Positions 1-64,000 of a stretch of 64,000 bases of DNA are shown one piece after another. The stretch lies in contig NC_134030.1 of the NCBI RefSeq assembly GCF_964204645.1, positions 16,492,110 to 16,556,109 of the forward strand. Direction: 5' to 3'. The position numbers and the translations under genes were made by a program. Every line of letters begins with the position of its first letter. The stretch's first letter is position 1. This DNA is from Tubulanus polymorphus (taxonomy: Eukaryota > Animalia > Nemertea). The notes beneath the pieces are model-generated. The model was not told where the DNA came from, ran no database searches, and saw only the letters and a program-made list of their open reading frames with translations.

Positions 1-39
1 ATACAAAAGCTAAATACAACACCATCTATGTTAAGCTCG

Positions 40-460
40 AAAACAAATCTAACAGATGTCGTTAAGCTTTATAAATCTGTCCACCCAGGCATCCATAATT
101 TCAGTTTCATCATATGGGAATTCAATCGCAAAATAAATAGCCTTCATTCAGTGTGTCGCCTTCAACTGACTGATGGACACTTTCACGGAACCATAATAAT
201 AAAGCCACGTCGACGTCACAGTATTTGAAAGCCGCGTTACGAGTTAAATGTTGAGTGTGCTTTAATGCACCTTCGTCTTTTTCCTGTATTTTATCTTTAT
301 TTGACAAAATATCATTCAAAGATTGTTTACTCAGCCCAAACTTTTCTGTGAAGAATGTAAGTTTTATATTTGGGTATTTCTCACAGAACTCTCACATTAC
401 TCCACTATTTCCAGCTTCTGTTTAAATGAACTCGAAATTTCCTTTTCTAAGCCTCGGACG
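40..460 (-). pseudogene. Tigger/pogo-family transposase N-terminus (CENP-B-type HTH domains), degenerate
   Basis: Minus-strand reading across stops and frameshifts gives KQKLEIVE..CEKYPNIKLTFFTEKFGLSKQSLNDILSNKDKI..DVDVALLLWFRE..AIYFAIEF..WVDRFIKLNDI, the typical CENP-B_N plus HTH_Tnp_Tc5 pattern. Confidence 0.75.
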
Positions 461-1832
461 CTCAGGTCAAGCTAGTAAGTAAGTGCGTGAGTTAAATGTA
501 AAAAGAGTGTAATTGTGACCTGACCCTGCAGCTGCTGAAAGATGATCGGCATACATGCAGACGGCAAACAACATCGCCAGTCAGTAAATGATGTTTATCT
601 TTATTAGTATCAGATCATGGCTGGGAAGCTCATTCGAAAGTCAAGAGTTGAGTACATGGGAGATTGAAAATTCCTCGAAATTCTGAGTTTGATAAAAGTC
701 AAAATTGAAAGAGTCTGCCGTTGTATTATGTACAGAAAACTATTGGAATTCAGAAATAAATTGGTGTTTTCCGAATTAGTCATGTCCGAGAGAGGCTAGG
801 TTTACTGTACAAGCGAACCTGGCGGATCCACGCCTGCCACAAGCGGAATCCTCGATTTCCACAGTAGCACCGCGATACCTCAATGACAATGATATATCAA
901 TATATGTCAGTTTACAATCGGCATGTAGTGGGAGTTCACATTGATTACCCATTGCAGTAATGAAGATCCATTTGTGCTTAAAAACCATGGAATCAAATGA
1001 TAATGCCCAAAAGTTTGTGCCATGCCCGCTCCTGCCTCTGTGAAAATAAAGAATGTTACATTACTCACAACTATAAGGGAGCAACTTAAAATATTGATAT
1101 TTGCTTCAATAAGAATAACTCGCAGAAGTGTTGAAGGCTCCACCAAATCGATCACAATTGATCATTGCTAGGATTCGAAAGCACTCTCATAATTGATGGT
1201 CTTTATAAGGACAATAAGAGTTTGTAGAGGATTTCACATGTAAGTTTTTTGATATCATTTCCAATTAAAAGTTGTGATCAAAATATTCTCATGAGAACTT
1301 TTCTTTGTCTGTGGTCTCTCATAAGAAAATCAACAGTTCAAACTTTGGCATGTCATGATCAGTGTGGGGTAGAGGTTAAAAGGAATTAGACAGTTACTCT
1401 AATAGACACAAATACCAAATTTTTTTGGAGATGCTCAGCAAGATACAAGGGTACTCACTTTTTTCCAAGGAAGCGTTTTGATTCCATAATCATACAATAT
1501 TTCTTCATGGGGTAAATATTCCTGGTTGCATAGATTGCTAGCTTCGGAATCCCACCTACTGCTTCAACTATCACTTTCGCATTTTTCACTACCTTGTCCA
1601 TGGTTGATAAGGTGTCCAACTTCTTTCAGCTGAGGTTCAGAATCATCTGGTTCTGCTGTAACATCAACAGGAAAAAAACCTAATTGTCATGATTTGAATT
1701 TGCAATCAAATAGCTTACACGTTCGTCGAAACATTTAAACATTCAGCCCGAGATTGTTTCTCATTCAACTCCTTTGATAAGGATTAAAACGGCGAAAAAT
1801 TATGAAATGATTGTAGTAAAGACGAATCAATT

Positions 1833-3945
1833 TCAGGGTTCGAATTTCAGGATTTTATCAGAACTATGGTTTCTTTTTAGATCCATTTTTAGTATTTTCC
1901 ATTCAGAAACTATTTCTGATATCTTGCAACTATTTGACTCAATAGCATCTCGGAAATGATTAACAAGAATTTTTATTTCACAATTACCATAGTCGGCTAA
2001 CTCTTTCTTGTTGTCCATTGGCCAGTTCACTGGATCAATTATACTCATGGATTTCAAAATGTTGTTGTTTTCAAAATCTTTGCATCTGCTATCCATGCAT
2101 TGGCTAATCTTACAAATTATGTTCTGTCTATCCCTTGTAATATCACTATCTAACTGTTCGTAACTTTCTATTTCAGACTGACGGAATAAACGCAAATACA
2201 AACTTTTAATTGCATCCATTGTTACATCGATATCTAAAGATACACGGGCAATAGATCTTTTCTCACACTGAATTGATAGTTGTGATAAAGCATCAAGATA
2301 GAAGTGACAATATAGACGAAACTTATCTGTGCTTAAATTCTTTAGGTAACCCTTGACTTTTGCAATATCAGCAGCCTTAATGTCACTGCGTTCACCAGAA
2401 GCAAGATCTTCCATGTGCATAACAATTGTGGAGAGATTTCTTATAGCCTCCAGTGCAGTTTTCTTATGGTCCACCCATCGTGTGCCAGTCGATCTAGGTG
2501 GCTTTAGTACTTTAGTACCAGATCTTTCGCCCAATGACTTCAGTTCTCTCCATCTCTTAGCGCTATTATCATAGAAGTAGTATGTGCGCATTAACAGCTC
2601 GTCAACAACCTGAATAGACATAAAAATAACCTTTTCATTATTCTGACTAAAGATTTATTCATCTTGATGTGCCACCAAAGTAAATCAAAGAAATAGATTA
2701 AGGAAATTTAAGCACTAAGTATTGATACTGTGTGAGTTTCACCTGTAAAATTTCATGGGTTAGTGAAATTGTGATGACTTACGGTGGAAAAATAGCTAGT
2801 CTTGAAAGAATCTTTTATAGCCAACTCTAACCTGTGTGTGACACAGTGTATTGGAACCAGCCATGGCTCGTCATCCATCAGTCGCGTCAAGATTACAGTC
2901 CAACAACCAAAATTTACACTAGCACCATCCGCAGCTGCTGTCACTACAGTTTTTAAGTCGAGCTTGTGTTCCTCGCATGTCTTTCGTATCGATTGATATA
3001 ATGTCCCTGAATCAGCATATTCAACATGTGATAACCAGAAAAATAAATTTGTTAATTGTTGAAAAATATCATTAGGTTTGTTATCTTTAAATATTCTATA
3101 ATTTCGAGGCTTACCTGAGCAATTTTTGCTGGATGACTCATTAACATACTGGATGCAAATAACCTCCTTTTCATTGTTTGCTTTGTCACAGGAGCCGTCG
3201 AATTGGAGCGAAAAATAGGTATTTTTTGCTTCTATGTCTTTTAGCATTGGACCTTTCATGTATGAACCAATTTCGCGTATGAAGTTCATGCACTGTTTAT
3301 CATTACAGTAAGTTTCTCCTAAATCGACACCGTGACGTTTTTCCAGTTCTATTCGTTTCTTTAATTGAGAAAACGGTAGTTCGCCAAATGCAACCGTGTA
3401 TGCAATATCGAAAAGCTTGCACATGCGGCGCTGTGTCAATTCGTCCATATGACTGACTTGACTATCGGCCTTTCAGCAAAATCTACAGCCAGATTTTTTT
3501 CATTTTGCATTTGTCTCAAAGCAGCCAAATGACCTGCACTCTTTCCATGATCAACAGCATTAACCTTTTTGACTGATTTTGTTCCAGTGATATATGCCAT
3601 GGAATCATTAATTTGTGTTTGCCCGAAATGGTGGGTTTTATAGCTCTGAACAGTAGCTGAATACTGACGACAGATTTTGCACCGAATTTCCTCTACAAGT
3701 CCTCCTTCTATTTCGTTAAACGCGATATAATCTAGGCCCCATTTCTTGACAGTTTGCGAACGAACTAGTCATTTTTTTTCACTGAATCAATGGTACTCGT
3801 GGTCGGATCTGGTAGAGATTTCGGTGCTGTTGGTATTGTCAATGTGCTGATGGCAATTTCCTCTGAAGGTTTCGGTTTTTTGAATCCCCATAGAGTATTT
3901 TTTTTTACTTTGATCAATCGGCCGTTTTAAAATTTCAGGGGGCAT
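1833..3945 (-). pseudogene. hAT transposase (ZNF862/DUF4371-like) with one GT-AG intron (2610-2782); frameshifted N-terminus
   Basis: ORFs 2753-3448 and 1833-2621 contain FSLQFDGSCD (first catalytic D), AADGASVNFG (second D), IHCVTHRLELA (CxxH) and STGTRWV. Donor GTAAGT at 2782 and acceptor TTCAG at 2610 join YFST|VVDEL in phase 0. A CKIC...H..S.GH zinc-finger remnant lies upstream. Confidence 0.85.
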
Positions 3946-4038
3946 GATCTCTTGAATATTTTACAGTAGACAAAAGCAGACGAAATTAATAGCAGCCGAC
4001 TATTTTGTTAGATGGCAGCACTGTATGGTTATTTAATA

Positions 4039-4437
4039 CGAAGCAGCTACTCGTACGGACCCGTACGAATAATTCCGTAGGCTATTCGTACGCACCCGTC
4101 GGATTACTCTGGAATTATGTGTACGGGAAGGGATAGGGTTAGGGTGAGGTGAGGCTATATGTAGTTAAAACATTTGACCGACTGTCAGCGAGCTCGGTGG
4201 TCTAGTGGTATGATGCTGCGCTAGTAATTTACTGGCCCGGGTTCGAGTCACGCTCTATCCGCTATTTTTCTCTAACTCTATTCTCCACACTTCCCTTGAA
4301 TTTTCTAAGTCGTGTACCTCTGTACGCATGCGCGGCGTTAATCGGCCAATCAGCGACAGTTATTACCGTACAGATCCTAGTCCCGTACGAACAGCCTCCA
4401 GAGTAATCCGTACGGGTCTGTACGAGTAGCCACAGCG
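4039..4437. mobile_element. MITE with TA flanks inserted in the hAT subterminal repeats
   Basis: Inverted repeats GCTACTCGTACGGACCCGTACG (4046) and CGTACGGGTCTGTACGAGTAGC (ends 4430); TA on both sides; interrupts the host GGCAGCACTGTATGGTTATTTAATA repeats. Confidence 0.7.
4187..4263 (+). pseudogene. tRNA-derived sequence (SINE head or tRNA-Thr(AGT)-like pseudogene)
   Basis: A box TGGTCTAGTGG (4198), anticodon-loop-like CTAGTAA, B box GGTTCGAGTCA (4240); anticodon and T stems do not pair. Confidence 0.6.
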
Positions 4438-4866
4438 TATTCAATATTAGAGTTGGCAGCACTGTATGGTTATTTAATATTAGAGGTGGCAGCACCATAT
4501 GGCCATTTATTATTTGAGGTGGCAGCACAGGAGAGTATGGCAGTACAAATTTAACAGACAACTAACTTACGATAGCTGACATGGAAACGTGATTTGTTGC
4601 AGTTTTTTTTGGATAAACACGTCTGACGTCTGCCGTCAGTAATTGAAATTGTCAACGGCACTTCTTAGAAATTTATTAGACGGCATTTTGTAGCCGTCAG
4701 TACAAAAATACATCAACGGCTGTTTACTAAACATCGTCGGCAAAAGCCATCGTGAAATTTGAACCCTGATTTTTTGTCCAATAATATCGCAAAAGGACTA
4801 CTGACACTGAGGCCAATCCGTTCAAGAATGAGTACACACTTTATGAGAGATACAAAATATATTCAC

Positions 4867-5040
4867 CGAAAACTCTTTTTATATGTAAAGTAGAAGCGAT
4901 AAATACTTTCAGATGTTTGGCTCTCCTCTTTGCTTCTTCACCAGATACAAGATCTCCGACATACCCACAAATCACAAAAGGAGGAAGGAGTTTATGGGTT
5001 AAGGGTTGACCTGCTCCTTAGAGCACACTTATATGATCAT
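4867..5040 (-). pseudogene. SET-domain (SETD8/PR-Set7-like) fragment
   Basis: Minus strand reads PFVICGYVGDLVSGEEAKRRAK, then after a frameshift SIYRFYFTYKKSF followed by a GT donor; resembles the SETD8-type FVxEYxGDLI..EAKxRE...YxYYF.Y motif. Confidence 0.5.
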
Positions 5041-6080
5041 AATTTTCAAAATATAAATCCTTTCTGCTGTTATTGTAATAGATGGTATTATGGCGTCGAC
5101 TGTAAGCATTTCCTCATACAGTGCAAGCATAACACTCATAAAAACCAATATTGCAAACTTCTTCTGAAACTTGACAAAATCTCTTTGTTACCAAGTTGGA
5201 ATCAGTACTTATCGTATTATAAGGGTTTTTGCCGCTCCCGCAGAAACCCTGTTGTAATTATGCTGATTATTGTTAATATTATTAAAATCACGCGCTGGTA
5301 ACAGCGAACTAGGATGTAGAATCTATGCAGAAATCAATGCAGGAATCATCGTCCGTTGATAAAAGAACATCCTGATATGCCTACAAATAACTGTACGACC
5401 TTGAGCGTCAAATCAAGTGTGAAACACGGATTCAGACTAACAACAGTGCGCTTGCGACAATTCTCGGAATCTGATTCACATATCAGTGATTCAAAAATTT
5501 GCCATTTTGATGTCGCAAATTACGTTATCGGATTGATATTAGTCTCGATACCTCATTTCCCGCGAACTGTTTAATCCATCTGTGATTCAAAAAGCCACGT
5601 TTGGTACCACTACTATGACTTCTGTTTGGGGGATGAAATCAACATTACCTAAATCAAAGACGTTGATGCAGTTTATGTCACATCATGTTCGAATCCTGAC
5701 TATGCAAAAATTTTGTTACTGTAATTATGAAGGTAGATCAACCTATTATTAACGAAATCACGGATCAAAACACGCACGGAGAGCATGTGTGACATACAAG
5801 TTCATACAACTGCCTCAGGGGGATTTTGAAAGCACCATATATGCGGTTAAGTCGTTTTGACTAGACTTGATACAACAGTACTTTTTACGAGGGGACCTTT
5901 ATGGACCCACATATCCAGCATATTGTTGACCCAGGTTGGGCTTCTTGGAAATAGTCATGTTATGGACTTTTTAGAATTATTTCGATGAAATCTTTGTACG
6001 CTTCCTAGTGCAACATATGAAGCAGTTGGGCAGAAACCTGTTATCGCTGCAGCTATATTTTTATGATTTTCTTTTTTTAG

Positions 6081-6417
6081 GAATTGTTAAAAGGGGGAGC
6101 AGATGTAGATAAAAGTCATATGAGTATTGGAATGTCAATGATGAGTTCGCCCCTACACATCAGTGCCATATATGGATATTTCAATTGTTTCTTCGCTCTG
6201 ATCGTTGCCGGTGCTGACCCGAATAATTGTACAAATAACCACCGCGGGACAATCTATCATTCGTTGGTTAAGTATGACTCGGCAAATGTAAAATTTGTAG
6301 AACTGCTGTATGAAAGTGGTGCAGATGTCTACGTTACCAATGACCAAGGCAAATTCCCCCATGATATCGTTGAATGTGATCTTAATCCAACTGCTGCATT
6401 CATCCAACTCATATTCA
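6081..6417 (+). CDS. Internal coding exon of an ankyrin repeat and SOCS box-containing (ASB-like) protein: ankyrin repeats
   Basis: Polypyrimidine tract plus TAG acceptor ending 6080; uninterrupted ELLKGGADVD..SPLHISAIYGYFNCFFALIVAGADPN..VELLYESGADVYVTNDQGKFP; donor GTAAGT at 6418 (phase 1). Confidence 0.85.
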
Positions 6418-7664
6418 GTAAGTTTGCTAAAGCTTATTATATCATTTTGAATACATGTATTTTTCTAAGGTGTCCTTGTTGGACACAACCATATAATGAG
6501 CAAATTCTGGGCGAGTAGTTAGCTTTCATTAAGTGCCACCCATGTTGTGGGTTATTCATTATGTTAGTTATGGTTGTCTACTTAGAATACTGGTACTCTG
6601 AATTAATTGTAAGTGAAATATAGGGATGAAGCCATGGATTTTTGATTGGTCGGACAAGTACCAAATTTTTTTGGGCGCACATAGTGGTGGCGAGCAGCAC
6701 AGCTTCTGGAGCTCAAAAATGGAACTTCATTTCTCCAAACTTACTCTTGCTTGGTAGTTAACATAATGCAGAATTTAAAAAGTCAAATTTAAGTATTGTT
6801 TTTCATCACTAAAACACTCATGAAAATTGATTCTTTCAACTCTTTCAGTGCTTATGTGATGTGAGAAAAACCCTCAGAGTGCCTATCATTTTTACTAAAG
6901 TGTAGGAAAATCAGTGGTCAGGCCAGTGTCGCTTATGTCTGGGTGGCAAAGTGCTCAGAAGATCATGAAGAGTTCTATTATACCATTTGCACTGTCCATT
7001 GCTCTATGTTCGATCGATGTACATATCACTGTACATGTTCAATCAATGCTGATTCAAAGGCCGATCCTTGGTCCGAATGAATTTGAAGAGGTACACCATA
7101 CTTAACAAACCATTCACTGAAAATGCCTTGGCTGTGGTGTCGGCTGACTGATCCAAGGTAGTAACGGCTTGAGCTTACTTCGTGGAGACATCAGTCATCA
7201 CAAGTACATCTATTTTCCAGCTGCAGGATTGATCGAGCACCATGAATTCAATGGCCAACACTTCCAGTGGATTCTTTGCCAAGAGATGTCCCATAGGCGG
7301 TCTTATTTTAGGTAATGGTCCCTTTGCAAGGATGCTGTATTCACAATTTTTACATTGTGGTTCAACTCCAACACTTAGTCCTGGCCAATAACAACGTGCC
7401 TGAGCAAGCTTCAATGTTCTCTCAAATGCCTGATGCCGGTGTTTGTTATGAAGTGCGTCGAGAATGTGAGATCTCATAGCTTTGGTATCAGCAGTTGTTT
7501 TATTTCACCGTATTCCAGATGCCTGATGTGCCTATACGAAACACCATCCTTGATGGGTCTGATCTTATCCCATTAATTCATATACCCATAACTTCTCTTC
7601 CTTCTCGTCTCCTCTCAGGCGAATTTAGAACTAACCCTGATATTTGTATACTTGGTCTCTCTTA

Positions 7665-8895
7665 CAGGGTTCGTCGCGGTGCTTGAAAAGCTTGAAATGA
7701 CTTAAATTTGCGAAATACTACTCAAGCGCTTGAAAACAGCTTGAAAATAGATCGAAAGCTTGATATGATTATTTTTGACTTGGAATAAAAAGATATGGCT
7801 TGAAATGCTTGATTATCACAAATTTTCTTATTCGCAAATTTTTTTCGATGAAATCGCGGACAGAATATGTTCTTGAGTCGTTTCTACGCGTGCATCATGT
7901 TTTAGGCATCCATAAAGAAATTAATTGAATTGTATTGAATCGCGAGACTCGCTTGCACTGCGATTTGTGGTGAAACTCTCCGGTGTCTGGAGACATGAAC
8001 ATATGGGGAAATTTCAGTCATGCATGTTATCGAGCATCGATGTAAAATGGCATTGGAATCCCACACCAGGTGTGAGAGCCATGTTGAAGGCACCGCGACC
8101 TAGTCAAAGTCATTGAACATTACAAATTTCGTATAAGGCCATCCAAAAATAAACGTCTGTTTGCCGTCACCCGACCGACCCGACTTCAAAGGTACCGAGT
8201 GGAAACTTTTTTCTTGGATTCATTGAAATAAATTTTATTTTTGATACAAATGGCCGACCCACTGCCGATGTATGAGCTACGTTTGTTTGAAGTTAAGTGT
8301 GCATCGTGTGAAAACATGCCTCGACTATAGTTGAAGTTTTCCAGGAAACTGGCAGTGTTCCAATAAGCTGCCATTCATTCTTTGTGACTGTATTAAAGCT
8401 GGTAATGTTATAGCGTGCTTATATTCAATCTACTGTTTCATTTTGAACGCAGATTTGGGATATTGTTTCCACTAAAAGAGGTGATGAAAAATTTGTTGTT
8501 TTTTTTTTGCTCCAAAATTTTGCAAAAAAATTGATTCTACCTACCTAATGACTGGTCCAAAAAATTTTAGTAGGTGTAACGGCAAAACAGACAATTAATT
8601 TGGGATTGCCTAATATCCAAATCTTGATTGATATGGATATTTAAGCTAGGAAATGCTGAAAATCATTGTGATAAACGGGTTTCATCTCTAAAAGGATCGT
8701 ATCAACTCAGAGGTTCCACTGGAATCAAAATTTTACCTCTTTTTTAACATTTTTATGCGAACCTGTTAAAAATAGGCAAATTGGCTGCAACTATCGAAAA
8801 TTGCTTCCAACGTGCCTTAAAAAATAGCTTGAAAATAGTATAAATCTAGCTTGAAATAGCTTGAATTTCACCTGAGCTTGAGACAATGAACCCTG
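7665..8895. mobile_element. Non-autonomous hAT-type MITE (CAGGGTTC TIR, 5-bp TSD TCTTA; hAT5-like)
   Basis: CAGGGTTCG at 7665 and GAACCCTG ending 8895; TCTTA on both flanks; subterminal GCTTGAAA repeats at both ends. Confidence 0.8.
8137..8610. mobile_element. PIF/Harbinger-like MITE (TAA TSD) nested in the hAT MITE
   Basis: TAA|GGCCATCCAAAAATAAACGTCTGTTTGCCGTCAC ... GTAACGGCAAAACAGACAATTAATTTGGGATTGCC|TAA. Confidence 0.75.
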
Positions 8896-9276
8896 TCTTA
8901 ATATATGGATCAGCTTTCTGTGCCTCCCTGACTTCTGCAGAAAAAAACGATGGAAACACATCTTGGACCTTTAAATAATCGATAACCAGATGAGTGACTT
9001 CCTGCAAACAGGTCTTTGCAACCAAAGCATGTATGATAGGTGGCAGAATTGGCGTTATTGGTTCGTCATTGACTGGTTATCGACTGAGTGCATCGGCAGG
9101 GACATTCTGTTTCCCTGGTTTGTACTTGATCTCTAAGTTTTACAATGCAATCCACCTCTGTACCATTGCTCCGAGTTAAGACTTTAGACTGCAAATAGCT
9201 CAAAGGGTTATTATCCGTGTACGCAATGAACTGAGCTTCGAAGAGATAATCCTTGAATTTCTCTGTGATCGCCCAT

Positions 9277-12200
9277 ATTTCCATCAAGTACTGTACCCTT
9301 TCTGGAAAATCTGGAAAATATTTTAGTTCAACTGATCTGCCTATAGGCTCATTTCGCTCGGCGTATTATGCAACTCCAGGTGCTGTGGATCATGGTCATA
9401 GCTGCCTGGATGCTGATTATACTTTGATCAGCCCGGATACTGGTTCAGCACAGTCGGGTATTCGTTTGCCTAAGTCCGGTTTGGTGGTCATGACGTCAAT
9501 CCTGGACAATCTGACCAGGGTTGATTCGTTTCAGGATTTGGCTCTTAAGGTGTTGACGGGCGAGCTTCACGCAACTCAGCCGTCAATGGGGGCTCCGACC
9601 TTGAGTCAGTTGCCCTAAAACTAGAGGGAATGGACCGGATTATCCAATCTTTGGCTCATTCTGTTTCACATGTCATTCCGTTTTCGGTTCGAGGTCAGGC
9701 TAATCTTGTGTTAGCCTCCCGTCAGTCAGTTATGGACTCCAGTTCCAAAGCTTGTCTACCAGATATGATGTCTAATTCATTACTGAGAGCTCAATTGGGG
9801 ACATCTTCGTGTCTCTTCTCCAATTGGCGCGCTCCTGTTTTTGCCGAGCTAAGGAAGATTCGGGAGCTCCAGACCAAGTCCACCGCGTCAAGCCTCGTCT
9901 AGTCATAACAATTCCGGTTCATATGGGGGCAAGGGGAATGCTCCAAAAAGGGGCTCTTCCTTTTGGAAAAACTCGATGTGAATTCTTGGGACCAGTGGCA
10001 GGCAGCCACCCACTGGTCCGACCTTTTTAGAGATGGTTGGCCCTCCCGGGTCGTCTCACGTGGCTTCTGTTTGCATTCCTAAGGTGACTGCGCCTGACGA
10101 GGTCACCTCCCGACATGCGACCAAAACTGGGTCAGGAGGCCTTAATCTCTCCGGCTCTCAAGGAATTGGCCAAGAAAGGAGTGATAGAACCAAATAAACT
10201 TCTCCCGGCTGGTCTTCTCGAATATTCATTGTACCAAAGGTCACAGCGGGGTCAATGGACGGAGATAGATCTGTCATCCCTCAATCGGCACCTAGACATT
10301 CCAACGTTCCGGATGACCAAACCCAGGGACGGGATTCAAGGGCTCCGTCCGGGTCAATGGGCTGCTTCATTGGACCTGAAAGATGGTTATTTTCAGGTTC
10401 CATTTCACCCAAAATCTCGGCAATTTCTCAGGTTAAATTGGAAAGACCGCCAGTTCCAGTTCAGGTCTCTTCCATTTGGCCTCAGTACGGCCCCGTGAGT
10501 TTTCACCAAGTTGGCCAAGTCTGTTCAGAAGGTACTTCAGTCCTCGGGTGCTCGACTGTTCATTTACCTCAACGACTGGTTGATAGTCGCAAACTCGGCT
10601 CAAGAATGTAGGGAGGCAATGACCTCAGTCTTGGACTTAGTCCATCAGCTAGGGTTCCGCGTAAACAGGGAAAGATCTCAGTTGACGCCGGCCCAACAGT
10701 TCACTTATCTCGGCATGGACTTCTATCTTTGAATCGGCAAAGTCTTTCCGTCCATGGCTCGAGTAGCCAAACTTCAAGAAGCTGTAGCGGGAGTTCCCAC
10801 AACCCCGAGACCGCGCTTGCAACGATATTAGAAGGTCTTCTGGTCTCCATAGAAGGGCAACTGGGAGACCTTGATTTGTGTACCTCCAACCGATCTAAGC
10901 CCAGATCTTCATTGGTGGGCAACAACTACGAATCTTCGTCGCAGGGTGTCTCTGGCCCCGTTAGAAGCTCCAGTTCGTGTATTCACGGATGCCAGTCATC
11001 AAGGGTGGGGCGCATCTGGAGAACTGAGTCAAAGCCGGGAAGTGGTCTCGCTATAAGGCCATCAACCACATAAATTTCCTGGAACTGCTGGCCGTGTGTA
11101 AGGCCCTGAAGTTCATTCACAGGAGAGTAGAGGGCCACCACATTAGCCACGGACAGTTCAACAGTGAGGGTTTACCTTCAGAATCAAGGGGGCACTCACT
11201 CAGAAACCCTCACGGATCCGTGAGCCAAAATTCTTCTTAGGTGCCAGGCAAAGGGCGTTTCCCTGACTGTGGCACATTTAGTAGGGAAAAGGAACGTGAT
11301 GGTGGATGCTCTTTCTCGTCTAGGTCAGGCTGGCGACAGAATGAGTTCTCCACCAAGAGGTAGCCAATTGGGGCCCACGTAGCGGTCATTTATTCCGCTG
11401 CTGGATCACCTGAAGGGTGTTATTTCTCGGGATTCAGTGGCCCGATGGGTCTCTTCACTGATCAGAGACATTTTATTGAAAGAGAATCTTTCCTCGAAGG
11501 TAGTTGTTTCTCATCAAGTGAGTTCTATGGCTACATCTTGTGCAGACTTTTCGGGTGCTCCTTTGGAAGAAGTCTGTCGGGGCTGCCTTTTGAAAATCTC
11601 CATCAAAATGAACGTCCTTTTATTTACAGGATGTTTCAGGCCAGTTAGGCTCATTAGCATCGCTCGGTTCTGTCATTATGGCCCAAGGTGTCCGTTCTTT
11701 TCGATCGGACTCTTCAGTGTAGAATTTTTATTTTTGCATTATCAGGATCACGAGGGTTGTATCCGTGGACATAGTTTGAGCTCATATTCGCAAGTATTAA
11801 TTTTGCAAAATTCGGGGGCCCCTGAGCTGGACGGACTCGCTGTGGCCAATCGGTTTTCCCTATGCTACAGTGCTCCATTCCTTGCTTGGGTAAGTGCTCT
11901 CCTTTTTTCCTCTTACCTTGCGATTGAGCAGTGGTTTTTCTATCTACCTTTCCCACCATCCTCGTGCTAGTCTAGTCTAGCAAAAACCATAGAAAGGGTA
12001 CAGTACTAGACGGAAATATTACAATTTTTGGAACTAAAATTTGTATTTACGAGTAGCACTCAACCTTTCTTATGGTGGGAATCCCGCCCAGCTGCCCCGC
12101 ATAGCTTCTTTTTTGGGTCTGCTATGGCATAAAAAGATGGCGGATTTGGCCGAGGGCTAAATGCAATACCGCAGGGCCAGGACATATAGAAAAACCATTG

Positions 12201-12292
12201 GCGATCAATCCAAATTTAGAAAATATTGGCAAAAACCATAGGAAAGGGTAAGTGTTACTCGACAATACAAATTTTAGTTCCAAAAATTGTAA
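9277..12292 (+). mobile_element. DIRS1-like tyrosine-recombinase retrotransposon (degenerate RT/RNase H/YR) with internal complementary region
   Basis: RT motifs IDLSSLN..FRMT..WAASLDLKDGYFQVP..FRSLPFGLSTAP, YLNDWL, FTYLGM; RNase H VFTDAS.GWGA, HINFLELLAV; YR remnant ARWVS..HQVSSMATS. The ICR at ~11990-12075 is complementary to both the left end (9277-9303) and the right end (12236-12293). Confidence 0.9.
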
Positions 12293-15284
12293 TTTCAATG
12301 CCAGGAGTTCCTACTTCATGGAGCTGTAATTATTCATATTCTTTTCATGCGGAAGGAAACCTGTACTGCTATAATTCATGGCATGTCATCCTGGTCTTGG
12401 GACAACGCAGCATCTAAACCCATCATTGAGGTGTCCTTTTACAAAATGAATTTTTTGGAGAAATCCACAAATCCCAATATCAGTGGGGATGTCGGCTTAT
12501 CTTTGAGTACATTGTTTGCGATTTCATGTTCCTCCCTCCACTTCAGTTTACTGTTCTTGCCCCCTGCATTGGTGATGAGTTTGTGTAAGGGAGTGGCGAT
12601 GTGTCCGAAATTCTATACCAAACAACGATAAAATGAACAAAACGCTACTAAACTATCACAACTCTCCCGTGGCCTGGCGTCTACAGCCTTGGTCTTCTCT
12701 GGATCGGTTGCCATGCCCTCCCCACTTATCATGTGTCCTAGATATTTCACTTGTTTCTGAAAAAAACGACATTTCGACAGTTTGACTTTTCCTGGTACAT
12801 GTATTTTTTAACTGACAGATCGCCGTATTTTTAACTGGTCGTTTCTGATTTGCTGTCATTATATAATTACCAAGATGGATTAGTTTTAGACTGTAGAAGC
12901 ACCAGGCCCGCCACCCCAAGTTGAAAAGATCATTTTTTTCGCCAGCCTTTGGCTGAGCTTATAACCATACATTGGAGCAAATTTAAGTGACATGGTTTCC
13001 AGAATGGCTCTTTTACTCTGCAACTAATGATGTATTCTTACAAATCATGCACTCAAGCGTTATCCATTCTTCAGTCTAGGAAGCCGTGTTTGAAAAAGTT
13101 TAAAATTTACTGGTCTTTTGTGAACATCTGAATACAAAGATGTCAATTTTAAAAAGCCAATCAGAAAAACTTATGATTGGCTTAGCCGCAGAAATCAGCA
13201 GGTGTTCACATGAACCCACGGTTTAGTCTACTGTTGTTTTTTTTACCTCTGGGTTTTATCAGCATTGGTTGACGTTTGTGACGTCATAACAATGCTAGTA
13301 AAATGGATTGAAAATAGAAGTTCGAAAAAATAGCACCGACCCTTCTAATTTTCATAGTAACTTCAAATTGTCACTCTATTCACGTAAAACATTAGAAACA
13401 GCTGAAAATGACTCAAATGTTTCAATTATTCCCCACAACATAGCGTTGACAGATTTCTGATAGCATTTTTATCATAAGTTATCTGGTAGATGAGAGCGGG
13501 TTAAACAATCGCGTAGTGATATGTCCGCATTGACATTGGCAGTTAAGAATGGGGAAGGGCCTCTTCGTAACAGAAAAACATAAAATTATGTACCTCCGAT
13601 TTATAAATATCATAGTGTTTGAATATCATTGTATCTCCAACTATCAGTAGCCTTGGGAACTGGGCTTAATTTTCAGCATCAGAATACGTATTTCTAGAGC
13701 AGTGGAACGGCAGGCCTACTCGTGACTGAAATCTGTATGGGTAAGTTACGTGATCATGCGGGAACACCTTTGCTTAAATTAAAACCATTTCATGATGATA
13801 CGAAACGGTAGGCTACCACCATGATACGATATCACCAATAAAGATAGATCATTTTATTCAATTTCACCAGAGTTGTTTATTGGAGGAAAATCTCATTGTT
13901 AAGTACGCCGAGAACAACCATGTTTTGTCAATAATTAGTTGACTGACAGTTTATTGTAAAATTCCATCGGTTCCATCATATTCTAAGATACGAGTTCACT
14001 TTAAGATGTCCCGTCGCCTCCTGGGCACTCAGAAGGCGGTAGCAGTCCCTTGCTTACGCACTATCAGTGCTGAGTGAGAAATGGGTTTGAGCCCTGCTGG
14101 CTTCGTACAATGTGCGGGTAACACAAAGGCCGTCCCGTCGTGAGGTTAAATAAACAATCCAATAGGGTTTAGTCTTGAGAAACCAAGTTGAACGAAGTAA
14201 AGCCAAACAAACAATCATAAGCCTGCCTTCCTCAGTGACCCCAACGTCGACATCGCTTTCTATGCGATGTGTTACATGCGTGCGTTTGACCAGTTGATCT
14301 ACGTATACATCAGAGGATCTTGCATTCAGAAAAATTGTTCTGTTTTCGTTTTCATTATTCAGCAATAAGGCCAAACAGTTCATGCGAGAAAAAATCACCG
14401 TCAGTTGCGATTACCCTTTCAGTTGTACATCGTTGATACGAATCTCGTGTAGGTGAAAGTGCCGAAATTGTTGTATTAAATGATTTCCAAATCTTGATTG
14501 ATATAAATATCTTAGCTGGGACATGATGGAAAACATCAGAATGTACTAGTTTCGTCTTTTTAACAGCATCGGATTAATGAGGCTTAACAATACAAATAAC
14601 CTAGGCTAAACTAGCCAAATTTTCAAATTCATTTTCAGCATAAACGAAAATCGTTCTCACACAAATTGACCTTAAGTCTGTGGTCCTCCCAATTAACATT
14701 GTCATAGAACATTTGTCAGCAGATGTAATACATCAACCACTTACCATACCACAGTATAATCTACCAATGCTTCAAAGCTCATGGGCCAATTGTTTTATTG
14801 ATTCCTGTGACATCTTCAGTTGATTTGTTTTTGAGGAATTTTTATTTGCACTACTGAAAATTCATCCCTGACAATTTTGCAAGGTTCGGGAAAATACTCT
14901 TTCTCATATCAGCTTGATATGCAAATAAGCCACGTGCTCGAATTGCAAATACAATCAAATATTTCAAATCTAAGTCAATTTAACTTAATTGATCAAAGTA
15001 ACTGCAAATCAAATTTAAATGATATTGAGAGGGGAGAGTATTTTGACAAATATCACCAACAGATTGCATAGTTCATGTAAAGCAAATGTCACAGGGTAGT
15101 CATAGTGCTCTTGTTGGAGCAGTGGCCACATCCCTGAAGTACTATTATAGACTCAATTGGAACCAGTGGGTGTTTATTTGGAATTTGGGGACAATTTGGG
15201 GTGTTTGATATAGCTTCAAAAGAATCTGGATGATAAGTGATCTGATGGTATCCTGACCTGAAAGAACGATTTTTTCTCTTTCAG

Positions 15285-15412
15285 GGAACCCACGCTCTTT
15301 GTTGTCTGGATGTCGTCTGGTCATTCGACACACTATTGGAAAAAAAAACCTGCCTGTTATTAATGAGTTACCATTACCACAAAAACTGCTTGCCTACCTC
15401 CAGTTCAGATGA
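15285..15412 (+). CDS. Terminal coding exon of the ASB-like gene: SOCS box
   Basis: Acceptor TTTTTCTCTTTCAG ending 15284; phase matches the 6417 donor (A+GG = Arg); translates RNPRSLLSGCRLVIRHTIGKKNLPVINELPLPQKLLAYLQFR*, a canonical BC box plus LPLP cullin box. Confidence 0.88.
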
Positions 15413-15524
15413 AAAATCAATTTCCAGGCTAGCTTTATTTTCATTGAATGCAGATGATATTTGAGCAGTGTTCTAAAATGCTATTCTAAAATGCTATCCA
15501 TGCTATTCACAATGGGCACAATAC

Positions 15525-15700
15525 TTCTAGGGTGCTAGAGGTTTATTCTATGCTTGTGTGACCGGTTCCCTCGCTCCCCCACGGTTCGAATCCAGGATTG
15601 GAAAATATGTTAAATAAAAAACTTTTCTCCGCAAAGTATAAAAATCACATGAAGACATAAGTCCCCTTGGACTGACACTTATTTTAGTATCGAGTACATC
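15525..15700 (+). repeat. tRNA-derived SINE-like fragment downstream of the ASB stop codon
   Basis: Perfect B box GGTTCGAATCC at 15583, preceded by a degenerate A-box-like GGTGCTAGAGG. Confidence 0.4.
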
Positions 15701-15958
15701 ACATATCAAAAGTAAAATATCAGAAAGTTAAACTTTTGGTCAAACCTAACAACACGTGTTCGGAAATGCTCAATACGCCGGATTTACGCCAGATATAATA
15801 GCGTATGCAAGCGAAAATGGGCGATGCCATGTTGTTTATAGGGGATATGGGTTATTCCGATATTTTAGGGATGGGAGCATCACACAGTTGGAGGAATTTT
15901 TTGTCCAGTCTAATTAAGACATAACTTAAATCTCATTTTGTGTAATATTGAATATCAG

Positions 15959-16806
15959 GTGCCGGTTTAACCCTTAATTATGATTAAACCACTAATCATG
16001 ATTAAGCAAGTTAGGTGTTTCACAAAATGTAATTAACTTTAATTATAATTAAGTTAATTACAAAATTTAATTCTCCTCTAGAGTGTATTTAAACCATTTA
16101 ATCATCACTCGTTTATTATTGAAAACAAAAAGCTGCAGATGTTATTCATGGAATTTGGTGTTTATTAATTGACGAAGGCAATTTACACTTATTCCTAGTT
16201 TTTCAGATTGTTTGGCTGACTAATTTGGATTTTTTGCCTTTTGTAAAAATAATACTCTAAATTTTATTGATTTATTTTCAAACATCCTATGTTTTTGTCA
16301 GCATGACCACCACATACTTAGAAGTATTGAATTAATTGATTTTGTCCATAGATATGATAGATTTCTGTCATTAGAGTACATGTCTATGGAGTTATGGTGT
16401 TAAAAAGTATCACTGCTCGGAAATAAACCCCATTTACGAGGATTTTATTTAACTGACTGGAGGTGAGTTTCTATTTAAAAACTTTAGAGACATCTTGCTT
16501 AGTTGTTCCACTGGTTCCTGAGACCTTTCAGATCGAACTTTAACTCCCAAAGGAGTGAATTTCTCTTTTCCTCTAAACAAGGAAGGTTGTTGATGCTTGG
16601 ACCGCAAATGGCTGTCTAAAGTTCCGCCATTTTGATACAGTTAAATTGTAATTAAGTTGCCTAATTATGTAATTAGTTAATTTGTAAATAAACCCTTCCG
16701 TAAAACCCAATTTTAATCGTAATTAACTAATCATGATTAAAGAAATTTAATCATGATTTAGGTCCTAATTATAATTAAAGTTAATTACGCTTTGTGAAAC
16801 CGGCCC
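15959..16806. mobile_element. Harbinger-like MITE with AT-rich palindromic subterminal repeats
   Basis: CAG|GTGCCGGTTT ... TTTGTGAAACCGGCCC|CTG (CWG-type flanks); repeated TAATCATGATTA/TAATTATAATTA palindromes near both ends. Confidence 0.6.
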
Positions 16807-17669
16807 CTGTTGCCTATTAGGTAGTTTATTACATGAAAAATTCGAAATTTCCATGCCCGTGTCAGCTATATCGTGAGCCGTTTTTCATTTTCGATATTCC
16901 CTTAGCTTTAAGCCACTAACTATCCCCAATGCAACTAATAGACTCTCCAAGAAGTTAAACCCAGAAATGATTTTGAAGATAGCCAGATTGGAGATTGCGC
17001 TGTATTTCCACAAGAATTTTGATGGATTAGATGATGTACCGTTATCTTACACACCTACGCTTTAGATACCAAAACTATCTTTACTGTCTGTCATACAAAC
17101 TATGTGGTTGTCACGTTTGAAATCAACTGGTGATAGTATGGGGCTAGACTGTAAGTGAAGGAATATGATATGAATGTTTTGTAAATTGATCCTAAAATTC
17201 ACCAGATAGGAAGACCGTTAGATATGCAGCAAGCGCAAATAAGAAGGTAATAAAATAGAAAACTGAGAATGTATTTAGACCTACTATAGGCAAAACAATT
17301 AACAACAGCAAATTTCTATTACAAAACATAATACTGGTAGGTTAATATTTTTAGATCCCCTACGACTATAGAATAGAAAGATACATACAGAATTGTTGTC
17401 AATAACAGTTTAATGATTTTAATAACCAACCAATTTTAATATTCTATTTCGAATTCAATTTAATTATATGTTACCTCAGGAGGCTGATTTTGATTTAATT
17501 CCAGTGGCTTGAATAATTCTACTGGCAATATTGAAGCAGGATCTGATTTCTGAATATAGATACAATACATTTTATATCAGTATATTAAACGAACAAAATA
17601 GGTAAATAATGAATTTGTGACTCACTATATCGCAAACAGTTGTAGTTGATGGTATGTATGCTTCGCTTG

Positions 17670-18740
17670 GAATTGCTGATGGGTCAAAAGGAAAATTCCA
17701 CACGACCTGAAACCATTAATCAGTATTTCTGGTGATATACTCTGCCAAGCCTTGCGAAATATTTTAAAGTAACAGATTTTGCTGATCTCTCTGCCCGGAT
17801 AGTCATTTGAAAATTTTTTGCGCAACCGGTTCCAGCTCGATTTTAATGTCTTGAAACAGGCTCTGTTTATGCAAAGAAATACCTTTAATATTGGCTAGAA
17901 TGTTGTTCTACGAAGAGAAAAAATTTCACTTTTACCTATCAATGGGTTGCAACCAGCTTGAAGTATGTTTGAGTAATTTGATTACAGTTATCTGGGTCTC
18001 TCTGGCTACTTCGGTCAGTTCTAAATGAATTATGACTGTTATGTCGTCCTTCTGAGATCAGTGTTTGTTGTTGTGTTAACCCAATTGCTGGGAGGAGGCT
18101 TTCCTTGAACCGAAAAGTGGCAATATCCTAGAAAATTTAAAGATAAGACATTGGTTAGAATATATACGATGATTTTAAATCATTGTTTATTTTTGTCATT
18201 TTAATTACCTGTTTGGTCCACCCGGTTTTGGATTCAGACAGGGTTGTTCCAGGAGGAGCATCAACTGAGTCAACCGATTGAAGTGACGCGGCGGTCTTTC
18301 CTCTAAATATGACGTGTGGTGCCAGTATATGACCAGATGCATAACCACAGGCCATAACAGTTTCCGCTTATCCTCGACTGCACGTACCTGCTTCCTTTTC
18401 TGAAAAACCCATCAATTCAAGAAAAGGAATCATCAGGGAGTTTCATAATTATCTCTGTTTCTAGATGATATATTAAACCGACATCGATAAGAATTCAGGT
18501 TCCAGTGTAATTAGCCAATTTTTACATCGAAAATCACCAATTTGGCCCACCTTGCTACAATTCTCCTGAGTACGTGAGTCAGCTGAACCCCTGTAACATT
18601 GAGGTTCCAGATGTACATCGGCTGAATACCAGCCAATACACTCTGGATGCCTTGAAATAACATCTCAACTTTTTTTACGTTTACGCACTGAGGCCTAACT
18701 GCAGCAGTGCCCTCTGGTTTTTTAAACGATACACTTGGGT
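17670..18740 (-). pseudogene. pogo/Fot1-like DDE_1 transposase relic with spliceosomal introns
   Basis: KKPEGTA..R..IWNLNVTGV, TVMACGYASGHILAPHVIFRGK..SKTGWT|, HNSH, KHTSSWLQPID|, ACFKTLKSSW..FRKAWQSISPEILINGFRSCGIF. GT..AG introns at ~18129-18208 and ~17864-17935. Confidence 0.8.
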
Positions 18741-19059
18741 GTATACATATATACAACATATTCCCATATATACCAAGGATCCACGGATGTGGGATAGTTA
18801 CATGAAACCCAATTGTGTGGCAACGTTTTAAAACCAAAGTATGTGGTATATACAGGAATATGTTGTATATCCCCTTAAATCATTTGTATATCCCACTCTT
18901 TTACTACCCTGTTAGATATATAAAAATTTATAATTCGTATTCCCTTTTTTATTATGATTACGAACTTAATTTAATTAGCCGAAAAATTATATCTTGTTTC
19001 TCCGCACCGGCCCTGTCAGTTTGTAAATTACAATAGAATGTGTCATCAGTTCATTTCTC

Positions 19060-20200
19060 CGGTGTTGTCATATCGCGGAAAGACGGAATCGCGGAATTTT
19101 CCAAAAACGCGGAATTTCTTCATTTTTACTATAAATAGTAAACGGGTTTTCCCACGGGGATATCCACTGTCGGACAGGGCACCGGACCCAGGTTTTCAAC
19201 ACCGGGAAGTAGTATTTGATAATTAATTATATCGCCAGTCAACAACTTAACGATACTGTTCCAAATAATGGAGAACCTAGGCAATACGTGCTTTGCGAAT
19301 TCAGTGATACAGAGTATCGCTGCATTAACTGAAGGATTACAAATCGATGGTACGCAAACGTAGGATTTGTGATGACACCATGGGTCAATCTCAAGGACTC
19401 ACTTCCGAGTTAAGATTTGACTCTGGTCTCTGGATTTAAATTATTGGAAATGAATTGATTCTAAGTAACTCACAACTGTGGAACTGGATCGATGTCAGTC
19501 GAAAATAAATAGACATGATGTATATTTCATTCTGGCTTAGGATTGTTCATGCGTGTTGTGTGTCTACATTGTTGTTATAAGCGAAGAATGTGGTTTATCT
19601 TTTAGAATTAAATGATATTAAAGATTATAAAATGGTTTCGTTTTTTTTTTTTGTGTTTACTGTGTGACTGCTATAACATATGTTCTTATGCTGATTATTT
19701 GGATCAAAAGAATCTTATTGGTACCGGTACTGGACGGCCGTAAAATTATAATAATTTCAAAGGAATTTGAACCGGTACTTGTTTGGTCGTAGGATTTCAT
19801 GTTTGCAACCATCTACAACTACGGTCCGACACCGCGAACGCGCTCAATATTTATCTGATAATATTCGTTTCTGAAGTTCTCAAAAAGTCGATGAACTTCG
19901 ATAACCGAAGTTTGCCTAGTAGAAATAGACATTAGGTGCCTGGTCTCTTTCACCTCACTTGATTCTGACTTCTTCTACAGGTGGCAGCCAGTCAACGGTA
20001 TCGTAATATAATAATTCCATATAAAATTGCCTGCAAATAATGGGATTCGAACCTAAGTCGTTGCATCGATCGGTCCGGTGCCCTGTCCGACAGTGGATAT
20101 CCCCGTGGGAAAACCCGTTTACCATTTAAAGTAAAAATGAAGAAATTCCGCGTTTTTGGAAAATTCCGCGATTCCGTCTTTCCGCGATATGACAACACCG
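19060..20200. mobile_element. Mutator-like (MULE) non-autonomous element with ~125-bp TIRs and 9-bp TSD
   Basis: Near-perfect TIRs 19060-19187 and 20072-20200 (CGGTGTTGTCATATCGCGGAAAGACGG...); flanks TCATTTCTC/TCATATCTC match at 8 of 9 positions. Confidence 0.8.
19268..19363 (+). pseudogene. Ubiquitin-specific protease (peptidase C19) Cys-box fragment inside the MULE
   Basis: Translates MENLGNTCFANSVIQSIAALTEGLQIDGTQT*, matching the USP catalytic Cys box NLGNTCFxNSxxQ. Confidence 0.7.
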
Positions 20201-20676
20201 TCATATCTCTAACTGTTATTAACTGTTATTGTATGCCTTGTTGTGATTTTTTAAAAGTAATATAGAGGGTAGATAGGCGGCCGCCAGTCAGCTCAGCAGA
20301 CAAGGCTATCAACAAGGTGAAACAAGGCTATCAATATTTTTAGCCGTATCCCCTGCCCAGGATTTTTTTTCAAATTTAATTTATTTCTGCCCTCTAAAGG
20401 GACCTAGAAGGATTTTATTTGTTCTACAGACGCAATTGCTCCGCGTATATCGCGTATAGCTTTATATGTTACAAACCATTTGGGAATCATTCCATAATTT
20501 GATAAGCCTTCATCAACATGAAAGTGTGCGCATTGTTTTCGGGTAACGGCATGATCTCGTAAGAAATGAATTTCAAATTCTGATCCTCAAATGGAAATGT
20601 GAGGTCTCTCAAAGTTGATACTGGTACCTTGTTTCTCATCCAAACCTCTTTTCTTCTTATGATGAGGGCGGGCAAA

Positions 20677-22316
20677 TTTTTAGCCCACTTGGGACTTTGG
20701 TCCCAGCGGGCTATCGCGTTCACTTTTCGTCCATCCTCCGTCCGTCCGTAGACGGAATTAAGTTATTTTGGGAAGTTTTGAAGACGCTTCAAGGTAATGT
20801 CTTGATATTTGGTTTATACATGTATCTACCCTAGACACATCTTCAGGCCAAAAACTGGCCCTGTCAGATTCAAGATGGCCTACTGGCAGCCATTGTTGTT
20901 CGCCAAAATCAGCACTTTTTACACATTTTCGAAGTTTTCAAGGGAAATTTTGAAGACGCTTTTATCAATTACCTTGATTGTTTGTATATATTTGGCCCAT
21001 CAACTTAAGAAAAATTGTGTTGATTGGACTAAAGATTGCCGTCCTATGACCTTTTTAGTGTCCAAAAATGTCAATTTTGGCCCGAATCCTGAGTCCTGTA
21101 GCTTCCTACTGGTTTGCCATTTGTCATTGCAATTTGTGATGGGTATTCTTTGGAAAGGGATGTTTTATACGTGAGACATGTATTTTTGATCAGCTAATTA
21201 TTGCGCAATTGGCAGCCATCTTGGCGTCATCAGTACTCATTCGTAGGTGGGAAAAGGTTTTTCCACATTATATTGATACCTAAGCATATTGTGTTCCATG
21301 TATTGGAAAGTTGCAGCTCATAACGTTTTCTATGATATTGGTGAGTTTCAAGGTCATTGCTTTTTGTATATGGCCACCAGGGGGCATTGAATACAATAAC
21401 TTAGTATTTCTATATTATAGTATTACAGTATTGTACTTACGCATATTTTGTTACCACAATCAATTGCAAAGTTGTAGCTCATGACATCGTCTATGATTGT
21501 CGTGAGTTTCAAGGACATAAGTTATTCAATATGGTCACCAGGGGGCGTTGAATGGTAGAAGAACTTGGTATTTTCTTATCAGATTGGTACCTAGGGATAT
21601 TTTGTTACCATGATCAATTGCAAAGTTGTAGTATATGACATGTTCTATGATTGTGGTGAGTTTCAAGGTCATTGGTTTTGCATATAGTCACCAGGGGGCT
21701 TTGAATAGTAGAATAACTTAGTATTTCCTTTTTAGATTGGTACTTAGGGCTATTTTGTTACCATGATCCATTGCAAAGTTGTAGTGCATGACATGTTCTA
21801 TGACTGTGGTGAGTTTCAAGGTCATTGGGTTTTGCATATGGTCACCAGGGGGCGTTGATTAATATGATGACTTAGTATTTCTATATTATATTTGTACCTA
21901 CGAATATTTTGTTACCACAATCAATTGCAAAGTTGTAGCTCATGTCATCGTTTATGATTGTGGTGAGTTTCAAAGACATAGGTTGTTCTATATGGTCACC
22001 AGGGGGCTTGAATAGTAGAACAACTGTGTATTAACTTATTAGATTGGTACCTTGGATATTTGGTTACCATGATCAATTGCAAAGTTGTAGTTCATGACAT
22101 GTTCTATGATTGTGGTGAGTGTCAAGGTCAGTGGGTTTTGCACATGGTCACCAGGGGGCGTTGGAGTAAAGAGACAGGGCGGGAAGTTTTTTCTTTTTAA
22201 ATCCAAAAATTATTTACTATGTATATCATATGAGACGAGAGCAGAAGTTTTTCAGTCTCGATCCATAGAAGGTTAAGTGGGCAGAGAACCAAGACATGTT
22301 CATTTGCTTATTTTTT
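20677..22316 (+). mobile_element. Helentron-associated non-autonomous element (HINE/DINE-1/pearl-like) with a central ~153-bp tandem array
   Basis: 5' TTTTT-AGCCCACTT subTIR, GGGACTTTGGTCCC hairpin, AGCGGGCT partial IR, (TCCG)n microsatellite, six ~153-bp units, 3' AAGTGGGC subTIR followed by a T-run. Confidence 0.8.
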
Positions 22317-23339
22317 TAATCTCAAACATCTTAACTACGTACACAATTTCAAACAAATGCAGGCTAAAATGGCATATAAACTCCAAGGTAACATGCCCGA
22401 TTGTTCTGTGAATGTCATTTCTATTATCATGTCCAAAGTCTGACTATGCTAATTTTTCTTTGGGTTGACTGGCTTATTAGGCTCCATTTCATCATAGACA
22501 AATTCAAATGTCCCGGGGGAGGTATTTTTTTCTTCCAAGAAAGAACCGACCATAAATATTCTGATATTTATGTTGGTTTCGGACATTACTTTGTTCTTGT
22601 TATTTTCGCTTTGGGGAGTGACACGAGCGGCTTCGTGATTTGATCAGAAACTAGGTTTCAACTATGAAGGGCTTAAGTTATAATTTGCAAGCTGCCTCTG
22701 AGCTCAAACTTAACACCACATATTCACGCACTGTCACTCAAAACCAATTTGCCCCTTCAGTTCCACTTAAATTTTGGTATGCTAGGGTCAATAACTTAAG
22801 TCCCCATTGTTAACAGTAATGCAATTTGTAGAACCGGGTTGCAACAATTTATCACATATACATACGTCCAAAGTAAGAGAGCTTAATGAATTCCCCGTAA
22901 CTGTAAGAAATACATCCGTTAGAAATGAACGGATAATGAACAGATGTGCCGGTGCTGTGAATTTTATTACAGCAAGGTTCCACTGTAATATGATGTATGA
23001 CCAAGGAAATCAGCAGGTTCAACGAATAATCTCCCATTGCCTGTTTTTACACCTTTTTAAATCCTTTTCAGCTCAACGAACAACCAAGACACTTCTTTTA
23101 TATTAAAAACCATCACTTTATTTCTAACATTTCAACTATAGTATAGTAGTATCTATTTTCATTTGGTTTTTACATTATTACATGATTGATGTTATAAAAC
23201 ATACAATGTAATATACAGTGAAAAAATGTAACAAGAGCAAAAACAAAATTTGAGCTACAAAGAGAGATCACAAGGATTTATCGAAGCCGTGTACTTATAC
23301 CACTTAGGCTACTGAATATGATGTAACATGTCTTTTTTA

Positions 23340-24125
23340 AATCAATAGATAGCTTATTGGCACGACACCAAATTACAAGATTTGATGACTCACGGTTGAC
23401 AGTATTAACAAGACTGATGTATAAACAGATGAATTTTTACAGTCATTTATATGGATCAGAAACAACAAAGGACCTAAAATACCTTGGGGAACTCCAATAC
23501 CAATACTAAGCGAAGTTGATTTAAATGCTTCAAGTTGAACAATTTGCGGACGGTCGCTCAGGTAGTTTTTGAACCATATCAGTGCGTTACCTTTTATAAT
23601 AATAGTTTTATAATAATTGTTTAATTGATGTAGTAAAATGCTGTGGTTAACAGTATCAAAACCTTTGGAAGGATCTAAAAATATCCCAATCGATGGTGTT
23701 TTAGATTCGATATTTGCATTATTGAAATTATATCTATAATCAAAGCTATTGCTGTTGAGTGGGTTATACTGAATCCAAACTCGTTGCTATTTAAGATTGA
23801 GAATTTTTCACAAAATGAGGTTACTCTATTATAAACAATTTTTTCCTAAATCTTGGAGAAACAGGATAGGATTGATATAGGTCAATAATTATCAAAACAA
23901 TGGGCATCACCTTTCTTATAAAATGGACGAACTCTGGCGATTTTTTGCTCAAACGGAACAATAACAGATTGTAGGCTGCAATTAAATATACTAGAAAGTG
24001 GGTCTTTGATTGTGTCAATAACTTTCTTTATGATTTTCATTGAGATTTCATCGATACCGATCCCCTTATTTGCTGAAAAGCTATTCACAATGTCAGCGAT
24101 CTCATAACCATGAGTTGGAAAGAAG
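23340..24125 (-). mobile_element. CR1/L2-type LINE reverse-transcriptase fragment
   Basis: KGIGIDEISMKIIK..PLSSIFNCSLQ..KIARVRPFYKKGD..NY*PISILSCFSKI.EKIV, IFLDPSKGFDTVNHSILL, WFKNYLSDR, GVPQG.LGPLLFLIHIND. Confidence 0.85.
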
Positions 24126-25349
24126 AGAGTTTTCTTCTTTTGGACTATGTACTATGTGTTTTTACATTTTCTGTTTATCAGTTTAACATTGCTAATTCTA
24201 GCGCGAATTTGAGCTTCTGTGCGACTGAGCTTTGACACAAATGCTTAATTTTCTCCCTGGGTACCGGTTTCTGGTTTTCGACGAATGTTCCAATGCAATT
24301 TCTGAATTCTTTCTTTCCTGTTACATCCAGAAATTTTCACTTTGCATTGGGCTAAATATGAAAAATGAATCCACGTAAAGATTTTGCAAAATGCTCTCTG
24401 TGGGATTGTTAAGAGAGAGAACAATGATGGAATGCACACTGTTGAAAAAACTCCATTCCAAGCAATGTTTAATTAACTTACCAGTGGAAGACGGATTCAG
24501 GTATCTTAATTGCAGGTTCTCCTAAAAAGTGAACATTTACTGGGGATATCTGAATCATTTGTACATTATTTACTCCCGAAAAGGTGATTGATAAATCAAT
24601 ACATATACCGCCATCCCATATCCCGCCACCACCACTTACAGCCAGGTTTTATCAACGTGCATCTCTTAAAAAATACACAGACAGGCACCCCCCTCATTAT
24701 ACCGTCAAATCCTTCTGCACCGATGTGGGTTGCACTTGATCATCAGGGGCTAATTGTACATTTTAAGTATTTGCATAATCAAAGAACTAACCTGAGCCAG
24801 TGAAAGAAGAAGATGGAACACGACCAGAACGAGTTTTTTCAGGTGTAGCACCGACATTGACATTGCTTTCCGGATCTAAGGAGGGAAAAAAACAGTTTTC
24901 ACTGGGTTAAATATTATACGATCTTAGTGCAGCTGATGTAATACCGGGCTGCCGATTTCATGTATTGGTTTTACCTTGTGTAATACTGCCCTCTCCAGTT
25001 TCAGCTACGGTTTCGTCCGATGCAAGAAGAATAATTCTTATCGTGTACAACTAAACTATTCTTTAGCGCGGGATCTCTGAAAAATATCACATTGATAGAA
25101 TTCAACTTACCAGTTCATTCGTCGTCAAAACTCACAGGAACAGGACACTATGCATTATACGTCAAAACAGAGAAAAGCTTTAAGGTTCAAAGCCCAGATG
25201 AGGAATTTTTACTGAAGTCAAACAGATATCTTATACCTCACAATGGTTTTAAGCTGTAAGATTGAATTTTGGACAAAGATGGTCTTTGACATGACTTAAG
25301 GTTGTGTTTCCACCCATTTCTGCAAGGTTATGAAACCTTAAATAATCAC

Positions 25350-26804
25350 CTTTTAAGTTAATGGCATCCAGACTTTTCCCATGAAAATTCCGCATGATAA
25401 AATTATCTAGGGCGATGAGCAATCGTGCCACTTTGTTTTTTTCAAGTATGGAACTTGACAGCCTGTAGTGATCCATGTGGATATTCAAATTATGGCCCAT
25501 GTGGTCACATACAAGTTTAAGCTCACCAGGCAGCATTTCCATAATCTTGAAAAAAATTTATAACTAAATGATAATTAATAAAGTGACTTCTTGATTTCTT
25601 TTATGACTGGTGGAAAATATCATTACCTGTGATGTTGTAGCTAAGTACTTTCTCATCTTGTCGATCTAATGAACTCTGGTTTCTGGAGACCAGTACACTC
25701 TCTCGTGACCTCTCATTGCCTGGCAGCCATCTAGTGGAGTAGAAGCACTTTTTCTCCGGCTAAAATAGAAAATAATCAACTTCCAGGAGTAAAATCAGAG
25801 CCGAGTATGCAAACACTAAAAATTTTTCTGGCAATACTGTATATTGCCTAAAAAAATTGCACAAATTTTTATCAGTTTAAAGCAAAATGAAAAATATCAT
25901 TCATGAATTAAATTACTGTTTTGGATGATAAAGATGAAAAAGCATAAAGGAGATAGGAGATTTTCGTGAAAACTTCGCTGTTGATTGTTGCTATGCAAAG
26001 ATACCAAATACCGTTTGTAACGCAAGGACTGAGCAGACATCTTCCATTTCAGGCATAGTTTTTTCGGGCTGTGGATTCTCGGGTTTCAACGGGCAAGAGG
26101 ACTTGATGTGGCTCCACAAGCGTTCTTAGTGGAACAACGCAAAGCAGAATTCGCACGGAACAAAATCCCACGGTCTTCTACATATTTTTGATGTTTGGGA
26201 CAATCTTCGTGCCAGCACCAATTCACCCTCACCTTTTTGGATTACCTGTTATTACATCACTTGACTTGAGAAATCCTAATGGTAACGAATCTAAAATAAA
26301 CTGGAAATGGGCTTTTTATTCTTTGAACAAAGGACCCAGTTTTGAGGATCCTGAGGAATGTACAATGATTCTAAATAATAGTCAAAAGCAACAATAAACT
26401 AATGCTTGAGTAACTTTTCATCTAGTAAAATTCCTAAAACCAATACTGAACATGGTAGTAACAAGTGAAAACCATCCACAATTTTAAAAACTCAAGATAG
26501 TGATCCTGTGATCAAATTCAAAATTTAACAATCAATGAAATAATGATGTACACTTGGAAATTATAAAGCTATAAATACCTGTATATTATGTTTGAAATTG
26601 CCTTTATTTTGTAACTACAGTAATTTGTTCTTTTACTCTTTCGAACCATTTGACAGAAGGCCTATCTCTCAGACATCATCTTCTTGGCAGTGCTGAGACA
26701 GATAATGATATGCTATCTTTGACTTGTAACATTTTCCACAGTAGAAGCAGAAGTCTGGTAGTCACGTGTACCACCTACTTTGGGCTTGTATGTTGGTAAT
26801 GTAA
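25350..26804 (-). pseudogene. Crypton-type tyrosine recombinase gene relic with several introns (internally deleted)
   Basis: Exon 26804-26579: FCFYCGKCYKSKIAYHYLSQH.QEDDV..GSKE..LQNKGNFKHNIQ; exon from 26245: VIQKGEGELVLARR..DFVPCEFCFALF..RLWSH; exon ~25760-25628: GLQKPEFIRS..MRKYLATTSQ; exon from ~25546: MEMLPGELKLVCDHMGHNLNIHMDHYRL (catalytic H and Y). GT-AG boundaries. Confidence 0.8.
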
Positions 26805-26832
26805 CTGAAATTCCAAATGGAAAACATTAGTT

Positions 26833-27036
26833 TACTATATTATTACAACTAAACCCGGAAACCAGTTATGGGATATAGGTTATTCCTACTATATTATCAA
26901 AATAAACCCGGAACCTTAAGTTATGGGATATAAAATATTCATATTATGTTATTACAACTAAACCTGGAAACCTCAAGTTATGGGATATACAATATCCCTA
27001 CTATATTAATACAACTTAACCCAGAAACCAGTTATG
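26833..27036. repeat. Minisatellite, about 4 copies of a ~56-60-bp unit
   Basis: Recurring TACTATATTATTACAACTAAACCCGGAAACC(..)AGTTATGGGATATA. Confidence 0.8.
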
Positions 27037-27930
27037 TGACAACTTTTATTGCTCCTATTCACTTTAAAAATTGTTGAACGATAAGAAATGAAATATAAAT
27101 AATAAATATGAAACATATAAGTTAACAGTACACATGTGATTAATGACGTTGAATCAAACATGAATTTATGTATTTACAGTGCAAAAAGCTCCAACTCAAT
27201 TACCTAGGATATAGTTTGAGCCAAGAATCAAGTATTTGGAAGTAATTTGACATGGTAATTGAATTTCTGATACCCTATTTCGAATTACAAAGTATTTCCT
27301 GTTCGTATCATTTGCGCAGTATCACAACATTATGAGTTTTCCGGTTTGCTCGGCTACCCGTACTGGCGGGGTAGTCTAGAGAGGCCAATGAAAACTCCGG
27401 TTTGCTGAACCACCCCTCTTTGCGGGGATGCGGTATGATGTTTGATCTGACAGTTTCAAGTGGTTAATGGCTGTTTCAAGTGCTTACAACGATGCTTATT
27501 ACTTCGTGGTACATGGTGGTTTAAAAAAAGATTTCATAATAATACGCTCACCGCGTGGGCTTCGTAGAAAGACCACTACCTGTGACCTTCCCAAATTTTA
27601 ATTGTCCTGTCCGATTTGGTTTCATCCAATTGAGAGACTGCCTTTTCCAGTTAGGGCATTTTTGGATCACGTCACTCCAGGAAATGACTTAACGCTTTTG
27701 GGCCCCTTCGTCGGTTCCACATGTTTCATTTGAGCTATAGACCATGATGGTCAGTAACTGACCAATTGAGATATCCCCGAGTCTGAACACTTGACTTCGA
27801 CTTTCGGAAATTTATCATGTAATGTTTGTGTTCAAACTACTAAGGAATCATCATTGCAAATTCATCACTGACCATCACTGACCACCATAGACCAATTCAA
27901 ACTTCTCGAATATGAAAACGATATACCGCG

Positions 27931-28918
27931 CAGGGCTTCTAGTGGTCCTATTTTCCTATTTTTTCCTATTTTTCAGTGCTTGTCCTATTTTGTCCTATTT
28001 TTATATGAAAAAGTCCTATTTGTCCTATTTTCTCTCATTTTCCAGCTCGTCGACCACTTTTTATCGACAAAAATGTTCTTTATATCTTTTCATATGATGT
28101 GCAACACCATTTTGAGTGTTTGGTAGAACCTGCAGCATTCATGTTCGGTAAGTCCTGGCTATATAACTTCTTTTCTAATCTTCATATCCTAACATGCCCA
28201 TTGATTTTGTTCAAAATGTCACATGTTGCAGTGCAACTGGGCTTTGGCTATATGAGGGTAACAATCATGTATAACCAGAGGCGGTCGAGAAGTCAATCTC
28301 TTTTCATCCAAACATTTCTTGATTATAATGCTAATTCTTTTGGGTCCGCCTCAGGTATACATTGCCAAGTATCACCACAGGGATGCTCTAGTGTGATCTA
28401 GCTGTGTGCAGTGACATTATGTTTGTAAGTTTATACAGTGTAACCTCGATATAACAATCTCCATGGGACTGAAATCTAGTTTGTTATATCAGGTGATAAT
28501 TGGAATAAATCCACCAATCGGGACAATATTTATAGTTAACCGATAAATCGTTATATCAGGGTTCTTTATAACGAGGTTCCACTGTAGATAAGATTTTAAA
28601 TAGTAATACTGTGATACCTTTTGTATTTACCGGGTACCTCACTACGATGTATTATGAGTTGCTGCTGTCAATCAGTTAATTGTGAAATATTTCTTTCCAA
28701 AAAAAGAAATGAAAAAATGTAATGAATTAATTTGGTTTTCTAGTTTCAGATTACTGAAGTTCATTGGAGACATCTGTGAATATGATGCTGCAGGTTGTAT
28801 CCTCTCTTCATATATTAAAGTCCTATTTTCTGATGGATATCCTATATATTCTATGAAATTTTCCTATTTCTGGACACTCTTCCTATTTTTTTTATGGACC
28901 AGATCACTGGAACCCCTG
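27931..28918. mobile_element. Non-autonomous hAT-like element with 6-bp TSD ACCGCG
   Basis: ACCGCG|CAGGGCTTCTAGTG ... CACTGGAACCCCTG|ACCGCG; subterminal TCCTATTT repeats at both ends. Confidence 0.8.
28436..28584. mobile_element. Tigger/pogo-type MITE (TA TSD)
   Basis: TA|CAGTGTAACCTCGATATAAC ... TTATAACGAGGTTCCACTG|TA. Confidence 0.8.
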
Positions 28919-31900
28919 ACCGCGTTATGGTGTCAAACTAGAAAGGATTCGCCATTGAAAATTCATAAATTGACCATCACTGACCATCACTGACCAATTG
29001 AAACTTCTTGAAAGAACGATATTACCGGTACCGCATTAGATGTGAAACAAGAAAGGATTCAGTCGCCATTAAAAATTAATAAATTGACCATCACTGACCA
29101 CCACTGACCAATTGAAACTTCTTGAAAGAACGATATACCGGTACCGCATTTGGTGTGAAACTAGAAAGGATTCGACATTAAAAATTCATAAATTGACCAT
29201 CACTGACCACCACTAACCAATTGAAATTTCTTGAATGAACGATATACCGGTACCGCATTTGGTGTGAAACTAGAAAGGATTCGCCATTAAAATTAATAAT
29301 TTGACCATCACTGACCACCACTGCCCAAGTGAAACTTCTCAAACATCGTGGTCGAATTCGAAAGTGCTTGTCGTCGTATTACTATTTCTAGAAACCAGCA
29401 GTATGTTTTGCTACTGTTTTTGAATGGCATTGACATGATGGAAATTTATTACCCATAAATGGGTTACACATCTGGATCACAGCACCTCACTTGCCGCAGT
29501 GCGTTATTTTCACTGCATAGTAATGCTAATACATAAACTTTTTTACTACTTGACTCGAATCATCGGAACAGTACTGCGTTTGAAAACTCAACGAATAGAA
29601 AATGTTTGCGGGAAGCGCCTACAAATAAGTTATAATAAGATTAATTAATCGATGCATGAAAAACAATTAAATCACAAGGTGACTAACACCTGTCTTTCAA
29701 CCAATCTGCGCGATACCAATTAATTAAATCATTAAACGCATTGGGTTCCTAATATTTGAAATCATGTGATACAATAGTTGTTCTTTAGACTTGGCCACTT
29801 TCATTTCAGAAAACCGTGTACTAGAGCAGTGGTCACCGAGGCATTAACCATTCCTTCAAGTTTTGAAAATTCGATGGTAACGCGGATTCTTCGCCTCTAA
29901 AAAACTGTTTCGTTAATAGTTTTCTTTATACGAAAAGAGTTCATAGGAATTGAAATGGAGTGATATCAGTCTCAGCTGTAACCCTTTTTCATTGTCAGTG
30001 TTTTTTGGAATTCAAGTAGATTAGTGAAAATATCAATGATGAAGTTCACTTATTATATCAAGTACTGTTTTTACTGTCGCATGCGAGTCGAAACAAAAAG
30101 ATCTATCCAACTGCATATCTTCGGGTATAAACTGTGATATCATTCAGTATGTTATGAATATCTTTAAAAATTTGTGTTCTAGTATAATACCCTAAGGTTT
30201 AACTATCGGACACATAAAAGATTCGCCATAATCAAAGTTTTTAAGAAAATCTTTTTAAGAAAGATCTTTAAAAGAACGATTGGCGTCAAACTAATCCATA
30301 ATGGACTGTTGTGAATTTATTGAATAATCCACCTGAGAAATTTAAAGATTTCGAAGCGAAATTTATTCATATAAATCAAAAATGCATGAAATAACTTGAC
30401 GTTGTTTGCGGGTCTCATGAAACACTTTCGTGCGCTCTTTTTAAATCTAAAATAGCATAAATACATGCGTGTTTCGTTATAAACAAGGTTAAATTCCAAA
30501 CGCACATGAAATATGGAGCCTGTATCACACGATATACACATCTTGAATTTTCTCTAACTACGTAGGCCCTTTCCAAATGGGAATTGTTCAGTTTTTTAAC
30601 GGCCGACATTCAGAGGCACCTAAAAAACCGGTTGTATAGCACTTGAGATTTTCAGTGTAGGGCACATCTCACATCGACTCGGCTCGCGGTCGGTGGTTTA
30701 ATGGGAACACATCTGGTTGTTACTAGTTTAACGGTTGACGAATTCAGAAAACTTTTTTCAAATGTCTTTGATAACTTTTTAAACATGGTATTCTTCTTGA
30801 TTACATTTCGCTGATTCCATAGATATTTTTTCATGAAAATTGCTCCAGTTATAACGGATTTAAACATACATGTAAAATGATTATTTTCAAAATATTCAAT
30901 TTTCTCCGATTTTGAAGAAATTCTGACACAATATCATCTCCACTCGACACATGATTTTACTTCGGCGCCTTTGAAGGGAGTGTCACTTGTTGTTGAGTTC
31001 ATATTTTTACTCAAACAAGAAGATATGCCTGATTCCTTTTTAGAATTTAGATTTCGACGGATATCATCAAATTACTAGAAAGGGACAGCAGCTTTCGGTC
31101 ATCCGCAAAAAATACCTAAAATGCCCTCCTAGGGTTATGGAAAAACATGTCACGAGCAAGAAACGTTTGGGATCGTCCGCCAATGGTATCGCCAAAGAAA
31201 TAATAAGGAGCCAGTCCGTGGTGGCTATTGAAAGCGACGACCGCATGTGAATGCATTGATTGAATGACATCTCAAAAGTCAGATTATATAAAATTAAACA
31301 TGATATATGGATAGGTTATTCCATATATACTGGTAAAAATGATGCCCAATATGTGATATAAATGTTCAATTAAAAAGTAGAAACCGAATCCATAATTCAG
31401 TCTGGTATTGTTATGACATCAAACACTCAAATTTAATCCTTTGTTAGATTGGTAGCCAGTGTAGATGAGCACGAATAGTGGTCCCTAATTTTAATGTGGA
31501 CTGTTCAACAAGTTGGAGTTTGTGTAGAGATGAATGAGTTTAAAATGGAGTGGAATTTAGATAATACTGTTTGAATGTCTATTTAACTCAATCTTTTTAT
31601 TGATCATAAAAAATTGTGGTAAAATATTTGACTCTAGGGTTGGTTTTAGATTGTATCTCTCCATGCCAGAGGTAATCACGGATATTGGACTACACAAAAT
31701 TCCTTGTGTACAGCTCAACGTTTTAAATCCCTGGAAAAGCTCGCCACGGATATATCTCAGTAATGATTAATTTTCCCACAAATTCTCGCCTTCGAAAAAC
31801 CTAAACAACCAATGTACGCTTGCTCTAAGTTTGCCAATGCACTATTGTTACCTTTTCTAGCTATTTGCACTAGCTGTTTGTCGCAAATAGATTGCATCCT

Positions 31901-31928
31901 CTATTACATGAGTAAAGGATACAGCTCT

Positions 31929-32238
31929 GGGACCCGTTTCTCAAAAGATAGTTTAAATTAACCATCATCCAATATGATACGTGACTAAATACACTGAAAA
32001 AGATCAAAATTTCAAACCATGTTTTATCATTAGAAAATTACGACACAACGTTCGATCTCTCGCTAGAGATAATCTTTTTGAATTTGTACACTGAGTTTTC
32101 GTATCGTATTATCGTATTTTCAATTCGCTGCTTTTGAGTCAACAAGTACAAAGTTATTTTAGCAATGAAAATTTAATTGTGATTATAAATGTTAACTATC
32201 CACTGGTAAACTTACTAACTTTTGGCAACTGACCTTAG
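31929..32238. mobile_element. Possible degenerate Harbinger-like MITE
   Basis: GGGACCCGTTTCTCAAAAGATAGTTTA at the left and a weakly complementary TAACTTTTGGCAACTGACC at the right. Confidence 0.35.
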
Positions 32239-34474
32239 ATCGTGGAATGGCCTCGGGTGGCCTGCTGATCCATTCTTTATTTATACTACTAAAGAAATAT
32301 ACAGTATAAGACGTAAAAAGTATATGAACATATTGTTTATCTTTATATCGCGATAATTCGTGTACGTATGATTGAAAAACGATATTCTATCGAATCTCAT
32401 GGTACTTATGATTATTGTGTATAGAATCAATAATTAGCAACCCTCCACGGATACGAAGCAGCCTAAGTTTACATCCTACCAAAATTATCCTCGAAACTCT
32501 CAGCATTATTTCAAGAGTCGGTCTTAGAAAATATATGAAGGACGTGTTCACAGGTTAACGAGGCCAAAAATCTTCCCCAAAATTTCAAATTTTTACGAGC
32601 AAAGATAATATACTTCATGCTTTTGGTGCAGAAAAAAATAAATGCAAATTGTGTTTTCAAAGTAAACGATTGAGTGTGGAATTGTTTCGAATTCAAGGTT
32701 TTCCCATTAACACTCCGGTATTTTTCGATAAGTCAAATTATTGTTGTGATGGCCAGTTGAATACTTCATCATTATATTGAAAGATATGTTATACTTAATG
32801 CATCTTTTCTTATGCCTTACAGCTTTCTCTATTGGTTAGTGTTGTGATCACTCATAATTAACCATAAGTTTGAATTCTCACTGATCTACTACATCTCTAT
32901 AACAAAAATATATTTCATATCAGCCAATTAGCTTTGATCTGTGGTCAGTGGACAGCAGCTACGAAACATTTAAAACTACTACATTATCATTCCATCTATT
33001 CATGTATATATAATATGATATGATATCTTCTTTGTTCAGTTTAAAAGTCTTGATCGTAAAAGTTTGACAAGTCTCGCATGTTGGTACCGATACGCACGTT
33101 CACGCGAGTGAAATGTGCACGTTACAGGCTCAAATGCGCACGTTACAATTACAAATGGAAACATTGTTCGTTCAAAACCCTACGTAAAAATCTTATGCAT
33201 TTTAGCGGAATTTCAAAGTTAGCTCGCTACCTACAACAAAAATCGGACAAGACTTTTTCAAGCGACAAATTTAAATGTAAGAGCTAGTAGTACTAACGAA
33301 GGATTAACTAAACATATAAATTACTTATTGGGGTTCTGGTTAGCACTGGTAACTGGTCTGTACTGGTCAAGCATTGGTCAGTTAAAATATTTTTAGATTA
33401 ATGCCCACATCATATCTAGTTATTTGACACCAAACAACTTAATTGTTTGCAAAAAAATAATTTACTATATGGTCAGTACTGGTCATGCATTGGTCAGTTA
33501 AAAGACCATGGTCCACGCCACATTTGATACCAAACATGATTGGATTGTGTCGTTTCGAAAATTTATCCGTTGGGCAATTTGTGGTCAGCCCTGGTTCGTT
33601 AGGTTCTTATTTTGCGGGCATTTTATCTCGAACCACCGAAAGACCGAATCACTAATTAATTCACCAGATCGTTAATTGCTGCAAATGAAGATTAGTGTTT
33701 AACGAATAGTCCTTGTCTGAACAAAATATCTCTGGTGTGGGTCCTATGGAATCATGTCCTTAACTGTACACCGTACTGTATCCTTGTACTGTATCTTTCT
33801 ATGTTCACTACTACCGTAATTGACTATGATGTTTTCAAGTGGTCTTAAGTACCGCTAATAGCCGAAAGTCGTTGATTTATGTGAAATTTACATACAGCGC
33901 CACCCGTTGATAGTAAAACTAACCCGAGCAATACGGGTGTTAAATAGATACGCTAGCAAACCGGCATTCTCATAATGAATTAAGCCTCTGTTCTACGGAT
34001 TCAATATGGTGTCTCTACGAGCAACAAATCCGCCAAAAAGATGATGTCTCGTTTCACTGCAAAAAATACAATTCCATGCAGACATTTTCGTACCACGGCT
34101 CATGCGCCGAAATGTCAGTAGATGGCGCCACGTACGTTTGAGTTATGTCATCCTGGTTAGCCAGAAATAATTTTTTCAGCGTTATCATTTTAGCTGTTTC
34201 ACCCGCAGTTTCAGCATTTCGACTAGCAGTTTGTCCGATCTTCTTAAAATGACGGATATTTCTTTTAAGTGCTGGGAGATTGTTTTCTATCGGCCACAGC
34301 AGATCTCCTAGCGCACGCAAACAAACAAACATGTCCGCTGTGATGGATAGAAAACATTAGGTGGTGTCGATGAGTCGGTTGGTTTTCGTTCCACAAACAT
34401 ATTCCAATTATTTCAAAAGTGTTCTTTGTGCGTATTAACAGGCAAACTTATTTCTTTCCTTTTGAAGGATTTTA

Positions 34475-35323
34475 AGCCGTCCGTTCGTTCATCCATCGGT
34501 AGATGGAATCCAGATATTTTGGGAAGTTTTAAAGACGCTCCAATGTAATTTCTATGGGTTACACGTGTATCTACCCTACACACGTCTTCAGGCCAAAAAC
34601 TAGCCCTGTCAGTATCAAGATGGCTGACTGGAAGCCATTGATGTTCACCAAAATCAGCACTTTACACATTTTAGAAGTTTTTGATAGAAATTTTGAAGAT
34701 GCTTTGATCAATTACCTTGAACTTTTATATGTATTTGATTCCCCCAAGGGCCCATCAGTATAATAAAAATTAGGTCGATCAGACTCAAGATGGTCGTCCT
34801 ATGACCTTTTTTGTACTAAAAAATGACAATTTTGGCCGAAATTCTGATTATTGTAGCTTCCTACTGGTTTGCTATTTGTCATTGCAATTTGTGGTAGCTA
34901 TTCTATGGAAATGGATCTTTAATACCGGAGACAGGTATTTTTGATCAGCCAATTATCACGCAATTGGTGACCATCTTGGTGTCAGTAATCAGTACTCATT
35001 CGTAGGTGGAAAAAAAGTTTTTCCACATCATATTTGATCCCTAAGCATATTTTGTTACCACAACCAATTGAAGAGTTGTAGCTCATACCATTTTCTATGA
35101 TTGTGGTGAGTTTCAAGGTCATTGGTGTTTGTACATGGCCACCAGGGGGCATCGAATAGTAGAATAACTTAGTATTTCCTTTTTATATTAGTACCTAAGC
35201 ATATTTTGTTACCATGGCCAATTTCAAAGTAGCTCATGAAATGTTCTATGATCGTGGTGAGTTTCAAGGTCATTGGGTTTTGCATACGGTCATCAGGGGG
35301 CGTTGAATAGTAGAATAACTGTA
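34475..35323 (+). mobile_element. Second, truncated copy of the HINE family at 20677
   Basis: Clear similarity to 20740-21850 (GTATCTACCCTA..CAGGCCAAAAACT.., CAGTACTCATTCGTAGGTGG, two tandem units). Confidence 0.85.
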
Positions 35324-35324
35324 G

Positions 35325-35590
35325 TACAGGATGACCCAAAAATGTGTCTCTCATGAAAATATCCAATCTTTAATATCTAGGGGATATTTATCTGCGGGGT
35401 TACCTGAAAGATAATGTCTACTAGGACAATCCGCAGACTATCCCTAAACTGAAGACAGCGATCACTGCCAAAATCATGAGAATTCCTAGGGAGGAGTGTG
35501 TCAGAGTAATTGACAATTTTGCACGTCTGATTCAGTTGTGCTTGCAGAGCAGAGGTGGACATTTGGAGCATATCATGGAACGGAAGTTAA
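35325..35590 (+). mobile_element. mariner (maT/DD37D-like) deletion derivative: TIR plus transposase C-terminus
   Basis: TA|CAGGATGACCCA TIR; GYLKDNVY*DNPQTIPKLKTAITAKIMRIPREECVRVIDNFARLIQLCLQSRGGHLEHI. Confidence 0.75.
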
Positions 35591-35793
35591 ACAAGGACTG
35601 GTTGACATTTATCACTGAAACTGCCAGTGTTCTACGATAGTACATCCTGAGTAATCTGATTGGTGCCGCTGCGGCATGTACCTGTGCATCCGGTCTACTG
35701 CGGCAGGGGTTCGTGTTGTGGCTGAGTGTAGCGATGCTATCAGGTTGGAATCCCTGCCGAGGGAGGATGACGGTAGTAGCAATGCAGTTACAG

Positions 35794-35832
35794 CTCAGAA
35801 AACCCACCATCGCTGCTTTGCAGCTATATTTA
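35794..35832 (+). repeat. Dispersed 3'-terminal motif of another Helentron-like family (also at 6031-6061 and 38677-38712)
   Basis: CAGAAA(A)CCC..ATCGCTGCTTTGCAGCTATATTT (hairpin plus T-run) occurs three times in the window. Confidence 0.55.
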
Positions 35833-37444
35833 TTATTATTAATTTATGTCACACTATTTTCACTAAAAGAACATAGGCTTTGTTACCTTGCCACTGTTGC
35901 CGATACAATCCGTATGCTATCCTTCAGCGCACTTCGATCTACAAATACTCCGTGCGTATTACCATCAATCAACGTTACAAAAGCATAGAAACATAGAAAA
36001 CTGGGCCCCATTCAATGAGGCGACATGTTTTTCTGAGTCGTCACCCCGAAATCCACCGGAGGCTGCTCGTCACTTCGAATATCAATTTAAGTGTAATTTA
36101 ACAAATTTATTGCCGCAAGACGTCACATTCTGCAGCGGTCTTCAAACAGTAAATTTTAACAATTATCCATTTTCTTCATCAGTAAGTACACTTAACTGAT
36201 CCACCGGATGTAATTTAATACTCTAAATATTATAAGCACTGTCGAGCTGTAAAGATCGATGAATCAACTTCTCCAACTTTAATCTCCAACTTTAATCCTG
36301 GATCGCGCGAGAACAAATATTTTCGTATAAGATCCGTACTATGAACGTTTAACATGAGACTGCGCATAGTCAACTTGTTTCTTTACATCGTCATTCCATG
36401 GATCCGCTGCGCGTTCTCCTCGCCATGAGAATCAAAGCAAGTACAAATATATTTATTACTCCCTAGTGATTAGGCCACGGGCTTCAAACAGTTAGTTTCT
36501 TAATCGGATATTTACTACGATAAATCATTTGAGTACCGAGTTGAATAGGCCTAAACTAAACATGCCGGACTGATGCAGCGGGGAAAAGCTGTTGTGGTGA
36601 CAAGGTATCAATAAATGGATTTATTACTACCAGTGATTCGGCCGCGAGTTTCAACCATTTATCAATATTCCATTTTTCCTACAGCACATCACGATGTTTA
36701 CCAAATACACGGGATATTTACTAAATGCCTGTATATTACACATTCTTATCTGTAAGCTGGACTCAAGCTTGATATTTGGAGTGAGCGTCGCGGATGCGCA
36801 GTAGATAGGAGATCGTTTCTACGTCGCTTGTAGTGTTTATTGAGTTGTAGGCCTACTGAGCTTTAATGTTTCAAGCAAGCATAGTAAAATTGTTGTGATT
36901 ATTTACGAACTTGTTGACTTCAAACAAAATTTGCATTAAAAAATTCGACAACATTGCTGCGACGTTAAGTAGGCCTACAAACGATTTCTTTCTTCATAAT
37001 CAGAAAATGAACTCGATTTTACGAATTGAATAACCCAGGGACCTATCCCTGTTAAATAAGGTGTAGGAATACGATGTTTAGGAGAAATTCAAAAGGCCTA
37101 AGACCAATATGTCCGGTTGTTAGGCTTACGCATATACATAGGCCTACATAGGCTATACTAGTAGCCTCTATTAGGTTAAAGCCAAGTTCACTGTAAAGGT
37201 GGAATCAGATTTATTAAAATGCATGTATGAGTGATTAACTGGTTTTCACTTACAATGATAAATCACAATTATCAACGATATTTTATTGGCAAAAATGAAG
37301 ATTTTTTTTGAAATTTTGGTCTGAGCAGACAGCTTTATAAACTAGACTTTTCATTTGAGTTTTTTCATCATTAATGAAACTGGTATTTCATTAATTCCTA
37401 ATGACTTAAGTTACCGCGGAGCCCTAGAAAGATTTTTTTTTTTT

Positions 37445-37992
37445 CGTTCAAAGGACCTTTCGCTTGAAAAATTTTTCCCACAGACTGAAAATTTTTTTCG
37501 TTTGAACCAATAAATATTTTGTTCGAATGTTCCAATTTGAAAGAATCGATGGAACAAAAATGTTGTCATTGTTCGAACAAACTTTTATTGTCCAAACGAA
37601 ACGTCTTTCGTTCGAACAATTGTTCGATCTAACAGAATCGTTCCCATTCGAACAAAATTTTCTTGTTGGAACATTAAGTTTTTCGTTCAAACACAAATTA
37701 TTAGTTATATTGTTAAATCGAACACAATTGTTATCATTTAATCATTCGATAGAACAAAAAGTTTTTCATTTCAACAATAACATAGCTTTTCATTCAAATA
37801 AATATTCTTGTCAGAATGTAGAAAAGTTTTCGTTCGAACAGAAAGCGTATTGTTGGATCAAACAAAATTGTTTTTATTCGAACAAGATTTTATATGGAAC
37901 ATTACGTTTTTTGTTCAAACAGATATATTGTTTGATGGAAATATATTTTGTTCCAAAGATCGAAATTTTGGTGGCACTAGATAGTCTTCGTT
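37445..37992. repeat. Degenerate repeat element built of short TTCGAACAA/TTGTTCG motifs
   Basis: Dense reiteration of GTTCGAACAA-type words; the overlapping 158-aa ORF is low-complexity. Confidence 0.5.
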
Positions 37993-38059
37993 ATAATGAG
38001 TAATCTTTATTCAAACAAAATAATCTCATTCGAACACAAAGGCATAATCTGAACCTGGA

Positions 38060-38520
38060 TTTTTTTGTATCCAATATCCATATCATGCCTTTCAGGTAGA
38101 AGCCCATCTTTCTGACCATGAACAGAACACAGCTTGTTTAGGTCGTTTTGGAAATATACTCTGTCCGGTATATTTTGGAAGACTCTGTATATGTTATACA
38201 TCTGCATACATCAGGACAGTGAAGAGAAGACGACTTACTACCTTGCGTGACTCCACTAGTTAGACCTATTTATTCCAAGATGAGACAGTTCCTCTGATTT
38301 CGGCAACCTGTTTTCGTTCAGAGAAATCTGCTGAGCCATTTTAACGACCCATCATTGATACCGTTTCCGAATAGCCTGTTAAGTAATTGCTGATGTTGTA
38401 CCTTATCAAATGCTCTTTCGAAATTCATAGATATGAACAGGCCTTACATTCGATTTACATTCGATTCGAGTCAAATAACTATCTGGTCCAGTCATCCATG
38501 GTTTCAAAGTAGGTTTAATT
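38060..38520 (-). mobile_element. CR1-like LINE RT fragment
   Basis: MNFERAFDKVQHQQLLNRLFGNGINDGSLKWLSRFL...TSGVTQGS. Confidence 0.7.
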
Positions 38521-39419
38521 GACTGTTTGTCTACCGTCCTTTCATACAACCACGTTGACGGTTGAGCAGGGTTCTAAATTCCCTTCATTTTCATGGCATG
38601 GTTTGGCTGCATCAGCGTACACGCAATCGTGGTCAACACAGTATCCAGACAAGATCAATAATATGAACAAGGATGTGCAGAAAACCCGTTATTGCTGCTT
38701 TGCAGCTATATTTTTATTTGAAATTTAGCCTGTGAAAAAGCAAGTATCAAGGCGGGAACATTATTTACACCAGATGGAACTGTTTATTATTCTTTTTGAA
38801 AATTAGCATGAAGATTGGGTCTGGCGAGATGTCCACCCCTATAAAATGTCTTTGGTGATCAAATATAGAGGTTTTTGTATAGAGGTTTTTGCTCTTTTGT
38901 ATATGGAGGTCATCGGCCTTCAAATATGGTCGCCGGGTCAGCCCCTTATTTAAAATTGGGTTCAAGTATGGCCACCAGGGTTGCCATCCATCTTGGATTT
39001 CTTTTCAGCACGATGCCTACACCAATTCTTGATGCATTATTTCATGTAGGGTGATCTTTGGGGCAGCTAAAATGGGCTTGTCTTTTCATGTAAGGATATA
39101 TTAACAGAAAATGAACATTATCGCCACATAGCCTATACCTCCTAACTATTTTAAAACATGTTACATCGTTACAATGTGAATCATTCTGTAAAACTTTGAA
39201 TACTGGATCATTCTTCTTCTACTGCGTCATGAAGGTACAAGGCACGTGGGCCTCTTGTTCAAAAAACTTGATTAGGCTATAGGCTAGTCATTAGTGTCCG
39301 GCGTTGTTGGGTTGTTTTGTATGGCTACTGTGGCTATTATCATGTTTGCGTTGTAACGATTAGTTAGCACACTAATCTTAAGTTATAGAATAAAATCAGT
39401 TGTTGTATAGCTGGCATAC

Positions 39420-40085
39420 AGCTTCCCTCAGTCATTCCAATTAATCGTTTGAAGTGTGGGGAGTTGCCTGGGGTCCTGAAACCACTGTCCATCCCTCACA
39501 AAACCTCTATGTCTACCTAAGGTTGTCCAAAACTTCCTAAGAACCCCTAGATAACGCTCCGTATTGACAGTGACTGTGCGTTGGTTCTCATCCTCAAACC
39601 AAAAGGGTTCGATTATCCTGTATTTGGACATAGCAACCCATGCTGTGCATTTGATGGAATGCAGTGGCCTTTGCAGACAGTTCTCAGGAGTTGATGTTCC
39701 CCACAAGATGTTGTTCTTTGATGTTGCATGTCCAGACAAAAGGAAGTGCGCCTCATCAGAGAACCAAACATCGATTTTGTCACAGAACAATCGACACATG
39801 ACTACACGCATATCCTTGTCCCTTTGCGCAAGTTTATGTTTAGTCTGTATCCTATAGGGGTACAAGTTCAGATCCTGCACACGACTTGCGAGGACTGCGA
39901 CCAGCCGACCCTTGGACAGCATCAAAATCGGCTGGTGATCGCGACCTCTTAGGCGACCAGAATGAGAGGCTCTGTTACCAGTAGCATTCAAGTTTAAGAC
40001 TGTCCCCTGGGCCCTGAATTTGTTGACCCGTCTGTACATGACCCTGTTTGCTGGATAATGACGACATCCGAATCGTCTTTTGAAC
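39420..40085 (-). pseudogene. mariner maT (DD37D-like) transposase fragment
   Basis: ORF 39428-40039: VNKFRAQGTV..LNLYPYRIQ..VWFSDEAHFLLSG..LHSIKCTAW..FWFED..TVNTERY..WFQD. Confidence 0.85.
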
Positions 40086-41534
40086 AGGAGATAAGTGAAA
40101 TGAATGCAAAATATACACCGATGAAAATATTACTCATTGGCCCTATCTGGCTCTAATATATTATGGTAATATACTCATTGGCCCTATCTGGCTCTGATAT
40201 ATTATGGTGTGAAGCAATGAAGATATCGAAAGTTGTTTAACCTTGGAGAGGTATATCGGTGACACTAGAAAGCCTATAGTATTCCTTGTGGGTTTTTACA
40301 TCATGTCCCAAGTGCCATGGCATCTCATGGCAATCATAATATTGAATGAGTAATCAAATAATTAGCTTCAATGAACTCTATTTTCGGGTACAGAAAAACA
40401 TGTGGTTCCCACATGCTGTCATCAGATCAAGAATTTATTGCTATGGTACAGCCAGGATAAAATATTCCTGTCAGCAACTACGATCTACGAAAATGACTAA
40501 CCAATGAATGACGGAATAACTTCAACTCGGATTTATTATTATTATTTAAGCACTAATTAACGAGTACCGGTTTGCTACAACACAAAAAACAACTACATTT
40601 AGCGGAAAATTGTGATAATTTGACAATTTACAATTCCAGCCATAGCGTAGTGCTGGCATACGTCGAATACGAGTGAGAGGTTAGAACTGTGCATTTACAG
40701 AAATGCCCAGAAAATGTATACAGATAGAAGTTCATGGTTTACCAAATCTATTTAATTCTACGTGAAGCGAAACGCGAAGAATTTGAGGAAAATACTGAAT
40801 ACAAATCCAACACTACTAATACACAACTCTTACAATACCGGTTAAGGAAACACAAATTCAACTTAATACACAGATTACAACATTCCAATTGCAACTAAAA
40901 CGCAATCATTTCAATGGCAACTCAAGGTTTGGTTGCGCATGTGTCCTGGGGCAATTAAAAGCCTTCATAGCATGTTAATTGACGGTGAGAGTCTCAGATT
41001 GAGTACACCCTAGATGCCACTGACTTGCACAAGACGTGCCTCCAAATACCAAAATTATATCTTGGCTGCACCATAATTAACAAACTAAAATTGGTCAATA
41101 AACAAAATTTTCAGTTTTTTGAGGCGACTAATATAATAGCATACATACCTGTGAAACAGTGGCAATGTACTTTCTGAGAGATGTCGAACATATCCTTTCT
41201 GGATGACTTATATCTGGACACGATGTCACGATTTCCTTCAGTTCTGAGCTTCCAGTAAATGGAGTTATCGCATTTGGCCGCTCAAACACATACATGTTTG
41301 CTTTCAGGATCTCCCTTTGACAGCATCTCCCTTTGCACTCAGCATATCTATAGACATGATTCTTCCATACGGCCGTCTTTGCAGGCCGTAACTGCAGGAA
41401 GTTGCGAATATTTTATCATACGACCATAGGCCTTTCTCCACAGGAGTCAACGGATGAAAGTTGACAAGATTCTACCATACGACCTTCTCTGCATGCGTCA
41501 ACAGATAGAAGGTTGAAAGATTCAATCATAAGAT
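39794..41534. repeat. Copy A of a ~1.75-kb direct duplication (copy B at 54495-56296)
   Basis: Colinear high identity with 54495-56296 (mariner piece, spacer, YR exon). Confidence 0.9.
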
Positions 41535-44329
41535 TTGTTGGATCCTCGGATTCGAATTGGGTGTGGGGGGCGTTGGCAATCCACGAACATAAGATAACGC
41601 GACTTGTAGTATAATGACGTAATGTATGTTTTCTCGATAATATTCAATACGACGACGACGACGAACCACTAAGACGGTTTAACACATTATGTTCCCAAGT
41701 CCCACGACCAGAGCTCAAAGAGAACGGTTTAACTGCCAGAAATGCTTTAATACAGCAATAGTCGCGCTTAAGTGCTTGGTGACCACCAAGGCGTGTATGG
41801 GCGGCCATTCCCGCCAAAAATCAGCTAAATTTGGCGGAAAATTGTGATAATTTGACAATTTACAATTCCAGCCATAGCGTAGTGCTGGCATACGTCGAAT
41901 ACGAGTGAGAGGTTAGAACTGTGCATTTACAGAAATGCCCAGAAAATGTATACAGATAGAAGTTCATGGTTTACCAAATCTATTTAATTCTACGTGAAGC
42001 GAAACGCGAAGAATTTGAGGAAAATACTGAATACAAATCCAACACTACTAATACACAACTCTTACAATACCGGTTAAGGAAACACAAATTCAACTTAATA
42101 CACAGATTACAACATTCCAATTGCAACTAAAACGCAATCATTTCAATGGCAACTCAAGGTTTGGTTGCGCATGTGTCCTGGGGCAATTAAGCGCATAATG
42201 TGCTTTTGAGATGCCTTCATAGCATGTTAATTGACGGTGAGAGTCTCAGATTGAGTACACCCTAGATGCCACTGACTTGCACAAGACGTGCCTCCAAATA
42301 CCAAAATTATATCTTGGCTGCACCATAATTAACAAACTAAAATTGGTCAATAAACAAAATTTTCAGTTTTTTGAGGCGACTAATATAATAGCATACATAC
42401 CTGTGAAACAGTGGCAATGTACTTTCTGAGAGATGTCGAACATATCCTTTCTGGATGACTTATATCTGGACACGATGTCACGATTTCCTTCAGTTCTGAG
42501 CTTCCAGTAAATGGAGTTATCGCATTTGGCCGCTCAAACACATACATGTTTGCTTTCAGGATCTCCCTTTGACAGCATCTCCCTTTGCACTCAGCATATC
42601 TATAGACATGATTCTTCCATACGGCCGTCTTTGCAGGCCGTAACTGCAGGAAGTTGAGAATATTTTATCATACGACCATAGGCCTTTCTCCACAGGAGTC
42701 AACGGATGAAAGTTGACAAGATTCTACCATACGACCTTCTCTGCATGCGTCAACAGATAGAAGGTTGAAAGATTCAATCATAAGATTTGTTGGATCCTCG
42801 GATTCGAATTGGGTGTGGGGGGCGTTGGCAATCCACGAACATAAGATAACGCGACTTGTAGTATAATGACGTAATGTATGTTTTCTCGATAATATTCAAT
42901 ACGACGACGACGACGAACCACTAAGACGGTTTAACACATTATGTTCCCAAGTCCCACGACCAGAGCTCAAAGAGAACGGTTTAACTGCCAGAAATGCTTT
43001 AATACAGCAATAGTCGCGCTTAAGTGCTTGGTGACCACCAAGGCGTGTATGGGCGGCCATTCCCGCCAAAAATCAGCTAAATTTAGCGGAAAATTGTGAT
43101 AATTTGACAATTTACAATTCCAGCCATAGCGTAGTGCTGGCATACGTCGAATACGAGTGAGAGGTTAGAACTGTGCATTTACAGAAATGCCCAGAAAATG
43201 TATACAGATAGAAGTTCATGGTTTACCAAATCTATTTAATTCTACGTGAAGCGAAACGCGAAGAATTTGAGGAAAATACTGAATACAAATCCAACACTAC
43301 TAATACACAACTCTTACAATACCGGTTAAGGAAACACAAATTCAACTTAATACACAGATTCCAACATTCCAATTGCAACTAAAACGCAATCATTTCAATG
43401 GCAACTCAAGGTTTGGTTGCGCATGTGTCCTGGGGCAATTAAACGCATAATGTGCTTTTGAGATGCCTTCATAGCATGTTAATTGACGGTGAGAGTCTCA
43501 GATTGAGTACACCCTAGATGCCACTGACTTGCACAAGACGTGCCTTCAAATACCAAAATTATATCTTGGCTGCACCATAATTAACAAACTAAAATTGGTC
43601 AATAAACAAAATTTTCAGTTTTTTGAGGCGACTAATATAATAGCATACATACCTGTGAAACAGTGGCAATGTACTTTCTGAGAGATGTCGAACATATCCT
43701 TTCTGGATGACTTATATCTGGACACGATGTCACGATTTCCTTCAGTTCTGAGCTTCCAGTAAATGGAGTTATCGCATTTGGCCGCTCAAACACATACATG
43801 TTTGCTTTCAGGATCTCCCTTTGACAGCATCTCCCTTTGCACTCAGCATATCTATAGACATGATTCTTCCATACGGCCGTCTTTGCAGGCCGTAACTGCA
43901 GGAAGTTGAGAATATTTTATCATACGACCATAGGCCTTTCTCCACAGGAGTCAACGGATGAAAGTTGACAAGATTCTACCATACGACCTTCTCTGCATGC
44001 GTCAACAGATAGAAGGTTGAAAGATTCAATCATAAGATTTGTTGGATCCTCGGATTCGAATTGGGTGTGGGGGGGCGTTGGCAATCCACGAACATAAGAT
44101 AACGCGACTTGTAGTATAATGACGTAATGTATATTTTCTCGATAATATTCAATACGACGACGACGACGAACCACTAAGACGGTTTAACACATTATGTTCC
44201 CAAGTCCCACGACCAGAGCTCAAAGAGAACGGTTTAACTGCCAGAAATGCTTTAATACAGCAATAGTCGCGCTTAAGTGCTTGGTGACCACCAAGGCGTG
44301 TATGGGCGGCCATTCCCGCCAAAAATCAG
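40597..44329. repeat. Tandem triplication of a ~1.25-kb unit (YR exon + BEL 5' internal/LTR piece + MITE start)
   Basis: Marker GCGGAAAATTGTGATAATTTG at ~40602, 41834 and 43086; units are nearly identical. Confidence 0.92.
41150..41450 (-). pseudogene. Crypton-type tyrosine recombinase exon, second family (repeated at ~42401, 43654, 55871)
   Basis: LTPVEK..KANMYVF..PNAITPFTGSSELKEIVTSCPDISHPERICSTSLRKYIATVSQ followed by a GTATGT donor. Confidence 0.75.
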
Positions 44330-45632
44330 CGTTTCGTCTATTTGTCTGTACTTTGACAAAATGTCATAGTACACCGCCAAAATGTGTAAGCGTAACGTCA
44401 AATTGTGTAATGCGGCTAAATAACATGGGGGGCGACACTGTACGGACAGTATTTTGCGGTATTTTTCTCGCTTTGCGATCATCTCACGGTCGTCTCATTG
44501 AAATAATTTTGCGAGTATCAAATCGACAAATCGTATCATATTCCCTAAACCCAATAAAATGAATTTATTATTACTTTTATTAGTTAACTCGGAACTCATG
44601 AACTCAAGATGTCGTCTCAGGTATGGAGGCCCTATATGGAAGCCCTGAGACGACACCTTGGGTTCATGAGTTCCCCAGTTCATAACTTCCAGAGTTTATG
44701 ATATTTCGAGTTTATTTGGGCATGTACAACACTATGAAATTATGCGACATAAAGAATCCTATTATAAGGATGTTAAATCCGATTACGTCATGAATTAACT
44801 AAAAAAATGATGTCCCGCATCAACCAAGACTGGTTGACTGTGCCCAATTCTGCACTGGCAGTCATATGAAGTCGACCGGCAACCAGTCTATCATCAGACA
44901 GCTTTCTTGATGGTTTATAGAAAATAAATAGATGTTTAAAAACTTCTCATAACGAGCGTTTGTTATCTTTTTCATCATTAAAACCCGAGCAGATTCATCG
45001 AGAGTCACCGGTTATTCGGAGTCACCCTTCTCTCTAGCCCGCGCACAGAAAATCCGAGCTACCTACCAGAGGAGGAACGGAGGCGCCCTTCAACATACCA
45101 TTAATCGCTGGTTATTCAGTGTCGTCTGAGCCTGAGACGCGGGTCTTTGATAGAGCATCGTGTTTACATTCGACGTTTCGGTATCGCAGGCTTTTTTCAT
45201 TAGACGAACTCATGAACTTGAGAACTCAGGAAGTTATGAACTCGGAACTCATGAACTCAAGATGTCGTCTCAGGGCTTCCATAGGTTTACGGCAAAGTAT
45301 TTACTTCCGCTATTTTACCGTACATTATTACTATATATTATAGTATTAACTAACTAAAGTAACAATAAAATCATTTTATTGGGTTTAGGGAATATGATAC
45401 GATTTGTCGATTTGATACTCGCAAAATTATTTCAATAAAACGACCTTGAGATGATCGCAATGCGAGAAAAAAAACGCAAAATACTGTCCGTACAGTGTCG
45501 CCCCCTGTGTTATTTAGCCGCAATACACAATTTGACGTTACGCTAACACATTTTGGCGGTGTACTATGACATTTTGTCAAAGTACAGAAAAATAGACGGA
45601 ACGCAGATTTTTGGCGGGAATGGCCACCCATA
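44301..45632. mobile_element. Unclassified long-TIR (~270 bp) non-autonomous DNA element, 6-bp TSD GGCGTG
   Basis: GGCGTG|TATGGGCGGCCATTCCCGCC ... GGCGGGAATGGCCACCCATA|GGCGTG; arms 44301-44575 and 45360-45632. Confidence 0.8.
44635..45283. mobile_element. Nested MITE with TATGGAAGCCCTGAGACGACA termini
   Basis: Inverted ~50-bp ends; an extra copy of the right end lies at 44586-44620. Confidence 0.7.
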
Positions 45633-48600
45633 GGCGTGAGCCAACGATAATAATATAATAACGGTATAGAAATATATATCTATTAAGCTATTGATCCCTA
45701 AAAATCAGCTCGTACATCCCCCCCCCTCCAAACGAACGTAAAGGACGTTTAAACTAATTACGTCGTAATACATAATAAATCGAAACTAATAAACTAAACG
45801 AATGAGCAATACCAACTAATACTAGATATGATCAACTTACTAACGATTTCCAATAATTATTTAAGATCTATAAGATTTTACCTAAGTGCTAATTGGCTTA
45901 ACTAAGTTTTAGCTTACACTAGGAACTCCGTAAATATAATACATACAATAGTTTCTGTTTCCTTCCATAGAACGTCAAAGTCAAGTGATCATATTCAACG
46001 GAACGAATCAGAGTTCTTATAAACCCAGTTATGTCGAGTCACATTCTAACAAAACGCACTTGTTTATCGGACGGTCGATTGTAGATTTCGCCGTTTTTAT
46101 GGTCACTCGTCTAACGATGTCATCTGTACCAGGCAAGATGGCAATTATTCGACCCAATGGCCATTCGCTACGATGAACACGATCATCGACGACCAGCACC
46201 AGATCGCCGATTTTAATGTTTCTTCGCTTCTTACACCATTTTTGTCTCTCTTGCAACATAGGCAAATATTCTCGAGCATATCGGATCCAGAACTGGTCGG
46301 CCAAATACTGCACGTGCCTCCAGCTTCGACGGCAGTATTGATCGGTTTTCTCGAACTTCCCTGGTGGCAGCCCAGGGCCGGATCTAAGGAGCAGAAGGTG
46401 GTTCGGAGTCAGTGCATGCAAATCGTTGGGATCATCGCTCACAGGAGTCAGTGGTCTTGAATTCATGATTGCTTCAGCCTCACAAATGAATGTACGCAGA
46501 CCTTCGTCGTTCAATATCTGTTGCCGTAGAGTTACGTTCAGGATTTTTCTTATAGAACGGATGCACCTTGCCCATACTCCTCCCCAATGGGATGCAGATG
46601 GAGGGTTGAAAATCCACTGAGTCCCCTTTTGCATGAGACATTCGTGTATCTTGGCCTGATTCCAACTTTCCACTGCATCACGCAACTCTCGTTCACCGCC
46701 TGTGAAGTTGGTGCCATTGTCGCTTCTTATTATCTCTGGTTGTCCTCTTCTTGCAATAAACCGTCGTTGAGCGTTGATAAACGAGGGGGTCGATAAATCA
46801 TCCGTGACCTCGATATGTACCGCCCTTATATTAAGACATGTGAAGACGCAACCATACCGTTTCACTATAACACGACCTCGTTTTGCGTTGTATGGACCAA
46901 ACAAATCGACGCCTACGTTAGTAAACGGCGGCTCGGATAAATTGGTACGATCCACCGGTAGGTCAGCCATCATCTGGGACTCTGGTTTACCATGGTTCTT
47001 CTTGCAATCGACGCATCTTCCCAGTACATGTCGAACGGCTGAATTACCATTTATTTACCAATATTTCGTTCTCAGCATTGCGAGTGTAAACTGGCGACCA
47101 CCATGCGCCCAAATCAGATGATAATATTCGATGATCAACTTGGTAACGTGACAGTTCTTCGGTAGAATGATAGGGTATTTCCTAGCGTCGTCTATGGAAG
47201 ATTTCCTCAGCCGTCCACCGACTCGTAATATATATATAATATACCATCAACCATCATAGGATTCAGCTTTCGAATTCTACTCGACTTCTTAACATCACGT
47301 TTTCCACCTTCGGAACTGAATGAGACGACGTCGGGTAACCTCTCAACTTCGTCAGGAAAATGCCATTTTTGAATTATCTTCAGTATAGACTTCTCGGCAC
47401 TTCTCATCTCCAGTACACTAATTGGTTCTGAGGACTGTAATTTATTCACGTACCGCAGCATCCAGGTAACACATTTCGTCAGTCGATACCATGATGAACA
47501 TCTCTTAAACGCGGCGTGGAAACAATCGTCTTCTACGTCAGGTTGCAACCCGCTGTTTTTTACTCTGCCATTTTTCAGGACTAATGTAGTTTTCTTCACT
47601 TCAACGTCATCGTCTGGAACAGGGTGGACTTGAGATGACCGTGGCCATTCGGCATCGGGTTTCCTCAAAAATTCGGGACCATGTTTCCAAACTTCATTCT
47701 TCATGAATGCGTCGACTTTCTGACCACGTGATGCATCATCGGCTGGGTTAGATTTCCCATCTATGAATCTCCATTGTTCTGGTTCAATACGACTTCGATA
47801 TCGGTACATCAAGTTCTCTTCTCAGCATCTTGTCGTTTTTAACGGACAGCGTGGCTGCAGCTAAAACGAGGAATAGTCGTAGTCTTAATAGTCGGAGCTA
47901 CTCTAGCTTTTCTCATCAAAAATATGGGCTTTCTTCTGCGATCTCAAGGCGTATGTAGCTTACCGATGCGTAACCGACCTCGAAAGCATCCGTGAAGTGG
48001 TGTAGTTGAGCATCTATAACGTCTCCGAATCCCATTGGTTTCAAACATCTATCCATTGTATAACCGTACAACTTGGGCAGGGAGATCAACCATTCATTCC
48101 ATTGAACCAGTTTTTCTTCAGGTAAGTTATCGTCCCATCCCAATTTAAGCTTGACCAATGACTGCATCAGAATCTTTGAAACGAGTATTACTGGCGCTGC
48201 AAAACCAAGGGGGTCGTATAGTGCGCTTGTTACGGACAGAATACCTCTTCTCGTCGCCGGTTGATCACCGGGGGTCACACGGAACCCAAACGTATCTTTC
48301 TCCATATTCCATAATACGCCTAGTGCCCTGTCGACTGGTAACTCTTCAAAGCACATGTTCTTTACCGGAGGTGCCCTCTCTTCTTCCGGAATGGCCTCTA
48401 TCACCTTCTTTGAATTTGAAGCGAATTTGGTTATATGGAAACCACCCATCTGGAGTAGTTTTATGACGTTCAATGCCAATTCTTTGCAACATTCGTCGGT
48501 CTTCACGGATTTCAGCATGTCGTCGACATAGAAATTCTTCATTATAGTATCGGTAACCTGCGGGTCGAACGAACCTTCATTATCGGTAGCTGTTTTTCTC

Positions 48601-50754
48601 AATACAAAGTTACAGCAGCTAGGAGGTGCACTTTCATGTGATATTCATCAGCCGTTTTCCAAAATCATCAGTAGACCACCATAAGAACCTCAAGGCATCG
48701 CGTTGTTCAGGGATCACTCTCACCTGATGAAACATTGATTCTACATCAGCAACCAACACAATGGGTTCTTGCCTAAATCCCACCAATATACCAATTAAGG
48801 TGTTTGTCATATCGGGACCATGATACAACTGTTCGTTCAGCGATACACCATTATACGTAGCTGAGCAATCGAAGACGACTCTAAGTTTCTTCTTCTGCGG
48901 GTGATACACTGGGTGGTGCGGCAAATACAATAGCAAACCATCGGTGTTGACTTCTTCAGGCGGTACCATTTCAGCAAAGTCGCAGACTAAAAGATCTTCG
49001 ATAAATTTTCTATATCCAGTTCGACGCTCTACATTCTCGCGAAATCCTGGCATCAATGGTTTCAGTCTTGATTCGGCCATCTTACGATTATTAGGCGGAC
49101 ACGGAGGTGACACCTTAAATGGAAGTGCCATTTCATAATGGCCGCCTTTCAAACTCACGGTACCTTCCATTATAGCCAACACCTTCTTATCATTTACCCA
49201 AATCATCTGCTGATCATCTCCGACGTCCCCAAATTCTCGGTTGAAGTAATACAGCAGTCGTTTGTCCAATGAATCATCAATATTTACCGCATTACTGCTA
49301 CGGATGGGTCTTCTACCATTCTTACCAAGGGGCCCCGTTGACGGCCCATCCGAACATTGTTCGGACAGCATATGGACCATTTCTCACGGCTGGCTTCACC
49401 TACATAGGTTCCATTGCTCTACAGTTATCGTTACCAATTAACAGCTCTACGTTAACATCATATTTGGTATGAAGACGCCATCGAAATGAGACCATTTCTT
49501 AACTTCGCTTTGAGACAGAATATCTTCTCTGGTAACAGGAATATCGGGCGTCGAGAAGACCATAGGCAATTCCAATTTCTCCATCTCATCAACATCGCTT
49601 ATCAACAACTTAGTTACCATGGTTCCTGCGTTGTCGGAATGACCCATTGTCAAGAAATAGTGGTTTTCCGAGTGTTGGCGTTCAGCTTATTCATCAACTG
49701 TGTAGTACAAAACGTCGCTGTAGAACCAGTGTCCAAAAGAGCATATACCAATTGAAGTTCACCATTTTCAAATGCTCTTACCAATACTGGAACGATCGGC
49801 ATACTTATCTTCTCCTTTTGACTAGTCTTGGTTATAGAACCATTTTTCACCTTTTCGGGGTTATGCAATGACGAGTGATGTGCGCCATTACAGATGTTGC
49901 ATTTACTTCGAGGTTTCCAACATTCTCTAGACCGATGCCTAGGGAGGAAGCAATTAAAGCATAGGGCTTTATCTCTCACGAATTTCACCTTCTCTTCATA
50001 GGTAAATCTACTGAAACCACTACAATTTACCAGCAAGTGCTCGTTACTGCAATGTGGACATCTCAACGGTTTCTTAGTCGCTGGTGGTAGATTTACGGTC
50101 GTTTCTGACGATGGACCAACTATTTCTTCCGATTGGCGCGTGATGAATGTCTTCCCCTTTTTATCTGCATATTTGTGATCCTTGATATCAGAGATATCGC
50201 CGAAAACGGTGTGTTGCTATTCTGGCTTCTTTCTCTACAAACTCCGCAATATCGCCAAAGTTGACATCCCGTTGCTGCTTTTCATTAATCGTATCAGCTA
50301 TGCTGCGCCAACGTTTCCTCAGGTCGTAGGGCAGGCGATTCACTACCTTTCGTAGAGAATCTGGGTTTTCGATCTTATTAAGATAGCCAACTGCCTTTAA
50401 CGCATTTCCACAACTGGTCAACTTTATGGAAAACTTCTTCAAACCATTCCTATCTTCCGATCTAAAGGCTGGGCCCTTGGTAATTTCGTCGACGTATGCT
50501 GTAGCAATTCGATAGTTCTGACCATAACGCTTCTTCGGTGCATCTTTAGCTTCTAAGTATGCCGAATCATCACTTCGAGTTAAATAACTTCTTACCAACT
50601 CTTTCACTTCGCCAGACGTGTACTGAGCAAGATAATACATCCTCGACGTATTACTTGACGTTCTTGTTTCGATCAGCTGTTCGAATGCCTTAATAAACGA
50701 TATATACTGCAATGCGTTACCACCAAATATTTGAAAGGCTGAATCCAAGAACAT

Positions 50755-53640
50755 GTCTATCGCACTTTTGAGCCCAAATGTCTACTTTTACTTAGTAGCC
50801 ACTTGAGAACAATAAGCAATTAACGATATCAGCTACTTTTCCAGTAGTATACATTTCAAAACAGTCACTCTGAAATAGTATTCCTTTCAATTCGGTTGCT
50901 TTTCTATAGTGGCTGTTTCGAAGAGTCTACTATTGAAAAGTGACCATTTTGAAACATCTGGTTTCGATAGTGCACACTAGCAGTAGAGGTGACTGTAAAA
51001 CCACCCGCCTGTTAACAGTGACTGTGTGATAGTAACTCCTACCATAGCAGCTACTCTCAAAACACATCGTTTCTAAAAGTCAACTATTGAAAAGTGACCA
51101 TTTTGAGATCGCTTGCTAGATTCCCTGTTATAAATACATGGTAGCAACATATGCTTCAAATTTGCAGTGATACGTGACAATATAAACATACGGAAAACTC
51201 TACTCACGCTATAGTTTGGGGTATAGTTCCATTAAGAGTGACTCAGTTAAGATCCGAAGATATTGTAGATACTCTTTGAGGATGTGAAATGTAATGAGCG
51301 ATTCCCAACTCTAACCAATAAAAGTCGAGATTGGAATTAAATTTGTTTACAAATTGTCAATAGTTATGTAGTTTTAAGATAAATCTCCTTCTTTCCTTCT
51401 TCTCATGAATTCATTTTGAACAAATGCTGCTATTTTCAAGCATAGGTCTGCATTTATTTTTGATTTAAATTCTTAGATTAAAAGCACAATCATGAATTCA
51501 GGCTAACCTATCATTATTGAAATGGTGGTTTATTTTCAACGGGGGCCTGGATGTCTTTGCATCTTGAATTAAGATGTGCATTTCAGAGTGTTTGAATTTC
51601 CCTGAATTCTAATTTCGCAAAATCATTGATTTTTTTAAAACAAAATATGCTTTTTCCATGTGGATTTTAAAAATTCTAAGAGAGCCCATATTTGGTCGAA
51701 TTTAATAGAAGAAAATTTGTATGGTATTCAAGATATCATTTGGATTACCTTAACAGCCTTTGGTGATCGTCCCTGGGGTCATGAGTGAAGAAATCCCGTA
51801 ATAGAATTTTAAATATGATAAAATTTGTTAAGGTGAAACAGCAACGTTTCGACTGTTGACTAACAGCCATCAGCGGGTGGAATGTAGGCATTCCTAGTGA
51901 AAAGAGCTTTTAGTCAGATGGCTGTCAGTCAACAGCCGAAACGTTGTGGTTCAACTTTAATAAATTTCATGATACAAAATTCTATTGTGGGATTGCTTCA
52001 TTTATCTACAGTTAACACGGTTTAGAGTATTTTATTCGACTTCTTCGGGTCCTGTAGCCGTTTAGATCGAAAATTATTTACTTTTCGGCACAGAAGGGAT
52101 ATACAACGGAGTTTGTCGCTATGAGAGGGATTCCCTGTATATCTGCACCTTAAAGCGGTACCCTTTTTGGTTCTAGCCCGCATTCGCTTCCAAATTCAAG
52201 TATTGGTAACTTTGGTTTACGATAATTTGAGAAAAAGAGTTTAGTTGGAGAAAACTGACGATTATCTTATAATTCAGCGATTCATTGGTTCATCGATTCG
52301 TAAAAATAAAATAAAATCTCATAGAGATATTGCGGTGCTAAGTTTATTACTATTAAGAGAGGTAATTACTTTTGGTTCGTGGTCTTTAGGTGGTTAGTGC
52401 AGTTAGTTCATTCGTTCATCAATCACTGTCTAGTTAGCCAATGTAATTGACCTGCTGACCGATAGCTGCTGCTGAGTTTTTGATAACCTATATAAACAAT
52501 TTACTCAGCAAAGTAGGAAAGTATGTGAAACTGAAATTACAGCCCATCACATTTCTTTCACTACTTAAGCCAAACGAAGTTTTCTCTATCAAATGAAATT
52601 GCTGATTTCAAAATTACGTGAACATCTCAACACTCAACTCTTATACGCTAATCCTTTGATCTTTCATAATAGTTGGTTATTTCATTTCAACCAAACTATA
52701 TAACTACGAAATAAGATTTTGATTAGGGTATCACTTCTAGCAAGCGATAAAACGATATTCAAGAACGAACAAGCAGAGGATGTGTGACAAAGTGAACATC
52801 ACATGGATTACTTAAAACTCGTTTGTATCGAAATAAACAATAAATTCAAGGTTAATTCTAAGTATTTTAGATACATTTTTTTCGTAATTCATTTTCTGAA
52901 CATATGATTTTATTTGTATATTCCTCTCTCATATACCCTTAAAATCAAATTAAGCCTAAAAGACAAATTTATTTTTTGTCTTTCTTTTCTACAAAATCAA
53001 AGATTTATGAACGCACCAGAATGTTTTATAATCGCAAATCTTAAAATTCTAAAAATTCTAGGAGTGGCACTATATTTTCGTATTAATGGATTTAATCCAT
53101 GATGATATAATTTAGGGGATTCTCAGCAACTCAAAAACTTAGATTTTCTATTCACAGAACTGTATTCAAAGCATATAGAGTTCTGTATACAAAGCAGATA
53201 GGGTTTAACAGTACCTTTGAACCTGTCACGTATCACTGCAAATCTTTAACAGATGCTGCTATTTTGAACAGGAAATTACCGTGCCATCTCAAAATGGTCA
53301 CTTTTCAATAGTTGACTTTTAGAAACGATGTGTTTTGAGAGTAGCTTTTATGATAAGAGTTACTATCACAAAGTCACTGTTGACAGACGGGTGGTTTTAC
53401 AGTCACCTCTACTGCTAGTGTGCACTATCGAAACCAGATGTTTTAAAATGGTCACTTTTCAATAGTAGACTCTTCGAAACAGCCACTATAGAAAACCAAC
53501 CGACTTGAAAGGAATACTACTTCAGAGTGACTGTTTTGAAATGTATACTACTTGAAAAGTAGCTGATATCGTTAATTGCTTATTGTTCTCAAGTGGCTAC
53601 TAAGTAAAAGTAGACATTTGGGCTCAAAAGTGCGATAGAC
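50755..53640. mobile_element. Foldback-type DNA element with ~425-bp TIRs inserted in BEL gag
   Basis: GTCTATCGCACTTTTGAGCCC... (50755-51180) is inverted against 53224-53640. Confidence 0.85.
51785..52002. mobile_element. Inverted pair of Penelope-like element termini with degenerate hammerhead-ribozyme cores
   Basis: Minus strand CTGATGGCTGTTAGTCAACAGTCGAAACGTTG and plus strand CAGATGGCTGTCAGTCAACAGCCGAAACGTTG, in ~90-bp inverted arms with an AATAAA tail. Confidence 0.6.
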
Positions 53641-54494
53641 ATGTTCTTGGATTCAGCCTTTCAAATATTTGGTGGTAACGCATTGCAGTATATATCGTTT
53701 ATTAAGGCATTCGAACAGCTGATCGAAACAAGAACGTCAAGTAATACGTCGAGGATGTAGACATGTTCTTTGATTCAGCCTCTCATTTGCACTTCAGGTC
53801 TTGGAAGAGTCAGTGAATTCGAGGTTGCTTCCATGCAATGGAGTTGGTAACTCATTTGAAGCTGTTGAGTCTTCAGCAAATTATAGATTGCTTCATCGTT
53901 GGTATTGGCTATCCGATTCACCTCATCGGTGTCGTTTCTCTCAATCTTCGATGGCTGCCAAGCTGGTGCCTCTGGATCGAGGCCGACGCCTTTAACGTCG
54001 TACCTATTGTAGATATCTTCTTTCGGACAACTGTGTGCGAAGCTTCAGTTGTTGTTCTTCAATTCTGAGTCTTTCTTCCTCTTGCTTCAATACCAATCTT
54101 CGTTATGACAATTGTCTCTCGATCTCTAGAGCAGCAAGTTTTGCTTCTAAACCCTTTTTTCGGGCGGATTCTTCGATCAGCTTCACTTTGACGCCACTAT
54201 TCTAACTGCTCTTACTATGGCTACTGCTTGTATGACTGACTGAGTCGTGAGGTGTGACGAAATCCTGGCGTAAGTCTGCTATCCATCTTTCGGCTCTTCT
54301 GCTGAATAATGAGTAAGCTTCCTCTTCTTTCTCGTAGTATGTTTCGGACAGGTCCTTGTCTTCGTCGCTCTTTAGCAATGAGACGTACACATTCGTAATT
54401 CGGCTGGTTCGTCTTCAGTTGGATTGCCCTCCCCATTCGACGTTATATTGCTACCAGTGTTAAACAATGTTGGATCCTCGGATTCAACATCACT

Positions 54495-56296
54495 ACACAT
54501 CACTACACGCATATCATTGTCCCTTTGCGCAACTTTATGTTTAGTCACTATCCTATAGGGGTACAAGTTCAGATCCTGCACACGACTGCGACCAGCTGAC
54601 CCTTGGACAGCATCAAAATTGGCTGGTGATCGCGACCTCTTAGGCGACCAGAATGAGAGGCTCTGTTACCAGTAGCATTCAAGTTTAAGACTGTCCCCTG
54701 GGCCCTGAATTTGTTGACCCATCTGTACATGACTCTGTTTGCTGGATAATGACGACATCCGAATCGTCTTTTGAACAGGAGATAAGTGAAATGAATGCAA
54801 AATATACACCGATGAAAATATACTCATTGGCCCTATCTGGCTATATTATGGTGTGAAGCAATGAAGACATCGAAAGTTGTTTCACCTTGGAGAGGTATAT
54901 CGGTGGCATTAGAAAGCCTATAGTATTCCTTGTGGGTTTTTACATCATGTCTCAAGTGCCATGGCATCTCAAATGAAGTCAATCATAATATTGAATGAGT
55001 AATCAAATAATTAGCTTCAATGAACTCTATTTTTCGGGTACAGAAAAACATGTGGTTCCCACATGCTGTCATCGGATCAAGAATTTATTGCTATGGTACA
55101 GCCAGGATAAAACATTCCTGTCAGCAACTACGATCTACGAAAATGACTAAACAGGATAAAACATTCCTGTCAGCAACTACGATCTACGAAAATGACTAAA
55201 CAATGAATGACGGAATAACTTCAACTCGGATTTATTATTATTATTTAGGCACTAATTAACGAGTACCGGTTTGTTACAACACAAAAAACTAAATTTACAA
55301 CTAAATTTAGCGGAAAATTGTGATAATTTGTGATAATAACGCCATAGCGTAGTGCTGGCATACGTCGAATACGAGTGAGAGGTTAGAACTGTGCATTTAC
55401 AGAAATGCCCAGAAAATGTATACAGATAGAAGTTCATGGATTACCAAATCTATTTAATTCTACGTGAAGCGAAACGCGAAGAATTTAAGGAAAATACTGA
55501 ATACAAATCCAACACTACTAATACACAACTCTTACAATACCGGTTAAGGAAACACAAATTCAACTTAATACACAGATTCCAACATTCCAATTGCAACTAA
55601 AACGCAATCATTTCAATGGCAACTCAAGGTTTGGTTGCGCATGTGTCCTGGGGCAATTAAACGCATAATGTGCTTTTGACATGCCTTCATAGCATGTTAA
55701 TCGACGGTGAGAGTCTCAGATTGAGTACACCCTAGATGCCACTGACTTGCACAAGACATGCCTCCAAATGCCAAAACTTATATATTGGCTGCGCCATAAT
55801 TAACAAACTAAAATTGGTCAATAAACAAAATTTTCAGTTTTTTGAGGCGACTAATATTATGCATACATACCTGTGAAACAGTGGCAATGTACTTTCTGAG
55901 AGATGTCGAACATATCCTTTCTGGATGACTTATATCTGGACACGATGTCACGATTTCCTTCAGTTCTGAGCTTCCAGTAAATGGAGTAATCGCATTTGGC
56001 CGCGCAAACACATACATGTTTGCTTTCAGGATCCTGACAGCATCTCCCTTTGCATTCAACATATCTATAGACATGATTCTTCCATACGACCGTCTTTGCA
56101 GGCCGTAACTGCAGGAAGTTGAGAAGATCATACGACCATAGGACTTTCTCCACAGGAGTCAACGGATGAAAGTTGACAAGATTCTACCCTAGGACTTTCT
56201 CCACAGGAGTCAACGGATGAAAGTTGACAAGATTTGACCGTACGACCTTCTCTGCATGCGTCAACAGGTAGAAGGTTGGAAGATTCAATCATAAGA
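54495..56296. repeat. Copy B of the ~1.75-kb direct duplication
   Basis: Matches 39794-41534, with small private tandem duplications (~48 bp at ~55100-55200 and ~50 bp at ~56140-56235). Confidence 0.9.
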
Positions 56297-56672
56297 CTGT
56301 TGTTGCAGGACTCACCTGCGGGAGTTTAAGAAGATTCTATCATGCAACTGTTTAATGCGGAAGTTTTCTTGGAATAAACCACCGCGGTTATTATTATATT
56401 TTGTGATCCTGAAAATCCAATGGAAATATGAGTATAAATCTTTAATTGCAGAATGGGATTATTTGATGAAATACAAAGTCAGAATGACCCAGCTAGGCCT
56501 GAGCAAGACCTTGATGACTCTGGCTCCACCTACAAACCCAATCTAGCAACGATTCATCTGATAGGAGGATCCAGGTACTTGGGCTCTGACAACGGATAGA
56601 TGCCAGATTGCCAAGAAAACAAACTTCGTAATTAGTGTCATCATTAAGTATCTAGGCAAACGTAGTCGTTTA

Positions 56673-57064
56673 TTGACTTTAAGATTCTATGAGAACAAAG
56701 CTTTCTCAGACCATAGTAACTAGGCTTGGGAGTCATAAATGGTACAAAGAGAAACATATATTTGAAAAGCTATATTTTTGCAGATCAAATCTATGTCTCC
56801 CATGACATAGTTATTCCTAAAATGAAACTGCCAAATCAAGAAAGTACGTTTTGTAAAAATGAATAATATTGGTTTGCTATACATAGATTTGATCTGCATA
56901 AATATAGCTTTTCAAATATTAGATTTACATTTTTGAAAAATAACATTTTAAAAATCATTTCCTATCTAAGATTATTTTCATTTTTCTCTTTGTACCATTT
57001 ATGACTGCCAAGCCTAGTTAATCTGGTCTGAGAAAGCATTGTTCTCATAGTATCTTAAAGTCAA
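56673..57064. mobile_element. Palindromic MITE
   Basis: TTGACTTTAAGATTCTATGAGAACAAAGCTTTCTCAGACC... is inverted against ...GGTCTGAGAAAGCATTGTTCTCATAGTATCTTAAAGTCAA. Confidence 0.8.
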
Positions 57065-59494
57065 CAAACTACCTCCAAATTAGCTTTCAGATCACTAATA
57101 TGCTTGGCTACTTGTTTCGAAAGACTGTCATCCGGAGTCAGTGATGTGTCGATGGAAAGAGGAATTTCTTTACCAAAAAGAATGTGAAACGGAGGGATTC
57201 CTGTGGATTCGGACGGTGATGACCTGATAGCCATCATTACGCTCGGGAGTATGTCAGCCCAATTCGACTGGTCTTGGTTAATGTAGCATCTGAATATCTG
57301 GCCTAATGTCCTATTTTGCCTCTCTACAGTAGCATTGGTCTGGGGATGATAGCTTGATGTGGTAGAGCGAGTTACCTGAAAGAGTTCGCATATGGAAGAA
57401 ACCAGAGAATTCAAAAATAATCGATCCCGATCAGATACTAAGGATCGAGGCGCGCCGTATCTTGAGAAGATGTCATTATAGAGAACTTAGACCAACTCGG
57501 AAGCTTCCTGCGACTATAATGCAAAACCCTCACACCATCTAGAACAACTATCCACGAGTAAGAAAAAATTGAAAGAGTGGAAAATCTTTGTATTTCTGAA
57601 AATCTTTATAGAGAAGACCATCGTGAATGTGGAAATTCTCAGCCTGAAAATTGTTGGCCAAATGTTTATCCACAGGCAGTCGACGGGTTTCCAAGAAATC
57701 AATCATGGGGGAAACATTCATCACAGTCTCGTTGCGCAGTTTCGAGATCTGCGTCTTGAACAGGTAATACTGTGGTCAAGGCACTTGGCTCATCACACGC
57801 GTAAGTGAATTCCACTTCCAACGTCTTTGCAGGCGAAGTCGCTGCAACGTCGAAAGGAGTGGGAAAATCCTCATGATCATTGTCATCCGTAGTTTCGGGG
57901 TAAACTCGTCGAGAAACACCATCAGCATTTGTTTTTTTCGTACCTGGACGATGTACAATTTTAAGATCGTAGCCCTGTAATTAAGCTGCCTAACGGCCTA
58001 CGCGACTATTTGTGTCCTTAACCTTATGAATATATGACAGGGACTAATGATCAGTGTAGATTGTGAAATGTTTAGCAGCTAAATATTCCCTATAAGCGTC
58101 GATACCTACAACAATAGCAAAACATTCTTTATCTCAAGTATCCCATCGACGTTGTGACTGAGATAGGGATTTACCACCATAACAGATTTCTCGTGACCCT
58201 CGTTATCAGTCTGCGCTAAAATGTACGAAATTGCCGAATCGGAGGCATCGGTACAAAGAAGGAATTCTTTTTTATAATCCGGATACGATAAAATGGGGGG
58301 AGAAATCAAATGTTGTTCAAGGTGTTGTTGGTGTCGGTCCAAACAAATTCCTGGTTTTTCTCAAGGAGACATGTTTTGTTTCGAAGCAATATTAGCACAA
58401 GATTTGACGAAACGCCTGTAAAATCCAGAAACTCCAAGGAAAGCACGAAGATCCCGCTGATTTTTTGGAATAGGAAAGTTTTTGATGACTTCACCTTCGC
58501 AGGGTCCGCCTCGACTCCACTTTTTGAAAAAATATAACCAAGATAGGGAACCTTGTCCATAGAAAATTTACACTTTGATGGTTTCAGTGTCATGTTAGCG
58601 ATGCGCAGTCTGTCAAAAACCATCCTCAACTGCCAAAAAATGGTCCTCGAATGATTTAGAATAAATGAGAATATCATCAATGTACACCAAACAGAATAGC
58701 CAATTGTAACCTCTTAAAACCTCATTCGTGGTCATTTGGAAACTAACAGGACTGTTTTTCAAACCGAAGGGAAGGCGTTTGAACATGTATGCACCGAATT
58801 GGGTAACAAACGTGCTTTTATGTGCTGTGTGAGGGTCCAAACCAATTTGCCAAAAGCAGAGAGTCATATCGAGGGTTGAGAAATACGCTGCACGAGCCTC
58901 TCCGATGGAATCAATTATATCCGTAATTTTTGGTAGCGGAAAAGCCGTGGGTTTGGTCAGTCTATTCAGGGCACGGTAGTCCACTGCAAAGCGGTATTCG
59001 CCTGATTTCTTTTTTACCATAATAACCGGTGATTGAAATGGTGAGTTAGATTGGGTAATGATATCAGCCTTTAACATTTCATCGACCTGTCTATCTTGCT
59101 CAACCCGAATGTGAGGGGGTTGACGATAAGGTCTCTGGGCACAAGGCGGTTTGTCGCCGGTGTCTATAGTATGGGTATACATGTTGGTAGAACCCAGTTC
59201 AGACAGGTTCGTTGAAAACCTATATCTATATTCTGTCAATAGCGTATGGAGAGCTTGCCGTTGGTCGTCAGTCAAGTCCACGTCTGACAAATCGAAATTT
59301 ATGGGATCAGGATTAGAACCTGGTCCATCAGATTCCGGGGCAAACTTTGCTATGTTCCCGATATCGTGTTCTGGCAAAGTAGCGCCGGCCACTGACGTGT
59401 GGCCTATGTCATCTGAAAGGCTGACTATCGGGGTGGACTCATCTAAATGTGATAAATTTGCCAGTACCATACCTCTGGGTATATAAGCCGACAA
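57065..59494 (-). mobile_element. Ty3/Gypsy pol relic (RT, RNase H, integrase)
   Basis: SPFQSPVIMVKKKSGEYRFAVDYRALN, FSTLDM..FWQI, LPFGLKNSP, VYIDDILI; LCTDASDSAI; YGAPRSLVSDRD, TSSYHPQTNATVERQNRT; frameshifted. Confidence 0.9.
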
Positions 59495-60057
59495 TCCCTC
59501 TACAATTTTCTACGTGCCCTTCAGACGGTGTCAAAAACAATTTTTATGTAAAATGAAAAGTAATCCATTCTCAAATGATTAATTCAGGTACCCGGGTGAT
59601 TCATATTTAATTTATTTCTGTCCTTTTTCTAAAGGAAAGTGCCCCTTTTCATGGTGAAAGTGCCCTTTTTCTTGAAATAGATACAAAAATCAAAAATGCT
59701 CGCCACGTCTTGTTTGGATAGGGAACTAGGGATAAGGGTTTTATAGGTTTCATGTCGTCACCTTATAAACATTTTGGCCTATTTTTTTGGTTTCAAGAAA
59801 ATTAAACGGGGACTCCACCTTGAGATTTTTTGTTCGTTTATTGAAAGTTAAACAAATCATTAATTCAATTATGAGTTTCTTTTGATTATCGTATATTGAC
59901 AAGTACATGAAATAAATGATTTTGTAATCTCGCGTGGGTGACCCCATCTTTTTGCACATAGCGATACAGCGTGTAAGCGCAGTTTGCGCAGCTTCAATCT
60001 GGGTTAAGAAGACACCACACGATTTGCGCGATCTATCAGTTGCTGTGGTTCACAATA

Positions 60058-60766
60058 ATGGCGGCCATTAACAAAAGATTATCTTCACCTGAAAGCAACA
60101 ATTATGACAGTTTTTCGGACAGCAGTAGTGATGAGAGCTTAGCTGGGTCCGACGAAATAATACGTGCGAACGATGCAGCAGCAGCAGCTATTCAGCCATT
60201 CACGTATGAACCGCGAGTCAGTCGCTCTTCAGGCAGCAGTACTGACGACGATGATTAAAACCAGTTCATCCCGGTTCCGGGTCAGGATAATGCCCAGCCC
60301 CAGGGAGCAGACCGCACCGGTGATATGTTTTGGTGTCTTTGTGGAAATTGCCAATTAATGCCTACTGAGAGGGAGAGCTTTTGTTGCCGTGAACAATGGG
60401 ACCATTTGCGTGAAAAACTTAATTTAAGCGAGGAACAGAACTGTGTCACTGAATTTGGAGATTTTGAAAATGTTTGTGTCAGTTTTATCACAATCCTGTA
60501 CCCGATAATCCAGCTCCAAACAAGTAAGTAAAAAAGAAACAGTCAAGAGATTCTTAAGTTATCTAGATCAAGAAATATGGTGTTATAAAAGGAATGAAAC
60601 TTTTCAGATCAATGAGACTAGCAGCCAATTCATTCTCTGGATATATGATTGTTTGGGCAAACACAACAGACAAGTGATACCAGCATGTGTTGTAGCAAAA
60701 ATACGTCAAAAATATCCTGGAGATGATGAAGAACATTACGTCGGCTTTAAGTTATTTGATGAATAA
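60058..60766 (+). pseudogene. KolX accessory protein (P2X7 C-terminal-like Cys-rich domain), intron 60524-60607
   Basis: IQPFTYEP..WCLCGNCQLMPTERESFCCRE..CVT..FENVC; after the intron RLAA..WIYDCLGKHNRQVIPACVVAKIRQKYP..YVGFK*; one in-frame stop and frameshifts. Confidence 0.82.
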
Positions 60767-60999
60767 TTCTTATAATCCTTATACATTCTTTGTGTATGAA
60801 ATAAATCCATAAGTAAGTCAACAAGAGTTGTTATTGTTGTTGGATATTCAATGTCAATGGTTTATTATTTCTTATATCTACATGCGGGTGTCGAATTTGA
60901 CTTTAAAAAATACACATCCAAATTTAATTTCATTAATAAAAAGCTTCTATAGGATATTACTCCTTCTTAAAACGAGAAATTCTGTTTTTTACCAACTCT

Positions 61000-62845
61000 T
61001 CTGTATTTGGTCTTGGTACAGGCGCTATTGACAAATGTGCTTTTTCGGGTACAAAAACTACAACAAGAACTAATCTACCACAATTATTTTTTGATGTAAA
61101 TATTCCAACAAATTATTGTGAACGTATTGATATGATTTTTTTTCCATAATGGGACGACAAATCAAATACTTGTTTCTTTTCGTACATTCAAACCTGAACC
61201 GTTTTTTGCCTTTATCAGGCCCTGATTTGATTGTTGCCTGGGAAAGTTCGCTATTATTATTGGGATCTAATGCACTAAGTTGTGATCGCATTATCATGCC
61301 CTTATAGCCAAAGTGTTTTCTTTTTGGCCGGTACTTATTTTGTAGACCATGATAGACCTCAAGTGTCCCTGTATGACAGAATGCACTTAATTTAGCGATA
61401 TGCTTCAAAATTCTTGTATTTAATACAATGGATTTCAAAGATTCAAAGGACTGACAATTTTCCATCATCAACTCTGTTTCTTTTACTTGTTTACGAGTAA
61501 GGCGTCTATGGGCACACTCATGGTACACTGACCCAATTTTTCTATTTTCTATTTCTCAATGTTTATTTACTATATGATGCAGTAACGACACCCATTTCTC
61601 CTTAAGGATTTGGACATCTCCATCAAAACTTGATGCGCACCACCACAAATGATTTATAACCGACTGTTTCGATTTTCCCAACAACTCATTTCCTTTTTGG
61701 TTCAATCTCTTGTTAATCATTTTAAGTATTGATTTAGCAAAATGCCACATATCGAATTGATGACTTATGTGAGAAAACGTATTATTCATCACACTTTCTA
61801 TTTGGATATGCCTGTCAGTGACAATAGAACTAGGATTTATCCCTGCATCTCCAAGGGTTTCATCCCCCTCAAAAATCCTTCCTTCTCCATACCCTGGGAA
61901 TTCTTTACTTCACTTACTTGCACCAACTGAATATCCAATAACTTACAATCTACCGACATGAATGAATAAACATAGTACTCGCGCAATGCCCTGGACTGTC
62001 GCATTGTCCATCCCAGCAAATTTTTAACAGCTTGAATAACAGATAAACGGTTTTCCAGCCAAAATGCATTGGTAAGGGGTGATAAATAAACATCTTGAGC
62101 ATAAAAGTATTTTGTTGAACCAATGATAGGTAAATTCATAAAAGATGCAAAATCTGAAATATTCTGATAAGTGTTACCACTCAATACAATAGCAGCAGGG
62201 AGAATAATATTTCCAATATGTTCTTAGTTTATTAATGGTTGTGAATCCCAGGAAAACTGACAAATTTCAGACGAATCATAGATCCGCTATTAATTCTTTT
62301 TTCAAGCAACAATCGATTAGAATAATTACATTTATCGCACATTAGTAAACTACACATTTCCATTAACTGATTTTCAAATACAACAAACTTTTGTTGCTGG
62401 AGATAGGTTTCACATACATCTTCATTGTCGCTTTCCTCTTCACTCTCTTCTACTGAAAATGATGGGTTAGCAGTATATTCAGTAAATGACAATGAAATTT
62501 CTGATGGATTTTCATCAATACAACACGATTCCGTTCTTTGTTTTTTTGCCTTGCATTGGGAGACTGGCTTAATTGGCGTAGATGTTGTCATAGGTTCATT
62601 ACTAGTAGGCCTTATTGTACGACAATAACTGTGATCCGTACTTAAAGACTGTACGTCGACATATCCGAGCCAAGGTGATGGGTGAGGATTTGAATACGGC
62701 GATAACAGTTCGCACTGAATTCCGACGGATTTTGAAGAACGTTCATGTTTAATATCATCGATAGGCATATAATTCAAACATACAGAAGCACTGATCACTG
62801 GCTCTGCTGAATTAGATTTCGATCCACGATTAGTCGACGTATGGC
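61000..62845 (-). pseudogene. Kolobok DDE transposase, degenerate
   Basis: AIVLSGNTY..F...NL, DG.CDSPGHCA, QLVQVSEVKNSQGMEKEG, IVTDRHIQI, HQFDMWHFAK, INHLWWCA, CHTGTLEVYHG..KRKHF...M..R..L.ALD.N. Confidence 0.85.
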
Positions 62846-63193
62846 AAGAGTAATAGGGAATATCTTGTTTCATACCACAGGTCGAAAGGTCGAGCTCATA
62901 AAAAATGAAAAATATGAAAATAATAACAATTTCTACTTGAATTAGTCGCGAAATTCATAAAAAATGAAAAATAATTCTCACACACTCGAATTTATTTTTC
63001 ATTTTTACTCGCTAGAAAAAAGTGTGAGTAAAGTGTGAGTGAAATAAATTCGAGCGTGTGAGAATTATTTTTAATTTTTTATGAGTTTCACTCCTAATTC
63101 AAGTAGAAATTGTTATTATGTTCATATTTTTCATTTTTTACTCACTCGCCCCTTCAACCTTTGATATGAAACAACATATTCCCTATTACTCTT
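62846..63193. mobile_element. Foldback MITE truncating the Kolobok
   Basis: AAGAGTAATAGGGAATAT... is inverted against ...ATATTCCCTATTACTCTT, with ~150-bp arms. Confidence 0.8.
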
Positions 63194-63310
63194 AAAATAT
63201 TCATATACATGAATAAAATATATATGAATAACATATAAATTGATAGATTATTCAATATAAAAGTGTGAGTGAAATAATTCATATTTAAAACATTGAATAT
63301 TTATATTTGA

Positions 63311-63953
63311 ATGAGTTTTAATAAAAATTTTGTTATAAAAATGAAGAAAGAAGAAGAACCCAACTTTAAAATCGAAATCAATGAAACCAATAAATCATTT
63401 TCACAGTTTAACATTAAAAATTATATTTCAGCAACAAATTTAGTGTCCGCAAGGTATTATAAAATTGAAAATATTACTGTAATTAATCAAATATTATCAA
63501 ATGAAACTAATTACTAAACTAGTAGATACTTTTGATAATGGTGTTAAAAATCCTAAAGTATTCAATACAGTTTTAAAATTATAAGGAATTTTAGATGAAA
63601 ACATAATAAATATTCTTAAAACTCCTTTCAATGAAAGAAATGATGATATAATACTTTCAAAAGATTACAATGATTTGATTAACTTAAGAATCGAATGAAG
63701 ACAATTATATTATTTCAATTTTGATAATAAACAAATTATCTATAATGAAAATTCATCAAATACTGGAATTCAATGTGAATTAGATAATGAAAAATCATTT
63801 AAAGATATTGCAGTTCAATGTAAATTAGATGATGAATTTAGAAAATTCAATCCTAATGAAAAAGTGCATTGTTATTGCGGAGGTAAATATTTAAAATCAC
63901 ATAAATCAAAGCATTATGAAACAATTAAACATAAAAACTGGTGTAAAGTGTAA
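63311..63953 (+). pseudogene. Very AT-rich degenerate coding region ending in a CxC..H..H zinc finger (Polinton- or large DNA virus-like)
   Basis: N/K/I-rich reading frame with stops, ending EKVHCYCGGKYLKSHKSKHYETIKHKNWCKV*. Confidence 0.45.
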
Positions 63954-64000
63954 CAATTCTACATTATAATTATTGAATTGAGTTAAATGATTTAAATATC

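Follow-up and report, generated by a model that had tools for sequence, protein, structure and literature searches.

A BEL/Pao retrotransposon bracketed by a 1.75-kb host duplication: a probable one-ended insertion completed by host repair

The window analysed here, a stretch of 64,000 nucleotides of contig NC_134030.1 from the nemertean Tubulanus polymorphus, carries an old, degenerate BEL/Pao retrotransposon on the minus strand, lodged between two direct copies of a host segment, A (39794-41535) and A' (54495-56305). The locus copy belongs to BEL/Pao, the Belpaoviridae, by descent, with one full LTR, an 18-bp LTR stump and no 4-6-bp target-site duplication (TSD), and its insertion is non-canonical: the 5-bp TSD is absent, one junction is of the host-repair kind with filler, and 1.75 kb of flanking DNA has been duplicated alongside. 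The best reading of this arrangement, and in our judgement the probable one, is a non-concerted ('one-ended') insertion of a linear BEL/Pao cDNA, with host repair resolving the other end. On balance, and with slightly less assurance, we take the locus to record a one-ended retroelement integration that became fixed naturally in the germline of an invertebrate-type genome. A preliminary description had proposed that template switching or break repair captured a retrotransposon circle, or a tandem array with shared LTRs, without integrase; its view of the insertion as non-canonical and repair-assisted stands, whereas the circular or tandem source does not.

The element, its LTRs and its nested transposons

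Pfam matches on the minus strand to DUF1759 gag, Peptidase_A17, rve and DUF5641 occur in gag-PR-RT-IN order, and reverse transcriptase motifs are visible. In element sense, a leader and gag N-terminal region with broken frames (53786-54467), which adjoins the 5' LTR in relatives, is followed by a gag and protease region (49653-50727) in which DUF1759 (50191-50727) and an aspartic-protease match (49653-50216) lie in different frames, by the reverse transcriptase and 'Peptidase_A17' region (47919-49383), split over two frames with a YVDD motif in its downstream piece, and by the integrase region (46032-47246), which carries rve, DUF5641 and, in a different frame, part of an H2C2 zinc domain; this last match is weak, as is that to the protease. 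The minus-strand polypurine tract (PPT) is a purine run at 45717-45729, which in element sense immediately precedes the 3' LTR and adjoins the LTR end at 45716. Inspection of the sequence and comparison with relatives yielded no convincing tRNA-complementary primer-binding site (PBS) beside the LTR stump or at 44195-44217, the TGG runs considered as candidates being either not conserved in relatives or oddly spaced; the main text of a review of BEL/Pao elements (PMC3118150) holds no TSD or PBS data.

The LTR limits rest on reference-only alignments of family copies; a separate BLAST query joined three short non-coding stretches of the window (590 bases) to bypass a nested transposon. The copies L003, L004, L005 and L007 start exactly at TGTTGG, as does L002 in a diverged, duplicated form; unrelated flanks lie immediately upstream of TGTTGG in L004 and L005, and mutually unrelated flanks adjoin the TGTTGG and ...TACA termini in independent copies. 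Further, L005 is a solo LTR (TGTTGG...TTTCA) with the 5-bp TSD TACCC on each side. Together, the unrelated flanks and this TSD show that the 18-mer at 44040-44057 is an LTR terminus, not leader sequence, and opens a complete 3' LTR with TGT...ACA ends (44040-45716, minus strand). Its counterpart at 54468-54485, identical at 18/18 positions (0.01 chance matches expected), is the remnant of the 5' LTR, a stump comprising the inner 18 bp only. The element thus has an ordinary colinear order, namely whole 3' LTR, PPT, pol, gag, leader and 18-bp 5' LTR stump, and an element in normal order makes a circle or tandem donor unnecessary.

The earlier proposal of circular permutation depended on placing the LTR boundary at 44195, so that 44040-44194 was taken as 5' internal sequence and the 18-mer as the end of the leader; the family copies and L005 move that boundary to 44040 and turn the interval into LTR, while the right limit at 45716, the PPT and the two positions of the 18-mer all hold. 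The supposed lack of TG..CA outer ends is mistaken for the left end, where the canonical TGTTGG terminus is found. That 54479 runs into 44044 in L007 and L002 had seemed to offer support for permutation, and was set aside: any 5' LTR gives the same result, because the leader meets the 5' LTR in every intact element, which makes the check non-discriminating. Discounting the circle prevents a false lead, and the case recommends setting LTR limits by solo LTRs and their TSDs, not by TG..CA motifs alone, and stripping nested terminal-inverted-repeat (TIR) elements before element architecture is interpreted.

Two such elements are present. The first, a multicopy, non-autonomous transposon of 1.33 kb (TIR transposon 1, 44301-45632), occupies most of the LTR as previously drawn (44195-45716). 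Its inverted arms measure ~290 bp at 94% identity in the locus copy and ~400 bp at ~85% against other copies; a 6-bp TSD, GGCGTG, flanks it at 44295-44300 and 45633-45638. More than 20 genomic copies share 96-98% identity, 6-bp TSDs were observed in four copies, and the site is empty in the relatives L002 and L007. With this transposon excluded, the 3' LTR proper amounts to ~339 bp (44040-44300 plus 45639-45716), and ~240-285 bp of the LTR middle present in family copies is missing. The second (TIR element 2, 50728-53785) lies within gag and belongs to a multicopy family with a 2.94-kb unit and ~450-bp arms. It has undergone rearrangement at the right, where the BEL flank 50636-50727 recurs in inverted orientation at 53669-53759, followed by a second short TIR tip. 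No TSD was resolved for it at 50728-53785, and the relative L007 is unbroken across its site.

A third later event is a recent tandem triplication of a 1252-bp unit (40583-44330; units begin at 40583, 41815 and 43067). Every unit comprises the final ~950 bp of A, the A/LTR junction, 261 bp of the LTR start and 30 bp of the start of TIR transposon 1, and the triplication brings the occurrences of the 18-mer to four. About 8 sites vary among the units, a 20-bp deletion being private to unit 1, and all three are equally far from A' (94.5-94.7%). The preliminary description had mentioned neither TIR transposon 1 in the LTR, nor the 3-kb TIR element in gag, nor the triplication.

The duplicated host segment and its junctions

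The recurrence of the host segment at 54495, as previously reported, is confirmed: A and A' form a direct repeat of 1.75 kb with 95.8% aligned identity, a K2P distance of 0.044 and 14 indels, and the divergence and indels argue that they are old, genuinely separate copies. A is itself a mosaic of older repeats and stops at the insertion point within a 51-bp satellite. On its left, a paralogue on C2 extends 25 bp across the edge of A, which marks that edge as a breakpoint and not an element end; on the right, A' continues unbroken into the native satellite, the 51-bp period and its ACTGTT motif carrying on beyond 56305. Since the flank to the left of A and the flank to the right of A' are both native, only two junctions are novel.

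Both were inspected; the reported lack of a short TSD is borne out at each, and the junction texts read as quoted. At the left junction, host A passes directly into TGTTGG, the terminus seen in other family copies. The native host has AAGACT followed by GTTGTT and the locus has AAGATT followed by TGTTGG, a joint that is ambiguous and may be read either as one substitution without overlap or as a 5-nt TGTTG overlap with one extra base. At the right junction, only 18 bp survive of an LTR of about 339 bp, and a 9-nt filler, AACATCACT (54486-54494), comes next. Eight of its nine bases repeat 54497-54504; alternatively, the filler may be a diverged copy of the 8 nt preceding A. Clear microhomology is absent at this truncated junction.

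A probable one-ended insertion and its alternatives

A complete element end set against host DNA, a truncated end with filler and a 1.75-kb direct duplication are what one-ended insertion would leave, and from them we infer the following course. First, the complete U5 end of the 3' LTR would have been joined to the host inside the 51-bp satellite, at the end of A, either by integrase acting on that end alone or by end joining; the ambiguity of the left junction makes these two agents indistinguishable from sequence. The opposite end would have stayed unintegrated, its 5' LTR reduced to 18 bp. The free 3'-OH of this truncated end (window + strand) could then have served as a primer on host DNA lying 1.75 kb upstream, with the 9-nt slipped filler left at the joint, and A would have been copied rightwards to and beyond the insertion point. 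Finally, homology with the right flank would have resolved the structure into host-A-element-A'-host, lacking a 5-bp TSD. In strand polarity this course agrees with the published model of one-ended integration. The order of subsequent events can be seen in the locus: the LTR and gag each received a DNA transposon, the reading frames decayed, and the stretch spanning the A/LTR junction was triplicated recently. The mechanistic reading concerns a single locus in one assembly.

A two-step origin is unlikely, yet it has the most to commend it among the alternatives. Here integrase would first have inserted the element in the canonical way at the end of A, making a 5-bp TSD. A break in the 5' LTR would have come later, and for its repair the left end would have primed where A begins on an empty homologue or a sister chromatid and copied A together with the native right flank, thereby deleting the rest of the 5' LTR and the TSD. 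Such a sequence of events predicts the observed sequence exactly, and its polymerase-extension and recombination steps are the same as in one-ended insertion; the family does make 5-bp TSDs, as L005 attests, and the locus is duplication-prone, as its triplication illustrates. Against it, two independent events are required, the second copying must begin 1.75 kb upstream and finish in register with the right flank, and no feature of the sequence demands two events. Normal integration and a later break in the 5' LTR would yield an identical end product.

We consider it very improbable that the structure is an assembly artefact, with two haplotypes of A, or collapsed or expanded repeats, joined around a heterozygous insertion. 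Assemblies classically run into trouble at duplicated flanks and near-identical tandem arrays, but 4.4% divergence and 14 indels separate A from A', private differences mark the three tandem units, the right junction offers an assembler no overlap to join on, no Ns are present, and the 77 contigs include no alternative haplotig of A. Scarcely any weight attaches to a pre-existing A-A' tandem whose junction the element later hit, or to the variant that treats A and A' as LTRs belonging to some larger composite element. Direct repeats do bracket the element, as either would require; nevertheless, the element would have had to strike a single junction base within about 3.5 kb, and A has neither TG..CA ends nor a TSD, while paralogues and satellite cross both of its outer edges and its mosaic of older repeats tells in the same direction. 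A tandem duplication of A plus the element, with precise loss of the second element, was also rejected for the unlikely exact excision it requires. As for a captured 1-LTR circle or LTR-sharing array, an LTR followed by the internal region and then by the opening 18 bp of the LTR does correspond, in formal terms, to a single turn of a 1-LTR circle and 18 bp more, copied by template switching, and junctions with filler and without a TSD would suit it, but it is the least credible source of all: the copy must begin exactly at the LTR terminus, where a linear cDNA ends and a circle has no end, with the breakpoint at that terminus the LTR is not flanked on each side by unique internal sequence, what was supposed to be internal sequence beyond it is itself LTR, and a genome search found neither a tandem donor nor a second copy of the internal region.

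We regard the locus as a clean natural example of an aberrant, repair-assisted LTR-element insertion that duplicated 1.75 kb of host DNA. If such insertions recur, they would contribute modestly but genuinely to segmental duplication, and LTR-finding software, built to expect a pair of LTRs and a short TSD, would overlook or misinterpret them.

Comparison with known systems

The locus resembles 1-LTR circles and LTR-sharing arrays in its single full LTR and in the return of LTR sequence at the far end, but differs from them in its unpermuted order, its start exactly at an LTR terminus and the lack of an array. It likewise recalls the capture of retrotransposon cDNA at double-strand breaks, for instance at CRISPR breaks in mouse zygotes (PMC4516963), in that host repair uses retroelement DNA as filler. 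What is captured in this way is usually fragmentary and arbitrary at either end, whereas here a near-whole element begins at an exact cDNA terminus. With a canonical BEL/Pao insertion, represented by the solo LTR L005, it shares the TGT...ACA termini, the PPT and the gag-PR-RT-IN order with domains specific to BEL/Pao, but not the 5-bp TSD; its 5' LTR is cut down to 18 bp, and 1.75 kb of host DNA is duplicated.

Integrase-independent insertions with 5' LTR truncation have been reported for Tf1 (PMC11042837). Like the Rad52 single-strand annealing insertions of that element, the present one lacks a TSD and has one LTR end intact, with truncation proposed for the other LTR. In the Tf1 events the flank is homologous to the PBS or PPT, or the insertion forms a tandem at a resident element; in contrast, the host flank beside the U5 end here bears no resemblance to what follows the 5' LTR, the only possible homology being the 5-nt overlap with the LTR tip, one base out of register, and the insertion site held no resident element.

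The closest parallel is with the aberrant proviruses obtained in the laboratory from ASLV vectors with one defective end, and from HIV-1 with suboptimal integrase inhibitors or a resistant integrase (PMC5041404). In these, one end is normal and the other 'often truncated', and the host DNA 'most commonly' shows a duplication 'hundreds or thousands of bp long', which is proposed to arise when the unintegrated 3' end acts as a primer and homologous recombination then follows (PMC5041404). Our literature search found no natural LTR elements with kilobase flank duplications. The locus matches the laboratory products in its one normal and one truncated end, in a kilobase-scale direct host duplication in place of one of 4-6 bp, in the short extra sequence at the aberrant joint and in the fitting polarity of the extended 3' end. 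Unlike those vertebrate retroviruses in cultured cells, it is a germline-fixed BEL/Pao fossil, read from sequence alone. If our reading is correct, the crippled-integration pathway of cultured cells also acts in the wild and with BEL/Pao elements, and it can give rise to tandem segmental duplications on a kilobase scale whose copies are spaced by the element.

LTR boundaries and element order

The BEL/Pao element lies on the minus strand (44040-54485), and its Pfam matches follow one another along that strand in the order gag DUF1759 (50191-50727), aspartic protease (49653-50216, weak), Peptidase_A17 (47919-48644), integrase zinc domain (47058-47246, weak) and rve plus DUF5641 (46032-47054). 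Reverse transcriptase motifs, including YVDD, are discernible in the pieces 48637-49383 and 47919-48644. The coding region is broken into at least six frame pieces. Across the 268-Mb genome, the element's internal part is effectively single-copy; this copy is old and dead.

The LTR limits were taken from a comparison of family copies elsewhere in the genome, using a multiple alignment of LTR starts and a check of both LTR ends. In several copies the LTR block begins exactly at TGTTGG and the preceding sequence differs, being host DNA at 44040, the BEL leader at 54468 and in L007 (the relative on contig C3), and unrelated DNA in L004 and L005; the upstream flank of L003 is ambiguous, and in L002 (the relative on contig C7) this start is duplicated and has diverged. 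The other LTR end, ...TACA at 45716, is adjoined by the PPT in the window and by unrelated DNA in L007, L016, L005 and L002. Further, L005, a solo LTR, opens with TGTTGG, closes with ...TTTCA and is flanked on each side by TACCC, a 5-bp TSD. The shared start, the ...TACA end and this solo LTR thus place the LTR at 44040-45716, and the preliminary description, which began it at 44195 and took 44040-44194 as 5' internal sequence, has to be revised. Nor is it one unit: most of it (44301-45632) is a non-autonomous transposon, around which the LTR proper comprises approximately 339 bp (44040-44300 and 45639-45716). Near 44185, about 240-285 bp of central sequence present in L007, L004 and L003 is missing from this LTR.

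Two relatives have peculiarities of their own. The L007 LTR carries a nested repeat of ~250-285 bp (L007:5764-6048; C3:21115763-21116047), probably a SINE or MITE, with at least 30 genome-wide copies at ~80% identity. In L002 (5440-5520, minus strand), two LTR starts resembling the 18-nt sequence of the element ends are separated by ~31 bp, and a large stretch inside the LTR is deleted beyond them; this is a second rearranged LTR start within the same small family.

With the LTR at 44040-45716, the element is colinear, namely 3' LTR, PPT, integrase through gag, leader and LTR stump, and the circular permutation claimed earlier falls away. The 18-nt sequence does occur at 44040 and 54468, as had been reported, but the far occurrence is what is left of a truncated 5' LTR, its innermost 18 bp, rather than leader. 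The proposed alignment to relatives does recover window 54396-54479 followed by 44044 onward in L007 and L002, with the match stopping at ~45716; however, we rejected this continuity as proof of permutation because in any element the leader is joined to the 5' LTR and both readings share the result. The original observation was partly right; its headline interpretation is not supported.

Host duplication and its junctions

The direct duplication of host sequence around the element is borne out: the left copy, A (39794-41535), and the right copy, A' (54495-56305), align at 95.8% identity (K2P 0.044, 14 indels). A is not an element of its own: it is pieced together from older repeats and ends in a 51-bp satellite; a paralogue on contig C2 extends 25 bp over its left edge. 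The satellite occupies 41353-41535 and 56070-56370, running on past A', and forms a multi-kilobase array on contig C4 (16925600-16931500). The 51-bp period and an ACTGTT motif persist to the right of A', and hence the passage from A' to the right flank is the native arrangement. There are only two new junctions. At the left, native host AAGACT then GTTGTT is replaced by AAGATT then TGTTGG, which is either one substitution without overlap or the previously noted TGTTG overlap with one extra base. At the right, AACATCACT separates the LTR stump from A'; eight of these nine bases recur immediately afterwards in A', matching the short duplication described there.

Around these segments, a 203-aa open frame (39428-40039, minus) reaches over the left edge of A. 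Pfam gives no match for this frame, and protein-atlas features (of high score) point weakly, as a lead only, to Tc1-like transposase N-termini. Inverted repeats of 90 and 39 bp just right of A' (56668-57069) suggest a small MITE-like element. A neighborhood rich in transposable elements also includes, 2.3 kb beyond the right end of A', a separate reverse transcriptase ORF (58613-59494, minus; RVT_1, E 6e-23).

Nested transposons and later rearrangement

The transposon within the LTR, TIR element 1 (termini TATGGG...CCCATA), belongs to a young non-autonomous family (with L012, L013 and L014) with long inverted arms and clean 6-bp TSDs, seen in four copies (GGCGTG in the window). Its arms match over ~290 bp at 94% in the window copy and over ~400 bp at ~85% against other copies; more than 20 genome copies are 96-98% identical, and relatives of the BEL/Pao element show the empty site. 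A 6-bp TSD is typical of IS3EU or Dada transposons. Other copies have ~115 bp extra in the middle.

The multicopy TIR element 2 (50728-53785; family unit 2.94 kb, arms ~450 bp) interrupts the element at the 5' end of the DUF1759 region, a site across which L007 is uninterrupted. At its right end, the left arm's last 73 bp plus 92 bp of BEL flank recur inverted at 100% identity (50636-50800 and 53595-53759, with 53669-53759 mirroring 50636-50727), and a second, older TIR tip of ~30 bp (53757-53785) comes next. The arrangement resembles a palindrome that grew through template switching or conversion across the two arms.

The left junction itself is tandemly triplicated (40583-44330), each 1252-bp unit running from inside A, over the junction with the element, to 30 bp into TIR element 1. 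Neither this array nor the two nested transposons had been recognized in the preliminary description. As the unit includes the LTR start, the 18-nt sequence occurs four times (41536, 42788, 44040 and 54468). The units differ at ~8 sites, with a 20-bp deletion private to unit 1, and all three are equally distant from A'; accordingly, the triplication looks real, is recent and came after everything else. We infer that insertion and duplication came together, at a time set by the 4.4% by which A and A' differ; reading-frame decay and both TIR insertions (96-98% identical to their families) followed, and the triplication, with a few tenths of a percent between its copies, came last.

Mode of insertion

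At this locus one end of the element is exact, the other is truncated, and a direct duplication of host DNA on the kilobase scale stands in place of a short TSD. Aberrant ASLV and HIV-1 integrations studied by the Hughes laboratory present the same triad: integrase inserts one end only, the aberrant end is ‘often truncated’, and host DNA is ‘most commonly’ duplicated in stretches ‘hundreds or thousands of bp long’ (PMC5041404). The explanation given there is that a host polymerase uses nearby host DNA to extend the viral 3' end that was not integrated, and that homologous recombination then produces a duplication on one side or a deletion on the other (PMC5041404). Because both the triad and the strand polarity of the element agree with this model, we favor, as the probable origin, a single non-concerted insertion of linear BEL/Pao cDNA. 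The complete end would have been joined to the host by integrase or by end joining. At the truncated end, the 3'-OH left free, which lies on the window's plus strand, would have been extended on the start of A, copying rightwards to yield A' followed by the native right flank.

A normal insertion whose 5' LTR was later broken and repaired from an empty homologue would yield the same sequence, but we consider such a two-step origin unlikely. Assembly error is very improbable, given that A and A' have diverged and that the right junction has no overlap. Capture of a circle or LTR-sharing array, the origin first proposed for the insertion, is no longer needed and would require copying to start exactly where linear cDNA ends, leaving it scarcely credible.

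Integrase-independent insertion, with 5' LTR truncations, also occurs in nature in Tf1 (PMC11042837); however, that route typically involves PBS/PPT flank homology, which was not seen at the flanks of the window element. We are left with a new natural case of a type of aberrant integration already known, that of ASLV and HIV-1.
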